Shown here piece after piece: positions 1 to 64,000 of a stretch of DNA of 64,000 nucleotides. A model generated the notes under the pieces. It made no database searches and was not told where the DNA came from. It saw only the letters and a program-made list of their open reading frames with translations. The stretch lies in sequence record NC_028950.1, one strand, 5' to 3'. The position numbers and the translations under genes are program-made. Each line of letters starts with the position of its first letter. Positions within the stretch are counted from its first letter, which is position 1.

Positions 1-59
1 TTCAGTAAAGCCGGAGGCGCTGCCGCTTTCTTTTTATAAAGGAGATTAGAAGCTAGCAT
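1..59 (-). CDS. 5' end of a lectin-family paralog (runs off window start), MLASNLLYKKKAAAPPALL...
   Basis: ATG at 59, 6 nt after the stop of the 66..674 gene. Open to position 1. The leader matches the MLSAMLLKKK and MHEPLLLYKK leaders of its neighbours. Not in the ORF track. Confidence 0.7.
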   Translation of the reverse strand, partial: MLASNLLYKKKAAAPPALL

Positions 60-65
60 AATTTG

Positions 66-674
66 TTACCATGCATTGTAGCCAGAAGGAAGCGGATGGA
101 CGAGATCTGTTCCGGCAAGCAATGTAGCTGAACTATTGGTGCCTGTTGCAGCCGCACCTGAGATCATCGGATAGAACAACGTTGCTGATGAGTAAGGCGT
201 ATAGTCGATCTGACTAAATGCCACGCCATTTTTGTAGAACTGGATCTTTTTTCCAGTCAGGTCCATTGCGACACCAATCACGTCATTGAGCCAGGCATAA
301 GTACCGTAAGCAAAACGTTGTGCAGTACCATAGAGCAATGCCGAAACGTTTGACGTGTAGCTATAGAGAAGCAGTTCGCCAGGACCACCCTGGTTCCAGG
401 GATGGAAGAGTCCTGTTGTCGAAGGCGCAACTCCGATACCAGGAGTATAACCACCACTACCGGATTCAACTCCAGTAATCTTGGCTTCGAAATACCATTT
501 TCCTGAAGAACGACCAATCGTTCCTCGTACCGATCCGCCGATAGTCGAATCGAATGTAACGGATTTATTTCCATTGGACAACGTGACTCCTGAAGAGTAC
601 ATGTCGCTAGGATTGAGTGTCAGTGTCGAAGATTGAACTATGGACTTCTTATAAAGAAGTAACGGTTCATGCAT
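66..674 (-). CDS. SPRY/B30.2 (concanavalin-A-like) domain protein, possibly tail-fibre/adhesin associated
   Basis: SPRY signature 'TLSNGNKSVT...GSVRGTIGRSSGKWYFEAKI...IGVA...NDVIGVAMDLTGKKIQFYKNG'. Start moved to M39 (674) because of a GGTGGA RBS and the 13-nt gap after the upstream stop. Confidence 0.8.
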   Translation of the reverse strand: MHEPLLLYKKSIVQSSTLTLNPSDMYSSGVTLSNGNKSVTFDSTIGGSVRGTIGRSSGKWYFEAKITGVESGSGGYTPGIGVAPSTTGLFHPWNQGGPGELLLYSYTSNVSALLYGTAQRFAYGTYAWLNDVIGVAMDLTGKKIQFYKNGVAFSQIDYTPYSSATLFYPMISGAAATGTNSSATLLAGTDLVHPLPSGYNAW

Positions 675-687
675 AATTCCACCAAAT

Positions 688-1359
688 TTAAACCAAACCA
701 CCAACAGGCGGCGTGAAGTTAGCCGTAATGATTGCGGAATCCCAGAATCCCCATTCGGCCGTGTATACACTAATGCCAGATTGACCAACCGTCATGCTGT
801 TAATACCAGAAACGGCTGAGTTATCTGTAAAATTAGGATAACCGTAGGTACTACCAGTACCGTTCGCCAACAGGATGGCTGCACCATTTATGTAAATGGT
901 GTTTACGTTAGCTTTTCGAACAAATGCAACGTGGTACCACGCTGTTGCCATTTGTGATTCGGTTATGCTGGCATCCCAACATGTACCGATGGTCGACATA
1001 GCAAAACCGAATTGCAATCGGTTGCCGAATCCACTGTCGCCGGTTCGGATCGTAAATCCGCTACCCATGATCGTGACATAGCCGGTTGCCCCAACCAATA
1101 ATACACGACACATCGCTGTAAAGTCAGCAGTACTAGCCCGACTACCAGAAGCATAGTTAACAGTATCGACTCCACTCAGGACTTTCGAATAACCGGAAAT
1201 CGAAATAGGAGGCGTTACAGGAGTGCCGGCAGTATGACTCGTGGGAGCAATCTTTCCAGTTGACGAATTGATGCTGTAATTATATCCCCACAAAGGCTGG
1301 ATTGAATTCAGCCCTCCGCCCGACGCTGCTTTTTTCTTTAAAAGCATCGCAGATAGCAT
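688..1359 (-). CDS. LamG-like (concanavalin A-like lectin/glucanase) domain protein
   Basis: 'WYHVAFVRKANVNTIYING' LamG motif; Ser/Thr/Gly-rich beta protein; N-terminal MLSAMLLKKK leader. Confidence 0.75.
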   Translation of the reverse strand: MLSAMLLKKKAASGGGLNSIQPLWGYNYSINSSTGKIAPTSHTAGTPVTPPISISGYSKVLSGVDTVNYASGSRASTADFTAMCRVLLVGATGYVTIMGSGFTIRTGDSGFGNRLQFGFAMSTIGTCWDASITESQMATAWYHVAFVRKANVNTIYINGAAILLANGTGSTYGYPNFTDNSAVSGINSMTVGQSGISVYTAEWGFWDSAIITANFTPPVGGLV

Positions 1360-1404
1360 TTTATTCTCGCAAATAAGTTTTAACTCGCTTCACAGTATCG
1401 ACCA

Positions 1405-1430
1405 CCCACCTAGCCTTTCGGCTAGGTGGG
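1405..1430. terminator. Perfect 11-bp hairpin downstream of the DNA polymerase gene
   Basis: cccacctagcc-tttc-ggctaggtggg, 10 nt past the stop at 1441. Confidence 0.7.
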
Positions 1431-1440
1431 ATGGATTCGA

Positions 1441-3591
1441 TCAATACGTGTCGTAGATCATTCGCGTGTTTTTCTTGTTACTCATGAAAATGCCCATGGT
1501 TTCCAAGATGTGGTAGTAAGCGCCACAGCAATCCCGCACAATCTTCCGTGCGTTCGAACCAATCAGGATCTCATCCGGAATGCCAGACAACTGGATGATA
1601 CTGACAGGAACGTAAATCGTCGTCATGTACTTACGACCGATGCGAGCACATTCGTCTTGAATATCCTTCACGAGATCCTTGTTCTGAATCTGATCCAGAT
1701 AGACTTGCCAGTCCGACACGTTGCCGATTTCCAGAGAAACCTTCAGCGACGTATAGGGCGGTTCATCGACCATGCCATAGATCTTGCCGAACGTACGATT
1801 CCAGAAAATGTGGTTCCAGTACGGCGTGCGATCTGCATCTTTGATTTTGTACGCATCTGCTTTCTTCAAGTGAGCAGCGCGGAAGTATTCGGTATTACCC
1901 GACTTGACGTCTTCATAAATCGACCATTCTTTCTCGGCGACCATGTCAACAATCTCGTTCAGGTTAAGACCTTTACCATCCACCACAGCTTTCATGGATT
2001 CCAGCAGGAAGTCTTTCACTTCTGTCACGATCGCACCCGGCGTTGCCGAGGAGATCATATTTGCGCCCTTCAGTTCCAGGTCAGGCTTACGGAATACGTT
2101 GCCTTCCTGTGCTGTCTTCATGGCATAGTAATGCTTAGCCATCGAAGTTGGGCAGAAGATCTTGAACTTGTACTCGTTCTTCATCTGCACGTCGAACAGA
2201 CGATCCGGATGGACGCCATAGTTCGCAGACATCATTGCATGCAGGTGAGATGATGTTTGTGCGGCCAGATACACCACGACGTCAGAGGTCGATTCCATTT
2301 CGTCCGTGAAACCGATTTCGCCGTAAACACGACCAACCCATTCCTGAACGGTAAACAGAGTCGAGTCAGTATCGCCACCGAGAACTGAGCGACGAAGACT
2401 GGTCGGGAAGTTACCTGTGGATGCAGGCATGTTACCCGTGAGCCAGAAAGCATCGATCATCGACTGCACAGAGCACAGCGTATTGTTGATGTTCTTGGCA
2501 TTGGTTGCGAGCACGCCATAGTTGTGCGGACTTTCTTTCAGGATTTCCTTCGGCTTTTTGCCAACCGAGAAAGAACGGCAAATCTGACGCGACAGGTTAA
2601 CAGTATCTTCCGAAACCGTCTTGAGAACGAACTGTGCTTCATCAACCGGCATCGTTTCATCGATGAACTTCGACAGCTGATTCAGCAACGACACCACGAA
2701 ACTGGTGTTGTGCTTATACAGATGGTAGAAGTCACCAACATACACGAATGCTGCACGCTCAAGCGGCTTCATCGTTTCGACGAAATCCCACACAGACTGC
2801 ATGTGTTGGTTCGACTGGAAGTACAGCTGACGGCTGCGCTCGATGCATTCGTTGACGTCTTGCACCGTCGGCCAATGCAACTGGAACTTCTTCATCGCTT
2901 CTTCGACCTTATCCAGATCGGTGATAGCGCAGATCGACACGAGGTTATTCAGGATCGTGTCGCGGTCCATGTAGTGGCGATTGCCTTCGATGAACTTTTC
3001 GTTGTTTGCGTTACCGTAAGCGGTCGTATTCCGGCAGTTTGTCGTGAGCGACGAATGCGAAGTCGGATTAAATAGAGCCGTAGACGGAGTGAGCGAAGCC
3101 CCGGAGAGCGAGTTATTCGTGGTCTTTGCATTGTTCTGTCCGAGATCCTTAAACACATAGAGGACCATGTCCCCAGCATTCTTGGCATCGAACATCTGAT
3201 CTTTGAGCACCGACCGTTTCACGATGTTATCCATCGTGTAAAGAGACAGGAGCGATTGCCGAACATCCGGCGAGCAATACGACGTAAACGTCGGCGACAT
3301 CGATTCGTTGTTCTCGAATACGTCTGCGAGATAACGTGACATCGTGGTTTCTTTGAGCTCACGATCTTCGAAGTTCTCACGATGGAGATAACGCACCATC
3401 GGATCCCGGAATTCGAACAGACCACCGGGCTTCATGTTTTTGATCACAAACTCACGTGCTGCTTGCATCGTGATTCCCTTTCTCTTGGAGAGAAAGAGCG
3501 ATGCCTGGTCTACATAACCGTTGAGCACTTTCGTGTCGCGGCGGTAGTCCTCTCGTTCTTTACGGAAAGTTACAGGACGCAACTGATGCAT
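1441..3591 (-). CDS. Divergent family-B DNA polymerase, catalytic subunit (phiKZ gp50-like)
   Basis: Motif C 'VLGGDTDSTLF', motif B-like 'NAKTTNNSLSGA', 'KHYYA' and 'ELKG'. Its position downstream of PhuZ fits phiKZ-like synteny (recalled). Confidence 0.85.
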   Translation of the reverse strand: MHQLRPVTFRKEREDYRRDTKVLNGYVDQASLFLSKRKGITMQAAREFVIKNMKPGGLFEFRDPMVRYLHRENFEDRELKETTMSRYLADVFENNESMSPTFTSYCSPDVRQSLLSLYTMDNIVKRSVLKDQMFDAKNAGDMVLYVFKDLGQNNAKTTNNSLSGASLTPSTALFNPTSHSSLTTNCRNTTAYGNANNEKFIEGNRHYMDRDTILNNLVSICAITDLDKVEEAMKKFQLHWPTVQDVNECIERSRQLYFQSNQHMQSVWDFVETMKPLERAAFVYVGDFYHLYKHNTSFVVSLLNQLSKFIDETMPVDEAQFVLKTVSEDTVNLSRQICRSFSVGKKPKEILKESPHNYGVLATNAKNINNTLCSVQSMIDAFWLTGNMPASTGNFPTSLRRSVLGGDTDSTLFTVQEWVGRVYGEIGFTDEMESTSDVVVYLAAQTSSHLHAMMSANYGVHPDRLFDVQMKNEYKFKIFCPTSMAKHYYAMKTAQEGNVFRKPDLELKGANMISSATPGAIVTEVKDFLLESMKAVVDGKGLNLNEIVDMVAEKEWSIYEDVKSGNTEYFRAAHLKKADAYKIKDADRTPYWNHIFWNRTFGKIYGMVDEPPYTSLKVSLEIGNVSDWQVYLDQIQNKDLVKDIQDECARIGRKYMTTIYVPVSIIQLSGIPDEILIGSNARKIVRDCCGAYYHILETMGIFMSNKKNTRMIYDTY

Positions 3592-3630
3592 TGTTTCCGT
3601 TCCTTAGGTTGACAGCAAAAAAAGATAGCA

Positions 3631-3665
3631 CCCCGTAAAGCAAATCCGAAGATCACTTTACGGGG
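3631..3665 (-). terminator. Hairpin with downstream U-run (minus strand)
   Basis: ccccgtaaag...ctttacgggg stem; A-run at about 3617-3623 reads as U-run on the minus strand. Confidence 0.6.
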
Positions 3666-3701
3666 CGGATTCAAACTAGAGGTAGACCTAACAAAAAAAT
3701 A

Positions 3702-4127
3702 TCAGGTCTTGGTCACATTACCGTTGAAGGTAATCTGGAAGTTGATGAAGCCAGCTTGCTTGAGCATCGTCGTAAGACGCGCCAGATCCGACGTCGATAC
3801 GTTCGGAATGACGATACCTGCCACGCTGACCTGAACTTCCGTGATGGAAGTCGGATCGATCCAGGGCTCACCGATGATGGTGATCGTGCCGTCGATTTTC
3901 TTGATCCGGTAGTAGTTATACTGACGCGGATCGCCGGGGAAACCCGTGGGCAGATTCCCGGACGAAACAACAGCTGCATGCACAGGCTGGATGTCGCCTT
4001 GAAGCATGACTGCGGTTTCGAACGGGAAGTAACCGAGGATTTCGACGCGTTTGAAAGAAGTACCCAGGACATTCGGAGCGTACGTCTCGAAGTCGTAGAT
4101 CTTCTTATTGTCCATCAGCTGAGACAT
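3702..4127 (-). CDS. Conserved jumbo-phage hypothetical protein upstream of the DNA polymerase
   Basis: 141-aa ORF with phage codon bias and an RBS-like AGGTGA; position recalls phiKZ-like genomes. Confidence 0.7.
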   Translation of the reverse strand: MSQLMDNKKIYDFETYAPNVLGTSFKRVEILGYFPFETAVMLQGDIQPVHAAVVSSGNLPTGFPGDPRQYNYYRIKKIDGTITIIGEPWIDPTSITEVQVSVAGIVIPNVSTSDLARLTTMLKQAGFINFQITFNGNVTKT

Positions 4128-4139
4128 GTGAGTTCACCT

Positions 4140-4520
4140 TTAATCGTCGAACGGAGTTTCGAATCTTTTCACCACAATAGAGCGGTTATTCCGATTCGAC
4201 TCGGGTGCAAACTCGAAACCATCGCCAGCATACAGACCATGCGCCCGTAATTGCGACGCGATATTTTTTACGAGAAGAAAAAAAGATTCCAGGAACCGCT
4301 GGAGGAATCTTGGATCGGGCTCCAGATGGTCACGATAGAAATTCCCCAGCTTTGAAAGCGGGGGTTCCTCGTGAACATCTTCGAGCTCGAAAATGATGAC
4401 GTCGAATACCATCAGGACGACATCACTAAGTACGTATTCAGGAAGTTTCTTCTCCGAACCCACATCGCGACAGAAGTCACGAAGCGCGTGTCGGAGGTCG
4501 ACAATTATCCGCTCAGACAT
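4140..4520 (-). CDS. Hypothetical protein, paralog-array member 1
   Basis: 126 aa. N-terminal 'RIIVDL' strand; C-terminal 'IASQLRAHGL...FEF...SIVVK'. Confidence 0.75.
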   Translation of the reverse strand: MSERIIVDLRHALRDFCRDVGSEKKLPEYVLSDVVLMVFDVIIFELEDVHEEPPLSKLGNFYRDHLEPDPRFLQRFLESFFLLVKNIASQLRAHGLYAGDGFEFAPESNRNNRSIVVKRFETPFDD

Positions 4521-4957
4521 TCCCCTTCACCATGTTGGTCGATTTCAGATTCATCGAAGATCTTGACGATGATGTTCATACCTACGAATCCTTCGAATTT
4601 CAAAACAGGATTCTTGGTACCCAAGATCCCCAATTCTTTCAAATATGCCGCGAGAGAAACAGCGAACTCGTAAGCCTGTTGGCCAACGACATCCACGTGT
4701 TCTTCATCGAGCATCCCCGTGTCGGCCAGTTCTTGAGCTTGTGCAAGGCCAAATTCCAAGAGTTCAAAGAACGGGTTAAACTGCGGTTCCCGTTTATGTT
4801 TTCTTGGATCCCAGTATTCTTCTACCGACAGCCACATGACCATAGTCAGCAGCATCTGCATCAAAGCTTTCTGGTGCTCCTCTTCGCGAAAGTGCTCCTC
4901 GAAGAAGCTCTTCCACTTCTGGATCCGATCTTTGGTCGGAACTATGAATTTTTGCAT
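4505..4957 (-). CDS. Hypothetical protein, paralog-array member 2
   Basis: 150 aa. 'KFIVPT'; C-terminal 'LAAYLKELGI...LKFEGFVGMNIIVK'. Confidence 0.75.
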   Translation of the reverse strand: MQKFIVPTKDRIQKWKSFFEEHFREEEHQKALMQMLLTMVMWLSVEEYWDPRKHKREPQFNPFFELLEFGLAQAQELADTGMLDEEHVDVVGQQAYEFAVSLAAYLKELGILGTKNPVLKFEGFVGMNIIVKIFDESEIDQHGEGECLSG

Positions 4958-5012
4958 GTTAACGATTCGCCGATAGGTGTCTCATAACCATTGCCGAACG
5001 ATCGATGTATTT

Positions 5013-5369
5013 TTATTCGATCACTTCAAACTTTAACGACATGAAACTATCGCTGGGAATGAAGCTAACGTGCTGATGAATGAAGCCAGCACGCTGCAAT
5101 TCGCGGAGAATGTGCGCACGGATCCTCATAAAGAAATCCATGATTCGCATCTGCTGCCCAACAGTAAATGGCTTGACTTCCTGATGACCCTGAAACCAGT
5201 AGTCACCATAAACCATTCTCCTGATGTACGCGCGATCTTCTTTATCTCCACGTATGCCTTCGCACAGGTTGTCTAGGGTCTCAGAAAAATCGATGAGTCC
5301 AAACTCCAGTTTGAAGAATTCCCGGAACATTTTCAGAATTTGGATCTTATCGATCAAGACCAGTTTCAT
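5013..5369 (-). CDS. Hypothetical protein, paralog-array member 3
   Basis: 118 aa. 'KLVLID'; C-terminal 'ILRELQRAGF...VSF...SLKFEV'. Confidence 0.75.
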   Translation of the reverse strand: MKLVLIDKIQILKMFREFFKLEFGLIDFSETLDNLCEGIRGDKEDRAYIRRMVYGDYWFQGHQEVKPFTVGQQMRIMDFFMRIRAHILRELQRAGFIHQHVSFIPSDSFMSLKFEVIE

Positions 5370-5794
5370 CAGAACCTCAATCGCATTTTCAAAGCGTGAG
5401 CGCTAGACCACTGAAGGCTGCGCTCATCGATGGCATAGTCGCCATGTACGTCGCGAATTAACGACATCGTGGCACGAACCATATCGTCTATGATTGCACC
5501 GATCTTCGTAGCTTCACGAATCTCGTATTCCTCAACCGAGTAATTCCGATTAAAGGTGACGCTGGAGTAGTACGACGATTCTTCTTCTTTCTTCGTCCAC
5601 TCCGCCATCGCTTCGTTCATCTCCAGAAAGATCTGAACGTCACGTGTACTTATATCTTCCACGCGCTGAGTCGCCATCACACACGACTCGATAAAGCCCT
5701 CCAGTTCATGCGGATAGAAATACAACAGATCCTCAGCAGGACCCACCTTTTCGAATACGTTTCGAAAGTCCACCAGGTAGGTTCGCTCACCCAT
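5369..5794 (-). CDS. Hypothetical protein, paralog-array member 4
   Basis: Start reassigned to MGERTYLVDF (ATG 5794) on a strong AAGGAGG RBS; 141 aa. Confidence 0.7.
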   Translation of the reverse strand: MGERTYLVDFRNVFEKVGPAEDLLYFYPHELEGFIESCVMATQRVEDISTRDVQIFLEMNEAMAEWTKKEEESSYYSSVTFNRNYSVEEYEIREATKIGAIIDDMVRATMSLIRDVHGDYAIDERSLQWSSAHALKMRLRF

Positions 5795-5912
5795 GAAACG
5801 ATCCTCCTTTAGCACTTCGATTTTCCTCGGGAACAGCGTTGTGAAAAGTTTCCGATTACGGAACGGCTCTTCAATTCTTGCTCGTCCTGGTTTTGTTTCT
5901 ACCTGGATCAGC

Positions 5913-6338
5913 CTAGAAGAAGTAGCCTCGTTGTTCTTCGTAACGTTCTGGAACATTGATAATCAGCTCCAATCTCTCGGTCAACCAGTACATGTCGTCG
6001 GGTAGTTCGGCAGCGATATTCGGAAACCACGCCAAGACTTCACCCAGTACCAAATGTTCGAGTTCTTGTTTTACAAAGTCCGCCTCACCATTGATCATGC
6101 AATCGAGGTTCAGCGCTAGATCGAGTTCTTCCTGTAATTGGCTGTGATCCGAAGTCAGATCAAAAACCTTTTCCACGATCAGGGGAAGAATCTCCTTGAT
6201 GTGGCAGGACGAATACGACTTACCTTTTTCAGTAGCCCGTCTGACGTACCAGTTAATGGGACGATGCAGATCGACTAGATATTTACCACCTTCATAAGGC
6301 GGTTTTGGGTAGACGGGATCATCGTCAAATGGTCTCAT
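5913..6338 (-). CDS. Hypothetical protein, paralog-array member 5
   Basis: Start MRPFDDD (6338) overlaps the upstream stop. 'KYLVDLH'; C-terminal 'LELIINV'. Confidence 0.65.
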   Translation of the reverse strand: MRPFDDDPVYPKPPYEGGKYLVDLHRPINWYVRRATEKGKSYSSCHIKEILPLIVEKVFDLTSDHSQLQEELDLALNLDCMINGEADFVKQELEHLVLGEVLAWFPNIAAELPDDMYWLTERLELIINVPERYEEQRGYFF

Positions 6339-6900
6339 GCCGGTTAGCGATCTTTTCTTGTTCCGCTTTCGTCCACTGGATGACTCGCCAGTCTGCATAC
6401 TCTTCGATCATCAGAGTGCGCAGATCACGACCTTGCGTGAGACGATGCAAGACGAAGCGGTTCGGATTCATATGCTCGGTCGTCAGAGTCAGCAATTGCT
6501 TGAGGACATCATCCAGCATGTCCGCAGCTTTCTTGTTTGCCGGATCATTCAGATCGTACCGCAATTCCTCACGCAGTTCTGCTTCGATGTCGAAACCGAT
6601 CAACTCACGAAGATTCATGAGGTGAATATGCCAATCGGTATCTTCGCCATAAATCCAGGCACGACGACGATTGACGATGGCTTCCATGATCGTAATGACA
6701 ACTTTACGAGTCAGATGCGTGAGTGCCGGTTTTGTAAAATCGTATTCCTGGATGCTCGGCAACATCTGGAAAATGTTCATGATAGCAGCGATGTGCTGCT
6801 GCGGATCGATAATGGTGATCTTGAGCGGACGATCGGAAATAACCGATGTGTCCATCCAGATTACGCCATCCGATGCTTTTGTGAATTCGGGCTCTCTCAC
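6325..6900 (-). CDS. Hypothetical protein, paralog-array member 6
   Basis: GTG start with GGAG RBS. 'KITIIDP'; C-terminal 'FVLHRL...RTLMIEE'. Confidence 0.7.
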   Translation of the reverse strand: MREPEFTKASDGVIWMDTSVISDRPLKITIIDPQQHIAAIMNIFQMLPSIQEYDFTKPALTHLTRKVVITIMEAIVNRRRAWIYGEDTDWHIHLMNLRELIGFDIEAELREELRYDLNDPANKKAADMLDDVLKQLLTLTTEHMNPNRFVLHRLTQGRDLRTLMIEEYADWRVIQWTKAEQEKIANRHETI

Positions 6901-7054
6901 CTAAACTCCGTCCTTGTAAAATGCCTCTAAAAGCTTCAAAATGACCCCGTAGTGCATTTGATTAGTGTCGGATATAAGAATATACTTACAACCATTCCAA
7001 AGCCTTCAGAGAGCTTAAAATCCAAATATAAAAATTCGGCGGCATAAGTGGAAG

Positions 7055-7084
7055 TCTCCAGAACCCCGTTAGGAGTTCTGGAGA
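7055..7084 (-). terminator. Hairpin downstream of phuZ
   Basis: tctccagaac...gttctggaga stem; CATA at 7043-7046 (TATG on the minus strand). Confidence 0.65.
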
Positions 7085-7094
7085 TCACCCAGCT

Positions 7095-8087
7095 TTAGAA
7101 CACCAGGCCGTTGCTGGCCTTCTTGGTGCTGCCATCCGACAGCTTGTTCTTCACGACGCGTGCGCCTTCACGCTTTTCGTAATCCGCCACCTGCTCACGC
7201 AGCTTCTTGATCACGCCGTCGAGGAAACCGTCGGCGATCGCGAAGTGCAGCGGGAACTTCAGATCGCGTTCCGTGTCCGCATTGACCGGCACGCCGACAC
7301 GTTGGAACTCGACCGGACGATCGAGCTTCGTGTTGTTCAGATCCTTGTTCAGTGTTGCCACCGAGATCAGGTTGACGTCGCCGAGCACCAGCTTTTCCTG
7401 GTGGATCGACAGCACGCCGACTTGCGGTGCGTACGTGGTGACTTCGTCGAAGTGCTGCCAGTTGTACAGGTCGCGATAGTCCAGGTTCTTGTTCTGGCCG
7501 CTGTACAGCGCGGTCAGGCAGGCGATCGCCAGATGAACCTTCGAATCGACTTCTTCGATCGTGCCGTCGACACCGTTCTGGAGGAATTGCAGGACGATCG
7601 GCTTTTCGCGGGTTTCCACGATGCCTTCGTACGATTCCAGCGTACCGATGCAGTTCTCGATGAAGTTCTTCGTATCGTCGCCGCCGATGCAGAAGACGAT
7701 GACCGACTTGCCTTGCGCCAGTGCTTCCGATGCGATCGACGGACCCATCACCGAACCCGAGCCGCCGGTAGCGGAATGGATCACGATGTTGTGTTCGGCG
7801 AGCGGGAAGCGCTGCAGCATTTCGCCCGTGTACTTGACGATTTCAGCACCGTTGTGACGACGCTTGCCGCCGGAGCCGTTGGCGTTCGGCAGTTGATAGA
7901 AGTGCTCGGCCGGCACACCGAAGGTAGATGCTGTGGAGGTGTCCATGTACACCGGATCGAGTTCTGCGTAACCGGCATTCTGCTTGCCGCGTTCGAGCTC
8001 GAAGTACTTGCCGATGCCGATGCCTGCGCCGCCGCAAGCGTAAATACGGAGTTTGCCCAGCGTGTTGGTATTGTTCAGTTCCGACAT
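7095..8087 (-). CDS. phuZ: PhuZ phage tubulin (tubulin/FtsZ-family GTPase)
   Basis: N-terminal 'RIYACGGAGIGIG', tubulin signature 'SATGGSGSVMG', 'NCIGTLESY', PhuZ-type C-terminal tail 'KKASNGLVF'; 330 aa. Confidence 0.95.
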   Translation of the reverse strand: MSELNNTNTLGKLRIYACGGAGIGIGKYFELERGKQNAGYAELDPVYMDTSTASTFGVPAEHFYQLPNANGSGGKRRHNGAEIVKYTGEMLQRFPLAEHNIVIHSATGGSGSVMGPSIASEALAQGKSVIVFCIGGDDTKNFIENCIGTLESYEGIVETREKPIVLQFLQNGVDGTIEEVDSKVHLAIACLTALYSGQNKNLDYRDLYNWQHFDEVTTYAPQVGVLSIHQEKLVLGDVNLISVATLNKDLNNTKLDRPVEFQRVGVPVNADTERDLKFPLHFAIADGFLDGVIKKLREQVADYEKREGARVVKNKLSDGSTKKASNGLVF

Positions 8088-8157
8088 GTTCAGTTCTCAC
8101 TGTAGAATTTTAAAAGATGAGCCAGCGTCGAATTGATTTCGATACTGATTCACGTTT

Positions 8158-8173
8158 GTAATATATCGCTGAA
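8158..8173 (-). promoter_or_regulatory. phiKZ-type early promoter-like motif TTCAGCGATATATTAC upstream of phuZ
   Basis: Contains TATATTAC, the phiKZ early promoter consensus; belongs to a 16-bp motif family in this window. Confidence 0.6.
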
Positions 8174-8196
8174 TTTCGTTTAAACAAGGACTCCCT

Positions 8197-9009
8197 ATGC
8201 ATTCAGGATCGGCCGTTGAGAAGGCCATCACGGAGATCAAGTACATCATCCCTGAGGAAATTCTTGATCTCGTCTTTCTCAAGAAAGCTTACTTCTTTCG
8301 TGACAGGCCGACCAACCTGGATCGAGAAATCATCAAGAAGGTCATCGCACCACGCGTGATGGTCGACTGCAGTCTCATCGGAGGTACAGACTATATCGTA
8401 CCCCTGATGGATATTTATCGTGAGCTCACCGAGGAGTGGATGGCTGTTTACCGCATCCCGAAAGAGTTCACCGATAACCGCAGCGTCATGTCGATTCTCG
8501 GCGTGATGTATATCAACCCGTACATGGTCTCGGCTCCTGCAGGTAACAACATCACCGGCTGGTCGCACATCATGGCGACTACCCAAGCTGTGTTGGAAGC
8601 GATGTCTCCGATCCCGAACTTCAGTTCGTCGGACGTATCGCTCGAAGGTGAGAACGTGATCGTCATTCGCGACGCTCGTGTTCTTCCGACATACAGCTAT
8701 GCTCGTGTCATTCTGTCTTACGACGAGTACATGAGCAACATCAATCCGCGTTCGTATCTCGCGTTTGCCAAGATGTGTGAACTGGCTGTCAAGTCATACA
8801 TCTGGAAGAACCGCGTGATTCCTCTGGATCGTGGTGAATTGACGGCTGGCGTGACGCTTGGCGCCATCAAGGAAGTCATCGACGAATACAAGGACGCAGA
8901 ACAGATGTATCAGGATTATCGCAAAGACACCATGCGAAAAGTCCTGATGATGAATGACGAAGGTCGTAAGCGTCGTCACATCACGCGCATTATTGGCGGC
9001 TATAAATAA
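8197..9009 (+). CDS. Conserved phiKZ-like core hypothetical protein divergent from phuZ
   Basis: 270 aa. 'AVEKAITEIKYIIPEEILDLVF' N-terminus recalls a Chimalliviridae family; AAGGA RBS. Confidence 0.75.
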   Translation: MHSGSAVEKAITEIKYIIPEEILDLVFLKKAYFFRDRPTNLDREIIKKVIAPRVMVDCSLIGGTDYIVPLMDIYRELTEEWMAVYRIPKEFTDNRSVMSILGVMYINPYMVSAPAGNNITGWSHIMATTQAVLEAMSPIPNFSSSDVSLEGENVIVIRDARVLPTYSYARVILSYDEYMSNINPRSYLAFAKMCELAVKSYIWKNRVIPLDRGELTAGVTLGAIKEVIDEYKDAEQMYQDYRKDTMRKVLMMNDEGRKRRHITRIIGGYK

Positions 9010-9017
9010 TGTGGACT

Positions 9018-9045
9018 CCTACTCTACCCGAAAGGGTAGAGTAGG
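9018..9045. terminator. Bidirectional hairpin at a convergent gene junction
   Basis: cctactctaccc-gaaa-gggtagagtagg, perfect 12-bp stem with a GNRA loop. Confidence 0.75.
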
Positions 9046-9051
9046 TAGACC

Positions 9052-9537
9052 TTATGCTGTCGGATAGGAATCCGGGTAATCGTGATGCCTGAAGCCGTTG
9101 AGTCTGTCTTCGGACTTGGCATCTTTGTACTTGTCGTTGTTGATCACGACAGTCACATGTGTATCGTCGAGCCATCCTTCACGACTGACGTCGGAAATGT
9201 TTTTCAACACTTCTTCACTGCCAGCGGGAAATTCGCCAGCGACATGTTTGTTCCGAACATCCATGCTGATGACGTGATTGTAGCTCAAAAAGAAAACAGC
9301 CCACATCAATGCGACGCACAACCACGCCCCTGCATCGCGGTACATGTGGTACATGAAGAATGCACCGGAAATGATGAACAACCACATCGTCACCATGATG
9401 GCGAAGACCCAGTAGCCGATTGCTTGTTGAGACCAGGAGAACAGGAGCGAATCCTCCTGGTACATCAACTGGTTCACCATCATGAACATCGTGAACGCGA
9501 ACAACAGCCAGAACAGAACACCCACAGCGGTATACAT
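9052..9537 (-). CDS. Multi-pass membrane protein
   Basis: Three long hydrophobic segments in the N-terminal ~90 aa; GAGGGGAAGG RBS region. Confidence 0.7.
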   Translation of the reverse strand: MYTAVGVLFWLLFAFTMFMMVNQLMYQEDSLLFSWSQQAIGYWVFAIMVTMWLFIISGAFFMYHMYRDAGAWLCVALMWAVFFLSYNHVISMDVRNKHVAGEFPAGSEEVLKNISDVSREGWLDDTHVTVVINNDKYKDAKSEDRLNGFRHHDYPDSYPTA

Positions 9538-9635
9538 GGCCTTCCCCTCTTTTATTAAAAAACGACCAAAAAAAATCCCAGGAGTGAACCTGGGATTGAA
9601 AAGCCCTACTCCGAAGAGTAAGGCTGGGCTACTGT

Positions 9636-9920
9636 TTAAACCGCTTCGAGTTTGAGGTTGTTACGCAGCACCACACCATTCATGGCGCGTTCGATAGCTG
9701 CTTCAGCCTTCTTTGCTGCGAAGTCGGCTTCGCGCATTGCCATACGCTGAGCGTAGACATATTCGCGAACTTGCTTTTCTTCGCGAACCGTGAGGTTCTG
9801 ACGTTCGAGGCGAGCGTTGACTTCGTCCCAATTGACTTCTTCAAACTTCTTGCCGTCCATGTACTTGTCCGACAGGAAGAGGCAGAATTCGAGGACGGTG
9901 ACTTGATAGAGGTTATTCAT
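9636..9920 (-). CDS. Hypothetical protein (helical)
   Basis: 94-aa ORF with an AGGAG RBS and phage codon usage. Confidence 0.7.
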   Translation of the reverse strand: MNNLYQVTVLEFCLFLSDKYMDGKKFEEVNWDEVNARLERQNLTVREEKQVREYVYAQRMAMREADFAAKKAEAAIERAMNGVVLRNNLKLEAV

Positions 9921-9967
9921 GATGATGCTCCTGAGAAAGGGAAAATTACACAGACGGTAAGAGTTTG

Positions 9968-10117
9968 TTACTTGGCCAGCTTGTCGGTCATGTACGCGAC
10001 CAAGGGGACGACGACGAGCAGAAGGAAGCCGATGTACAGAACCATCTCCTTCCGTTTTGCCTTGACCTTATCGTTGCTGCTTTGGTTTGCTTCTGCGAGA
10101 AATTGTTGCTTGGTCAT
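9968..10117 (-). CDS. Small single-pass membrane protein (49 aa)
   Basis: Translated by hand: MTKQQFLAEANQSSNDKVKAKRKEMVLYIGFLLLVVVPLVAYMTDKLAK. AGGA RBS. Below the ORF-track cutoff. Confidence 0.65.
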   Translation of the reverse strand: MTKQQFLAEANQSSNDKVKAKRKEMVLYIGFLLLVVVPLVAYMTDKLAK

Positions 10118-10161
10118 GATTTGTTCCTGTTGTCTGACTGTACTGAATTTTGGTTAATCGG

Positions 10162-10623
10162 TTATTGCAGCGGGACGCGTTTGGTCATCCCGTCGAAGTT
10201 GATGATGACGTAAGTGCCATCGATCTCAACTGTTACGTTCTGGGCATTGCAGGTTCCGAAGCCTTTCGCTTGGCGGACATCGCCATTCCTCATGAACCGA
10301 TACAGCTGGAAGTTCATCGGGCACTGGCTATCCTGTTCACCTGCGATCAGGATAAGGGGCGTGTTGTTATACGTCCCATGCCAGACTACCTTGATGTTCT
10401 TGAAGTCTTCTTCCATGTCCGTGACATTGTCACGATACTGCATGAACCAGGTTCCTTGTTCGCGGTCCTGGTAGAACTGCACCGTGTCCACCGTTTTGCG
10501 GAGGACGGGTTTTGCATCTGCGTCACCTATGCCACCGAGAATCAGGACGGCGATTGTTCCCACGATCGCCAGGATCCAGAACTTCCAGTTGTCGTTGACA
10601 TAGTTGCGAACAGCTTCGGTCAT
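10162..10623 (-). CDS. Exported or membrane-anchored hypothetical protein
   Basis: N-terminal hydrophobic 'FWILAIVGTIAVLILGGIG' followed by a beta-rich domain with two Cys. Confidence 0.7.
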   Translation of the reverse strand: MTEAVRNYVNDNWKFWILAIVGTIAVLILGGIGDADAKPVLRKTVDTVQFYQDREQGTWFMQYRDNVTDMEEDFKNIKVVWHGTYNNTPLILIAGEQDSQCPMNFQLYRFMRNGDVRQAKGFGTCNAQNVTVEIDGTYVIINFDGMTKRVPLQ

Positions 10624-10655
10624 TGCGTCATCTCCAGTTACTACGTTTTAAAAAG

Positions 10656-10841
10656 TTACCTGTGGCGGATATTCGCCATCAAGCGTTGGACTTCATTCCG
10701 AACCACCATCTCGAAGGTATTCGGAAGTTCGCGGAATTCGACATCGATGATGTCAGGCTCGGTGATGACCTTGGGTACTGCGGGTTGAAGTGCGTTGTAC
10801 ATCTTCAATGCTTGTGAAACGTATTGCTGGCTGTGTGCCAT
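10656..10841 (-). CDS. Small hypothetical protein (61 aa)
   Basis: MAHSQQ... start with a GGAGG RBS, downstream of the promoter motif at 10893; contains 'DIIDVEFREL'. Confidence 0.7.
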   Translation of the reverse strand: MAHSQQYVSQALKMYNALQPAVPKVITEPDIIDVEFRELPNTFEMVVRNEVQRLMANIRHR

Positions 10842-10892
10842 AATGCGCCTCCATTGAAAAGAATACAAAGTTCTTTATCCAACTTCACCGCA

Positions 10893-10908
10893 GTTATATG
10901 TTTCTGAA
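10893..10908 (-). promoter_or_regulatory. Early promoter-like motif TTCAGAAACATATAAC
   Basis: Exact 16-bp duplicate of 13131-13146; both copies lie about 50-60 nt upstream of minus-strand starts. Confidence 0.6.
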
Positions 10909-10971
10909 TTATTCTGGGATTCGATATTTGACGGCATAAGCCGGGGATGGGTTTTACCCCACCCCCTAGCT

Positions 10972-12282
10972 TTACGCAGCCAACTTAAGACGCGACGAAG
11001 CACGTTTGGCGATCTCGTCCATGAAGGCACGGGGATCGTCCGGATGTTCCTTGAATGCATTCTCGACCTGACATCCAGGCAACTGGATATCGTAAGCCAT
11101 GAAAGGCACACACCAGATTCCCTGCATCTCGCGATCGAGTTCGTACATGTGTACCATGTACGCCCAGATCTCTTTCGAAGTCAGTTCGCCGATCGTGAAC
11201 TCATGATCGATACGACCATCGCGCTTAACCGCCTCGTCGAGATCTTCGGGATGATTCGTGGTCTTGAAGATGATGAGATTATCCAGACTCACCACCCCAT
11301 CGAATGCGTTCAGATAACCCGACATGGTGAGCATGTTCAGGTTCATGTCTGCCACGACATCGACCAGTTCTTTTTTCTTTTTGCGATCTTTGACAGCATT
11401 ACCTGCCTGATCGATATCTTCCAGCAGCAAGAACGAACCAGGCTTGATCTTTGACAATGCGTCGACCAATGATGCGTTCGTTTGATCCGACAGATCGAGT
11501 ACGTACAGATCCTTCTTGAAATGACCAGCCAGGAGTTTCACCAGCGTGGTCTTACCCGTTCCAGGAGGGCCTTGGAAGAGCGAAGAGATTTTGTACGTGA
11601 GGCCCTTCTTGCGATACCATTCGCGGCGGCCGAGGAAGTCGGAAATCTTTTCGATAATCTCAGCTTTCAACGCGGCATTCATGCAGAAAGTGTCGATGCT
11701 GCGGTGTGGCAATTTGCCGACTTCTTCCCAACTCCGTGCTTCGCGATTGAAGTTGTGAATCATCACGTCGCCAACTGCGCCGCGCTTTTCGTTAAAGAGA
11801 TCCACGAGATCTTCAAAGACCTTGTGACTCCAACCGAAAGTGTAGATATCGATTTCTTCTTTCTGTTTCTCGGAACCGGACGAATCCATCCGACCCTTTC
11901 TGAACCAGAAGAATTTTCCCTTGTAGAAAAACAGATGCAAACCGTTTCCGATCCCCATGCGGTACGGTTTGTATGTTTCATCGACGAAGAGGTCATCTTT
12001 GTACTGACGGAACATAAAGAAGTTCTTGCTGAATCGGCGATAACCCGATTGCATGAACCACTTGTCAAATGCGTTGTACGCGTCCAGGTTTCCGTCGTAT
12101 CCCGCATTGTTCAACGACATGTTCACCGTCGTGTAGGCGACCAGGAAATCCCAGAGCTTCTTGGGAACATCCTTCAGATAAAACATCAGTCCGCCAACAA
12201 TCGGCAAAGCCAATGTAGCCACCAGCGGGTTAGTCCTCGTGAGGTCGTTGTACTGCTGAAGCAGTTGGTTGAACCAGTCCAT
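10972..12282 (-). CDS. BCS1-like membrane-anchored AAA+ ATPase
   Basis: N-terminal TM 'PLVATLALPIVGGLMFYL'; 'REWYRKKG' pre-Walker motif; Walker A GPPGTGKT; Walker B LLLEDID; 'SGYLNAFDGV'; 'KTTNHPEDLDEAVKRDGRID'. Start at MDWFNQ with a GGGGA RBS. Confidence 0.85.
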   Translation of the reverse strand: MDWFNQLLQQYNDLTRTNPLVATLALPIVGGLMFYLKDVPKKLWDFLVAYTTVNMSLNNAGYDGNLDAYNAFDKWFMQSGYRRFSKNFFMFRQYKDDLFVDETYKPYRMGIGNGLHLFFYKGKFFWFRKGRMDSSGSEKQKEEIDIYTFGWSHKVFEDLVDLFNEKRGAVGDVMIHNFNREARSWEEVGKLPHRSIDTFCMNAALKAEIIEKISDFLGRREWYRKKGLTYKISSLFQGPPGTGKTTLVKLLAGHFKKDLYVLDLSDQTNASLVDALSKIKPGSFLLLEDIDQAGNAVKDRKKKKELVDVVADMNLNMLTMSGYLNAFDGVVSLDNLIIFKTTNHPEDLDEAVKRDGRIDHEFTIGELTSKEIWAYMVHMYELDREMQGIWCVPFMAYDIQLPGCQVENAFKEHPDDPRAFMDEIAKRASSRLKLAA

Positions 12283-12360
12283 GTTCTTATTCCCCGAAAA
12301 AGGTCTTGTCAAAGTAAAGGTCGACCAAATAAAAAAAGACCCAAACCTATGCAGAGCATA

Positions 12361-12387
12361 CTCCAGTACCCACGAGGGGTACTGGAG
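12361..12387 (-). terminator. Hairpin between the 12399 gene and the AAA+ gene
   Basis: ctccagtaccc...gggtactggag, 11-bp stem; CATA immediately to its left. Confidence 0.6.
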
Positions 12388-12398
12388 GACTCCTTCTG

Positions 12399-13073
12399 TT
12401 ATTTGATTTTCGAAAGATCGAGATAGAACATCATCTCGTTATCAGTCTTCGGAAAGAATGCCTTGATTTTCCCGAGATAGTCTTTCTTGTCGCTGCCGAT
12501 CACCCTGGAGTAGAAACCTACTTCCAGAAGAACACCACTGAACGGTTCTTCCTCGATGTTCACAAGATTCTTGCGATCCATCGACATACGGTAAACCATT
12601 GGATGGAGTTTCTCTAGAACGATAACGTTCTCTTCCAGGTTGTTCTTGACGATCAAGGGCAGACTGATCTTGCCACCATGCAACTGGTGTCCATTGGCAT
12701 ACCCCATGCCAAGGCAGATCTGATTGTTGGCTGTGTTGTAGCCGAACTCAGCAATGATCTCGCGATCATCCTGGATGAAACGACTCATCAGATCCATACA
12801 ACCACTCAGATCACGGCGAAGCGTTTCCGAGAATTTCTTGATGCCCACATCGTACGGCTTTTTCGGCACAACGCGGATTTGTCCTGCGATCGGTGCTTCT
12901 TCGATTACAGGCGTTACAGCGGCCTTTTGTACCTGGGCGGTATGTTGGCTCGTCTTGGGTGCTACCGGCGGCTCTGGCAGGCTCTGAGGCTCCCACAGCA
13001 GCACTTCCTGGTCATCGTTGCGATCCCCGGCTTGCGCCATTCTGAAATCCGCATAGCGGTTGGTCTTCTTCAC
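12399..13073 (-). CDS. Hypothetical protein, probably early
   Basis: 224 aa, AAGGAG RBS, downstream of the 13131 motif; Pro/Ala-rich N-terminal linker. Confidence 0.75.
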   Translation of the reverse strand: MKKTNRYADFRMAQAGDRNDDQEVLLWEPQSLPEPPVAPKTSQHTAQVQKAAVTPVIEEAPIAGQIRVVPKKPYDVGIKKFSETLRRDLSGCMDLMSRFIQDDREIIAEFGYNTANNQICLGMGYANGHQLHGGKISLPLIVKNNLEENVIVLEKLHPMVYRMSMDRKNLVNIEEEPFSGVLLEVGFYSRVIGSDKKDYLGKIKAFFPKTDNEMMFYLDLSKIK

Positions 13074-13130
13074 GGATGTAACTCCTTGTGGTACAGCATT
13101 TTAAAAGGTTTACAGCGGAAACTCACAATC

Positions 13131-13146
13131 GTTATATGTTTCTGAA
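13131..13146 (-). promoter_or_regulatory. Early promoter-like motif TTCAGAAACATATAAC
   Basis: Identical to 10893-10908. Confidence 0.6.
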
Positions 13147-13194
13147 ACAATCTGGAGTTCCAACCTTTCAAAGAATCAAAGAGCATAGCTTGGT

Positions 13195-13440
13195 AAGACC
13201 AGAACGCCCTTTCGGACGTCCTGGGTCTCACTGGGGGGATGAATGTGGTTGTGTATCCCTCCAGATCATGGAGGGATCATAGTTTCTTTTTATACGCCTT
13301 CCACAGGCGTATCACTTTTTTCTTTTCTTTCTTTCAAAAACTTTAGACTTATTATTCTTATTATTATAAATACGTTAGTATTTATAATACTAACGTTTAT
13401 AACTAATTCTAAAATTCTCTCTACAAGGTTCTGGTCACAT
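13195..13440. other. Structured, AT-rich non-coding region (candidate sRNA and/or replication origin)
   Basis: Hairpins at 13255-13277 and 13292-13312, a T-tract at 13316-13334, and interlocking inverted repeats at 13362-13389 and 13372-13396. Confidence 0.4.
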
Positions 13441-13556
13441 TTAAAAAAATATATGTTTATGCCTGCTAAGGCAGCAAAACTCTCGGTAAAAAATCGGCAA
13501 GAAGCACAGATCATCTGACATCCGTTCCACTATCAAACGCAAAGGACGAAACGAAC

Positions 13557-14204
13557 ATGGGCCTCGTAGGCACACTGCGCGAGATTGAAAAAACCTCGCC
13601 CGAAGAACTCAATCGATACTCCGCGAATCGTCCCGTAATGGTCGACGGTTCCCTCTCCGAACTCGTGACTCAGGCACTGAACGTCGCCTACACGAAAAAG
13701 GACATGACCTCGGGCAAACCGTACTACGGTCAGTCCAATCCGACAGGTGAACCGCCTCCTGGTGCCGGTAACATCCCGGACATCCAGAACCCGGATACCC
13801 CGCGTCAGGATCCCGCAATCGTCAAGCCTTCGCTTGAAGGCATGCAGCAGATGTCGGCAGACGCAATTGCGTCGGCTGCCGCCGTGCTTGAAGAAGCCGT
13901 CAACGTACACGATGGCGCAGAACACCGTGTGGGCGACGATCCGCTGATGGTCTACGCCATTCCGGAAGACGGCAAGGTCACGGAAGAGATGAACGCGAAC
14001 ATCGACATGTATGGCGACTCGGGCGCCATCGATCCGTCGAACTTTGTGTTTGTTTTCACCGACAAGAACGATACTGTTGGAAGTATCGACTATCGTTGCG
14101 TCGATCTGAACCAGAAGGTGAAGAACTACGAAGACAAGGGCGCCAAGGTGTACCAGTCGCTCGAATCGTTCCTCGCCGACTACGACAACCTGCGGCGTAA
14201 ATAA
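13557..14204 (+). CDS. Hypothetical acidic protein, candidate processed head protein
   Basis: 215 aa, AAGGA RBS; two S-L-E motifs ('KPSLEG', 'QSLES') matching the phiKZ-type protease site. Confidence 0.7.
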   Translation: MGLVGTLREIEKTSPEELNRYSANRPVMVDGSLSELVTQALNVAYTKKDMTSGKPYYGQSNPTGEPPPGAGNIPDIQNPDTPRQDPAIVKPSLEGMQQMSADAIASAAAVLEEAVNVHDGAEHRVGDDPLMVYAIPEDGKVTEEMNANIDMYGDSGAIDPSNFVFVFTDKNDTVGSIDYRCVDLNQKVKNYEDKGAKVYQSLESFLADYDNLRRK

Positions 14205-14216
14205 CGGAGTCATCCC

Positions 14217-14648
14217 GTGTACATCGAAAAAACTAATTCCTTCGTCGAAGCGTTCAGCGTTTTGCCCATGCTGAAGACTCTGGATGTTTACTATCCGGAT
14301 CTGTCGTACTGGTACGTCAATACCGTGGTGCCTGGCTTGGTACTTGGAAAGGACGTCTTGCTGCTCGCGAAAGAAGCTGGTCGTACCGTTGGCTTGGCCT
14401 TGGGTAAGAATGGCGAAGAGAAGAAGTTGCGATGTGTGCGGGTGATTCCGGAATTCCAGAATACCGGGTTTGGACTGAGACTCATCGAGCGCATGTTCGA
14501 TGAACTCGAAACCGATAAGCCGCATTGTACCGTGGCCTCAGAAATGCTTGGACTCTATAGTCGAGCATTCGTGAACCGCTATGGGTTCCGTCTGAGTTCG
14601 GTGGATAAGAAGTACCGTCCCGGAAATCTGGAGTACGCTTTTAACTGA
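14217..14648 (+). CDS. GNAT-family N-acetyltransferase
   Basis: 'LRCVRVIPEFQNTGFGLRLIE' acetyl-CoA motif A and 'FVNRYGF'; GTG start with a GGAG RBS. Confidence 0.8.
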   Translation: MYIEKTNSFVEAFSVLPMLKTLDVYYPDLSYWYVNTVVPGLVLGKDVLLLAKEAGRTVGLALGKNGEEKKLRCVRVIPEFQNTGFGLRLIERMFDELETDKPHCTVASEMLGLYSRAFVNRYGFRLSSVDKKYRPGNLEYAFN

Positions 14649-14657
14649 GGACGACGC

Positions 14658-15905
14658 ATGGATGGTCAAATCAAGAAGGTCCTGGATGAAGAATTCGATC
14701 ACTTGCCGATCGACAAGAAACTCCTGGACCGAGTCCTGAAATACGAAAAGGATTTCATCAACAAAAACGAAGACCACATCACCTTCTTCGGTGGCCACCT
14801 CATGGGTGTGCAAGTGGTTCGTTTCGATCCGCGTGATCGCCAGTACTGGTTCGATGAAATCCTCGAAATCAATGAACAAGCTCTCGAAGAGCCGCTCTAC
14901 GCTCTGCGTGATCCGCATCATCCGAAAGATCCGCTGATCGACCCGGAGTTCAATGTCCGCTCGGATGTCATGAACATCACCTGCGGATATCTCATCCATC
15001 GATTCCTCACTGCCAATCACCTTCCGCACGACAAGCAAAAGGAAGGCGCTGAATGTGTAGTGCGAATCATGCTGTACAAGTTCCTGACTTCGCTGCTCTG
15101 GAACTACTTCAAGTACCCGGCCAATCCTGCGGTAGCGGAAGCTACCTACAACGCTTTGTCGCTGAAGTTCGGCTTGAAGAAAAACGGCAACTGGAAAAAA
15201 TACCTGGATGAACGCGCTCACATCACTGTCGAGCCGGGTTCGATCCACTACAAGACGCTCGTTACCATGAAGGACGACGAGCAGTTCCTGTACTTCATCG
15301 GCGATACGCAAGGTCGTATTCGCGGTACGGTGAAATCGATCTACTCGATCTTTGACCAGATGAACAAAGCTGGCATCAAGATTGTCTCCGCCTCCTCTGT
15401 CATGGAGTACGATGGCGAAATGATCCTGAAGGACAAGTCGAGAACTTACCAATCGGAAATCCGTTACATCTCCGATGTGATTGGTGACCGCGGTTCGTTC
15501 ATCAAACCTGAACTTCTGAAGATCATCGAGAAATCGGTGCCGACAGCCAACCCCGACATGTTGCTGAAGACGCTCCAGTGGATGTCCGACAACGCGGGTT
15601 ATGGCAAGGACGACATCGTGAACCAGCTGACGACCAAAACGGTTATCTACTCGTTCAACTATCTCGCCCAGAATCCTGGTCTCATCAAAGGCAAGCGCGA
15701 CATCTCTGGTGTCCTCTTCCGTTTGCGTGGCTCGTTCATGGCTTCTCGTTCTTCGGACGAGGATCTCATGCAGCTGCGTGAAATGGCTGAGCAGATCGCT
15801 GGCTTCGCGACTGGTTCCAGAAACGACACGGTGAAGAAGTCGATCCGCACGGCGGTTCTGCTTTACATCATCGGCCGGATCATGGCCAAAGACTACTACA
15901 GCTAA
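14658..15905 (+). CDS. Conserved phiKZ-like core hypothetical protein near the terminase
   Basis: 415 aa, GAGGA RBS; 'FINKNEDHITFFGGHLMGVQVVRF' recalls a Chimalliviridae family. Confidence 0.75.
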   Translation: MDGQIKKVLDEEFDHLPIDKKLLDRVLKYEKDFINKNEDHITFFGGHLMGVQVVRFDPRDRQYWFDEILEINEQALEEPLYALRDPHHPKDPLIDPEFNVRSDVMNITCGYLIHRFLTANHLPHDKQKEGAECVVRIMLYKFLTSLLWNYFKYPANPAVAEATYNALSLKFGLKKNGNWKKYLDERAHITVEPGSIHYKTLVTMKDDEQFLYFIGDTQGRIRGTVKSIYSIFDQMNKAGIKIVSASSVMEYDGEMILKDKSRTYQSEIRYISDVIGDRGSFIKPELLKIIEKSVPTANPDMLLKTLQWMSDNAGYGKDDIVNQLTTKTVIYSFNYLAQNPGLIKGKRDISGVLFRLRGSFMASRSSDEDLMQLREMAEQIAGFATGSRNDTVKKSIRTAVLLYIIGRIMAKDYYS

Positions 15906-15906
15906 C

Positions 15907-16323
15907 ATGTGTACCGTGCATGTTGTTGATCTGAATCTCCTCCAGCAAAGCCAGTATTTGGAACTGCTGGAGGAATCCCGCGATGAGCCGATGTTTTATG
16001 GCAAACCGCTGGATCCGAAACGTGATCGTCAAATCGTCCTGAATAAGGACGGTGATGTAGTCGGAGCATTTGAATTCACCCGGACCTATTGGGAAGGGCG
16101 ATACTACTGGCGAACCAATCGACCTTATGTCTTTAAGAAGTATCGAGGACAAGGTCTTTTGGTCCCTGCTCTGACCGAATGGTATTCCGATCGTCGTCCG
16201 GCCTTGGCTTGGATCGATGAGGAAAACATCGCATCCATTCGTCTATTCTTCTCGTTAGGTTTTACGAGAGACAAGCCTTATGTGATGCATGGTAAACAGG
16301 GACATTTTTACGTCCTTTCATAA
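15907..16323 (+). CDS. GNAT-family N-acetyltransferase
   Basis: 'PYVFKKYRGQGL' motif A and 'WIDEENIASIRLFFSLGF' motif B. Confidence 0.8.
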   Translation: MCTVHVVDLNLLQQSQYLELLEESRDEPMFYGKPLDPKRDRQIVLNKDGDVVGAFEFTRTYWEGRYYWRTNRPYVFKKYRGQGLLVPALTEWYSDRRPALAWIDEENIASIRLFFSLGFTRDKPYVMHGKQGHFYVLS

Positions 16324-16352
16324 ACGCCATCAACTTAAGGTTAGGCACCAAA

Positions 16353-16529
16353 ATGGCACCGCGCACCAAGCTTCAGAAGTCCATGACCAATAACTCCAAG
16401 ATTCGTGACGCTGTCACGAATTCGGCTGCGACCATCTCAGTGGGAGAGCCGTCCCTCATGTCTCGCCAAGGTGCCCCGAAAAGCATTAAAGTGCAAGTCG
16501 GAAAAGGCGGGCTGGGGAAAGCAAAATAA
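16353..16529 (+). CDS. Small basic protein A (58 aa)
   Basis: Translated by hand: MAPRTKLQKSMTNNSKIRDAVTNSAATISVGEPSLMSRQGAPKSIKVQVGKGGLGKAK. Paralogous C-terminus with the next ORF. Confidence 0.65.
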   Translation: MAPRTKLQKSMTNNSKIRDAVTNSAATISVGEPSLMSRQGAPKSIKVQVGKGGLGKAK

Positions 16530-16584
16530 CAAAACGTTGTAAGCTTGGTCGTAATCTTTTGGGATTATTTACCGAGATTTGAAA

Positions 16585-16758
16585 ATGGCAAACCGTCACC
16601 TCAAGCAGCACCTGATGCAGGCTACCTTGAAGCAGCACAAAGAGCATCACGTCAAAGATCTCTACATCGTCACGGAATCGGAACATCGTGGTAAGCATGT
16701 TACGAGTACGGTTCATGTGAAGGTGGGTCGTGGCGGGCTGGAGCACGTCAAGAAGTAA
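16585..16758 (+). CDS. Small basic His-rich protein B (57 aa)
   Basis: Translated by hand: MANRHLKQHLMQATLKQHKEHHVKDLYIVTESEHRGKHVTSTVHVKVGRGGLEHVKK. Followed directly by a terminator hairpin. Confidence 0.7.
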   Translation: MANRHLKQHLMQATLKQHKEHHVKDLYIVTESEHRGKHVTSTVHVKVGRGGLEHVKK

Positions 16759-16770
16759 GCAGCACAAGTA

Positions 16771-16800
16771 CCTACTCCTACCCTTGCGGGTAGGAGTAGG
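16771..16800. terminator. Bidirectional hairpin at a convergent junction with terL
   Basis: cctactcctaccc-ttgc-gggtaggagtagg, perfect 13-bp stem. Confidence 0.75.
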
Positions 16801-16811
16801 GCCTATGTCCG

Positions 16812-18992
16812 TCAATAAACGGTAGAACCAGAATCGACGACCTTTCGGTATACATCGTCGAGCAGATTCTTATCACCACCTTTTTGATACCCGATGCGTT
16901 TCTCTTCACGAGTCTTCTTGATCATGTCGGTGACGGAGAAGGTTTCGCCTTCTTCTTCCACGACACGGGAAACAAGAGATCCGATCTCGGATTCGAGTCG
17001 CATCTGAACAAAGTGGTCTTGTGAAGCAGCCAGTTTCTGTACCAGAGCCTGGATATCTTCACGCAACTGGCGTTGCTGGATTTCGAAGTGAGACATTTCG
17101 CGAGCGGACTTCTTCGCAAGCGTAGAGATCATCACCTGAGTATGGTCAATACCGTAGTAAGACAGGTTCTGACCAAACATAGCCAGGTAGCAAGCCAAGA
17201 GCCATGCCACACAGCCGTCGTCGTGCTGTCCCTTCGGGTGATCGACTCGACCATTCTTGACTTCGAGAGCCAGGATCTGATCGATTGTTTTGATATCGTT
17301 GACGCGGTCCATGCCATGACGAACAGCGTTTTGCAGAACTTGACCGTAGAGAATCGAACGAGCATTCTCGCCAGAGCCTGACGTGTTGTAGCCGAAGTAG
17401 GACTTGTACTTGGTGTACAAATCCCCCAGCACGTACTTGTCGGCACGTTTGATTTCTTCCAGGATATCGCGGTACTTATCGGGATCCTGAACGAGACGGT
17501 TAAAGAGTCGCTTGAATGCATTCTGCCCAGTCATGCGGAACTTCAAGCACAGCTGGTCAATGATTGCCGGACCCGTGTTCTTGCATTCGATCACGGCTAC
17601 GAGCTTAGGCCACTTCATCAGGATGTCGTAGAGCCAGAGCGAATAGTCAATGATGTTCGTCATGTTCACGTAGCACGTGCCAATGACTTCGAGTGTCGTC
17701 AGATCGACGTATTGCATTCCGATCTCATCTTTACCTTGAGCCTGGGAAGGATCAATGCCGAGTGCGACGTTGCCTTCAGCCATGATTTCATCACGCACTT
17801 TCAGGCTCACATACCACTTGGTCAGGTAACGAGTCTTCGGATCGATTTCGGCAACGAAATCTTCACGCTGGTTTTCACGAAGCGTGTTCAGTTGTTCTGT
17901 GGAGAGGGGAGATCCGCGGCCACCAGAAGTCCAGATGTTGAAGTAATCGCGATCGGCTTCTTCGCCGCTAATCATTGCCTTCTTGATGTTCTCGTAATGC
18001 TGCTGATCCGAGATACCAAGCATGCGGTGTCCGAACGTGCAGTTGATAGCAAAGCCGTTACTCGACGCTGCTTCCACCATCACCTTCAGGTCATCCCAGT
18101 TACGCGCATCATAGATCTTGTCCGTAAACGGGAACGAGTTCGTCAGGATCTGATAAGCGTAGGAACCATCACGGTCATCTTTCTTACCTGCGGTAGTCGC
18201 CAGGATAATGCCGTGGTGTGCGTTGTTTTCACGAGCCGAAACGAATGCCGCGTTGGTTGTCGACAGAATCGTCGTCAGCGTAGCTTTCAACCAGGAGATG
18301 TATGCAAATTCGTCAATCCGGATGTTGGCAGAAGTAAAGCCTCGGCCCACCTTGTAGGCACCCTTCTCATCCATCCGCGGAACGTGCGTTTCGTACTTGT
18401 TTTCCAGTGCGGACAAGTAGATGTATTCCTGGTTATTCGGATCCTTCTTCGGAATCGATCGCCTCAGATACGTAGGCAAGACTTCCTCGTATTCCTTCAG
18501 ACGCTCAATGTCGTTACGACGCAGCTGGTCTTCTTTCGTCAGCAAGTGAATGGACGAGTGAACCAGACCGAAGTTGAGTAGGTAACGATCGAGCGAAGCG
18601 ATGTTCACCGACTTACCAGTCTGACGAGGCTGAATCAGGAATGTCGTAATGTGGTTGAAGTAACTCCACCACAGAGCCAGGTTCCCGCGGTTCGCTAGAA
18701 CAGGACTCGGTTGCATTGCGCCCTGAACAGGGATGCGTGCAATCTCACGGAAATAGTACCAGGGGTTATCGAAACACTCCTGGGTAATCATGCCCTTGTA
18801 TTCGAAGGACAGATTCGGGTCGAACGGATCTACGCCGACCAGATATTTGTTGTGTAACGCCAGGGGCCAGAGGTTATTCTGGATTCCCATGTCGTCGAGA
18901 ATGTAACAGATGTCAACGAAGGACTTGTTTCGGGTTTCCAGATCAATGGTTGCATCCGGATACCGATTCCAGTCTTCTTGGAAAAGAATCAT
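16812..18992 (-). CDS. terL: Terminase large subunit (phiKZ gp25-like)
   Basis: Walker A 'QPRQTGKS', Walker B 'IRIDEFAY', 'ILATTAG' coupling motif, nuclease 'LGIDP' and 'HDDGCVAW'. Confidence 0.93.
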   Translation of the reverse strand: MILFQEDWNRYPDATIDLETRNKSFVDICYILDDMGIQNNLWPLALHNKYLVGVDPFDPNLSFEYKGMITQECFDNPWYYFREIARIPVQGAMQPSPVLANRGNLALWWSYFNHITTFLIQPRQTGKSVNIASLDRYLLNFGLVHSSIHLLTKEDQLRRNDIERLKEYEEVLPTYLRRSIPKKDPNNQEYIYLSALENKYETHVPRMDEKGAYKVGRGFTSANIRIDEFAYISWLKATLTTILSTTNAAFVSARENNAHHGIILATTAGKKDDRDGSYAYQILTNSFPFTDKIYDARNWDDLKVMVEAASSNGFAINCTFGHRMLGISDQQHYENIKKAMISGEEADRDYFNIWTSGGRGSPLSTEQLNTLRENQREDFVAEIDPKTRYLTKWYVSLKVRDEIMAEGNVALGIDPSQAQGKDEIGMQYVDLTTLEVIGTCYVNMTNIIDYSLWLYDILMKWPKLVAVIECKNTGPAIIDQLCLKFRMTGQNAFKRLFNRLVQDPDKYRDILEEIKRADKYVLGDLYTKYKSYFGYNTSGSGENARSILYGQVLQNAVRHGMDRVNDIKTIDQILALEVKNGRVDHPKGQHDDGCVAWLLACYLAMFGQNLSYYGIDHTQVMISTLAKKSAREMSHFEIQQRQLREDIQALVQKLAASQDHFVQMRLESEIGSLVSRVVEEEGETFSVTDMIKKTREEKRIGYQKGGDKNLLDDVYRKVVDSGSTVY

Positions 18993-19025
18993 AAAGGAAT
19001 CCTAGCACAGGGTCATAAGGTTAGT

Positions 19026-19053
19026 GACTGATCGGGCTTTCGCCCGATCAGTC
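19026..19053 (-). terminator. Hairpin upstream of terL
   Basis: gactgatcgggc-tttc-gcccgatcagtc, 12-bp stem; CATA at 19014-19017. Confidence 0.65.
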
Positions 19054-19063
19054 TTTCGCTTAA

Positions 19064-20782
19064 TTACCAGGTGGAGACCTGTTGGATCGGCACGCCAGCC
19101 TGACCGAGAACGATGTCGTCGGTCGGACCTTGCTTGACGAACTTGAGGAACCAGGTCTGGTCCTGCAGCACAGGGAAGTTGACCGTGAACTTTGCGTTCC
19201 AGTAATCCGCGATCGCCAGACGAATGCTGTTCGTCGTACCGCCATCGCTGAAGATGACGTGATCGGGCACCGGCGCGTCGGATTCCAACTGCGGGTCGGT
19301 AAGAGGCCGGGTGTTGTAGTAGAACGCGGTGAGCCAGTTCTCCAGCGAGCCGTAGCCCGACTGCATGTTGACTTCGCACAGGTTCTGGTTGATGAACTTG
19401 GACTTGACCACGTTCGTATCTCCGTATTCCGGGGTCTGGTTCGGATCGAAGGCGATCTTCCACAGCGTGCTGACGCCATCGAAATTCTGACCTGCACGAA
19501 GCAGCGTGATTCCGACAGTTTGCACGAAACGGTAAGCGCGCCAGCTGCCATTGACCTTCGAGAGATCGATAGCCATCGTGAGTTGCTGCTTGACACCGTA
19601 GAGCGTCGGCGAGAATGCGGGGCTGTTCGCACCCAACTCGACGATACCCGTGACGTCGTAGCAGATGTTCCGATCGAGGTTGAGCATGAACCAACGCAGG
19701 CGGTAGCCATTGATCGGATCTTGCCAGACCGGATACGGATAGAGCTTGACGCTGAGCTGGTTCTCGACGTCCACGACCACCACATCCACGTCCTGCATGA
19801 TGAAGCGGTTCGTGCCCACAGCACCACCCTGATAGCTGACTTCACCACCGAGCAGGTTGTACTTGAGCTTGAACGTTGCGTGCTCGCCTGCTTGAGTCGG
19901 CGCGAACTCGCGCATGCCCAGCAGTTCGAAACGCGTACCGTCGACGTTGTACTGCTTGGTGCCGCCACTGTTGTAGCTGACGAGACCCATCAGGTTCATC
20001 GAGTTCAGCGTCAGGTTCAGCGGGACTTCCAGGCGGTTCGGAACCAGCTTGGAAACCAACGGACCTTGCAGAGCGATGCCTGTCACAGCAGCAATCGACT
20101 GATCGGTCGAAGCCGTGAACGACGTCACCTGAGCACGCAGTTCCTTGGACGAGAGTGGAGCACCCGTATCGTCGAAGAGCACTACGTACAGGAATTCACC
20201 ATTGGCGATGTCCGTGTTCGTATATGCCGTCGGGATGTAGTACTGAGCCTTGTTGATGCCGTTGGGCATGACGCCCAGCTGCAGAGGGATCTGCGTGCCG
20301 ATCGGTTGACCCGATTGGTCCAGCACCAGGCTGACGATTTCTTCGACGCCATTGATGGGGTTGCCGCGATACACGCGTGCCGTGGAGGCATTGCGAGCAT
20401 TCACGTAACAACGCGCATCGACTTGCAGGCGGAAAGGCTTGCTCGTCTTGTCGATGAAGCAACGGAACGCATCCTTGGTTTGACCCAGGAGCACGTCTTC
20501 CGAGTCCATATCGGCAATCGGTTTCGGGGTGACACGTACGAGCGTGGGAACCCACAGATCCGACAGTGCCGTCACCTTGTAAGTGATGCCATAGTCGGTA
20601 TCTTCGACGTAGTCATTGATTTTCGGGATGTAGCGGCCAGCCGCATCACCGCCCAGGAAAACTTCGGACTTAGCCCAAGTCTTCCAAAGCGGAGCAACGT
20701 CCCAGTTCTTGATCGGCAGTACACCGTCAGTCCCCCAGGGAATGGGGGTCTGCGGGACCGCGACCGTTGTCGTATCGGCCAT
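19064..20782 (-). CDS. Virion structural protein (phiKZ gp26-like, probably tail/baseplate)
   Basis: 572-aa beta-rich protein in the terminase-sheath block typical of phiKZ-like phages; strong codon bias. Confidence 0.7.
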   Translation of the reverse strand: MADTTTVAVPQTPIPWGTDGVLPIKNWDVAPLWKTWAKSEVFLGGDAAGRYIPKINDYVEDTDYGITYKVTALSDLWVPTLVRVTPKPIADMDSEDVLLGQTKDAFRCFIDKTSKPFRLQVDARCYVNARNASTARVYRGNPINGVEEIVSLVLDQSGQPIGTQIPLQLGVMPNGINKAQYYIPTAYTNTDIANGEFLYVVLFDDTGAPLSSKELRAQVTSFTASTDQSIAAVTGIALQGPLVSKLVPNRLEVPLNLTLNSMNLMGLVSYNSGGTKQYNVDGTRFELLGMREFAPTQAGEHATFKLKYNLLGGEVSYQGGAVGTNRFIMQDVDVVVVDVENQLSVKLYPYPVWQDPINGYRLRWFMLNLDRNICYDVTGIVELGANSPAFSPTLYGVKQQLTMAIDLSKVNGSWRAYRFVQTVGITLLRAGQNFDGVSTLWKIAFDPNQTPEYGDTNVVKSKFINQNLCEVNMQSGYGSLENWLTAFYYNTRPLTDPQLESDAPVPDHVIFSDGGTTNSIRLAIADYWNAKFTVNFPVLQDQTWFLKFVKQGPTDDIVLGQAGVPIQQVSTW

Positions 20783-20794
20783 GGAACTTTACCT

Positions 20795-23395
20795 TTAGGT
20801 GATAGCTTTCAAACGGAGGAAGTGGTTGAGCACAACCTTGCCCTTCATGTAAACCTGAATCACGTAGGACAGGAAGTTGTAGTAGTAGATGTCGATGTCG
20901 ATCACGTTCTCCAGGAAGTGCGGAGTGATGATGACGTAATTGGGATCGACAGCATTTACGGTCTGCGTCGGGTCAAATGCCAACAGCCATTCGTAAGGCG
21001 CACAAAGCTGCTTCACGAAATCCATGTTGTACTGAACCTTCAACTGATTGATGTCAATCGTTCCGTTCAGGCAATCGTACATGATCTTGCACAGGAACGG
21101 AGTGAACACCGGATACAGATCCGGAATGACATCAGGACCGCTCGGAGTCGGCTCCGGCAGTTTTGCAGAGAGATAATCGCTTACCGCTTTGTCGACGGCT
21201 CGTGCGCTGTCACGCCAGGTGTACGTGTCACCGTTCGTGAGAGAGCGCATCGGAACGATCATGTCGCGCACCGTATACGGTTCACCGTTGTTGCCATCGG
21301 GAACTGCTACGAGTGCATCGTTTTCCGAGAAGAGCAGATCGTCACGGTGACGCAGTCGACCATCCACCACGATACGCATGACGCGGTCATCGCGAAGGTT
21401 GAAGATCGAGTTACGCGACAGCAGGTCGTACTTCAAGAAACCGTTGTCTTCAGGAAGCTGACGTGTCAGATCGCTCTTGCAGAAGCCGGAGAAGCGGACA
21501 GCGATTTGCTGGGGTTGGTTAGCCGGATCCACGAGGTACTTCTTGTTGCAGATCACAACCTTCGGCCATTGAACGAAGTAGTCCAGCTTTTCAGTCAGAC
21601 CACGAGCGTTCAGCATGATGTCGAGTTCACCCATCGGCACATCCATTGCCTGGCTGCCAACCTGACCGTTCTTCGTCACGATCTTGATCAGATCGAATTC
21701 GATAACGCCATCGGGGAACATCTGAGTGATCATGTACCCGAGCGAGTTCTTATCCGAACGAACCAGCGTCGAGAAGTTATTCATGTTGATGAGCCAGGTC
21801 AGCTGGTTGTTCACAACTGAATACTGACCAGATCCCGTCACGTCCTTCCAGTTGTTCTGGAGAACTCCGCCGATCTTGTCGCAGACGTACATGCGATAGT
21901 TCAGCGTGGGGTCGAGCGTTTGTACCTGAGTGTCGTAGACTTCGTCGATCGACTGAGCCGTATGACCATAGATCGCTTCAACGAGTGTACATGTTTGATT
22001 CTGCACGACGTACTGGTCACCCACATCGTGGAGATACCAGCCGAGCAGCAAGCCGTCGCTATCGTACTCGTAGCAGGTCGCGTTCTCGTACATGCCTTGA
22101 GGCAGATTCACCATCTTCACGCCGTTTACCGTCACGACCTTCAGAGGCGTATCGCCCAGAACCTTCGACACAGCGTTGTAACCCAGTGCCGACTGAACCA
22201 TGTCACGAGTGACCAGCTGATCATTCGGTTGACCATTTTGCGTGCTGTTGGTCAGACGCATGATCTTCGTGTAGTCGGAAGCTTCGAGAACAGCCGCCTG
22301 CCAGTTCGACACAGTGGCGTTGTCACCAATCATCGCGGGCAAGAAGTCACTCTCATGCAGCTTATACAGTTCGTGAATGCGGTTCTTCTCGTAAACCAGA
22401 GGACGGTTATAACCGCTCTCACGGATCAGAGCCAGAACACGGCATTGCTGGGGATCGGTCCAACCCGGTTTCCCGTCCACGAACGAGTTGATGAGCTGCA
22501 CGCTCATCGAGTAATCTTTGTGGGTCACCATCCGCAAAGCAGCTGCGGTGTTCTTGTGGTGATACACGCCGTTCGGTTTGGCGGGAGCCGCAGGTCGCTG
22601 AATCAGGAAGAGATCCACATCGTCCTGATATTCGATCCGGTTCATTGCATCCGAATAGTGGAGCAGGTACTTGCGCTCACCGTCCAGAGTGGAGTCGAAT
22701 GTCGGCAAACGCGATACCGGATACTCGACCACCTTACTGACCGATGCGTCGTAGAACCATTCCACCAGATCGCCTACCTTACAGGTAATCGGGCTGATTT
22801 CTTCTGCCCAGTAACCGTTGATGATCGCGTAGACATAGCCAGCTTTCGCACGGTACTGGTTGAACTTCATCTGCATGTTCAAGATGTCTTGCGACATCAG
22901 AGGCGACATGCCGTCTGCCACGATCGATTCGATGTAGCCTTGGCTACGAGCCGATTGCCAGAACGCGTTCGTGTAGACGCGGAAGAAGATGTCTTCCGTG
23001 TTGTAGTCCACGTTCAGCAGTTTGTCTTCTTTCCTGGTTGCGATGATGAGGTTCTTCGATTTCGTCACCATGTAGTAGGTTTCGAATTTCGGAAGCATCA
23101 CACCCTTTTCGGTGTAAGCTTCAGCGATCATCCCCATCTTGTTGCACACGTCCAGGAAGCTGACCCATTGGTTCTGTACCGGGAAGAGCCCGAAGTAGTC
23201 CGGATGAATCTGACCAACCTGATAGACGTGGTAGTAGTGCGTGTTGTCGGGAAGATAGATCTGGAGCCAGTCCAGTTCCAACTTCACGTACTCACCGCCA
23301 AATTGGCTGATCCGCTTGGGACGGGCACGGAACTGTTTGTCCTGCCTCGGTGAGCACCAGATATTCTTCAGTGCATAATCGACAAGGTAATCCAT
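20795..23395 (-). CDS. Virion structural protein (phiKZ gp27-like)
   Basis: 866 aa; N-terminal 'YALKNIWCSPRQDKQ' recalls a Chimalliviridae family; synteny. Confidence 0.75.
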   Translation of the reverse strand: MDYLVDYALKNIWCSPRQDKQFRARPKRISQFGGEYVKLELDWLQIYLPDNTHYYHVYQVGQIHPDYFGLFPVQNQWVSFLDVCNKMGMIAEAYTEKGVMLPKFETYYMVTKSKNLIIATRKEDKLLNVDYNTEDIFFRVYTNAFWQSARSQGYIESIVADGMSPLMSQDILNMQMKFNQYRAKAGYVYAIINGYWAEEISPITCKVGDLVEWFYDASVSKVVEYPVSRLPTFDSTLDGERKYLLHYSDAMNRIEYQDDVDLFLIQRPAAPAKPNGVYHHKNTAAALRMVTHKDYSMSVQLINSFVDGKPGWTDPQQCRVLALIRESGYNRPLVYEKNRIHELYKLHESDFLPAMIGDNATVSNWQAAVLEASDYTKIMRLTNSTQNGQPNDQLVTRDMVQSALGYNAVSKVLGDTPLKVVTVNGVKMVNLPQGMYENATCYEYDSDGLLLGWYLHDVGDQYVVQNQTCTLVEAIYGHTAQSIDEVYDTQVQTLDPTLNYRMYVCDKIGGVLQNNWKDVTGSGQYSVVNNQLTWLINMNNFSTLVRSDKNSLGYMITQMFPDGVIEFDLIKIVTKNGQVGSQAMDVPMGELDIMLNARGLTEKLDYFVQWPKVVICNKKYLVDPANQPQQIAVRFSGFCKSDLTRQLPEDNGFLKYDLLSRNSIFNLRDDRVMRIVVDGRLRHRDDLLFSENDALVAVPDGNNGEPYTVRDMIVPMRSLTNGDTYTWRDSARAVDKAVSDYLSAKLPEPTPSGPDVIPDLYPVFTPFLCKIMYDCLNGTIDINQLKVQYNMDFVKQLCAPYEWLLAFDPTQTVNAVDPNYVIITPHFLENVIDIDIYYYNFLSYVIQVYMKGKVVLNHFLRLKAIT

Positions 23396-23464
23396 TTTTC
23401 GACGCCATAAAAAGAGGTTTCCCTACCCACCGGGATTGCCGGCAGGTAGGGTATCGAGCTTGTC

Positions 23465-24364
23465 TTACGACTTCAACGTTGCGGTGATTTGCAGCAGGAA
23501 GTCGTCAGCCGAGTTCTTCGCCGGTACCCGTTCGATCATCTTGGAAAGCTGCGAACGATGGTAAGCACGCTCCGACATCGCCGCCGTGATCATGGCCAGG
23601 AACGTCGGGACGTGTTCGACGGAACACGCTACGATCTCGTGCGAATTGGCGCCGTACCAAGTCGAGTTGAGAATCGGATACAACACGATGGAGCTGAAGT
23701 TCTTCAGACGGATGTTTCCGACGACGTCTTCAGCACGCTCACAGAAGTCCGTGATGTTCTTGACGTAGTCTTGACCATCCAGGACCTGCATGATCGCATC
23801 AGCGCCGATTCGCGTCGCTTTTGCGATACCCTGACAGATCTTGAAATAGTCCTTGTCGTCCGGCTTTTCGCTGTTATCGAACAGCGAATAGTAGAACCAG
23901 GCAGCAAAGATCGTCAGCTTGTACTGATCCTCTGGCTCCAGGCCGAAACGTCGACTGATGTTTTCACCCAGCCAGGAGGAATAAACACTTGCCGGAAGAG
24001 GGCTCATCGCGCGGAAAAGCGTCGGGGGTTCCGAGCGCCACACCGCTTCCAGACCGGCCCGCGCCAAAAGCAGATTGTAGTCCGCCTGCGAATTGATCTT
24101 CACTTCACCGCTCTGACGGTTCTTCGTAACGAAGTGCCGTGCGTCGACATACAGACCATCGTATGGATGCTTTTCGACGTACAGAGGGTGGGAAAATGCA
24201 GGGATGTCGACGGGCCATTCCGAGCTGTCTTCGATGACAGTGTAGCCATCGTCATTTTTTGCAAGATAATTTGATACCGTTGCTTTTACGAGTGCCGCTT
24301 GAGTCGGCTCGGTGTGGTATCGGCGGCCGAAAGTGGTGTCGTACGCTGAAAGAAAAACAGGCAT
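23465..24364 (-). CDS. Conserved hypothetical protein (phiKZ gp28-like)
   Basis: 299 aa, divergent from the sheath gene; synteny. Confidence 0.7.
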   Translation of the reverse strand: MPVFLSAYDTTFGRRYHTEPTQAALVKATVSNYLAKNDDGYTVIEDSSEWPVDIPAFSHPLYVEKHPYDGLYVDARHFVTKNRQSGEVKINSQADYNLLLARAGLEAVWRSEPPTLFRAMSPLPASVYSSWLGENISRRFGLEPEDQYKLTIFAAWFYYSLFDNSEKPDDKDYFKICQGIAKATRIGADAIMQVLDGQDYVKNITDFCERAEDVVGNIRLKNFSSIVLYPILNSTWYGANSHEIVACSVEHVPTFLAMITAAMSERAYHRSQLSKMIERVPAKNSADDFLLQITATLKS

Positions 24365-24474
24365 TTTTTGCCACCTCTAAACATGTATTTTTTTATTGCC
24401 GTAGCCCGACAATAAAGGAATTGGTTTCGAAATAAACGTCATATCATGAACTCATTTTCTAAGGAAGGCTGACG

Positions 24475-26586
24475 ATGGCAACTGCCAACTTCAACTCGAT
24501 GCCTCAGAACGTTAACAACGGGGCACGAGACAAATCCGTTCCGGATCCGATCCTGACCGCGAAGCAGTATGCCACGCATCTGCCGCTGTGGTTCATCTTC
24601 GCCCAAAAGGGTCCGTCGACGCGCGTCGTTGCGGATGGTCCGACTCGCGAGCAACTGTACGGCACTTCGTCTTTCGACGTGAGCTCGCCGTATTTCACCC
24701 ACGCAACGCAATTCGCGAATCAGGCGAACAGCAAGGGCAACCAGAGCATTTATCAGCGTGTCGTCCCGGCAGATGCCAAGACGGCGATGATGCGTCTCTG
24801 GCTGGACGTGCTGCCGCTGCAGGTTCCCGAGTACAAGCGTGGTACGGACGGCAAGTACTTGCTGGACTCCACGGGCAATCCGCAACCGACGGGCACGAAA
24901 GTCGCTGGTTACCAGCTGAAGATCGTGAAGACCCCGATCGATGGCACCCTGCCCAACGGCGGTGAGTTCGGTCAAGCATCGCAAATGGTCGGCGACCAGG
25001 TCGATGCCACGACCAACACGCAATCGACCCGTTATCCGTGGCTGGATGTTCCGGTTACGTTCGCTGGTTTGTACGGCGACGACCTGGGCTTCCGTGCATG
25101 GGCGCCGGTCGCTGGTTCGCGCGTCGTTCCCGACAGCGAACTGCTCGAAGTGAACAAGTGCTACCCGTACGTGTTCGCCTGCCTGGATCGTTCGTCGGAT
25201 ACCATCCAGAACATCCAATCCGTCAGCGGTACGCAAGAAGTTACCTGCGTGTTCCGTCGCGGTCAGGTGAAGGCATCGGTGGGCAACCAGGACGTCTCGT
25301 TCGAAACCAAGTTCTACGACTCGTACAACGATCGTGAACGCACCGGCCTCGCGCCGCTGTACGGTCCGTTCGACAACGTCCATCTGTACTACGACAACCT
25401 CGTCTCGGTACTCAAGCTGCTGTACACCGCTGAACAACCGTTCATCGATTCGTTCAGCGACTTCGATGGCTCGGGCTTCACGACCACCGATGAAGGCGAA
25501 ATCTTCCGTTTCAACTTCCTCGGCGGCAAGACCTCGGGCGGCGTGCCGTACCATTCGTTCCTCATCAACCGCAACGACGCGAACGCTGAAGCAATGAGCG
25601 ACATCTCGACGGTGTGGGCTGAAGGCGGCAAGGATGGCGACATTTCGCTGGACAACTTCAACCGTCTGGTTCAGGCGGAAATGGAGAAATACGGCGACAT
25701 CAACCAGGAAGTCACGGACGACCGTCTGGGCAACCCGCAGAGCATCTTCTGGGATTCGGGTTTCGACTCGGAATGCAAGATGGCCATGGCTAACTTCATC
25801 GCTGTCCGTAAGGACACCCAGCTGGTGTGGTGCTTGCAGGATGCGCAAGCTGCTCAACCGCTGACCGCCGACGAAGAATCGTCGATGGCGATCGCGCTCT
25901 TCACGCGCGCTCAGCAGATGCCGGAATCTTCGGAATACGGTACGTCTGCAGTCCGTGCGATGATCGTCGCAACGGATGGCATTCTGATCGGTTCGACGAA
26001 CCGCAAGCGTCTGCCGCTGTCGCTGGAACTGCTGTCGAAGTCCGCTGAATACATGGGTGCTGGCAACGGCCTGTGGAAGTCGGCGTTCCGCTTCTCGCAT
26101 GGCGCTCGTGCAGAAGTGTCGCTGTTCCGCGACGTCAACGTCGTATGGCGTCCGATCGCTGCTCGTCAGCGTGACTGGGCAAACGGCATGGTCTACGTCC
26201 AGAAGAAGGACATGGATACGCTGTTCTTCCCGGGCCTGCGCACGGTGTACGCCGTGGATCAATCGATCTTCACGTCGTTCATCACCTCCTGCGTTCTCGT
26301 CGACTTGCAAAAGACGGCAGACCGCGTGTGGGCGAACTTCACCGGCGCGGACGAGTACTCGAACGAGCAGTTCAAGAAGTACGTGGAGCAGGAATTCTCC
26401 AAGGCAATCGAAGGCAAGTACGACAACCGCGTCACCGTGGTTCCGACTGTCTCGTTCACTGCCGTGGATGAATACAACGGCTTCTCGTGGACTCTCAACG
26501 TCGACATGGGCGCCGACAACATGAAGACCGTTCAGTACACCGTGCTGACTGGTTACCGTCAAGAATCGATGCCCGCCGCCAACTAA
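24475..26586 (+). CDS. Contractile tail sheath protein (phiKZ gp29-like)
   Basis: 703 aa; 'HLPLWFIFAQKGP', 'FWDSGF', sheath C-terminal domain; directly before the tube gene; highly expressed codon bias. Confidence 0.88.
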   Translation: MATANFNSMPQNVNNGARDKSVPDPILTAKQYATHLPLWFIFAQKGPSTRVVADGPTREQLYGTSSFDVSSPYFTHATQFANQANSKGNQSIYQRVVPADAKTAMMRLWLDVLPLQVPEYKRGTDGKYLLDSTGNPQPTGTKVAGYQLKIVKTPIDGTLPNGGEFGQASQMVGDQVDATTNTQSTRYPWLDVPVTFAGLYGDDLGFRAWAPVAGSRVVPDSELLEVNKCYPYVFACLDRSSDTIQNIQSVSGTQEVTCVFRRGQVKASVGNQDVSFETKFYDSYNDRERTGLAPLYGPFDNVHLYYDNLVSVLKLLYTAEQPFIDSFSDFDGSGFTTTDEGEIFRFNFLGGKTSGGVPYHSFLINRNDANAEAMSDISTVWAEGGKDGDISLDNFNRLVQAEMEKYGDINQEVTDDRLGNPQSIFWDSGFDSECKMAMANFIAVRKDTQLVWCLQDAQAAQPLTADEESSMAIALFTRAQQMPESSEYGTSAVRAMIVATDGILIGSTNRKRLPLSLELLSKSAEYMGAGNGLWKSAFRFSHGARAEVSLFRDVNVVWRPIAARQRDWANGMVYVQKKDMDTLFFPGLRTVYAVDQSIFTSFITSCVLVDLQKTADRVWANFTGADEYSNEQFKKYVEQEFSKAIEGKYDNRVTVVPTVSFTAVDEYNGFSWTLNVDMGADNMKTVQYTVLTGYRQESMPAAN

Positions 26587-26602
26587 AGCGAGGAACTAAA
26601 AC

Positions 26603-27469
26603 ATGAGCCGCATGTCCGATTCGATGGTCCTGCCGGGGGTAGGTCTCTCCAGCAACGTGGGCCGTCGCATGAGCAACCCGAACTACGGTGGCGTGATGGG
26701 CTGGTCGCCCAATCCGACACAGTGGGTCAACAAAACCGGTTACGTTCGTCGTAACCTCATTCCGATCGTCCTGCGGGCACCGGCTGGCTTTGCCTACCTG
26801 CCCAACCCGGACGACTGGTACGCAGCCACGCGTTCGATTTTCGAAACGCATCCGATCAGCATCGAAGGTCTGAACTCGACGCTGACGGTGGCTGCATCCG
26901 ACACCCCGTACGGTGGTGCTGGTGAACAGTTCCAGGATCCGACCAACGTGACTCGCGAGCGTACTTCGCCCTCGTTCACGCTGCCGGATCTCTACGGTGC
27001 GCCGATCAACGCGTACCTGGAATCGTGGATCCAGTACCTCATCATGGATCCGGAAACGAAGACGGCCCTCGTGAACACGCTGGGTGGTCAAGTTCCGCCG
27101 GACATGATGGCGGACATTTACACGATGGACATGCTCTTCATCGAGCCGGATCCGCAACAGAGCAAGGTCATCCGTGCCTGGATCGTGTACAACATGTTCC
27201 CGCTCTCCGGCGGTGAAACCACGGGTCGTCGTGACATCACGACCGACATGGAACAGATCCGTTACACCATCCAGATGGCCGGCTTCGCGCAGGTCGGTAC
27301 GGGTGTGAAGGCGTTCGCACAATCCGTCCTCGACGGCATGCGTATCGCTGGTGCGAATCCGTACCATCGTCGTACGTACCTGGAAGGTATCGATGCGGAC
27401 ATCCTCCGCGCGAAGACCGGCTTCGGCAACCAGATCCAGGAACTGTCCGACAACCAAGTCGTGGTCTAA
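26603..27469 (+). CDS. Tail tube protein (phiKZ gp30-like)
   Basis: 288 aa; 'GYVRRNLIPIVLRAP' and 'MLFIEPDP...AW...NMFP'; follows the sheath gene. Confidence 0.85.
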   Translation: MSRMSDSMVLPGVGLSSNVGRRMSNPNYGGVMGWSPNPTQWVNKTGYVRRNLIPIVLRAPAGFAYLPNPDDWYAATRSIFETHPISIEGLNSTLTVAASDTPYGGAGEQFQDPTNVTRERTSPSFTLPDLYGAPINAYLESWIQYLIMDPETKTALVNTLGGQVPPDMMADIYTMDMLFIEPDPQQSKVIRAWIVYNMFPLSGGETTGRRDITTDMEQIRYTIQMAGFAQVGTGVKAFAQSVLDGMRIAGANPYHRRTYLEGIDADILRAKTGFGNQIQELSDNQVVV

Positions 27470-27487
27470 ACGACATCCAGAAGCAAA

Positions 27488-27527
27488 AAAAATACCACCG
27501 GTCCCTTGCGGGGCTGGTGGTATTTTT
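27488..27527. terminator. Bidirectional terminator (tube / lipoprotein convergence)
   Basis: aaaaataccacc...ggtggtattttt with A- and T-runs on both sides. Confidence 0.75.
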
Positions 27528-27536
27528 GCCGCCTAC

Positions 27537-28826
27537 TTAAGACGGCAGGCGTTGAACGCCGACCATCACGTAGTTGTTGTTGCCATCGATGATGGCTTGG
27601 TTCGAGCCCAGCTGGTTCGATACGAGGACATAGGCGTAGACCAGTTGGCCATTGACTGTGCCCTTGTAAGCCTTGTAGTGCGACACTCCACCGTTAACCG
27701 GCTTGCCAGCCGAGGTGAATGCCGGGAACAAAGCCGTATCGCTTTCGCCGTTCGAATACTGGACATTGCCCGAGGCGTCCCAGGTAGCGACGTCCTTCGT
27801 TGCGCAGTCTTGGTATTCGTCGAATTGCTTGCCGGCGAGTTCCGTCGGATCGGTGACTTCGGTCATGTCGGTCGATGCGAACACATACTGACCCATCGAC
27901 TGACCATTGTTCGAAGCACACAGCATGCCCACACGGTTGCCCAGAGTGGAGATGACGCCCGTGAACGAACCCGCATCGGTAAACGACGTCACGTTGCCGT
28001 TTGCGTCGATGGCGGCCTTAGCCGACAGCGAACCGCGATTCGGGTCAGTGATAGCGATACCGAACGTGTTGTCCAGGTTGATTGCCGAACCCATGGAGAA
28101 CGTCGTTGCGCTCGGCGTGGTGAACGCCGTGGCCGAGAACGCTTGCTTGGTGAGCGAAGTGTCCGTGGTTGCAACCTTCGTCGACACGTCCGACTGAGTC
28201 AGACCGGCGGCCTTGAGAGCCGTCGCATACTGATCCAGCAGTGCGTCGTTTGCGTCACCCTTCACCGCGCCGAACGTGGAGTTGATGGGGTTGAAGTCCG
28301 AAGCCAGTTGCAGCTGGCCGGGCAGCGTAGCGATTGCAGCCTTGACCTTCGTGAGCGAAGTAGCCAGCTTGTCCGAGGTGATGTTCCCCGTGAGCGAGCC
28401 TGCCGTTGCGCCGTTGAAGAAGGCTTCCGGAGCCTGACCAGCCATTGCACCGACCACCGCATCCGTGAGCGGAGTGATGTTCGACGTACCCGGAGCCGGA
28501 GCTACCGAATAAAGGGCCTGGGAAAGGGCCTGGCCGTTCGCCTGACCGCCCGTGACTTGCAGGACACACGGATAGTCATCTGCGCTCGCCGTGACCGTGT
28601 AGAGGCCGCTGGCGTCCGTCGTAGCGGTATGCGTATCACCCGTTACGCACTTGAAGGTGACGGTGCCGCCCACGATGGGTGCGCCGATTGCTGCCGTACC
28701 GCGCGTGACGACTTGAGGTTGTTGATTGCTGGCGCTCGACGGATTGCTCGAACCACCACCGCCGCCACCACAGGCGGAGAGAACGAGTGCCGATGCGATG
28801 ATAGCGGCGATTTGAATCTTTTTCAT
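27537..28826 (-). CDS. Burkholderiales-type lipoprotein (carboxypeptidase-regulatory-like N-domain)
   Basis: Signal peptide II 'MKKIQIAAIIASALVLSA|C', poly-Gly/Ser linker, then 'GTAAIGAPIVGGTVTFKC...TTDASGLYT...PCVLQV...NITPLT'. Confidence 0.8.
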   Translation of the reverse strand: MKKIQIAAIIASALVLSACGGGGGGSSNPSSASNQQPQVVTRGTAAIGAPIVGGTVTFKCVTGDTHTATTDASGLYTVTASADDYPCVLQVTGGQANGQALSQALYSVAPAPGTSNITPLTDAVVGAMAGQAPEAFFNGATAGSLTGNITSDKLATSLTKVKAAIATLPGQLQLASDFNPINSTFGAVKGDANDALLDQYATALKAAGLTQSDVSTKVATTDTSLTKQAFSATAFTTPSATTFSMGSAINLDNTFGIAITDPNRGSLSAKAAIDANGNVTSFTDAGSFTGVISTLGNRVGMLCASNNGQSMGQYVFASTDMTEVTDPTELAGKQFDEYQDCATKDVATWDASGNVQYSNGESDTALFPAFTSAGKPVNGGVSHYKAYKGTVNGQLVYAYVLVSNQLGSNQAIIDGNNNYVMVGVQRLPS

Positions 28827-28908
28827 TTTCTACGGTCCTTTTCTTATTACGAAAAAACGGGCCTACCCTCGCAGGCCCTGTTGTCAAAAAGTTTTACTGC
28901 TACTGCGA

Positions 28909-29670
28909 TTACGATTGCTTGTTGCCTTGATCGGGTTGATTCAGTTCATGGGCCCGACGTTCAGCGTGCTGCCGGCGTTCACGGCGGCCGTGATGACTGC
29001 CTTGATGACCTTCCTGATTTGCGTGTTGAAACGCACGCGTCATCTGGTTGTCACCTTGCATCGTTTCCGAGTGCGGCTCGCCTACAACTTCGGCTACCGG
29101 AACACGTGCTTCCACCACACGACCTTCAGCGGTCTGAGCAGCGTGTTGTTCTTTCTTCTTCGGGGAATGGCCGGTATGCCAATCCCAACGAACGCCTTCG
29201 CTCGGAGTGGCGACGACTGCCGCCACTTCGTTGACGTCTTCTTCTTCCTGCCACGGACGGAAACCGAAGATGTGATCGAGGACCCTCAGATCCACGATGA
29301 CAGCTGCCGTGATGTTCAGTTCCTTCAAGGCACGTTCGCTCGTGGCCTTAACGGAATAGATGTTCGACCACGGGCCGATCGCGTAGCTGACGGCGATCAG
29401 ATCTTCCTGGTGCGCCTTCACGAAGTACTGCTTGTTGTCGAACGGATCCCGGATGATGACGAACTTGCCAGCGCACAGCTTTTCAGCGTAGTGTGTGGCG
29501 AGTGCCGGAATCTTCATCGAGATCCGGTGGTCGTTGCCGGCGTCGCCATGTTCGTAAACGCTGGCGTAGGCCGACATCAGGGTATTCAGGGGGAGGTCCT
29601 TGACGTCGAGTTCGTCGACGCGGAGAACTTGTTTAACACGTTGGGTCAGATAAGCACGAGTGGTTTGCAT
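28909..29670 (-). CDS. Hypothetical protein with a His/Arg/Gln-rich disordered C-terminus
   Basis: Start MQTTRAY with an AGGAG RBS; 253 aa. Confidence 0.7.
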   Translation of the reverse strand: MQTTRAYLTQRVKQVLRVDELDVKDLPLNTLMSAYASVYEHGDAGNDHRISMKIPALATHYAEKLCAGKFVIIRDPFDNKQYFVKAHQEDLIAVSYAIGPWSNIYSVKATSERALKELNITAAVIVDLRVLDHIFGFRPWQEEEDVNEVAAVVATPSEGVRWDWHTGHSPKKKEQHAAQTAEGRVVEARVPVAEVVGEPHSETMQGDNQMTRAFQHANQEGHQGSHHGRRERRQHAERRAHELNQPDQGNKQS

Positions 29671-29744
29671 GTTGTTTCTCCTAGAGAGATTTTTGCCAAA
29701 AAAGATTTGATTGTCGAACAAAACCGATGAAACAGAAACCCATA

Positions 29745-29778
29745 CATAGATCCTGAGCCTTGCGGCTCAGGATCTATG
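29745..29778. terminator. Perfect 15-bp hairpin with CATA/TATG ends
   Basis: catagatcctgagcc-ttgc-ggctcaggatctatg. Confidence 0.7.
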
Positions 29779-29799
29779 CTGGGGGTACTTCTGCGACTC

Positions 29800-30306
29800 T
29801 TACGAGCCGAACGCCGACGTGAACGTCAGGTTGATGTTGTCACGCAGCTTGCTGAGCTCGCCGCGGCTGTTCTTCGCGCCGTAGGTCGAGAACTTGACGT
29901 TCGTCTGACCGTAGACGTCCTTCTCGCCGTCGACCACGAAGTTGCCCGATTCCTTGTCCAGGACACGGTTCGGGACGCGCTTGTGGCGCTCGAACGAAAC
30001 GTCGAGCACGCTGCGGCCGAGCTCGAACGTCAGTGCGGCCGTGCCGAGATCCTTCGTTTCCTTGAAGCGGCGCTCGACGGCCTTGCTGCCGGCGTGCGTG
30101 GAGCCCAGCACGAAATCGCTGATGTAGTTCTGGTCGTCGATCATCTGTTCGACGTTGCGGCCGTCTTCGGTCGCGATCTCGCGGAACACGGACTTCGTCA
30201 GATCCTTGTCGAGATTGCCCGACGTGTCGACTTTGCCGTCGATCTTGGAGAAGATGCGATCCGAGATCGATTGTGCGCGCGTGTTCAGCTTGAATTGTTC
30301 GCTCAT
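29800..30306 (-). CDS. Conserved hypothetical protein, probably abundant
   Basis: 168 aa, AAGGA RBS, very strong codon bias. Confidence 0.75.
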   Translation of the reverse strand: MSEQFKLNTRAQSISDRIFSKIDGKVDTSGNLDKDLTKSVFREIATEDGRNVEQMIDDQNYISDFVLGSTHAGSKAVERRFKETKDLGTAALTFELGRSVLDVSFERHKRVPNRVLDKESGNFVVDGEKDVYGQTNVKFSTYGAKNSRGELSKLRDNINLTFTSAFGS

Positions 30307-30373
30307 CGCGATGATTCCTTTTTAGAAGTAAGGGTTACTGCGTTTAAAAAGAGACTTCGTTTTCGGCCGCTAG

Positions 30374-30853
30374 TTAATTCCAGCGACCACCTTGGTTGCG
30401 GTTGTTGTTATAACCACCACTGCCTTGATACGACTTCGAACCGTACGATTTCTTCTCGTACGGCTTCGGTGCTTCGACGACGGGTGCAGGACTCGGCGGC
30501 GGAGCAACGTACGGCTTGGCCTGGTTCAGGTTGTACTTCGTGACGAACTTCGCCTTGAAGCCCTTGCTGAAATCCAGGTCAGCATCCGGCATGAAGATGA
30601 ACACGTACTTGCCTTCACGCTGCGTGACGATGGGCATCTTGTACTTGTCCTTCCAGTCTGCCGGAAGTTGTGCTTGATCGAACTTCACGAGCTCATGAAT
30701 CGGCGACGCCGGTTCGATGTAAGTCGCGTTCGATTTGCCGATGGCCTTTTCGAGACCTTCGATCGTGTATTCGTTATCCAGGAATTTGATGATCCCGGAA
30801 GTCGCACCTTTGGTCATTTGTTCCTCAATTGTAAAATTGACCCGTTGACTCAT
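30374..30853 (-). CDS. Hypothetical protein with a Gly/Asn/Tyr/Arg-rich tail
   Basis: 159 aa; GAG RBS; downstream of the 30935 motif. Confidence 0.75.
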   Translation of the reverse strand: MSQRVNFTIEEQMTKGATSGIIKFLDNEYTIEGLEKAIGKSNATYIEPASPIHELVKFDQAQLPADWKDKYKMPIVTQREGKYVFIFMPDADLDFSKGFKAKFVTKYNLNQAKPYVAPPPSPAPVVEAPKPYEKKSYGSKSYQGSGGYNNNRNQGGRWN

Positions 30854-30934
30854 CTCTAAACCAGAGAGGTCGCCATTATTTTTTTACGAGTTCTAAAGCA
30901 GGATTATCAAAGTTTACTCAGGAAACTCATGTGT

Positions 30935-30950
30935 GTAATATGTGGTTGAA
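30935..30950 (-). promoter_or_regulatory. Early promoter-like motif TTCAACCACATATTAC
   Basis: Same length and architecture as the 8158, 10893, 13131 and 51609 motifs. Confidence 0.5.
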
Positions 30951-30965
30951 AATAAATAGAAAGCA

Positions 30966-30998
30966 TAATTCACAGGGGCTTGTGGCCCCTGTGAATTA
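30966..30998 (-). terminator. Hairpin after the protease gene
   Basis: taattcacaggggc...gcccctgtgaatta, 14-bp stem. Confidence 0.7.
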
Positions 30999-31007
30999 GC
31001 GGTCTGA

Positions 31008-31790
31008 TTACAACTTCGGTGTGTTGATCAGTTCGAAGAAGTTACGCTTGGCTTGTGGCGTGTCGCGAACTTCCCAGCCCAGTGCACCCATGAGTGCGCC
31101 GAGCGGAACGGATACCGATTCGTTCGAACCGGGACGCTGACGGATGTTGCGTGCCGATTGACGAACTGAGCCTTCCGTGAAGATCTTGCTTGCGTGGCTT
31201 TCCAGCGACGGCGAGTCGTACTTCGTGGCCATAGCGATGCCAGGCTCGTTCACGTAGTCGAACGTCACCACGTGTTTCATCTCTTTGATGATCCGGCCAC
31301 CGACCTTGTGAGGCATCGAGAAGCAACGAATCGAGAAGCACACGTTTTCACTGCCGTTGTTGATTTGCTTGTCCAGCGCATCGCCATACGGACCCGACGG
31401 AGCCACCGCAGACATGATGCCCACGATCGGACGGCCTTGACCATCCTTGTAGCGATCGAAGTCCAGGTAGATCTTCTTGTGGTGGCAGCAAGCCGATTTT
31501 TCGTCGATGCGCAGGAGACGTTCCACGAACTTGTCGTCCGATTGTCCCGTTTCCTGGTTGGGGTGGCCGTACTCACCACGCAAAACGCCCTTCGACGCCA
31601 TGCGAACGAGATCGCTCGCTTCGGTGAAGAACTTCTTGCCGTAGTTGTAGTCGTAGAACTCACCCTTGTTGTTTGTCATGTTCAGGGCACCCACGATCAT
31701 GTCGTAGTACCCGTCACTGTTTTTCTTGAGCGTGCCAGCAGCGTTCCGACCATTCAGAACCTGACAGCTAAACTCCACGGCGCCTTGCAT
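31008..31790 (-). CDS. Prohead (head maturation) serine protease, phiKZ gp175-like
   Basis: 'RGEYGHP' (His), 'CFSIRCFS' (Ser), 'TFDYVNEPGI', and an SLE at residues 195-197 like the known autocleavage site. Confidence 0.88.
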   Translation of the reverse strand: MQGAVEFSCQVLNGRNAAGTLKKNSDGYYDMIVGALNMTNNKGEFYDYNYGKKFFTEASDLVRMASKGVLRGEYGHPNQETGQSDDKFVERLLRIDEKSACCHHKKIYLDFDRYKDGQGRPIVGIMSAVAPSGPYGDALDKQINNGSENVCFSIRCFSMPHKVGGRIIKEMKHVVTFDYVNEPGIAMATKYDSPSLESHASKIFTEGSVRQSARNIRQRPGSNESVSVPLGALMGALGWEVRDTPQAKRNFFELINTPKL

Positions 31791-31811
31791 CTTTAACCTC
31801 TTTGCGAAAAA

Positions 31812-32534
31812 TTACATACGGAGATATTCTTCGATTTGCTCGACACGCTCCGAGGGATTATTAAGCGCAGCGATAATACCCCGTTGCTGATACGAACCCG
31901 CGATACGGGTAAGCGTCGAGCTGGCCGAGTACTCGATGGTACGAATCGAAGTCGGCACAGATTCTTTTTCGGTGAGGTCGGCTACCGTCTTGACTTCATG
32001 GCGGAAGTACTTCGACCGGTCTTTCGCAAGACGCGTGTTCGTTGCCACAATCAGTTCAGTAATTTCGCACTGTTCCGTGATGTTCGTGCCAGCATGCTTC
32101 ACAGCCGAATCGAACACCTTGCAGCGGTCCAGGTAATTCATGAACCAGGGCACGCGAGCCTTAGCGATGATCTCGGTAAAGATGTGGTAAACGAGACCAC
32201 TGTTCTTCACGAGGTCCATGCTCGGACACACAACCGTATTCTTGTCGAAGTTGTAGAGAACATAAATGTCCCCATCGACGTCAACTTCCGAAATGGATGT
32301 CGGCGTCAGCGGAATGAATGCATTCGTCATGGTGATGAAATAGCGGTTGCCCACAATCCATGCACAAATGCCGATGGTTTTGTTTTCGGATCCGATCGTC
32401 GCGAGTTTGACTTCAACGAAACGCTTGGGGATCATGATCGAGCAAGCATCTGCTGCCATGAGAGCCCCAGTCTTCGTCGTAACGAAACTACGCTTCGCGA
32501 CGTCCGGGTCACGAGTGAGTTTCGTGACGTCCAT
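31812..32534 (-). CDS. Virion RNA polymerase beta-prime C-terminal subunit (phiKZ gp176-like)
   Basis: C-terminus 'SSTLTRIAGSYQQRGIIAALNNPSERVEQIEEYL' aligns by eye with RpoC '[20 protein letters not shown]...LKENV'; sits next to the protease gene. Confidence 0.7.
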   Translation of the reverse strand: MDVTKLTRDPDVAKRSFVTTKTGALMAADACSIMIPKRFVEVKLATIGSENKTIGICAWIVGNRYFITMTNAFIPLTPTSISEVDVDGDIYVLYNFDKNTVVCPSMDLVKNSGLVYHIFTEIIAKARVPWFMNYLDRCKVFDSAVKHAGTNITEQCEITELIVATNTRLAKDRSKYFRHEVKTVADLTEKESVPTSIRTIEYSASSTLTRIAGSYQQRGIIAALNNPSERVEQIEEYLRM

Positions 32535-33967
32535 TAGCCGATTTCGATCTGGTCAGCGAACCAGTCCGCGACGTAGTCGACCACCGCCAGGTTCAGCGCG
32601 TCTTCCGTGCTGATCTGTTCGTTGGCTGCCATCGCTTCGTTCACGCCACGCAGGATGCTGATTGCGTCGGTGTGATTGAACATCGTCAGGCAGACCGCCT
32701 TCATCGCGAGGATATCGATGTCCTTCAGTTCCGGATTGTAGACGCGGGAGATGAACTCTTCTGCGTTGTCCAGAATGCGATTGACGTTGGCGCGGATGAC
32801 TTCGTCGTCCGTGGTACGAACGTAATGGCGGATGAATTCGCCGATGGCGCGACGCACGGAGATCAGCATGCCGCTTTCCGCGTTCTGCTTGGCGAGCGTG
32901 ACTTGATAAGCCCACGCCTGCTTGTACTTCTCCGTACCAGCGACGATGTCTTCGAGGTAGGTCTTGCGATCGCCCGAGATTGCAGCGCCCAGAACCGTCT
33001 CGACGTCACCGCCTTCTTCCATGTAGCGGTCGTACACCGACTTGTTGACGAACACGGTCTTGTTGTCGATCTTCTCGATCAGCTTACCGTGCTTCATCTG
33101 CTGGTTGTTGTACTCCATCGCGATGTAGAGCGCCGCACCCGTGACTTCTTGCAGGTTCTTCAGTGCGAAGGTGTACTTCGAGCTCGACAGGCCGTTCACG
33201 CCCGTGCCTGTCGGAACGCCTTCACCGCCGATCAGCAGGCGGTCTGCGAACAGGTAGGTCGCGAAGTTGCGAGCCGTACCCTTGACGCGATCTGCGCGGA
33301 AATCGTCGTACGTCTTGAACGAAGTCGACTGATGCGCGAACACCGTGTTCCAGACTTCACGGATCAGTTCGATGCCTTCGTTGGCCACGAACTGGTCGAT
33401 AGCCGTATCGTAGGCTTCGGCACCGATCTTCAGCAGACCGAGCATCTGCTCGTCGGTCAGTTCCGGATAGTCCAGCACCAGAGCCTGGTTTTCCTGCGGC
33501 TTGATCGAGGCAAAGCCTTCGAGCTTGTTCACGATGGCCGGAACGTCGAACAGGGGCGAACCCGTGACCATTTCGACCGTGTAGCTGCGAACGCCCGTAC
33601 GCTCGTCGATGTCCAGGACTTCCTTGAGCTTGTTGTGCAGTTCATGCACTGCCGGAATCACGACGGTGGTCGCGAATGCCACGTGGCCAGCCAGAGCCGT
33701 GCCGAGAGCCGATGACGCCGATTCCATGTAGACGTCATGCATGTGTTCTTGCACTTCGCCATCGACAATCTGCGTTTCGTTGCCCTGGTAGATCTGGGCC
33801 GGCAGCTTGTCGATTTCGCTCAGGCAGTCGATTGCGCTGCCCCAGACATGGGTAGCAGCCAGTGCTTCTGCGATCGGCGAACCAGCCTTCGGACGCAGCG
33901 ACACGCCCTTGTCGGCGAGCACGGCCACGAGATCTTTCGAGGAGTTCAGTGCTTCGAGAGTCAGCAT
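32534..33967 (-). CDS. Virion (head) protein, phiKZ gp177-like
   Basis: 477-aa helical protein between the vRNAP subunit genes; synteny. Confidence 0.7.
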   Translation of the reverse strand: MLTLEALNSSKDLVAVLADKGVSLRPKAGSPIAEALAATHVWGSAIDCLSEIDKLPAQIYQGNETQIVDGEVQEHMHDVYMESASSALGTALAGHVAFATTVVIPAVHELHNKLKEVLDIDERTGVRSYTVEMVTGSPLFDVPAIVNKLEGFASIKPQENQALVLDYPELTDEQMLGLLKIGAEAYDTAIDQFVANEGIELIREVWNTVFAHQSTSFKTYDDFRADRVKGTARNFATYLFADRLLIGGEGVPTGTGVNGLSSSKYTFALKNLQEVTGAALYIAMEYNNQQMKHGKLIEKIDNKTVFVNKSVYDRYMEEGGDVETVLGAAISGDRKTYLEDIVAGTEKYKQAWAYQVTLAKQNAESGMLISVRRAIGEFIRHYVRTTDDEVIRANVNRILDNAEEFISRVYNPELKDIDILAMKAVCLTMFNHTDAISILRGVNEAMAANEQISTEDALNLAVVDYVADWFADQIEIG

Positions 33968-33980
33968 GATTTTTGATTCC

Positions 33981-34253
33981 TTACTTGGCGATGACGTTGG
34001 GGTTCACGGCACCGCTTTGGTGTTCGCCAGTACGCACCGACTTGTTGAACTGACCGCTCGGCATGTTACGCAGAGCGCCTTCGAGCTTCTTGTGCACCTT
34101 CATCATGAAGACGCGGTACACGGTGTCGCGAGCAGCCGGCTGACCGAAGAAGTTGCGCACGTTCTCGTTGGTCATCATCGATGCCACGGTGTTACGCGTC
34201 AACTCGGCGCCGTTGGCCAGGATGGCCATGTTGGTTTGCGGAGCGGATTGCAT
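33981..34253 (-). CDS. Small hypothetical protein (90 aa)
   Basis: Start MQSAPQ with an AGGA RBS, downstream of the 34296 hairpin. Confidence 0.65.
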   Translation of the reverse strand: MQSAPQTNMAILANGAELTRNTVASMMTNENVRNFFGQPAARDTVYRVFMMKVHKKLEGALRNMPSGQFNKSVRTGEHQSGAVNPNVIAK

Positions 34254-34295
34254 AATTGTTCCTGTTAAAAAAGATGCTGATTTCTCGACAGACAT

Positions 34296-34324
34296 AAATG
34301 GGAGAGGACTGGCCTCTCCCATTT
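34296..34324 (-). terminator. Hairpin after the vRNAP beta gene
   Basis: aaatgggagagg...cctctcccattt; CATA at 34293-34296. Confidence 0.6.
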
Positions 34325-34335
34325 TTCGTTTCAGA

Positions 34336-37300
34336 TTACGAGTCGTATGCGGCCACTACAAGCTCTGCGCCCTTCATCAGAATGGCAGTGGTCGTGCCAA
34401 CGATGTCAGGCGAATTCACAATACGACGTGCAATCGACGTGTAGCTGAACCGACCGAGGATCTTCGTGCCATCCTCAGCTTTCATGGGTTCCTTGATGAC
34501 CTTGCCGATAATCGACTTCAGCTGGTTCACCAACACGATCTTGTCGCCCACGCCAGCAGGTTCCGGTCCAGTGATGTAAATGCGGATTGCAACAGAATCC
34601 AGAGGAATCGAATTCCCCTTGACCTTGAAGCCCTCATCCACTTCACCAGTTACTACCTTCTTCCCGGCCGACTTCCGACGGTGGCCGATTTCGCGGTCAG
34701 ACGCAGCAACAATCTTCTTGATGCTGTCGGACATGTCCTCTTTGTCGCCGCGATAGAACACCTCGATGCGTTCAACAACGCCGTCGTATTTCGCTTTCGG
34801 AGCTTGAGAGCCGAGGGCTTTCAAACTATCAATGTCCGCCTCATCATAGAGATCGAGACCGGAAGTGATCTCGTCCTGAATGATACACAGAACATCGTCG
34901 TATTTGACTGCTTCGCCGACTTTGATCAGACGAGCAATCGCCTGTTTGAACGACACGATAATCGTTCGCTGTTTTGTCTGTTCCGTCATCAGCATGTCCG
35001 CAAGTTCTTGCGAGATCACGCTAGCATCTTCAATCACGTCAGCAGGTTCGCACAAAGCGAAGTGAGCGTAAGTGCCGTTGCACCACACCACCTGACGAGG
35101 ATTCAGAGTGTCGGGTTTAAAGAAGCCCTTGTTGAAGGTAATTGCATCGCCTTCAATGAACTTCGTACCAGCCTTGAGGTTGGTCACCAGGGTATGCGGA
35201 ATCGTCATGCCGGCGTTCTCGCCGTATTGACGACCAAGCGGATAACCCTTCGTCGTTCCGTCTTCGTACTGGACAGTAATGCCGTGATCGGTAACTTCCG
35301 TCACCTTGCCTTTCTGCTTGGCAGTCACAGCAAACAGTTCGCTCGCACGATGGGGAATCACGCGATCGTATCCAGTCGACAGGATGTTTTCCATCTGACC
35401 AGTCACCGCCACGCCGTGCTCATGCTGAATGGAAATAAAGCCCATCCGCTTCATGTCGTCACGAGTAGCGCCAGGAGACGCCAGAACGCTCGACGAGAAG
35501 ATGGAACTCATGGCGAGATCCTTCTTGTCGGGTTCAACAGGCATACCCAGCGTGTTGGTCAGCTGAGGATTCGGTGCGAGATAGGTATTGATACCCACTT
35601 CACCAGAGTCCTTCGTAGCTTCGGAGATGATGCCGATGTCGTTCTTCCCATATTCGCGGGTAGCGGCAGTCATGGTGTCTTTCGAACGACCACCTGCGCC
35701 AGTGAACGTCACTTCCTCGCGCATCTTCAGATTTGCGATCGGATTGATGTCCTTCACCACGACAATCGACGGATCTTCAGCCAGCGATTGCCAGATGGCA
35801 AAAGGTTTCATCTCAACCGGATAACGGCTCTTGCCCGGGCGTGCGTTGTGAGCGCGCATGGAACGTACCAATTCCTGATAAACCGCACCAGCGATACGTT
35901 CGTAACCCTTGATGCGCATTTCGCTCATGTCGAGTTCCGGACGATGCATGTCGTCCATGAGCAACTCAGTCGCGAAGACGAGAATACCCATGAAGTCAGT
36001 CGGTTCCTTCAGGTGCAACAGCACATCCTTGGTAATCGGATCGACGAACATGTCGCGAGCCAAGGTGATCTCACGCAGAACGCGAGTGCCGCCACCCGTC
36101 GTGTCCAGAACGTTCTGATAAACGCCCGGATGATCGAAGTCCGTGATCGAGAAACCACGAATGATTCGACGGAATTCCTGGAAGCCGCCCAAGAGCAGGC
36201 AAGCAAGACGATCGTTCTTGGAGAAGAGCAACGTTTCGTCGCTGAACACCAGAGCTACTTCGTCAGGCTGTTGTTGAGTACGCGTACCAACCGGCACACG
36301 ACGGGTCTTGATCTTCAGACGCTTGATGAGTTCCGTCAGACCGTAATCCCAGGCGAGAATCATGCCGATCGGCACGTACTTACCCGCGAGTTTGATCTCG
36401 ACGAATTCAGCAGGCATGCCCGACATATCGAGCCCGAGGATTTCTTCCATCTCGCCAAGAGGCTTGACCGTTTCACCTTGGATCAGGTAGAACGAATCGC
36501 CTTCGTAGTAGATGATTTTGCGTTTGTCGGAGATGGCGATCGGAACAAAGCCCTTCTTGATCCAGGGGCCGACCACTTCCATGTTGAAGTTCTCATCGAT
36601 CTTCGAGAGATCGAGATGGAAAACGAACTTTTCCTTTTCCACATTCTGCAGCGTGAACTCTTTGATCTGGTGCGCGAGCGCCGACACAGACCGAGGAGCC
36701 TTGATGTTCATGTGGAAAACGTTTGCAGTCTTGATGTCCGTCACTACGTCGATGGAGTTGTCGAAACCCAAGGACATGACTTCATTGATCAGCCATTGCT
36801 GGTAATCATTGACGGCTTTGCGACTACGGTAGATGAAGAACTTGCCGTAGTAGCTGGTGATTGCAACACGGTTCGGTGCCACCTTACGGATCGGGAAGTC
36901 GCCGCGCTGATTTCGCATTGCATACTTCACGCCGTTAGCAGTGTACGTACCGTCTTCGTTGATTTCCGGGATAGGGAAACGCAGTGTGGTCGGAGCGCCT
37001 TCAACAGGCACGATACGAGCCACGAAGTTCTGGTTCGAACCCTGAATCGTCTCGGTCTTTTCGACTTCGAGGTGATCCAGCATAACGTTCGCACTTTGAA
37101 CGTGCGTGATCATCCTGAGGATGTGTTTGGGCAGCGTGTGCTTGATGTACTTCTGCTGACTCACTTCGATCGAGGAGTGCAGCATCGAACCATCGACAAC
37201 CACTGCGTTGGGAGCAGCGATGTGTTTGGTGTCGACATGAAGCTCATGCGGCTCGATATGCATTGCATCAACGAGCGTGCCCTTCCCACCGAACGGATGG

Positions 37301-38787
37301 GGAATCGTTTTGTACTTTTCAGTGAGGTTCGACAGACGACGATACTCAGCAGCAGTCAGAAGACCAGCTTCAGCGAGAACGCCAATGCGATCCTTCGTCT
37401 TGTGTTCGTAAGGACGCGTGTCATCGACTGCCAGAGGCAAGACTTCGCCCGTGACAGGATTCACGATATCCCGCGACTCTTCACTGCTGTTGAGCTTTTC
37501 GAGCTCTGCGAGATCGGCGTCGATCATCGCATCGATGTCTGCTGTGATTTCGAACCTGGAGGAATCATCATCCTCGTGCTCAGTGAGCTTGGCTGCATTG
37601 CGAAGAAGTTCTTCGCTAGATTTCACCTCGGGCCCTTTTAAGCTCTTGGATGAGACCGTCGAGTCCGCCAGGTCTACGTCTTTTTTTACGGCGATTTCCT
37701 CCTCGTCACCTGCAGACGGCAGAGTTTCATCGTCGTGTTCCGGCTCTTCTTCCGGAGTTTCCTTGCCAAGCAGTGCTTCCGCTTCCTGTTTGGCGATGTC
37801 CTTCGGATTTGCCAGCTTGTCTTGCATGGGCTTGTCGGCGTCGATTGCAGTAACCGAACGTGCAGACATGAGCACCATGTACATGCGCAGAATGTACTTC
37901 TGCAGCTGCTTGTTGTTGTACGAGACGCTGTCGATCTTGCGAACGTCCTTGGCTTGCATCTTGCCAGTCTTGACGTCCTGCTTCACCTGGTCGTGGTACG
38001 CTTCATTGGCGCTCTTCTGCCAGTAGTACAGACGCTCCAGGTTCACCGAAATCCACGAGTTCGCATCTTCGATGATGAAGTTGATGAACCGGTAGTTCTT
38101 CGGCTCGATCCGATCGAACATGTTCGCAGGCTTCTTGCCTTCGTCATCAGGCTCCATCAGGAACTTCCACAACTCCAACAGGAAACGAGCACCGTCGGAA
38201 TGGAAGATCTTCAGCGAGTTCTGATCCATGTTCTTGCTGGCAGTATTCAGGCGACTGATTGCCGGCAGGACTTCAGGAGTCTTGACGATGAGGAACTGAT
38301 TGCGCTGTGAAGCATTCGCCGCAATGTTCATCTCGCTGGTGACCGTATGCATCAGGTCGAACCATGCGTTGTAATCCGCATACAGCGAACGGATGTACTT
38401 GTAGTTGTGATGGACGACGGCGTAGTTCGTGACCACCATCGTCTTCGGATCTTTCGGCATCTTCTCCAGATCCAGCAGCTTGCGGAACCGGCGATTGCGA
38501 ACGAAGTAGCCACGCAGAATCGGATTCGCGTCGAACGTCACCCGACGGGGTTCGTGAGGCGGATCAACGAGCTTGAGCGGCGTGTAGATCAAAATCGGTT
38601 TGGTGATGCCCTTGAACAACGGGTGATCGGAACCAGGACCGACGTCGATCTTACTTTCTGCGACGTAATGCAAGAGAGAGTTCTGAGGAAGCTCCATATC
38701 CTGAAGCGTCGAAACGATCGGGGCAACCAATTGGCCGCCCTTACGAATCATCCTCGCCCTCTCAAAGTTCTGATAAAGAAGGTTCAT
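34336..38787 (-). CDS. Virion RNA polymerase beta subunit, N-terminal part (phiKZ gp178-like)
   Basis: 1483 aa; RpoB-like 'TFTGAGGRS', 'GIISEATKDSGEVGINTYL', 'DDMKRMGFISIQHEH', 'EDASVIS', 'GVGDKI...QLKSII'. Confidence 0.9.
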   Translation of the reverse strand: MNLLYQNFERARMIRKGGQLVAPIVSTLQDMELPQNSLLHYVAESKIDVGPGSDHPLFKGITKPILIYTPLKLVDPPHEPRRVTFDANPILRGYFVRNRRFRKLLDLEKMPKDPKTMVVTNYAVVHHNYKYIRSLYADYNAWFDLMHTVTSEMNIAANASQRNQFLIVKTPEVLPAISRLNTASKNMDQNSLKIFHSDGARFLLELWKFLMEPDDEGKKPANMFDRIEPKNYRFINFIIEDANSWISVNLERLYYWQKSANEAYHDQVKQDVKTGKMQAKDVRKIDSVSYNNKQLQKYILRMYMVLMSARSVTAIDADKPMQDKLANPKDIAKQEAEALLGKETPEEEPEHDDETLPSAGDEEEIAVKKDVDLADSTVSSKSLKGPEVKSSEELLRNAAKLTEHEDDDSSRFEITADIDAMIDADLAELEKLNSSEESRDIVNPVTGEVLPLAVDDTRPYEHKTKDRIGVLAEAGLLTAAEYRRLSNLTEKYKTIPHPFGGKGTLVDAMHIEPHELHVDTKHIAAPNAVVVDGSMLHSSIEVSQQKYIKHTLPKHILRMITHVQSANVMLDHLEVEKTETIQGSNQNFVARIVPVEGAPTTLRFPIPEINEDGTYTANGVKYAMRNQRGDFPIRKVAPNRVAITSYYGKFFIYRSRKAVNDYQQWLINEVMSLGFDNSIDVVTDIKTANVFHMNIKAPRSVSALAHQIKEFTLQNVEKEKFVFHLDLSKIDENFNMEVVGPWIKKGFVPIAISDKRKIIYYEGDSFYLIQGETVKPLGEMEEILGLDMSGMPAEFVEIKLAGKYVPIGMILAWDYGLTELIKRLKIKTRRVPVGTRTQQQPDEVALVFSDETLLFSKNDRLACLLLGGFQEFRRIIRGFSITDFDHPGVYQNVLDTTGGGTRVLREITLARDMFVDPITKDVLLHLKEPTDFMGILVFATELLMDDMHRPELDMSEMRIKGYERIAGAVYQELVRSMRAHNARPGKSRYPVEMKPFAIWQSLAEDPSIVVVKDINPIANLKMREEVTFTGAGGRSKDTMTAATREYGKNDIGIISEATKDSGEVGINTYLAPNPQLTNTLGMPVEPDKKDLAMSSIFSSSVLASPGATRDDMKRMGFISIQHEHGVAVTGQMENILSTGYDRVIPHRASELFAVTAKQKGKVTEVTDHGITVQYEDGTTKGYPLGRQYGENAGMTIPHTLVTNLKAGTKFIEGDAITFNKGFFKPDTLNPRQVVWCNGTYAHFALCEPADVIEDASVISQELADMLMTEQTKQRTIIVSFKQAIARLIKVGEAVKYDDVLCIIQDEITSGLDLYDEADIDSLKALGSQAPKAKYDGVVERIEVFYRGDKEDMSDSIKKIVAASDREIGHRRKSAGKKVVTGEVDEGFKVKGNSIPLDSVAIRIYITGPEPAGVGDKIVLVNQLKSIIGKVIKEPMKAEDGTKILGRFSYTSIARRIVNSPDIVGTTTAILMKGAELVVAAYDS

Positions 38788-38798
38788 GAAAAGTCCTG

Positions 38799-40415
38799 TT
38801 AACGGGTCAGGTTGAAGCAGACGAGTTTCGCCGTATCAACCACCGCAGAAGCGATGAGTCGACCCTTCGGATCAACATAGGCAATTTTCTTTTTGAAGAG
38901 ATCGTTGACCTCTTTAACGCCCTCATCAGTGTAGAGTGCGTTGGCCGAAGACGTGTCGCCGTCGAAGTCTGCATTGAGCAGTGCGAGGCGAATCATGTTC
39001 GGACAGATGGTGTTGATGAAGGCTTCGCCACGAATCGGGAAAGACATCACGTAATCGTCTTCGTGACGTTCCCAATTGTCGTCCAACACCCAACGCTTTT
39101 CGCTGTTGGTGGTCGTTTTGATATACCCGATAGACGGATAGATCGAGCCCAGAGATGCGACGGGGTAACGCGTCACAAACAATGGGAGGGTACTCAATTT
39201 TTTTACAACAGACAGATAGATCAGTTCTGCGTAAGTCGCAGGGCTGACATTGTTCTTGTCCAGATTGGCAGGAAGTTCGCCGATGTCTTGCAGCAAACGA
39301 ACGGTATTGTCCGGGCCACGATAGACCAGTGCCAGATAGTGGTTACCCACCATGGCAGGCTTGTGTCGCATCTCCACGTTCTGGAAGAGCGAGAAAAGCT
39401 TGTCGATGCCTTCGTCACTGAAGAACTTGTCCCAGTCGTCCGGCTTCAGCTGAACGCTCTCTTGCTTGAACGTATTCTTGTTTACCAGTTTGACAGGCGA
39501 GCCCGGTCCGTTGTGAACTTTCGAGAGGAAGTTGTTCTTGAACTCGAAGATAGCCACTGGACGGCAGGCTCGGATTGCCTGGTAGAGCCCATAGACCGTG
39601 TGGTTCGGTCCGACGTTACCCGGGTCCCCGAGTTCGGTGATGCCTTCATCCAGAGGCGAGATAACATTTCGCGTACCGTCCGCAATGTGTCGTGAAGCCC
39701 ACTTGCCGAGCACCAGTTTCCGTTTGCCGGAGATGAGGTTCTTCAGGCTTTCGTAGATTTCGTTAAACGTCATCTGCAGCTTAAAGCGTGCAGCGTCCGA
39801 TACGTCACGATCCGATGCCTTACCGTCGCCAGGAATGGTGTTTGCCACCATCAGCAGGCGTCGATAGATCTTGTTGATTTCGTCTTCTTCACTACGACCA
39901 TCGTCGCCCATTTGCAGGTCACGCATGGCAGCAGGAATCACCATGACCTTATCGGTCAGGGCAACGTGCTTGTAGTTGACGATGAGCTTCTGAGCTTCCA
40001 TCTTCTCAGGAGACTTGGTCGGCTGCAGCTTGATGTCTTTCCAGTGCTGCATGAAGAACCGGAAACCAGTTTTCCCGTTGATGGGATCGCTGGGCATGAA
40101 GTCGCCTTCCTTATCGTCCCAAACGGCATAACCCTTACCGGACACGATGTCCATGTAGAGATGCTTGTTACCGACCAGCGCATTGAAGATGGCCGGGTGG
40201 AACACTTGCGTTTTGACGTTGATGTAGCTGAACTTTTCGGTCCGCATTTCCTCGCCGACTTTACCGAAGATCAGCGCAGAAAACAAACCATCGGGGTGGA
40301 AGTTGATCCCGGAGTTGTCGAAGATATCCAGTGCCGATACGGGCCGGAGGTTCTTCAGACGTTCATCCTTTGGATCAAGAATCTTGATATTAAAAGGTAC
40401 ATTGATAGGCTTCAC
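38799..40415 (-). CDS. Virion RNA polymerase beta-prime catalytic subunit (phiKZ gp180-like)
   Basis: Catalytic 'NADFDGD'; 'FHPDGLFSALIFG'; 'LISGKRKLV'; 'TRYPV'. Confidence 0.93.
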   Translation of the reverse strand: MKPINVPFNIKILDPKDERLKNLRPVSALDIFDNSGINFHPDGLFSALIFGKVGEEMRTEKFSYINVKTQVFHPAIFNALVGNKHLYMDIVSGKGYAVWDDKEGDFMPSDPINGKTGFRFFMQHWKDIKLQPTKSPEKMEAQKLIVNYKHVALTDKVMVIPAAMRDLQMGDDGRSEEDEINKIYRRLLMVANTIPGDGKASDRDVSDAARFKLQMTFNEIYESLKNLISGKRKLVLGKWASRHIADGTRNVISPLDEGITELGDPGNVGPNHTVYGLYQAIRACRPVAIFEFKNNFLSKVHNGPGSPVKLVNKNTFKQESVQLKPDDWDKFFSDEGIDKLFSLFQNVEMRHKPAMVGNHYLALVYRGPDNTVRLLQDIGELPANLDKNNVSPATYAELIYLSVVKKLSTLPLFVTRYPVASLGSIYPSIGYIKTTTNSEKRWVLDDNWERHEDDYVMSFPIRGEAFINTICPNMIRLALLNADFDGDTSSANALYTDEGVKEVNDLFKKKIAYVDPKGRLIASAVVDTAKLVCFNLTR

Positions 40416-40443
40416 ACTGAATCCTTAACGGAGTAATCGAGGT

Positions 40444-43400
40444 ATGGCGTCTAAAAAGAAACGCGGTGGGCGCGATGATTTCGATTTCGATAGCGACTTG
40501 GACTTTGACATTCCTGACTTCGGGGGCGATAACCCCGAAGCCACGAGTAAGAGTCGTAAACCGATTGCTACTGGCCTTAAGTCAGCAGCGGCAGGGTTCG
40601 GCAAGACGTTCGCCAATGAGGCACGTCTTCGCAAAACTCTGACGAAATCACTGCCCAAAGAGTACGAAGAACCGATCTCGAAAGCATTCGAGATCAAAGA
40701 TGGGTTTCGGGATCTATACAATACCAGTTCGTCCCAAGCCAGCGAAATCGTTCGTGAGACCAAACGTTCAGTCGGGCGGATCACGAGAAACCTGGAGTCT
40801 GCACTTCCCAAAAAGCTGGCTGAAAAGCTCAAAGCGTGGGGCGACTCTGCTGATTCGGATACCGTAGGTAACCTGTCGAAAAGCGAAGTAGAGCAAGGCA
40901 CGATCGATTCGGCCTTCGCATCCATCTTTGCCCAGACTCAGCAGGCTCAGGCTGATAACGAAAAGAAGCGTGACGCACGTCAGGTCATTCAGGACCAGAT
41001 CGATCAGAAGCGTCACAAGGACATGACCTCCATCCTGGGGTCGGTTGACAACTCGCTTTTGCAGTTGGCGACATTCCAGGATAAGGTTCAGACCAACTAC
41101 ATGAAGAAGTCGTTGGAGCTTCAGTTCCGTTCGTACTTTGTACAGAACGACATGCTGGCGCTTCAGACGAAGTTCTTCGATGAGTTCAAGAAAGACCTTC
41201 AGGCGATCACGAAGAACACTGGCCTTCCTGATTATGTCAAGAAGGCGCCGAAAGAAGCTCTCATGGAGCTCATGCGGCAAAAGACTTTCGATTCGCTTTC
41301 GAACACCATTTCCAAAAAGCGTAATCAGTGGCTCTCTGGCGTTTTCAAGAAAGCGCAAGGCAAGATCACTGAGAAGATGAGCGGTATCAAAGACGGTCTG
41401 GGAATGATCCTCGATGCTGCTGAATCCGGTTCCAGTATGTATGGTTCCGGCTTCGGTCCGTCAGGCGAAGAGCTTGCTGGCGATCTCGTTGGCGGTTTCG
41501 CAGGGAACAAAGCCCAAGACTACCTGGCCAAGAAGATTCGTGCCCACATGGTCAAGAATCCGAAAGCGGTTAAGTTCGGAAACAAAGCCAATCAGGTTAT
41601 GTCGAACCTGCCGCAATGGATGGGCAACCAGCTGGAAAACGGCAAATACGCTGACAAGATTCCCGAATGGCTGAAGGAAATCCTCAGGCCCGATACGGAG
41701 TCTTCTGGCGTCAGCTTGAGTCGTGAAGTCGATCTCGACCGTGCAGCACGTTGGTCGGATAAGAACTCGCGTTCTCTGAATGTCGTCATTCCGGAACTCC
41801 TCTCGAAGATCCATCATGAGCTTTATGTCACCCGCACGGGAGACGTAGGCGCTAAGCCTTTGGCGTACGATTACGAAAAAGGCAAATTCGTTTCATCGAA
41901 AGAACGTCAGGATCAGTTGTCTAAAACGATTGTTTCTGATCGGGCAAAAGATGCGACGAAGCATCAGGTCGACAACATCTTCAAAGAGATCGACCCGAAT
42001 AACGAGATTCATCCGAAGGCACGTGCTGCCATTGCGAAACAGATCTACGGCGCTAACAAGCGCAACGTATATTTCAATCGCGATAACATCCTTTCTCACG
42101 AAGTACTCGGCGATCACGACGATGCTCGTAGGAAGATCGAGGAATATCTCGAAGGCGATGAGACGGGTCACAAAGAACGTCGCCTGACCAACATGTTTGG
42201 TCGTGTTGGTGCGGATAACGGTGAAGTCAAAGACGTTATCCAGGATCTCATTAACCAGGGTCGTCATGGCGAACTGGCTGACATGGGTATCCTTGATCTG
42301 AAAACTGGCCGCATCAACATGGAAAAGGTTCGCGAGATGGAACTGAGCCATGTTGGTAAGACAGTGAAGTCTGCGAACGGAAACATCTTCTCCGACGGCA
42401 ACGTGCAAATGTTTGCCAAGGGTGGAGCGTTCACCAACAAGATCGTCCGTAAGCCTACTGCCTTCCCGATGAAGGGTGGGAAGACCGGCATCATGGGCGA
42501 AGCGGGTCCTGAAGCGATCATGCCTTTGTCTCGTGACAAAGATGGTCGTCTGGGCGTTAAAGTCCAGAAGGGTAAGACCGAACAAACTGTTGAAGAGATC
42601 CTTGGCATCCTCCAGCGCTTTGAAGCGAAAGGCTTCGGCGGCGGTGTGATGGATCCTGAAATGCTCGAAGCGTATATGTCGGGCAAGATGGGGGATGTCG
42701 CTGGCTACTTCGGTAAAGGCGGCGCTGCCCTCAAGAAGCTCGGTCTCGGCGCAGCTGGCTCCATTTGGGGCGGCATGAAAAATTCCTACCGTCGCGGCCG
42801 GATCATGGCTCGCAAAACCGGTAAAATGGTTTTCGGTGGTGGTTCTTCTGCGCTTGACTGGCTCGGCAAACAGAAGGACAAGTTCGATCTGTATATCGGC
42901 AATGAAGTCGAGCCTCGTCTGTCGAAGATGAAGCTTGAAGCCGGTAGATACGTCGATGCGAAGACCGGTAAGGTCATCGAGAAGTACGAAGATATCAAAG
43001 GCGACATCAAAGATCTTGATACGGATGAGATCGTTCTCAGGGCCACTGAGATCAAGGACGGTATTCTCAAAAACTTCGAGACTGGTAAGTCGGTGTTGTT
43101 GCGGCTGACCAGCTGGGGTAAATCCGCCATCAAGGAAGCATACGAAAAAACGAAAAAGACTATCGCTAGTGCGATGGGTCTGACCAAGTCTGTCTACGGC
43201 ATGGCTTGGACCGGCTTGAAGAAAGCATACGAAATGTACACGGATGGGCCACAAGACGTGTACCTGAAGGACCAGTACGAAACACCGGTTCTTCTCAAGC
43301 GCATCATGGCGCAAGGATTGTATTTCGATAAGGCAACTCTCGATCCGATCTCGAAGGTGAGTCAGATCAAGGGCCCTGTTGTCGATAACGAAGAAAATGT

Positions 43401-46400
43401 CCTTATCACCAAGGAAGACTTGGCCAATGGCCTGTACGACAAGGAAGGTAAGGAGATCAAGACCGGCTTTGATAAGATTGCCTCGTTTGTGGGCAACTCG
43501 ATCAAGGGCGCGATTGGTGCGTATAAGAAGCTGTTGGGTAAGGGTAAGGACATGGGGATGCGAGCGATGGCTTGGCTCAAGAATCTCTTTGGCTTTGATT
43601 CGCCCTTCACCGTCTTCAGCAGCCGGACGAATGACATTCTGACGGCAATGTATGCCATGCTCAATGACCGCTTGCCTGGCGAGCGTTCACCTGACCTGGA
43701 TTCCATGATTGGCAAGGCATCCTCTAGCGGTACTGCCGTTAAGGATACTGCCAAGAAGGCTGGTAAAGCCGCGGGAGCTTTCAAAGAAGGCTTCATGAAG
43801 CGCTGGAATAAAGGCAAAGATCAGGCACAAGGCAAGTACGATGAACTCAAGGAGCGGTTGCCTGGAGACATCGAAAACGCCAAACAGAAAGCTCGTGATC
43901 TTCATGGTCAAGCTTCTGACAAAGTCAACGAATGGAAGGACGAGCATTGGGATAAGGCAGAGCAGCAAGTTCGCGAAAAGCTTGGTCGAGGGAAGGACCG
44001 GGTTGTCGATGGACTGCATGCTGTTGTTGACACTCTGCGTGCCCGTTTGCCCGAACAGAAAGCCAAGGTAGAAGGCGACACGAATGGCGATGGTGTTCGC
44101 GATGGTTCCATCGATGATATCCGTGCTAAGCGTGCCAAAGCCAAGGAAGAAAAAGAGAAAGAAAAGAAGGAAGCCGAACAGTCTGCTGAAAAGGGCAGTA
44201 CCAAAGGCGCCTGGGCGGCATTGTCCGCATTCTTCAAAAACAAAAAAGGCGAAGACGAAGAGAAGGGTGATCACTCTCTCCTCGAAGACGCCGAGGATCT
44301 CGTAGGCGGCGGTGGCGGTAAGGCTGAGAAAGCCGGCAAGGGACTGAAGAAGGCTAGCCGTTGGGAGAAGATGATGCCCAAGGGCAAGGGTCTTGGTTCC
44401 AGGTTGTTGCGCGGTGGTATGAAGTTTGCCGGCGGCGCAGCAAAGCTCGGCCTGAAGTTTGGAGGTGCCTTGCTGGGCGGCGGTTTGCTTAGCGCGGAAA
44501 CGCTGCTGGGCGGATTGTCGCTCGTGGGTTCCGCTCTGGGCATGACTGCTACGGCAATCGGTGCCATCATCTCATCGCCTGTTACCGTTCCGTTGCTGGT
44601 AGCTGCTGGTGTCGGTGCCGCAGGGTACTTCGCCTACAAGTGGCTCACCAAACCGGATCCTCAACCAATCGAAAAAGTACGACTCGTGCAGTATGGCTTT
44701 AAGGCCAACGATCTCGAAGCGTACAAGAAGATGAAGAGCTTGGAGCAGCAGCTGGCTCCTGCAGTCGTCTTCAAGGGTGAGAAAGCAGAATTCGATCCCA
44801 AGAAAGTTGATCTGAAGCAGGCGATGAAGCTTTACGGTTTGAACCCGGAAAGTAAAGACGATGCGGAGAAATTCGTTTCGTGGTTCGCTGATCGCTTCCG
44901 TCCGATCTACCTGCAGCACAGGGCATTGATCGTGACATCGAAGTCTCCGAAGCCTCTGGAAGACGTTGACGATAACAAGCCTGATTTCAAGCAGTCCTAT
45001 TTGGATCAGTGTTTGTTCCCGGGTGGTCATTACAACGTCACGACGAATCCCTTCAAAGGCCGCGACTATCTGCCTACCGCTCAGTACTCGGTGGAACAGC
45101 AGATCAAAGCCTCGAAGGAAGAAGTCGAGAAAGAAGGCTCCAAGAAAGAAGATCCCAAGAAAGCCGATGCTGCAAAGCCAGCTGGAGGTGTAGCTGCTGC
45201 CGCTCTCGCTAAAAACGAAGCGGATAAGAAAGCACACGAAGCTGATCAAAAGAAAAATGATTCGACCTTGACTCCTGCCCAGAAAGATCCGAGGCATGAT
45301 TCAGACAAGGTCATGGCGCAAAATCGCCTGGCTGCTGCAACTGTTGGTGCTAACGAGGGCCCCGGAGGCCCCGGCCGTCAACCTGGAGATCCGATTACTG
45401 GACCTTCTGGCTCTGACGGATCTGCTAAACCGGCAAAGTCCAAACCTGGCGTTAAGCCGATGAGCGGTGCCGCAGCACTGGTGAAAGAAACGCTTCTGAA
45501 AGACATGCCGAAGTACGGGATTACTTCCCCGAACCAGCAAGCTGCCCTCTTGGGCAATATCGAACACGAATCCGGGTTCATGCCGATCTCGGAGAATTTG
45601 AATTACAAGCCCAGCACGCTCATGAAGCTGTGGCCTAACCGTTTCCCTGATTCGGGTAAGGCCCAGCAAGTTGCATCGCAAGGTCCTCAAGGCATTGCGA
45701 ACAACATCTATGGCGGGCGGATGGGCAACACGGATGCCAACGATGGTTGGGATTATCGTGGTCGCGGTCCTCTCCAGATTACCGGTAAGAGTAACTACGC
45801 GGCTGTCGGTAAGGCGATGGGTAAAGACATCGTCAATGATCCGGACAAACTTATCACCGATCCTCAGACTGCAGCTGACTCTGCTCTGGCCTACTGGAAA
45901 CTCAACCCTGCGCTCGGTAAGAATGCAGACGCTGGGAACTTCCAGAAAGTTCGACAGATGATCAACGGTGGCGGGATCGGAGCAGATGACGCAAATGCAC
46001 GTGTGCAGAGTTATCTTGACAAGATCAAAAATGGCGAGCTTCAGGCAGGTAGTTCTTCTGGAGCAGGCGGCACGATCACTCCTACGGGAACGGTTGATTC
46101 GCCCAAGCCTTCCACGGCTAACGTGGCGTCGAATCCGAATTCGGGTCCGGCTCCCGATGCTTATAAACAAGCGTCCAAGGCTGAACCGACTGCGACGACT
46201 CCGTCTCAATTGGTTAGCTCTCCGCGTCCGTCGTATGACCCGAGCTCTGGTGGTGGTGCTGCCATGGGTTCGAGTTCTGCGCCTTCGCAAAACGCTTACG
46301 TACAACGCAATACCCAGCTGAATGCTGGCGATTCCATGGACATCATGAAGCAAGGTCTCAAGGAATCGCAAACACAGACTGGGCTTCTCCAACGCATCGC

Positions 46401-46563
46401 AGATGGTATCGACAAACTCAACTCCAGGTTCGATAAGAACATGGGTGGTGGGGATACGCCGACGCCTGCTGCTGGTAGCGACGAGAAGAGCAACTACGGC
46501 AAGTCTGCCGCTCCGATGACGGCGCCGTCTATCGGATTCCGCCGACAACTTGCTGCTGTCTAA
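40444..46563 (+). CDS. Tape-measure/cell-puncturing tail protein with a C-terminal GH19 muramidase domain (phiKZ gp181-like)
   Basis: 2039 aa, helical and Lys/Ala/Gly-rich. GH19 motifs 'AALLGNIEHESG...ENLNY', 'YRGRGPLQITGKSNY', 'INGG'. Follows the vRNAP genes as in phiKZ-like genomes. Confidence 0.88.
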   Translation: MASKKKRGGRDDFDFDSDLDFDIPDFGGDNPEATSKSRKPIATGLKSAAAGFGKTFANEARLRKTLTKSLPKEYEEPISKAFEIKDGFRDLYNTSSSQASEIVRETKRSVGRITRNLESALPKKLAEKLKAWGDSADSDTVGNLSKSEVEQGTIDSAFASIFAQTQQAQADNEKKRDARQVIQDQIDQKRHKDMTSILGSVDNSLLQLATFQDKVQTNYMKKSLELQFRSYFVQNDMLALQTKFFDEFKKDLQAITKNTGLPDYVKKAPKEALMELMRQKTFDSLSNTISKKRNQWLSGVFKKAQGKITEKMSGIKDGLGMILDAAESGSSMYGSGFGPSGEELAGDLVGGFAGNKAQDYLAKKIRAHMVKNPKAVKFGNKANQVMSNLPQWMGNQLENGKYADKIPEWLKEILRPDTESSGVSLSREVDLDRAARWSDKNSRSLNVVIPELLSKIHHELYVTRTGDVGAKPLAYDYEKGKFVSSKERQDQLSKTIVSDRAKDATKHQVDNIFKEIDPNNEIHPKARAAIAKQIYGANKRNVYFNRDNILSHEVLGDHDDARRKIEEYLEGDETGHKERRLTNMFGRVGADNGEVKDVIQDLINQGRHGELADMGILDLKTGRINMEKVREMELSHVGKTVKSANGNIFSDGNVQMFAKGGAFTNKIVRKPTAFPMKGGKTGIMGEAGPEAIMPLSRDKDGRLGVKVQKGKTEQTVEEILGILQRFEAKGFGGGVMDPEMLEAYMSGKMGDVAGYFGKGGAALKKLGLGAAGSIWGGMKNSYRRGRIMARKTGKMVFGGGSSALDWLGKQKDKFDLYIGNEVEPRLSKMKLEAGRYVDAKTGKVIEKYEDIKGDIKDLDTDEIVLRATEIKDGILKNFETGKSVLLRLTSWGKSAIKEAYEKTKKTIASAMGLTKSVYGMAWTGLKKAYEMYTDGPQDVYLKDQYETPVLLKRIMAQGLYFDKATLDPISKVSQIKGPVVDNEENVLITKEDLANGLYDKEGKEIKTGFDKIASFVGNSIKGAIGAYKKLLGKGKDMGMRAMAWLKNLFGFDSPFTVFSSRTNDILTAMYAMLNDRLPGERSPDLDSMIGKASSSGTAVKDTAKKAGKAAGAFKEGFMKRWNKGKDQAQGKYDELKERLPGDIENAKQKARDLHGQASDKVNEWKDEHWDKAEQQVREKLGRGKDRVVDGLHAVVDTLRARLPEQKAKVEGDTNGDGVRDGSIDDIRAKRAKAKEEKEKEKKEAEQSAEKGSTKGAWAALSAFFKNKKGEDEEKGDHSLLEDAEDLVGGGGGKAEKAGKGLKKASRWEKMMPKGKGLGSRLLRGGMKFAGGAAKLGLKFGGALLGGGLLSAETLLGGLSLVGSALGMTATAIGAIISSPVTVPLLVAAGVGAAGYFAYKWLTKPDPQPIEKVRLVQYGFKANDLEAYKKMKSLEQQLAPAVVFKGEKAEFDPKKVDLKQAMKLYGLNPESKDDAEKFVSWFADRFRPIYLQHRALIVTSKSPKPLEDVDDNKPDFKQSYLDQCLFPGGHYNVTTNPFKGRDYLPTAQYSVEQQIKASKEEVEKEGSKKEDPKKADAAKPAGGVAAAALAKNEADKKAHEADQKKNDSTLTPAQKDPRHDSDKVMAQNRLAAATVGANEGPGGPGRQPGDPITGPSGSDGSAKPAKSKPGVKPMSGAAALVKETLLKDMPKYGITSPNQQAALLGNIEHESGFMPISENLNYKPSTLMKLWPNRFPDSGKAQQVASQGPQGIANNIYGGRMGNTDANDGWDYRGRGPLQITGKSNYAAVGKAMGKDIVNDPDKLITDPQTAADSALAYWKLNPALGKNADAGNFQKVRQMINGGGIGADDANARVQSYLDKIKNGELQAGSSSGAGGTITPTGTVDSPKPSTANVASNPNSGPAPDAYKQASKAEPTATTPSQLVSSPRPSYDPSSGGGAAMGSSSAPSQNAYVQRNTQLNAGDSMDIMKQGLKESQTQTGLLQRIADGIDKLNSRFDKNMGGGDTPTPAAGSDEKSNYGKSAAPMTAPSIGFRRQLAAV

Positions 46564-46570
46564 ACGAAAG

Positions 46571-46604
46571 AATACACAGAGGGCCGACGGGCCCTCTGTG
46601 TATT
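46571..46604 (+). terminator. Perfect 15-bp hairpin after the tail protein gene
   Basis: aatacacagagggcc-gacg-ggccctctgtgtatt; TATG at 46608-46611. Confidence 0.7.
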
Positions 46605-46640
46605 TAATATGATTCAGTATAATTTCTAACAGGAGTAGCG

Positions 46641-48536
46641 ATGGGTGTAACCTCTCGCGACGTACAATGGTTGCGTAAGTCTTTCCTGCTCGCTACTGAC
46701 AATCTCGATGATCAGTCGCTGCAAGAGTTTGGCTATACCGACACCATTGCCCGTCCTTTCGACACGAGTCCGGGCGGCAACGAGGTAATCAACCCTCTGC
46801 CTCAATTTACGCGGCATTGCGATATCAAAATCAAAACGCCACTCATGAACACGTTTGGTATTGGTCGTTGGTACGATGAAACGTACGGCCAGTACTCGCA
46901 GAAAATTTACCTGCGTTTCGGGGTGCCTGAATTCACTCCGATGTCTCAATTCTTCACGGGGTTCTACAGCTATGAGGCTTCCCTTCTGGCCCGTACTGGC
47001 CGTGCTTCCGCTGGTATTGCTTATTACCTTGGTCGTGGGGTTGGTCTTGCTGTAACGATCTTCAACATTCCGCTGCTGTTGACGACTGTTGCTCTGGAAG
47101 CCTATCGCTTCTTCACCCAAAAACAAAGCTCGAAGTTTTACTACTTCAAGCCAGCCATGCATTTGTATTGGAACGCGGTCACTACGCTCGTGAACCATTA
47201 CTGCGTGAACCGAGGTATCATTCCTCGAATGTTCACGTCTGACCAGAATCAGACGATGGCGGCTGAGAACACGTACACTGCCGACGACCTCAAGCGTTTC
47301 GCTCAGGTGTTGGAAGTGTTTGATGAGAACGGTCAGGTCGACATGTACCGTTACGCTTCGTTCGCACAACGCCGTAAGAAAGCGTTCATGGACAAGCTGC
47401 GCGATATGCTCGACGTTTCGAACCTGGACTTCGGTGCATTGCACAACAACTTCCGTTCTGCTCTGAATCAGCAAGCACAGCCTGTACAAGGCCGCGCGTT
47501 CAAAGAGTATATGGATCTGTGGCTCAACAGTCCGGAAGGCAATGCGAACTCATCCAGTGGCTCTGCGGATGGTTCTCAGGGCGAATCGGTTGCCGACACT
47601 CAGGTGAACACGATCGATAAGCCGGATCGCGATGGTCTGTGGAAGCTCCTGCAGTCCGAGTGGAACGACGGTACAGCATTCGTTTGCTTCCGTGTGAATT
47701 CCACAGGTGAAGTCTCGGAGTCCTTCTCCAGTTCCACGGCCAAATCTGAAATCGAAGACAAGATCAACGGTCTCGCATCGCAGGCTCGTAAGACCAGCTT
47801 TAACTTCTCCGGCGGTAATCTGACTGGTGCGTTGAGTGGTGCTCTGGGAGCGGTGGGTGACTTCGTGGGCGGTGTGGCTGACCAGTTCAATATCTCTGGT
47901 CTGGCTGTGTTGGGGGGTGCTGCATTCGTGGATATTCCGGAACACTGGGAATCCTCGACGGCTTCTCTTCCCCAACAGTCGTACACGATCCAACTGATTG
48001 CGCCTTACGGCAATGCACTCAGCCAGCTGTTCAACATGTACATTCCGCTGTTCATGATTCTGGCGGGTGCTCTTCCTCGCTCCACGGGTAAGCAGTCGTA
48101 TACAGCTCCGCCTCTCGTGCAGCTGTTCGACAAGGGCAAGCAACAAACGCGTCTGGGCATTATCGATTCGGTATCGGTTCGTCGTGGCACGACCAACCTG
48201 CCATTCAACAAACACATGCAAGCGATGGGTATCGAGGTTACGTTCTCGATTAAAGATCTGTCCTCCATCATGCACATGCCGATCTCGCAGGGTTTCTCGC
48301 TGAACCCGACGAAAGGCATTTTCGACGAAGACACTGTGTTCTCGGACTACATGGGTGTGTTGGCTGGTCTCGACATCGACGATCAGATCTACTCGTTCCG
48401 TAAGTTCGCTTTGAACCTGACTCGATACGCTACCAACTGGCGTAGCTGGACGTCGTCATCTCACATGGCGTCGTTCCTAGCTAATGGCACGCCGCTGCGT
48501 TTCGTGTCCATGTTCTACAAGGGTATCGATCCATAA
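46641..48536 (+). CDS. Virion tail/baseplate protein (phiKZ gp182-like)
   Basis: 631 aa, AGGAG RBS; 'GGNEVINPLPQFTRHCDI' and 'GIIDSVSVRRG'; synteny after the tape-measure gene. Confidence 0.72.
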   Translation: MGVTSRDVQWLRKSFLLATDNLDDQSLQEFGYTDTIARPFDTSPGGNEVINPLPQFTRHCDIKIKTPLMNTFGIGRWYDETYGQYSQKIYLRFGVPEFTPMSQFFTGFYSYEASLLARTGRASAGIAYYLGRGVGLAVTIFNIPLLLTTVALEAYRFFTQKQSSKFYYFKPAMHLYWNAVTTLVNHYCVNRGIIPRMFTSDQNQTMAAENTYTADDLKRFAQVLEVFDENGQVDMYRYASFAQRRKKAFMDKLRDMLDVSNLDFGALHNNFRSALNQQAQPVQGRAFKEYMDLWLNSPEGNANSSSGSADGSQGESVADTQVNTIDKPDRDGLWKLLQSEWNDGTAFVCFRVNSTGEVSESFSSSTAKSEIEDKINGLASQARKTSFNFSGGNLTGALSGALGAVGDFVGGVADQFNISGLAVLGGAAFVDIPEHWESSTASLPQQSYTIQLIAPYGNALSQLFNMYIPLFMILAGALPRSTGKQSYTAPPLVQLFDKGKQQTRLGIIDSVSVRRGTTNLPFNKHMQAMGIEVTFSIKDLSSIMHMPISQGFSLNPTKGIFDEDTVFSDYMGVLAGLDIDDQIYSFRKFALNLTRYATNWRSWTSSSHMASFLANGTPLRFVSMFYKGIDP

Positions 48537-48545
48537 AGCAAAAGT

Positions 48546-48579
48546 CATATACCACCTGGCGCAAGCCAGGTGGTATATG
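48546..48579. terminator. Bidirectional 15-bp hairpin with CATA/TATG ends
   Basis: catataccacctggc-gcaa-gccaggtggtatatg. Confidence 0.75.
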
Positions 48580-48583
48580 TTCG

Positions 48584-49816
48584 TCAAGGAACGTTAATTG
48601 CGGTCGAGCCGATGTTGCTTGCATCAGGGAGAGTAGCAGCTTTGCCTGCAATCATGTCATCCAGCCACTGGATGTTGCGAGGAGCACCGATATTCGGATC
48701 GTACTCCACACGCGGGTCCACATCCCGCGCCACCTGATTCGAACCAGTCGAAACGGTTTGTGGGAAGCGCTTCGTGAGTTCGTCGTTAACCGACAGAGGT
48801 TTGTTGAACACCTGCAGAGCGGCGTACGTCTTGTCGACTGAATTGCTAGCCGTCATTGCGCCAGTCGTGAAGATGTTCTTCACCTGAACCGAAGCACCTA
48901 ACAAAGAAGTCAGGTCACGGAAAGTCGAGCTCGAACCCTGAGGCTGAAAGGACGACGTATTCCAGTTCGGATCAACTTTTTGATACGCTCCCTGATACTG
49001 AACAAATTGACCGTTCGAACCAGAGATGTCAGAAGGCGTATAAGCTGTCTTGTCGTTCTTGGCCAACTGAGACACAGCATTCGGCTGAAGCATCCCAACT
49101 GCACCATTGCCGATATACGACGTCATGGCAGCAACAGAAGCCAGATCCCCACGAGCCAAAGCACCAGGCAAAGAGCCAGTTGCGACCGTGTAAAGGATCG
49201 AACCTTTGTTCACAAGTGTAGTGGAAGACTGGATGGTGTCAGCAATGACTCCAAAAGCCCCCTGAATGCCCTGTGCGCCTGCCTCTCCGACTAGAGCGGT
49301 GAAGACACCTCCAAGAGCGCCGTTGGCACTGAGAGCGATTCCGGCCTTCCCAGCCACTGCATTGATTGTGTTCGCAATCCCACGAATGTCGGAAAAGTTA
49401 CCGGTCTGAACTGCACGGACGATACCGTTGACGGTCGTATAGACTCGGTTGGCTTCCTTGATCAAGCCAGTGACTTCATTGACGCCACTCTTGACAGCAG
49501 AGATAGCAGCCTGTGAACCCGAGACCACATCGTTCACAAGCGACTTGGCTTTCGAATATTCTTCGGAGAAAGCCGAAGAGATTTTGTCAGTGAGGGATTC
49601 GGGATTCAAACCGAGTACACCATCGGTAGCAGTCTTGAGCAGATTGCCTGATGTGAATTTACTCAGGAACCCGAACTTGTCGGACAGATCGAATCCGGTC
49701 AGATTCAGATCCTGAAAACTGTTAACGATCGAATTGTCTACTTTTTTGTAGACGTCTTCGACTACGGTTTTCTCGTCCGGTGTCCGGCTTAGAATACTGG
49801 AAGCTAAGGTCGGCAT
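48584..49816 (-). CDS. Virion structural protein (Ser/Gly/Ala/Thr-rich)
   Basis: 410 aa; N-terminal 'RTPDEKTVVEDVYK' recalls a phiKZ-like family; synteny. Confidence 0.65.
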   Translation of the reverse strand: MPTLASSILSRTPDEKTVVEDVYKKVDNSIVNSFQDLNLTGFDLSDKFGFLSKFTSGNLLKTATDGVLGLNPESLTDKISSAFSEEYSKAKSLVNDVVSGSQAAISAVKSGVNEVTGLIKEANRVYTTVNGIVRAVQTGNFSDIRGIANTINAVAGKAGIALSANGALGGVFTALVGEAGAQGIQGAFGVIADTIQSSTTLVNKGSILYTVATGSLPGALARGDLASVAAMTSYIGNGAVGMLQPNAVSQLAKNDKTAYTPSDISGSNGQFVQYQGAYQKVDPNWNTSSFQPQGSSSTFRDLTSLLGASVQVKNIFTTGAMTASNSVDKTYAALQVFNKPLSVNDELTKRFPQTVSTGSNQVARDVDPRVEYDPNIGAPRNIQWLDDMIAGKAATLPDASNIGSTAINVP

Positions 49817-49859
49817 TTTTTCACCAGAAAAAAATATAGGTCACAACATAAGAAGATTC

Positions 49860-49891
49860 CTGACAGTGTAGCCCGAAGGCTACACTGTCAG
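49860..49891 (-). terminator. Perfect 14-bp hairpin
   Basis: ctgacagtgtagcc-cgaa-ggctacactgtcag. Confidence 0.7.
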
Positions 49892-49902
49892 TATCCATAA
49901 AA

Positions 49903-50430
49903 TTACTTCTCTTGAATCAGCGTAAAGTTCATGTCCCGGAAGTTCACGAACTCGTGAGGTTTCTCACCGCGAAGGATATCGCGCACGTCATTCAGAACGC
50001 CAATGTACAGGCTGCTGTGACTCGGACGAATCGGAAGACGGTCCGGGCCTTGCAGGTAATAATGATCGAAAGGCAAATCGTTCTCGACCATCATCTGTGC
50101 ATAATGGCTGTTCGTTTGCAACTTGAGAATGGTTGCATCGAGGATCAGTTCACGAAACTTATCGCACGAATACTTCGGCGACAGTCGCATGAAATTGATT
50201 GCCTGATGCGGTTCCATGTTTCGAATTGCATCACGTGTGCCACCAGTGTTCAGGTAGCAGAACATGTTCTGCACGGTCCGGAAATGTCCGAGCAGGGGAT
50301 GGTGGATTGGCTCACCAACATTGTACGACAATGCCAGCAGACGACCGAGCTTGGTCTTCGCCTTCATTTGCGTGTTGATGTGCGTATAACCATCTTCAAG
50401 CGGATTGGGACGAACAGTCAAGTCACTCAT
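49903..50430 (-). CDS. Conserved phage protein, possibly NADAR/YbiA-like
   Basis: 'DGYTHINT...KTKLGRLL...HPLLGHFRTVQNMFCYL' resembles the phage 'HINIYSKGKTELGRLLSNF' family; the fold call is tentative. Confidence 0.55.
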   Translation of the reverse strand: MSDLTVRPNPLEDGYTHINTQMKAKTKLGRLLALSYNVGEPIHHPLLGHFRTVQNMFCYLNTGGTRDAIRNMEPHQAINFMRLSPKYSCDKFRELILDATILKLQTNSHYAQMMVENDLPFDHYYLQGPDRLPIRPSHSSLYIGVLNDVRDILRGEKPHEFVNFRDMNFTLIQEK

Positions 50431-50996
50431 TGCTTTTCTCCGGAGTCTTTCTTTTTGTTCTTGTGACCAATCAGCTTACGCATCAAAGCCTTAAGAGGGC
50501 TACCTTCTTTTTTCGATTGAAGGAAATCGTTTACCTGCGCGATGAGTTCCGATTCCTCATCCTCCTCGCTCAGACTGAGCAGAACATCAGGAGTAAGCGG
50601 ATATCGGACCTTGCCGACAAGACGACGACCATCTTTCATTTTCCAGATAGCCAGCATTTCGATCTCTTCGACATTGGCAACAACAGCTGCCTTGACGAAG
50701 GTTGAGACCGACATGCTTTCATCTTCAGAAAACACCTGGTTCGTGATATTGCCGCGAGCGCTGGTACGATGTGCTGGCGTTTGCGGGATCCCATTTGCAG
50801 GATCGTTCACATAACGCTTAAGCAGTGCGTCCCAGGTCTCAAGCCTTGTGATGCCGAGACCTTTGAACAGAAACCTGTGCGTCAAATACCAAAGAACATT
50901 CTTCGGTCGTGATGGGAAATTGAATATCCCCCTGGCAGTCAGATCCATCTGACTATTGACTCGTCGTGTGACGAGACTATCTTCTTTTCGTGCCAT
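50427..50996 (-). CDS. Conserved hypothetical protein
   Basis: 189 aa, GGAG RBS; stop of this gene overlaps the start of the next. Confidence 0.7.
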   Translation of the reverse strand: MARKEDSLVTRRVNSQMDLTARGIFNFPSRPKNVLWYLTHRFLFKGLGITRLETWDALLKRYVNDPANGIPQTPAHRTSARGNITNQVFSEDESMSVSTFVKAAVVANVEEIEMLAIWKMKDGRRLVGKVRYPLTPDVLLSLSEEDEESELIAQVNDFLQSKKEGSPLKALMRKLIGHKNKKKDSGEKQ

Positions 50997-51050
50997 TTGA
51001 TAGGCTCCAAACAGTGATATGGTTTTCCATACCGGTTAAGATGACTTTGG

Positions 51051-51566
51051 TCATTCGCCAAAGTGTTCAAGTAAAGCATTGATAAATCCCGTCAACGTCT
51101 GCGTGTACTTGTACAGCTGACGATGATTGTGTTCCATCGGTCCATGAAGTTCCATGTCGGCATTCTTCATGTACTCATGGTAAGTGTCGATCAACTCTAC
51201 AGCTCGTTGAATCTTCACCGCAGTGTCGTCCACGTAGTAACCTTCGTGAACAAAGAGGAAGTCGTCAAATCTCGGAGTCTTCAATTCCCTCACAGAAAAG
51301 AGTCCGCGTTCAATGTGTAGCTTATCTTTCAGATAGTCATTTACCTCCAGGAGTGACTTAATGAAGTCCGGCAAGTTCTCAGAGAAACATTCGATTCTTC
51401 CGAGAGAGGCCGGCGACTTGGTAAGAGTCAATTGCGTGATACCGATTCGACCCAATGCAATCTGGAGTTGCACATAGATGCTCTCAGGATCAGCTTTCTT
51501 CTCCTCCACCACAACGGGCTCAGGAGCTTTCCTTTGCCGAAGATAGTCGAACAGTCGCTGTATCAT
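51051..51566 (-). CDS. Hypothetical protein
   Basis: Start probably MIQRLF (GAAGGT RBS), downstream of the 51609 motif. Confidence 0.65.
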   Translation of the reverse strand: MIQRLFDYLRQRKAPEPVVVEEKKADPESIYVQLQIALGRIGITQLTLTKSPASLGRIECFSENLPDFIKSLLEVNDYLKDKLHIERGLFSVRELKTPRFDDFLFVHEGYYVDDTAVKIQRAVELIDTYHEYMKNADMELHGPMEHNHRQLYKYTQTLTGFINALLEHFGE

Positions 51567-51608
51567 GTGACCTTCATTCAATGGATTTTCCAGACATAGA
51601 TCCAAATA

Positions 51609-51624
51609 GTAATATATGTCTGAG
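51609..51624 (-). promoter_or_regulatory. Early promoter-like motif CTCAGACATATATTAC
   Basis: Contains TATATTAC; same 16-bp architecture as the other copies. Confidence 0.55.
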
Positions 51625-51646
51625 CTGTTTTAAAGGAGAAACAATC

Positions 51647-52084
51647 GTGTCCGCTTTGACACCTGAAAAGATCGAGGAGAGTTTTCAGGACCTCGACTAC
51701 ACCAACGGAGTCCGTAAGCAAATCGTTTCTGCTTTGCTGCCGGATGCATTGACGAGCAAAGATCCTGAGCTCGCTCGAACTGTCATGCAGGGCCTCGACG
51801 GTATCGATAAGGTTTCGCTTGGCCGACTCAAACTCAACGAGAAAGCGAAGGAAAACGAAACCCGTGCTGACGAAGCCGCGGCAATGGCACAGTATCTGGT
51901 TACTTTGTCTGACCGCCGTCAAAAGGAAGGCAGACCGGAAGTCAGCCACAACGATACAGCCGGCCGTAAGCTGCCGGATGAGCGTCGGCCGACTTACGAT
52001 CCGTCTGTTCGTGACTCTGCAGCAGGAAGCGAGAACACGTCGGAATTCACCGAACGTATCGAAGGACAGAACGGAAAGCGTTAA
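51647..52084 (+). CDS. Hypothetical protein (145 aa)
   Basis: GTG start with an AAGGAG RBS; helical. Confidence 0.7.
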   Translation: MSALTPEKIEESFQDLDYTNGVRKQIVSALLPDALTSKDPELARTVMQGLDGIDKVSLGRLKLNEKAKENETRADEAAAMAQYLVTLSDRRQKEGRPEVSHNDTAGRKLPDERRPTYDPSVRDSAAGSENTSEFTERIEGQNGKR

Positions 52085-52875
52085 TCCGTCTTGTTCTGAT
52101 CCGTAAGCTTCTTGTCGAGCTCGTCGATAGTCAGATGTTTCGACACATCGACATCCTCAATGCCCACCAGACGTGCGTCCGGGTAGATGAGAGAGAAGTG
52201 TTCAACGTTGATGAACTTCAAGTGAATCCTGGGAGCCACTGCGGCTTCCAGGACCGCTAGGCTATTTATGCCGCGTTTCATCTGCTCGATGACTTCCTCG
52301 TCCTTATCGGGATCGGAGTTGAAGTACACCATCGGAGCCACCAGAAGCAGGAACGGCTTCGGATTCTTGATGAGTGCGTTCGCATGTGCATTGAGGTAGT
52401 TATGATAGTCGTACATGACCATCATCACGTAGTTCTCGGAACACAGCGCGGGCGTCAGTTCCTTGATGTCCTTGCTGAAGACATTAACGCCGATACGACC
52501 TTGGAACTTCAGATAGATGATGCTGCGCAATGCTGCCATCTCATCAGCCTGGAACGGATACGGCCAGACGTTCACATCCAGCTGAGGCTTCTGATTGTCC
52601 GGCAATTCATGCGCGATCGTTTCCTTCATTAGCTCGGCAATCTGAGGAGCCAGAAAGACGAAGATGTTGGTCATGAGAGCTTCTTGCAAAGTCTCGACTT
52701 CGAACTTGCCATAAAGCTCGTCGTATGCTTTCTTGTCGATACCTTCGAAGAAGTCACCCTTACGAAGGTGATAGCCGTTCCTGATGAGGCCCTGAGCGAT
52801 CTCGGGATTCAGACGCTTCACTACCCCATAGCGCGCATCCAGGAGCGCGCCAATCTCTACATAGATGCCTTTCAT
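52081..52875 (-). CDS. HAD-fold-like conserved protein with a degenerate catalytic motif
   Basis: N-terminal 'IYVEIGALLDARYG' resembles HAD motif I; 'LDVNVWPY' and 'MVMYDY'. Confidence 0.55.
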   Translation of the reverse strand: MKGIYVEIGALLDARYGVVKRLNPEIAQGLIRNGYHLRKGDFFEGIDKKAYDELYGKFEVETLQEALMTNIFVFLAPQIAELMKETIAHELPDNQKPQLDVNVWPYPFQADEMAALRSIIYLKFQGRIGVNVFSKDIKELTPALCSENYVMMVMYDYHNYLNAHANALIKNPKPFLLLVAPMVYFNSDPDKDEEVIEQMKRGINSLAVLEAAVAPRIHLKFINVEHFSLIYPDARLVGIEDVDVSKHLTIDELDKKLTDQNKTD

Positions 52876-53360
52876 TACTCGATTACCCCCGCAATGATTT
52901 CGGGACTACCGTACGTGAAGAATACTGCAAACATCACGAGGTAACGGTTGTTCTTCAGAATGCTGATGACTGCATCCGGATCAGGAATCCGGCTACGGTA
53001 TTCTGCGCCCATGAACGAGAGCTTCGGATCGTCCGCTTCCTTCGTGTTGTAGGCTTGGGCCAGATGAACGATCAGTGCCTGATAATCTTCTTCAGGCAAA
53101 GTGAAACGCGTACGGAACAACGAGGTCAGCGTGTAGACCAGGTTGATGTACAGCGTGTCCTTGTAGATCATGTCGTAGAGATTCTGCATCGAATCTTCCG
53201 TGAACACGAGCCAGCCTTGCGTTTGCAGCAAGACTTCGCCAAGGAAAGATGCTTCGTTAAAGCGATTCTCTCCCTTGATCGTCAGGTTATGGAAGTAGTG
53301 GTGCATCGCGCCATTGATCGCATTCTGTGCTACTTCCGTGATTTCTGCCATTGTGGACAT
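52875..53360 (-). CDS. Conserved hypothetical protein (161 aa)
   Basis: Start MSTMAE with a GGAG RBS; stop overlaps the next start. Confidence 0.65.
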   Translation of the reverse strand: MSTMAEITEVAQNAINGAMHHYFHNLTIKGENRFNEASFLGEVLLQTQGWLVFTEDSMQNLYDMIYKDTLYINLVYTLTSLFRTRFTLPEEDYQALIVHLAQAYNTKEADDPKLSFMGAEYRSRIPDPDAVISILKNNRYLVMFAVFFTYGSPEIIAGVIE

Positions 53361-53424
53361 AAAGACTCCGAACAAAAGATACGACAGAGTACCTGGCCGA
53401 AGCCAGGTACTCACACAGGATGGC

Positions 53425-54117
53425 TCACAGCGTGTTGTCGTAGTGCATGCCAAGAAGGATGTTACGAAGCGAACGGGTCGAACCGACCTCACCCGCATAG
53501 GGTTCGAGTGCTTTCATCGAGGCCCCGCCAGTCTTCATGATCGCTTGATTCATGAGACGATTGCCTTTCACGTCACCGCCACGCCAGTGCATGAATTCTT
53601 CAATGGTCTTTTGCAGACCGAAAGCCTTCAGCAGAGACAGTTCGGGGTAACTGATCTTAGATCCCTTGCTATCGCCAGTGACCTGACCAGTAAAGTCGTC
53701 GATCGAGTGGTTGTTTTCCGGAATGGAGATCTTCTCCACCAGCAGCTGCGCCTGACGTCGTACCGGGAAGGGCAGAATCAGATACGCATTCGGCGTCAGG
53801 AACCAGTCGCCTGATTCATCCTGATACCAGAGATGCTGGAAGAATTGAACACCAAACTTCGGACCCAGCACGTTGATGTTTCGCATCACGTCCAGGGGGA
53901 ACTTGCCGCCCGGTGGATCGATATACACCAGAGCGCCTTCTTTGTTTCGCATGCGCTCAATCCAGTTATGGAACTGAGCGTCATTCAGGTACTTCGGGCT
54001 TTTCGGATCGAAGAGCGCCTGGTACAGAGCAACGTTCGGATTGCCAGGAGCAATCGAATCGATGATGTCCAGACACATCTTCTCAGCCGCTTTGCGGTTA
54101 CGTGCCATTGGGTTCAT
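53425..54117 (-). CDS. Virion RNA polymerase beta subunit, C-terminal part (phiKZ gp149-like)
   Basis: 'RRQAQLLVEKISIP...DDFTGQVTGDSKGSKISYPELSLLKAFGLQKTIEEFMHWRGGDV' aligns with the RpoB C-terminus 'TQQPLGG...GQRFGEMEVWALEAYGA..TLQEML.VKSDD'. Confidence 0.85.
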   Translation of the reverse strand: MNPMARNRKAAEKMCLDIIDSIAPGNPNVALYQALFDPKSPKYLNDAQFHNWIERMRNKEGALVYIDPPGGKFPLDVMRNINVLGPKFGVQFFQHLWYQDESGDWFLTPNAYLILPFPVRRQAQLLVEKISIPENNHSIDDFTGQVTGDSKGSKISYPELSLLKAFGLQKTIEEFMHWRGGDVKGNRLMNQAIMKTGGASMKALEPYAGEVGSTRSLRNILLGMHYDNTL

Positions 54118-54586
54118 CCTTGAGACGGATCATTCGCAACTTGATCTTCTTGTCGTTGCAGCGCTCCATCATATCTTTGGTGCCGGGAGAATGACCATCC
54201 CAGAAGCCCAAACCATGGCTCGATACGTTGGCCATGTCCTGATTACGCATGAAGCCTGCCAAGGCATTGTATTGCTTGCCTTGCGCATTCATCTTGATGC
54301 GTGCACCAGGAACATCGATGTTGTCCCAATCAGCCGGGAATTCGCTCCAGCGCCAGCCTTTCAGCTTGGCCCAGTCAACGATCTGTTTGTCGGCGCCCTC
54401 ACGAGCCATGCCTGACACAAACACGGTGTTTTCGGGAGTGAGAGACCAATCGCGAATGAAGCCTGACAAGCAGGCGTCAAAGATTTCCTCTTCCACATTT
54501 TTCCGACTGCCAAAAACGACTACTACGTTTTTGAACTTTCGCAATTCGTCGCGTCGGATCGGACGAATCGGCTTGCCATCGCTCAT
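54098..54586 (-). CDS. SLOG-superfamily (YspA/DUF2493-like) protein
   Basis: 'VVFGSRK', 'VSGMAREGAD', 'FPADWD', 'AGFMRNQDM', 'FWDGHSPGTKDM'. Start at MSDGKP with an AAGGA RBS. Confidence 0.8.
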   Translation of the reverse strand: MSDGKPIRPIRRDELRKFKNVVVVFGSRKNVEEEIFDACLSGFIRDWSLTPENTVFVSGMAREGADKQIVDWAKLKGWRWSEFPADWDNIDVPGARIKMNAQGKQYNALAGFMRNQDMANVSSHGLGFWDGHSPGTKDMMERCNDKKIKLRMIRLKDEPNGT

Positions 54587-54652
54587 GATTCTGCAATCCT
54601 TGTTAAACCCCGAAAATTGATAGTTCTTCTCAATATATCGGGGCATAAAAAA

Positions 54653-54677
54653 GGAGAGCGGAATCAATCCGCTCTCC
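54653..54677 (-). terminator. Hairpin after the recombinase gene
   Basis: ggagagcgga...tccgctctcc followed by a U-run and TATG on the minus strand. Confidence 0.7.
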
Positions 54678-54681
54678 GGTT

Positions 54682-56088
54682 TTACTTCCAGTAAGGCTTG
54701 TACTTGTCAATACGCATGCGCATCAAGTCCAGCGTCGAAAGGAAAGGAACGGGGTGATCATCGTTATTCAATGTCCACCAGCCACGGGTATTGCCCAGGA
54801 TTTCATCCCAGTCGTAACCCTTTTCCTTCACACCGTCGAACAGTTCCTTCGGCGTACACAGCAGACCTTGGTTGCGAAGTTCCGGCATCAGACGGGTCAT
54901 TTGCATGAGCTCCATCGTGATGGTCAGGGCACGTTGCAGCATCGGGTCGGTGTCAATCTTCGAACGAACCTTCGTACGACTCAGCTTGGCATCAGGGCGA
55001 AGAGTCAGGAAATAGTTCTGATCGTTGCCCTCCAGACCGAACGAGTCCGGATGATCCCACAGATTATAGAACTCGGTCATCGACGCGAGAACGCCTTGCT
55101 TCTGCGAAACGATCAGGCGGATAGGCACGCCCGACGGACCCGACTTGCCGCGAAGCTCGATTGCGTGCAGAACGTTCAGGTCCGAATCGCCTTCAGCCTT
55201 GTCGAATTCATCACGCGGAAATTGCGGCAACTTCGTCTGACGATGGATCAGCTTCTCCAGATTGTAGAACTGGAGAATCGAATTCATGATGTACGTGAAC
55301 TTGTCCGTCACGCCCTTCATCTTGACGTTGCCCTGGATGTTCGACAGCTTCTTCTTTTCCGGATTGTACTGATCCAGATTGAAGATCGGACCGACCTGAG
55401 CGGACATCGAGAAGTAGTGAGCGGCCTTGTGCAACAGCGGCGGATATTCAGAGAGCAGACGAAGCTTCTGGATACCCTGCTTCATGAACATCGTTTCTGC
55501 GCCCTTCTCACCCAGACCGACGTCATCGTTCATCTTCGACACGTCTTTGGTCACGAAGTCCGAGAACGAATCAAGACCGCCGAACGTCGGGATGATCATG
55601 TCCATCAGTTCGTTCGTACCGAGCTTCATGAATGGCAGCTTGGCGCGGTATTCCTTCTTCTTGCCGAGCTCGACTTTCTGCTCCAGGAATTCCTTGGTAG
55701 CGTCGTACCACTCGTCACCGCTGTACTGCTTACGGCTCGTCACGATGAAACGTTCCGTCTCGATCGGATCGTTGCCGTCGAACTCAGGAAGCTGGCTGGC
55801 GAGATCGCCAATCCGCGTACCCTGTGTGTTCATTTCCGTTTCGTAGATCGAACCCGTCGATTCCGGGTGAATCCGGTACATTGCACGCAGATTCTTGTAC
55901 AGCATCGAGGTGGTCTTATACAGGTTACCACCGCCGACGTAACCGCTCAGCTGAGCATGGCCGCCATTGAGCAATGCTTCGCCATGTTGGCCGTAATACC
56001 AACGGCCAGTGATGATGTCGAGACCGGCTCCCACGTTGATCATGGGTGCGAGATGTTCGGCCTTTTGGTAAGGTTGTTTAAACAGCAT
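54682..56088 (-). CDS. RecA/UvsX/RadA-like recombinase ATPase (phiKZ gp152-like)
   Basis: 'INVGAGLDIITG', Walker A-like 'GGGNLYKTT', 'IYETE', Walker B-like 'GLDSFS', 'KLRGKSG'-like 'ELRGKSGPSG'. Start at MLFKQP with a GGAG RBS. Confidence 0.8.
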   Translation of the reverse strand: MLFKQPYQKAEHLAPMINVGAGLDIITGRWYYGQHGEALLNGGHAQLSGYVGGGNLYKTTSMLYKNLRAMYRIHPESTGSIYETEMNTQGTRIGDLASQLPEFDGNDPIETERFIVTSRKQYSGDEWYDATKEFLEQKVELGKKKEYRAKLPFMKLGTNELMDMIIPTFGGLDSFSDFVTKDVSKMNDDVGLGEKGAETMFMKQGIQKLRLLSEYPPLLHKAAHYFSMSAQVGPIFNLDQYNPEKKKLSNIQGNVKMKGVTDKFTYIMNSILQFYNLEKLIHRQTKLPQFPRDEFDKAEGDSDLNVLHAIELRGKSGPSGVPIRLIVSQKQGVLASMTEFYNLWDHPDSFGLEGNDQNYFLTLRPDAKLSRTKVRSKIDTDPMLQRALTITMELMQMTRLMPELRNQGLLCTPKELFDGVKEKGYDWDEILGNTRGWWTLNNDDHPVPFLSTLDLMRMRIDKYKPYWK

Positions 56089-56194
56089 GTTGAATGCTCT
56101 CCAATCATTTGAAATGAAGAATGCGTGAGTCAAACTATGGGGTTTTTCACTAAAAATATAGTTTGGCGTCTTTGATTACCTTAGCGAGATACCC

Positions 56195-57076
56195 ATGGAC
56201 CACATTTTCCAGTCGAACATTTACTCGGATCGGGATCCGGATCAGAACATGGTCCAGATGAACTCGTTGTTTCTCAACCTGATCTCGACCTCCGCCACCG
56301 CAGATTGCCAGTCGATGCCGCTCAAGCAGTTCTTCGGCGACTTCTACACGAAGGCACGCTTCTCGGTGGAGAACACGTTCGACAAGTTCCTCTCCTCGGC
56401 TCCGATCGAGCTGCGTCCCGCGAAGATCTTCGAACGCTTCGTGGACACGCGCCCGTATGCGGACATCATGCAATACCGCGCTGAGATCCCCGAAGGTCTC
56501 ATCGTCACGTACCTCGATTACCTGAAAGTTCTCATGCCTGCTCAGGAGTCGGCCAACAACATCGTGAAGGACGTCATCGACCCGTTCACGAGTTTCGTCT
56601 CGAAGATGATCTCGGACGAAATCTTCCGCAATCAGGCTGGCCATCAGATCAAGGAGTTCGCTAAACTTGAACCTGAATATGTCCACGTCAACAAGGAATT
56701 CGCGAAATGCTTCGGCAAGAACGATTTCCGCGCTTCGGCTTCGTTCGGCGAAGTGGTCAAACGCAACGGCGACTGGCATTCGGTCTTCGCTGAAACGGAA
56801 AAGCTGCGCAAGGCATATCAGGCTTTCCCGGCACAGGAACTTACGAAGAAGCTGAACCGTCTGTACGAGATGCTCGACGAACTCGTCGATCAGATCAAAC
56901 TCGACCATTACGCTCAGGTGGAAAAGGAAGTCACGCAGCTGCTGGGTAACGGCATGTACTTCGTGGCGAAGATGGTGGAGCTCGCGGCTCTGACCACGTT
57001 CCGTTCGCGTACGTTCATCGAGTCGATCAACACGACGATCAAGAACGTCGAGGCTCTGCCGAACGTGAAGGGTTAA
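56195..57076 (+). CDS. Conserved hypothetical protein, possibly virion-associated
   Basis: 293-aa helical protein with strong codon bias, divergent from the recombinase gene. Confidence 0.7.
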   Translation: MDHIFQSNIYSDRDPDQNMVQMNSLFLNLISTSATADCQSMPLKQFFGDFYTKARFSVENTFDKFLSSAPIELRPAKIFERFVDTRPYADIMQYRAEIPEGLIVTYLDYLKVLMPAQESANNIVKDVIDPFTSFVSKMISDEIFRNQAGHQIKEFAKLEPEYVHVNKEFAKCFGKNDFRASASFGEVVKRNGDWHSVFAETEKLRKAYQAFPAQELTKKLNRLYEMLDELVDQIKLDHYAQVEKEVTQLLGNGMYFVAKMVELAALTTFRSRTFIESINTTIKNVEALPNVKG

Positions 57077-57108
57077 GAAGTCAAGAAGCAAAAAAAAATG
57101 ATACTTAT

Positions 57109-57138
57109 CTACTCCTGGGGCCTAGGCCCCAGGAGTAG
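57109..57138. terminator. Perfect 30-bp palindrome at a convergent junction
   Basis: ctactcctggggcc-ta-ggccccaggagtag. Confidence 0.7.
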
Positions 57139-57152
57139 TTTGTCTCTATGTT

Positions 57153-57611
57153 TTAATCAGCGGCAAGTTCCAGCGGCCGGTTGTGCGTGAAATCGGACAA
57201 TAGCCGTTCACGACGAATCTGCGCCTTTGCTGTCTTTACCTTAGAGAGATACCGACGATCACCCGGATTGTACATGGCGATTGCTCGGTCCATGGTCTTA
57301 TAACGATCCAGGTTGCGGGAGAGAAGCGTTGCCCCGAAGCTCACGTTCGTGCATGATTTATACAGGTCTTTCGCGAATACTTTCTTTTTCCTTAGTTCGG
57401 GAAGATGGATGGAATTGATTTGCATGAGACCGTAACTGGTCGAACCATTACGATCGTGGTGGACGGCCCTCGGGTTACCGCCGCTTTCGACCTTAACAAT
57501 GGCACGTACGTCCATTTCGTTAAGACCGTTCTGTTTTGCGATGTCGGAGATGCAGTCTGCAAACGCAAAGTTGCAGAGGCTAAAGAGTAGCGCGAGTAAG
57601 AATAAACGCAT
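57153..57611 (-). CDS. Sec-exported lytic transglycosylase (SLT, GH23; IagB/EtgA/VirB1-like)
   Basis: Signal peptide 'MRLFLLALLFSLCNFAFA|D'; 'AIVKVES', 'YGLMQIN', 'TNVSFGA', 'AIAMYN'; TAAGGA RBS. Confidence 0.88.
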   Translation of the reverse strand: MRLFLLALLFSLCNFAFADCISDIAKQNGLNEMDVRAIVKVESGGNPRAVHHDRNGSTSYGLMQINSIHLPELRKKKVFAKDLYKSCTNVSFGATLLSRNLDRYKTMDRAIAMYNPGDRRYLSKVKTAKAQIRRERLLSDFTHNRPLELAAD

Positions 57612-57705
57612 TATTTTCCTTATTAAACTACTGGTTGTAAAAAAGCGAGTCACAAACACACTCTACGCCCTTGTGAGGCGTAGAGTGGTTTATGGTGTTC
57701 TTCGA

Positions 57706-58143
57706 TCAATGGGAAAACAAATGATCACGAGCTTCGAGGAGCTGACGAACTTCGATGACCACACGGAAGATCTCATCATAGACCAACCAGCACGGCATCA
57801 TCACAACGATTTGTCGCGCAATTCGCGTCAGGTCGTGATCCGATTTTTGATGAAGGAAGACTGGACAGACGAGATCTTCGACGGGACGTTTCCCCCAGAT
57901 CTTGTCTGTGCAGGCGAGCGGCAACTCCATGGCGTGAGGATCGACCTTCACCAGTTTGAATTCCTCCTGAATGCGAAGGAGAGTTGCTCGATCTAGTTCT
58001 TTCATCCCTGCTATCTTGCCTGACAGGGAAGAAATGAACATGAGTCGTTTCATGCGCGACGGTAAGAGGTGGAACAAAACCCGCAAGGTGCGGGTCTGGA
58101 ATCTCTTATTCGACAGTTTCATAGCTGAATAACCTGCGAACAA
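57706..58143 (-). CDS. Hypothetical protein (start uncertain)
   Basis: ORF filling the gap between RNase H and the hairpin at 57660-57686. Confidence 0.55.
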   Translation of the reverse strand: MFAGYSAMKLSNKRFQTRTLRVLFHLLPSRMKRLMFISSLSGKIAGMKELDRATLLRIQEEFKLVKVDPHAMELPLACTDKIWGKRPVEDLVCPVFLHQKSDHDLTRIARQIVVMMPCWLVYDEIFRVVIEVRQLLEARDHLFSH

Positions 58144-58159
58144 TAAAGTTAGTCATCCC

Positions 58160-59749
58160 CTACGCGGCTTTCTTCAACTTCGATTGCTTCGCCTTGTTCA
58201 GGCGTACATTCGAGTAGTAACCGCAATAGGCACCGGCGTCATCACCTGCTTCGATGACGGTGAAATAACGGAACACACCAGGAGACTCTTCCCAAGTCAG
58301 AAGCGTAACCTTTGGATTAGTCTCTTCGATCCTCTTAAGACCATTACGGTCAGCCATGTCGATTCCGAATGTGAGGATCGTGGGAAGCGTGATCTCCACG
58401 CCATTGGAGTCCCGGTAGAGGGCATCTACCTCGATCGAAGCTACTCCCGGCTTGATCGATGCCTTCAGTTTCGTTACAGGAATATCCTTGTTCTTCTTCT
58501 TCGTAATCGACGTCTCATATAAATGAGGCGTCAGATCCGTCACCGCATAGCGTTTGGACGTTTCGTCTTGCGACAACCACTCATCCAAACGGCTGGCCAG
58601 AGTGTTCACGGCCATCACGGCTTCCAAGGCTTTCTTCGGTGGATCGACTACTTCCGTGACTACCTGTTTGTCTACGGAGGAAAGATTGTTGTTGTAAGAG
58701 TTGGGTTGGTACAGGGCCCAGGTCCCGTACTCGGTGAACATCTTGTACACGTTCGACTTGAAGAACGCGCCCAGATGTCCGATCACCATCTCGTTCTTAT
58801 AGCCACCGAGCTTGCAGTGGTGGGCAATAAGGGTCTCCAACGATTCGATCGGTTCTTTGGTTTGGATGACTGAGTAGGAGGTATCGCTCAGTCGCTTGCC
58901 GAACAGGCCAAGATCCTTGTCGATGGCGCCCATGAAGTAACGTCCCTTCTCGGTCCCCGTCATCTCTCCATTGAAGAAGAGCTTCTGATGGCAGATCAGC
59001 GGATGCTTGTCCACTTCTGCGGCTTTCCAGTAACCTTGAGCAGGTTCCTTGTGGAAAGCATCGTCGGTCAGGCCGGCCAGGGTCATGTTCTTGCCCAGGT
59101 TAGCATTGACATCTGCCAGTTGGTTGCCCAGGAAGATGGAGTGACCCGGTATCCAATCGCACTTGATATCGTAGTCCTTCATCTCGTTCTTGAGCTTCCA
59201 GAGGTATTGCCAGAGACCCTTGTTCTTGATCTCATTACCATCTCGACGACGCCAGTTGTTCTTCGCCCAGAGGGGAAGGACTTTGGTGAAGCCATCGAGG
59301 GTATACTCGCTATCCAGCCAAAGGCGGATTGTGCGAATGTTTTCACGCTGACAGAATTCCAGCGCCTTGATGAGGGCGGTGATTTCTGCGATGTTGTTGG
59401 AAGACTTGCCCTTCTCCGGATCAATCGGCGAAGGACCGAAACCGTCGACGTAGAACACCGGCGTAACTTCCAGCGATTCCATGTGGCGATCGAGGATGGA
59501 CATCGTGCCTTCTTTCAGCTTCGATTCATCCAGATTCGCGTAGGGATCTTCGTTTTTGCGGAAGGCGTCGAGCATTGCTTTGTCGACGTAACCTTCGTTG
59601 GTCAAATAGAAGTCAGCGTTACCGCTACCCTTCTTGGGTGCTTCGTTCGAATAGGCGTAACCATGAATACCCCAGCCGCCTTCGCCGGGGTTAGGCACGC
59701 ACGATCCGTCCGTATGCAGAATGATTGCATCGATTTTAAGGTCGCTCAT
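58160..59749 (-). CDS. rnhA: Ribonuclease HI with a long C-terminal extension (phiKZ gp155-like)
   Basis: 'LHTDGSCVPNPGEGGWG', 'SNNIAEITAL', 'LWLDSEY', 'KNKGLWQ', 'WIPGHS...GNQLADVNA'. Confidence 0.9.
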   Translation of the reverse strand: MSDLKIDAIILHTDGSCVPNPGEGGWGIHGYAYSNEAPKKGSGNADFYLTNEGYVDKAMLDAFRKNEDPYANLDESKLKEGTMSILDRHMESLEVTPVFYVDGFGPSPIDPEKGKSSNNIAEITALIKALEFCQRENIRTIRLWLDSEYTLDGFTKVLPLWAKNNWRRRDGNEIKNKGLWQYLWKLKNEMKDYDIKCDWIPGHSIFLGNQLADVNANLGKNMTLAGLTDDAFHKEPAQGYWKAAEVDKHPLICHQKLFFNGEMTGTEKGRYFMGAIDKDLGLFGKRLSDTSYSVIQTKEPIESLETLIAHHCKLGGYKNEMVIGHLGAFFKSNVYKMFTEYGTWALYQPNSYNNNLSSVDKQVVTEVVDPPKKALEAVMAVNTLASRLDEWLSQDETSKRYAVTDLTPHLYETSITKKKNKDIPVTKLKASIKPGVASIEVDALYRDSNGVEITLPTILTFGIDMADRNGLKRIEETNPKVTLLTWEESPGVFRYFTVIEAGDDAGAYCGYYSNVRLNKAKQSKLKKAA

Positions 59750-59801
59750 GTTTTATCTCTACGTTGGCATTAGACACTGTATCAGAGTCTAGCCTAAGTT
59801 T

Positions 59802-60137
59802 TTATCGACATTGTTCCACTCGCTGACGAGTCTTCGTGATCACGTACAGGAGTTGGTCGATGTATTTGTTTTGCCGATCCATGTAATCCTGAAGATAGGC
59901 GTCCATGGCTCCGTTCTTGATATCGTCATCGGTGAAGCTTTGAAACTTCTTCCGATCGAATTGAGGTCGGCGTGTGAATCGAGGCATGTTCTCCTGATCA
60001 CACATGTCAACCATCATTCTATTCTGTTTGGTAATATATTCCTGATTTTTGTCTATCTGTGGAGGATCAGGCTTTTTCGGTTCGCTCGTGCATGCAGCCA
60101 GGAACACGAAGAGAACCCCCGTCGTAAATTTCTTCAT
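59802..60137 (-). CDS. Lipoprotein, candidate o-spanin
   Basis: Lipobox 'FLAA|C', Pro-rich start 'EPKKPDPP', additional Cys residues; 111 aa. Confidence 0.65.
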   Translation of the reverse strand: MKKFTTGVLFVFLAACTSEPKKPDPPQIDKNQEYITKQNRMMVDMCDQENMPRFTRRPQFDRKKFQSFTDDDIKNGAMDAYLQDYMDRQNKYIDQLLYVITKTRQRVEQCR

Positions 60138-60196
60138 CTCTTCAATCCGGCAAAATGACCCCGGAAACGGAGCTCTGGTTAGGAGCCCCGTTTTCC

Positions 60197-60694
60197 CTAG
60201 TCGTCGTACTTATCAAAGAAATCCTGGTAAGACTTCTTTCGTCTAGCGGCTACTGTCTGAGAGGCGACCTGGTCCTGGTCTGACTGCCCCTCTGCGAGCG
60301 CTTTGCGGTGATGCTCTGCCTTCGTTTTAAAAGCTGCCACTACGCTGTGTTCGGGTGGTTCTGGAATTCGTCCAGGGATTTCCGCGGGATTCACGCACGT
60401 GGCAGGGTTCAAAGTCGGCCGTGCGGCCAACTTGTCTTCTAACTCTTTGATTCTCAATTCCATCCGGTGAACGTTAGCTGCTTCAACGGACTTCTCTAGC
60501 TTGATGTGTTCCTGCGACAACTGGTAGAATTTGGGAATGATCAGGAAGAGCGAAAAGATCAATCCCGAGACAAAGAAAAGCAGGAACACTTTTTTTCTTT
60601 GAGTCCTCATCCCCTCTTTCAGGGTGATCCCACCTAGAACCAGTTCTTTTAAGAACGGCCAGATGAGCCTGAAGATGTAAAAAGCTGATGACAT
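60197..60694 (-). CDS. Inner-membrane coiled-coil protein, candidate i-spanin
   Basis: TM 'VFLLFFVSGLIFSLFLII' then a coiled coil 'QEHIKLEK...RIKELEDKL' and a Pro-rich linker; directly upstream of the lipoprotein. Confidence 0.55.
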   Translation of the reverse strand: MSSAFYIFRLIWPFLKELVLGGITLKEGMRTQRKKVFLLFFVSGLIFSLFLIIPKFYQLSQEHIKLEKSVEAANVHRMELRIKELEDKLAARPTLNPATCVNPAEIPGRIPEPPEHSVVAAFKTKAEHHRKALAEGQSDQDQVASQTVAARRKKSYQDFFDKYDD

Positions 60695-60803
60695 GCCGAG
60701 GACCTCTTATCCATTTTATGACGGTTCCGTGTTCCTCATGTATTTTACCACTTTTGGTGGAAAAATTCTAACAATTTTTTTGAACTGCTGTATAAGGTGA
60801 GCC

Positions 60804-62105
60804 ATGAATACCATCAAAGGCTTTGCGCTCAATCGCAACTTCGTCAATAACGCGCCTGGCGTTGTTGCCGATATCGGCGAGTTGTCACAGCTGGGTTATA
60901 CCTTCGCCAAGGAACCCAGGGTGTATTCCTCGCAGACATATCCCACATTATCACTGGTCCACATGCCGACAAACGGTAGTGGCGTGGGTTACTCTGCAGC
61001 GATTCCGGACGATCAAGTCGCCCATATCCTCGCAGTAATCAACAACATTTACACGAAGTCGCTCAGCAATACGAATCCGATTGCTCCGGGTGAATTCGTG
61101 ACCTACCTCCAGAATCAGATGGGCGCTGCTGTAGCGAACATCTCGGTCGGAGCTCAGGTGATTTCGGGTAACCGCTCCATCGTCGAATGGATCCAGTGGA
61201 ACAACCCCGCAGTCGACAACACCAACATCAACAAGGTGTGGTTCGTCAACTCGTCCTTCGTCGGCCAGTTCGACGAATACGACTTCACAGTCATTCCGCC
61301 TTTCACTCCGGTCAGCCAGTTCTTCGGTCAGCCAGCAGACGTGAAGGCACTGCTCGCTTCGCGCAACTACAACCAGCAAACGCAGGCTATCGAAGATGCG
61401 CGTGGTGGTTCGAACGAAACGTTCCTCTGGGGTAACGAGTACAACTACGTGAACCCGGTGAACGCCAATGACAAGACGCCTGCGAAGTTTGCAGTGCTCG
61501 GTTACGGCGAAGCTGCGAACAACATCGATCTGATCAAACAGGCGATCGTCGACTACCTGCTTACCAACTCCACGCAAACGCGCGATCAGTGGAAGGCAAT
61601 TCTGCCTGACCTTTTTTTGCGTACGGAGGTGATGGTGTTCCCCCAGTGGGGATCGATGGCAATTGAAAACGTGGTAGGTGGCAATAACGGCATCTACTCA
61701 CCGATTCAAATGCTGTCGGCGGTACTCGCCCAGATCCAGGCAGACGCGACGGGTTACGATCCGGCATACGTTTCGGCGAATGCGCAGATCTTCACGTTCC
61801 CGTATATGTCGATTGCGGTCGGCTCTATCGGCAACGCAGAAAACCGTGACGGCAAGACGAAGCTCTCGGACTGGTTCCCGGATTACTTCTTCACGCCCAA
61901 CACATCGGCGGACTTCAACCGCATGTCTCTCGACACGCAGGGCTGGTTCCAGATGATGATGGCGATGCTGCCGATTGCCCGTGACATGACTTCGGGCTCC
62001 ACGGTTCCCAACGGTTACACGCGAGTGGTTCGTGGCACGAAGATGTATCTCGCTAAGAGCTACGACGACGTGCAGTTCCTCGTGCAAGCACAGGCGGCTC
62101 CGTAA
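60804..62105 (+). CDS. Virion structural protein (conserved phiKZ-like)
   Basis: 433 aa; 'NNAPGVVADIGELS' N-terminus recalls a Chimalliviridae family; AAGGTGA RBS. Confidence 0.7.
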   Translation: MNTIKGFALNRNFVNNAPGVVADIGELSQLGYTFAKEPRVYSSQTYPTLSLVHMPTNGSGVGYSAAIPDDQVAHILAVINNIYTKSLSNTNPIAPGEFVTYLQNQMGAAVANISVGAQVISGNRSIVEWIQWNNPAVDNTNINKVWFVNSSFVGQFDEYDFTVIPPFTPVSQFFGQPADVKALLASRNYNQQTQAIEDARGGSNETFLWGNEYNYVNPVNANDKTPAKFAVLGYGEAANNIDLIKQAIVDYLLTNSTQTRDQWKAILPDLFLRTEVMVFPQWGSMAIENVVGGNNGIYSPIQMLSAVLAQIQADATGYDPAYVSANAQIFTFPYMSIAVGSIGNAENRDGKTKLSDWFPDYFFTPNTSADFNRMSLDTQGWFQMMMAMLPIARDMTSGSTVPNGYTRVVRGTKMYLAKSYDDVQFLVQAQAAP

Positions 62106-62737
62106 TGGCAAGCGAACTCCTCCCAGGAATTGGGGCTTCAGGGGATTGGACCCTCAAGCCTCCTTTCGATTCCAAGTACACTGCCGGTCTTGCTTATAGC
62201 TGTCGAGCGATCAACAAGATCAGCGCCATGGTGGCGACGGGTATCGATGTCCTGAACACCCTCTTCATCCCTGCTGGTCTGACGGCCGCTGATTACGATG
62301 CGGCAGTTGCAGCTGACCTCTCGATGGTCACGTTGCAGTCCACGGCCGGTCAGCTGATCATTCTGCCTTCGACGTATCTGGCAGGATGGCCGAGCGGTGA
62401 CTCCGTACCTTACGTTGTAATGGGCATGGTGATCAATCTCGGTCCGATTCCGAACACGATTGACCCGACCTTCCTCACGGCAAAGGTTGAACCGGTCATC
62501 AAGAACGCTTTGGGGCTGGATCCGGAGATCCACTACGTTACGTTGTCGGAAACGACCAACAAGACGTGGAGTGATCACACGGCTCAGGAGAATATCCGAA
62601 CTGCCGCAATCAACGACGACAATTCGGATTACATCAAACGTTTGAATGCTGAAGCTGCATTGACGGCTGCACAAGCCCAGATCGCAGCACTCCAGCAAGT
62701 CATCATCGATGCTGGTCTGACCATACCGAGCGCATAA
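62105..62737 (+). CDS. Conserved hypothetical protein, possibly structural
   Basis: 210 aa, translationally coupled (TAATG) to the upstream gene; C-terminal coiled coil. Confidence 0.7.
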   Translation: MASELLPGIGASGDWTLKPPFDSKYTAGLAYSCRAINKISAMVATGIDVLNTLFIPAGLTAADYDAAVAADLSMVTLQSTAGQLIILPSTYLAGWPSGDSVPYVVMGMVINLGPIPNTIDPTFLTAKVEPVIKNALGLDPEIHYVTLSETTNKTWSDHTAQENIRTAAINDDNSDYIKRLNAEAALTAAQAQIAALQQVIIDAGLTIPSA

Positions 62738-62743
62738 ACGAAA

Positions 62744-62779
62744 CATAATCCACTCTCCCTCACGGGAGAGTGGATTATG
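62744..62779. terminator. Perfect 16-bp bidirectional hairpin with CATA/TATG ends
   Basis: cataatccactctccc-tcac-gggagagtggattatg. Confidence 0.75.
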
Positions 62780-62785
62780 ACCCAT

Positions 62786-63472
62786 TTAGCTCGGATACGC
62801 ACCGCGAGCGGGCGTGAAGGTGTTCCAGTACTGCCAGCCTTGCCACATGCGCAAACGGTCCATATATCCGTTCATGGTAGTGTTCGCCATATTGCTTGAG
62901 TTACCGATCAGCATCGAGCCTGTATTATTCCCCCAAGTCCCTGACCAAGTAACTTCAGTATCTGGCACTCCGTTGCGCAAATAACGCAACGTGTTACCTT
63001 TCCTTGTAAAGCAATGGTGGATCCAATTGACAGGCGTAGTGATGAGGTTAGTGGACTTAAGCACAACTGATCCAGTATCATCCATAAAGCACGGATATCC
63101 TGCATTCGATCCAATATTTCCGACACCAGTCCCGGACGGACCTGATTTACTTAAAGCAGTTTGCCAGCCAGTAGTACCCTGACCACCAGCCAACCAATAT
63201 TCGATGGTAAAATCTCCGGTAAATTGGAGGTTTCCAGCGGTCTGTGCGTAAACGTAAGCAGTGCCGTTTGCGCCTAGATAAAAAGACTGTGATCCGTTAA
63301 TGAAAGTTGTAGATGAAAGAGTGCCTCCGTAATTTCCTGTTGTTCTCGACGTAGTCTGGAGGTCTTTTGGCGGATAGGTTTCGAAGTCCATGGCCAGCAC
63401 GAGTACGCCAGTAGGCGTATCGCTGGTCTGGGAAAACCCCGTCTTCTTTTTCATGAGCATCGCAGATAACAT
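62786..63472 (-). CDS. LamG-like (concanavalin A-like lectin/glucanase) domain protein
   Basis: 'GDFTIEYW', 'WIHHCFTRKGNTLRYLRNG', 'LIG...MNGYMDRLRMW'; leader MLSAMLMKKK. Confidence 0.85.
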   Translation of the reverse strand: MLSAMLMKKKTGFSQTSDTPTGVLVLAMDFETYPPKDLQTTSRTTGNYGGTLSSTTFINGSQSFYLGANGTAYVYAQTAGNLQFTGDFTIEYWLAGGQGTTGWQTALSKSGPSGTGVGNIGSNAGYPCFMDDTGSVVLKSTNLITTPVNWIHHCFTRKGNTLRYLRNGVPDTEVTWSGTWGNNTGSMLIGNSSNMANTTMNGYMDRLRMWQGWQYWNTFTPARGAYPS

Positions 63473-63554
63473 TTATTTTCTCGGAAGGTTAAATGCATAG
63501 GATCCGAAATGATCTTGTGATTTTAGGATAGAGACGATTAAGTAAGGATAGATT

Positions 63555-64000
63555 ATGCAAGCATTGGCGAAAATATCCGGCGCCTGGAAAAACGTCAAGC
63601 AAATTTTCATTAACCAGGCTGGTTCCTGGAAACAAGTCAAGCAAGGTTGGATAAAAGTAGACGGAGTCTGGAAGCAGTTCTACTCCGCTTTCACTCCAGT
63701 CCAAGCTACTGGTAGTATTGCAACTTACCAGAAAAGCCAATACAACAACAGCGTGGAAAATGGTCTGACTCTTCTTCAGCCAGCAGGCACTTTGTTTAGT
63801 GGATTTGCTTTATCGTATCTGGTCATGGGTATCACTTACGATTCCACGAGCAAAACGAAGATCATCAACTATGCATTCGGTTTGTATTTTGATACTTCTG
63901 GTCCACAGCCTACTGGAATCGGAAATATCAAGGTAACAAATTTGACCACAGGGATTGCTATGACTCTTTCACCAGAGCCTACTGCTTCTCCCTGGTTGTG
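63555..64000 (+). CDS. Tail-fibre/adhesin-like protein with a Trp-rich N-terminal repeat (truncated by window end)
   Basis: Translated by hand, open to 64000: MQALAKISGAWKNVKQIFINQAGSWKQVKQGWIKVDGVWKQFY... TAAGGA RBS. Not in the ORF track. Confidence 0.75.
   Translation, partial: MQALAKISGAWKNVKQIFINQAGSWKQVKQGWIKVDGVWKQFYSAFTPVQATGSIATYQKSQYNNSVENGLTLLQPAGTLFSGFALSYLVMGITYDSTSKTKIINYAFGLYFDTSGPQPTGIGNIKVTNLTTGIAMTLSPEPTASPWL

What the first reader, a model, noticed from the sequence alone, without database searches (positions are those of the whole stretch)
1..1359. Lectin-domain gene family with a shared N-terminal leader: possible plug-in receptor-binding cassettes
Seen: four genes begin with the same short motif despite different bodies. 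They are MLASNLLYKKK (start 59), MHEPLLLYKKS (674, SPRY), MLSAMLLKKK (1359, LamG) and MLSAMLMKKK (63472, LamG). The 1359 and 63472 genes lie 62 kb apart yet share 13 identical nt in the leader (TATCTGCGATGCT) and a similar CGAGAA(A)ATAA 5' sequence. These genes are also visibly more AT-rich than the core. Inference: the hydrophobic-plus-KKK leader is a docking or targeting tag that attaches interchangeable sugar-binding heads to a common virion scaffold, and it may also serve as a recombination anchor for module exchange. Paralogous adhesin-like families are known in some jumbo phages, but the leader's role is not known to me.
Basis: partly seen in the sequence, partly recalled or inferred. 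Interest (0 to 1): 0.65.

Follow-up and report, generated by a model that had tools for sequence, protein, structure and literature searches.

The report
Shared N-terminal tag on phage adhesin-like proteins

Summary
The window is Ralstonia phage RSL2 (Chiangmaivirus, phiKZ-like), bases 1-64000. The four leader genes exist, all on the minus strand.

The family is larger than reported. RSL2 has 8 members and Burkholderia phage SURPRISE13 has 10-12. Every LamG or SPRY ORF detectable in either genome carries the tag (7 regex matches against 0.5 expected by chance).

The tag sits on several unrelated body types: LamG, SPRY, discoidin, a Gly-rich domain, a Kelch propeller and others. AlphaFold2 places it outside the fold. 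It is conserved as protein, not as DNA.

Each gene cluster is a self-contained unit: a late-promoter-like motif, the gene or genes, then a terminator. The units have lower GC than the genome and sit at hot spots where related phages carry different cassettes.

A degenerate form of the tag occurs in other chimallivirus genera. In Serratia phage PCH45, a full-length homologue of the window's 1359 gene lies inside the tail-fibre operon. A preprint reports that operon as essential and detected in virions.

Verdict:
- Docking tag for interchangeable heads: partly supported, by context and analogy only.
- Recombination anchor: not supported.
- Sugar binding: untested.

I rate it a new variant of a known kind.

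The parts
1..59 (-). 5' end (19 codons plus 2 nt) of a tag-bearing LamG_3 gene. The tag occupies 27-59. The rest of the gene lies at the other end of the linear RSL2 record (223931..223293).
   Evidence: contiguity in relatives
66..674 (-). Tag-bearing SPRY gene (202 aa). The tag is codons 1-11 (642-674). Its ATG lies 13 nt after the stop of the upstream gene, so it is probably co-transcribed.
   Evidence: (AF2 pLDDT 91.9; residues 1-10 flexible; fold begins near residue 20)
688..1359 (-). Tag-bearing LamG-like gene (223 aa). The tag is codons 1-10 (1330-1359). Orthologues occur in all Chiangmaivirus relatives, and full-length homologues occur in PCH45 (gp108) and Erwinia phage RAY (gp114).
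1391..1400 (-). Promoter-like motif (minus strand CGATACTGTG) 31-39 nt before the ATG at 1359. It resembles the phiKZ-type late promoter T-A/G-T-G.
   Evidence: PMC4666361
1405..1430 (-). GC-rich hairpin after the DNA polymerase gene (1441-3591), directly upstream of the promoter-like motif. It marks the cassette boundary.
62744..62779 (-). Terminator-like hairpin (16-bp stem followed by a T run) directly after the stop of the 63472 gene.
62786..63472 (-). Tag-bearing LamG_3 gene (228 aa). The tag is codons 1-10 (63443-63472). There is no close orthologue at this locus in relatives.
63496..63503 (-). Promoter-like motif (ATCCTATG) 31 nt before the ATG at 63472.
63514..63521 (+). Divergent promoter-like motif (TCTTGTGA) 41 nt before ORF060 (63555 onward), a member of a second paralogue family.

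Best explanation
The short N-terminal stretch is a protein-level address tag, joined by a short linker to a small single-domain binding module. Its pattern is Met, a variable L/Q/H/F, an acidic or small residue, two variable residues, an invariant hydrophobic pair, an optional Y/L, then K-K-K/S/T.

The genes are made late from self-contained cassettes (promoter, gene or genes, terminator). These cassettes are gained, lost and replaced at a few genomic hot spots.

The tag most likely docks all these heads onto one shared partner in the virion. The tail-fibre complex is the best candidate (RSL2 ORF158/157/156, PCH45 gp111-gp107). That would give the phage a changeable set of surface-binding modules.

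Shown: the family, the architecture, protein-level conservation, cassette structure and turnover, and the position inside the tail-fibre operon in PCH45.

Inferred: late timing, virion location in RSL2, the identity of the partner, and what the heads bind.
For: Family and specificity:
- RSL2 has 8 members and SURPRISE13 has 10-12.
- HMMs of both main body families hit only tag-bearing ORFs in the two genomes.
- The regex finds 7 and 10 matches against about 0.5 expected by chance.

Portability:
- The tag is found on LamG_3, SPRY, F5/8-type-C, Gly_rich_2, a Kelch propeller and at least two unnamed bodies.

Outside the fold:
- In the AF2 SPRY model (pLDDT 91.9), residues 1-10 score 57 and have no secondary structure.
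- In the LamG model, residues 1-16 score below 50.

Protein-level constraint:
- Across 32 leaders, position 6 is L in 31, position 7 is L in 27 and M in 5, and the K-K pair is present in all 32, while positions 2-5 vary.
- Lys and Leu codons vary between copies.
- Metagenomic relatives at 31-83% body identity keep the tag.

Cassettes:
- A shared motif lies upstream of every unit in RSL2 and SURPRISE13.
- It resembles the phiKZ late TATG promoter (PMC4666361) and also precedes the large terminase and internal-head-protein genes.
- A terminator hairpin follows the 63472 gene.
- GC is lower than the genome average.
- Between RSL2 and SURPRISE13 the flanks are 72-85% identical, but the cassettes share no nucleotide homology.

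Virion link:
- PCH45 gp108 is a full-length homologue of the 1359 protein (35% identity, E 2e-30, aligned from residue 1).
- gp108 and the tag-bearing gp109 lie between tail fibre gp111 and the DUF4376 and DUF1353 chaperone-like genes.
- The SURPRISE13 gp104 body matches phrog_6011, 'virion structural protein', at 5e-31.
- Foldseek and PHROG neighbours include tail-fibre, baseplate-wedge and structural proteins.
- In other phages, small SPRY proteins with their own short N-terminal leaders are encoded directly after a tail-fibre gene that has a conserved C-terminus.
Against: - No proteomic or structural datum for any RSL2 member was available. The RSL2/RSF1 virion MS paper and the PCH45 data table are not held.
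- The preprint sentence speaks of the operon as a whole and does not list gp108 or gp109 individually.
- Most RSL2 cassettes are not next to tail genes; they lie beside DNA polymerase genes, thymidylate kinase and the endolysin.
- The 'virion structural protein' labels are annotation-level only.
- No docking partner or interface was identified.
- The heads lack any obvious trimerisation neck, which fibre-tip proteins usually have.
- SPRY and Kelch domains usually bind proteins, so an intracellular role is possible.
Confidence: 0.55

Rival explanations
1. The tag directs the proteins to a place in the infected cell other than the virion. Candidates are the inner membrane where chimallivirus procapsids form, the nuclear shell, or the envelope. 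There the heads would bind host or phage molecules.
For: - A hydrophobic stretch followed by several basic residues could bind anionic surfaces (sequence).
- SPRY and Kelch bodies are typical protein-binding modules.
- Most cassettes are not in structural gene blocks.
- The tag is so far confined to nucleus-forming phages.
Against: - The hydrophobic run is too short for a membrane span, and its order (hydrophobic then basic) is the reverse of a Sec signal peptide.
- Two PCH45 members sit in the tail-fibre operon that is reported in virions.
- The bodies' nearest labelled phage relatives are structural proteins.
Confidence: 0.15
2. The tag is recognised by an assembly chaperone, for example the DUF1353 or DUF4376 tail-fibre assembly proteins, and is not itself the final attachment point.
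For: - In PCH45 the two tag-bearing genes are flanked by the DUF4376 and DUF1353 genes.
- The DUF1353 gene of RSL2 and SURPRISE13 carries the same promoter-like motif.
Against: No interaction data exist. This reading still places the proteins in the fibre-assembly pathway, so it refines the main explanation more than it opposes it.
Confidence: 0.1
3. The tag is a capsid-targeting sequence, as on the T4 internal proteins. It would load the proteins into the head for ejection with the DNA.
For: - It is a short conserved N-terminal leader on diverse, fast-changing small proteins.
- The same promoter-like motif precedes an internal-head-protein family gene.
- In PCH45, gp34 follows the major capsid gene.
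Against: - Several members have no acidic residue within their first 40 residues, so no protease-type cleavage motif follows the tag. That the phiKZ-type head protease cuts after a Glu-containing motif is from my own knowledge.
- Lectin-like beta-sandwiches and a Kelch propeller are unusual cargo.
- The operon context in PCH45 points to the tail fibre.
Confidence: 0.07
4. The tag has no targeting role. It persists through common descent, or because an A-rich, Lys-codon start favours translation initiation.
For: - The AAA/AAG-rich start is A-rich.
- Many members are LamG or SPRY paralogues that could share ancestry.
Against: - The tag is on bodies from different Pfam families and folds, which requires fusion events.
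- The invariant positions are the hydrophobic pair and K-K, while codons vary.
- A related tag persists across genera.
- It lies outside the fold and is followed by a variable linker.
Confidence: 0.1
5. The leader, together with its 5' region, serves mainly as a homology anchor for recombination that swaps heads.
For: - Two copies 62 kb apart share 13 identical nt and a similar 5' end.
- Leader variants are paired with different bodies in different phages. For example, the L-L-Y-K-K variant is on a LamG body in RSL2 and on a SPRY body in RsoM3USA.
Against: - The longest exact run between any two RSL2 leaders is 13 nt, and most are 6-9 nt.
- Synonymous sites differ freely.
- The RSL2 versus SURPRISE13 breakpoints lie outside whole cassettes, including promoter and terminator.
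Confidence: 0.05

Closest known systems
Modular phage receptor-binding proteins with a conserved N-terminal attachment part and exchangeable distal heads (lactococcal phage RBPs, T7-like fibres, multi-tailspike phages). This comparison is from my own knowledge.
   Same: Paralogues and orthologues share the N-terminus while the distal binding domain varies. One phage carries several different heads. The heads are beta-sandwich modules.
   Different: Here the shared part is only 10-11 residues plus a linker, not a folded domain of 100 residues or more. It sits on single-domain proteins of at least six body types. The genes are dispersed cassettes, not part of one tail module. Virion attachment is unproven.
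Burkholderia phage FLC9 gp307/gp308
   Same: They are tandem paralogues with different LamG_3 heads behind an identical N-terminal part.
   Different: The shared part in FLC9 is a domain of about 150 residues, and the short tag is absent.
Small distal adhesins encoded directly after a tail-fibre gene. The T4/T2 gp38 arrangement is from my own knowledge; the metagenomic SPRY proteins in loci L015-L017 were seen here.
   Same: A small binding protein with a short hydrophobic N-terminal leader follows a fibre gene whose C-terminus is conserved. PCH45 gp108 and gp109 sit in the fibre operon.
   Different: The leader sequences differ. In RSL2 the genes are not adjacent to the fibre gene.
T4 capsid-targeting sequence on internal proteins (from my own knowledge)
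   Same: A leader of about ten residues shared by diverse, fast-changing small proteins.
   Different: No protease site follows the tag here. The bodies are binding modules. The gene context points to the tail, not the head.
Phage morons
   Same: Each unit has its own promoter-like motif and terminator, lower GC, and a variable presence between conserved blocks.
   Different: Morons are usually unrelated to one another and are expressed from prophages. These units form one tagged family in a lytic jumbo phage and carry a phage late-type promoter motif.

Membership tests
Laminin_G_3 / concanavalin A-like superfamily (Pfam PF13385) | The profile match reaches the curated cut-off of 27.6 bits. 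| tested here: met
   63472 gene 47.0 bits, record-end gene 47.8, 97780 gene 49.1, 86035 gene 43.7. The 1359 gene scores 26.7, just under the cut-off, but its PCH45 homologue scores 54.3.
SPRY (Pfam PF00622) | The profile match reaches the cut-off of 26.3 bits, and the fold is SPRY/B30.2. | tested here: met
   674 gene 29.8 bits; 179766 gene 28.6; 180360 gene 44.2. The AF2 model matches the TRIM9 and Ash2L SPRY domains at probability 1.00 and TM up to 0.84.
Lectin in the functional sense (carbohydrate binding) | A demonstrated or conserved sugar-binding site. | not tested
   No ligand-site analysis was done. SPRY and Kelch bodies usually bind proteins.
Modular phage receptor-binding proteins | A shared N-terminal attachment part with variable distal binding domains. 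| tested here: met
Modular phage receptor-binding proteins | Encoded in the tail or baseplate module. | tested here: inconclusive
   PCH45 gp108 and gp109 are in the fibre operon. RSL2 ORF059 lies near baseplate genes and the 97780 gene lies next to a structural protein gene. The other members lie beside replication or lysis genes.
Modular phage receptor-binding proteins | Present in the virion and determining adsorption. | not testable with these tools
   There is only an operon-level statement for PCH45. The RSL2 virion MS paper is not held.
T4-type capsid-targeting sequence proteins | The leader is followed by a prohead-protease cleavage site. | tested here: not met
   Several members have no acidic residue within their first 40 residues. 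The protease motif itself is from my own knowledge.
Sec, Tat or lipoprotein signal peptides | A basic n-region, then a hydrophobic core of at least 7-15 residues, then a cleavage site or lipobox Cys. | tested here: not met
   The order is reversed (hydrophobic then basic), the hydrophobic run is 2-3 invariant residues, and there is no Cys.
Morons | Own promoter and terminator, deviant composition, and variable presence between conserved genes. | tested here: met
   Promoter activity itself is inferred.

The most novel reading that the evidence does not exclude
Chimalliviruses have a minimal, portable N-terminal address tag of about ten residues that is enough to load any small binding module onto one virion scaffold, probably the tail fibre. 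That would make an open-ended plug-in adhesin set, expanded to 8-12 heads in Chiangmaivirus. It could help explain the cross-genus host ranges reported for these phages.
Probability: 0.3. Interest if true: 0.75.

Novelty: new variant of a known kind. Interest (0 to 1): 0.6.

Why it matters
Receptor-binding proteins of nucleus-forming jumbo phages are largely unidentified. The SURPRISE13 paper states that its receptor-binding proteins are still to be found.

A family-wide tag gives a simple sequence handle for listing candidate host-interaction proteins in these genomes. Current annotation truncates or misses many of them.

It also points to one testable attachment site.

If the tag really is a ten-residue docking peptide, it would be one of the smallest attachment modules known for phage adhesins. 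It would also explain how these phages keep many different heads.

Tried and rejected
- The profile search of the 1.84-billion-protein library with the LamG alignment returned only giant multi-LamG repeat proteins. It said nothing about how the tag is distributed.
- The exact-pattern scan of IMG/VR for the K-K-K form of the tag gave 106 hits, of which only RSF1 is a true ORF start. That shows the K-K-K form is lineage-specific, but it added no new relatives.
- The RSL2/RSF1 virion proteomics paper (pmid 27081857) is not held. The PCH45 preprint has no supplements held, and its main text does not mention gp34, gp108, gp4 or gp8 individually.
- The Erwinia RAY / Deimos-Minion MS table was made from crude lysates. 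Its 'gp114' is Deimos-Minion numbering for RAY gp110, not the tag-bearing RAY gp114.
- The phiRP31 virion proteome was not followed up. tblastn with the ORF059 and ORF181 bodies found no homologues in RP12 or RP31.
- Programmed frameshifting or slippage on the Lys codons was considered and dropped. The A runs are six nucleotides or fewer and differ between copies.
- A signal peptide and an internal-protein leader were considered and rejected (see the membership tests).
Full report
WHAT THE WINDOW IS

The window is identical to bases 1-64000 of Ralstonia phage RSL2 (NC_028950.1, 223,932 bp, genus Chiangmaivirus). RSL2 is a phiKZ-like jumbo phage with a nuclear-shell protein, PhuZ tubulin and split multisubunit RNA polymerases.

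CHECK OF THE OBSERVATION

All four genes exist, on the minus strand.

- The gene that starts at 59 leaves the window. It continues in frame at the other end of the linear record as a 213-residue LamG_3 body.
- The circular RsoM3USA record shows the same arrangement without a break: DNA polymerase, tandem cassettes, then the ORF224 homologue. SURPRISE13 gp1 is an uninterrupted orthologue.
- Pfam confirms SPRY for the 674 gene and LamG_3 for the 63472 gene. The 1359 gene is just under the cut-off.
- The 13-nt identity and the similar 5' ends are real.
- RefSeq places the starts of ORF001, ORF002, ORF059, ORF083 and ORF093 downstream of the tag, and it does not annotate the gene that spans the record ends.

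THE FAMILY IS LARGER AND TIGHTLY DEFINED

A regex scan of all six frames finds eight members in RSL2: starts 59, 674, 1359, 63472, 86035, 97780, 179766 and 180360. The bodies are LamG_3 in five and SPRY in three.

Burkholderia phage SURPRISE13 was fetched whole as L006-L010. It has ten clear members (gp1, gp2, gp62, gp63, gp64, gp90, gp91, gp103, gp104, gp195) and two with degenerate tags (gp89 and an unannotated ORF at 186.2-186.9 kb).

Shuffling controls give 0.53 and 0.58 expected matches against 7 and 10 observed. HMMs built from the two main body families hit only tag-bearing ORFs in both genomes. The tag and the small beta-sandwich bodies therefore go together without exception at this sensitivity.

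Counts by column for 32 leaders from RSL2, SURPRISE13, RsoM3USA, RSF1 and metagenomes:

| Position | Residues (count) |
|---|---|
| 1 | M 32 |
| 2 | L 16, Q 8, H 6, F 2 |
| 3 | E 13, A 10, D 6, S 2, T 1 |
| 4 | A 13, S 8, P 4, V 3, T 3, G 1 |
| 5 | M 11, N 7, L 7, S 3, others 4 |
| 6 | L 31, M 1 |
| 7 | L 27, M 5 |
| optional extra residue | Y 8, L 4, S 1, none 19 |
| K-K pair | K-K 32 |
| last | K 22, S 5, T 4, V 1 |

THE TAG IS A SEPARATE, PORTABLE MODULE

It is joined to bodies of different Pfam families:
- LamG_3 and SPRY
- F5/8 type C (SURPRISE13 gp90 and gp91)
- Gly_rich_2 (gp103)
- a phrog_6011-type body (gp104)
- a phrog_1062-type body (the unannotated SURPRISE13 ORF)
- in PCH45, a Kelch propeller

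AlphaFold2 on the SPRY member (56-sequence alignment, pLDDT 91.9) leaves residues 1-10 unstructured at pLDDT 57, and the sandwich starts near residue 20. The shallower LamG model puts residues 1-16 below pLDDT 50, with a low-confidence helix at 2-8.

After the tag comes a variable linker of 5-12 residues rich in S, T, G, A and P.

Conservation is at the protein level. Leu and Lys codons differ between copies. Orthologues of the 1359 gene vary at positions 2-5 but keep the hydrophobic pair and the lysines. Metagenomic relatives with 31-83% body identity keep the tag.

CASSETTE ANATOMY AND TURNOVER

Every first gene of a cluster is preceded, 26-41 nt before its ATG, by a motif of the form (G/A)AT(C/A)(C/T)T(A/G)TGA(C/T). 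The motif often lies directly after the hairpin that ends the upstream gene.

Of only eight genome-wide matches to the stricter RSL2 version, four are these sites. All seven SURPRISE13 units carry the motif, which makes them an independent test set.

The core resembles the phiKZ late promoter TATG, whose G is the transcription start (PMC4666361). The same core precedes the large terminase gene, an internal-head-protein family gene and the DUF1353 gene in both phages. Late expression is thus inferred, not shown.

The 63472 gene is followed by a terminator-like hairpin with a 16-bp stem. All eight members have lower GC than the genome, 45.5-49.7% against 52.1%. For that composition statistic alone, the pieces of the public record were concatenated in memory. 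Nothing was saved.

Between RSL2 and SURPRISE13 the flanks align at 72-85% nucleotide identity. The cassettes fall in gaps without homology. The number, orientation and body type of the cassettes differ between the two phages.

| RSL2 interval | RSL2 content | SURPRISE13 counterpart |
|---|---|---|
| 62744-64108 | ORF059 (tag-bearing) and ORF060 | gp62-gp64 |
| 85974-86788 | ORF083 (tag-bearing) | gp88-gp91 |
| 97078-97892 | 97780 gene (tag-bearing) | gp103, gp104 |
| 179141-180469 | ORF180, ORF181 (tag-bearing) | unannotated ORF and gp195 |

Six of the eight RSL2 members rank in the lowest 7% of protein identity to their best SURPRISE13 match. The 1359-type gene is the exception: it is conserved in every relative.

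RECOMBINATION ANCHOR

The longest exact run shared by any two RSL2 leaders is 13 nt, and most are 6-9 nt. Breakpoints between the phages lie outside whole units.

One hint goes the other way. The L-L-Y-K-K variant sits on a LamG body in RSL2 and SURPRISE13 but on the SPRY body in RsoM3USA.

I therefore rate the anchor idea as unsupported, not as excluded.

BEYOND THE GENUS

An exact-pattern scan of IMG/VR shows that the K-K-K form is confined to this lineage.

A degenerate form, M-L-E/D-x-hydrophobic-hydrophobic followed after a few residues by G/K, heads homologous small proteins in several other phages:
- Serratia phage PCH45
- Erwinia phages pEa_SNUABM_37 and RAY
- several large IMG/VR contigs

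PCH45, fetched whole, has at least seven such genes:

| PCH45 gene | Body |
|---|---|
| gp4 | LamG_3 |
| gp8 | no Pfam match |
| gp10 | no Pfam match |
| gp34 | LamG_3; directly after the capsid gene gp33 |
| gp102 | Kelch |
| gp108 | LamG_3 |
| gp109 | no Pfam match; GTG start; same body type as RSL2 ORF185 |

THE LINK TO THE VIRION

PCH45 gp108 aligns with the window's 1359 protein from residue 1 to the end (35% identity, E 2e-30).

gp108 and gp109 lie between the tail fibre gp111 (1156 aa), gp110 (DUF4376) and gp107 (DUF1353). My gene numbering agrees with the preprint: the 33rd CDS is the 778-residue protein that the preprint calls the major capsid protein, gp33.

The preprint 10.64898/2025.12.19.695335 reports 90 proteins in purified PCH45 virions. 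[quoted passage not shown] The per-gene table is not held here.

RSL2 has the corresponding ORF158-ORF157-ORF156 operon without tag genes.

Further indirect support:
- SURPRISE13 gp104 matches a PHROG labelled 'virion structural protein'.
- The LamG bodies match parts of 'baseplate wedge' and 'virion structural protein' PHROGs.
- The SPRY model's viral neighbours include tail-fibre and minor-tail proteins.
- SPRY domains occur at the distal end of tail proteins in Xanthomonas and Methylophilales phages.
- In unrelated metagenomic phages, SPRY proteins of about 190 residues, with their own short hydrophobic leaders, are encoded with overlapping stop and start directly after a tail-fibre-like gene that has a conserved C-terminus.

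MOST LIKELY MECHANISM

The tag is a protein-level address peptide on a flexible linker. It brings a changeable set of small binding modules to one partner, most likely the tail-fibre complex. The modules are produced late from moron-like cassettes.

The steps shown and the steps inferred are listed under the best explanation. I put this reading at about 0.55. The rivals are a non-virion destination, chaperone recognition, a capsid-targeting leader, no function, and a recombination anchor. Each is scored in its own section.

COMPARISON WITH WHAT IS KNOWN, AND NOVELTY

Conserved N-terminal attachment parts with exchangeable heads are a known principle of phage receptor-binding proteins. FLC9 gp307 and gp308 show the ordinary form of it, with a shared domain of about 150 residues.

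Three things are different here:
- the shared part is only ten or eleven residues
- it sits on at least six body types
- the genes are dispersed as late cassettes in nucleus-forming phages

Full-text searches for the genus and its phages found no description of the tag. The SURPRISE13 paper lists the lectin-like genes only as accessory proteins and says the receptor-binding proteins are unknown.

I file it as a new variant of a known kind, with interest 0.6.

Noticed in passing
window 63555-64000 (ORF060, continues to 64106 in the record); RSL2 85284-85973 (ORF082; L003:35284-35973): A second paralogue family. ORF060 and ORF082 share only their first 45 or so residues (cross-hits of phrog_25859 and phrog_36019 at positions 1-45) and have different bodies; ORF082 is ILEI-like. 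Each is paired head-to-head with a tag-bearing gene (ORF059, ORF083), with back-to-back promoter-like motifs about 10 nt apart. The metagenomic contig L012 has the same kind of gene directly after a tag-bearing LamG gene.
   Followed up: partly
RSL2 181179-184219 (ORF183-185; L002:7179-10219); SURPRISE13 186222-186908 (L009:36222-36908, minus strand): Three tandem paralogues of a phrog_1062-type body lie next to the SPRY cassettes. ORF183 and ORF184 start with what reads like a fibronectin-III-type domain in place of the tag (judged by eye, not checked with a profile). ORF185 has a degenerate tag. SURPRISE13 has one unannotated copy with a tag variant, and PCH45 gp109 in the tail-fibre operon has the same body type.
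   Followed up: partly
window 66-602, 688-951, 62786-63460; RSL2 86047, 97070-97456; RsoM3USA 179661-180302: Public annotation truncates or misses many family members. The annotated starts lie downstream of the tag. The RSL2 gene that spans the record ends is unannotated, and so are ORFs in SURPRISE13 and RsoM3USA.
   Followed up: yes
window 18992-19019 (upstream of the large terminase gene); RSL2 164886, 150574, 143822, 214803, 213315: The same promoter-like core, (C/T)T(A/G)TGA(C/T) 26-46 nt before the ATG, precedes the large terminase gene, an internal-head-protein family gene, the DUF1353 gene and a few others. The sites are conserved in position in SURPRISE13. This is probably the late promoter class of this genus.
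   Followed up: partly
RSL2 72899-84890 (outside the window; L003:22899-34890): A block of four radical-SAM genes with dihydrofolate reductase and, in SURPRISE13, 2OG-Fe(II) oxygenase and cupin genes. This is an unusual enzyme cluster for a phage.
   Followed up: no
L011:4469-6615 (Burkholderia phage FLC9 gp308, gp307): Tandem paralogues with a nearly identical N-terminal domain of about 150 residues and different LamG_3 heads. This is the conventional version of the plug-in head design, in an unrelated 322-kb Burkholderia phage.
   Followed up: partly
L015:8742-10588; L017:7875-10570: In two unrelated metagenomic phages, a tail-fibre-like gene ending in the same conserved C-terminal stretch of about 20 residues is followed, with overlapping stop and start, by a SPRY protein of about 190 residues with its own short hydrophobic N-terminal leader. 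Many similar small SPRY proteins in metagenomes carry lineage-specific leaders (P0028-P0122).
   Followed up: partly
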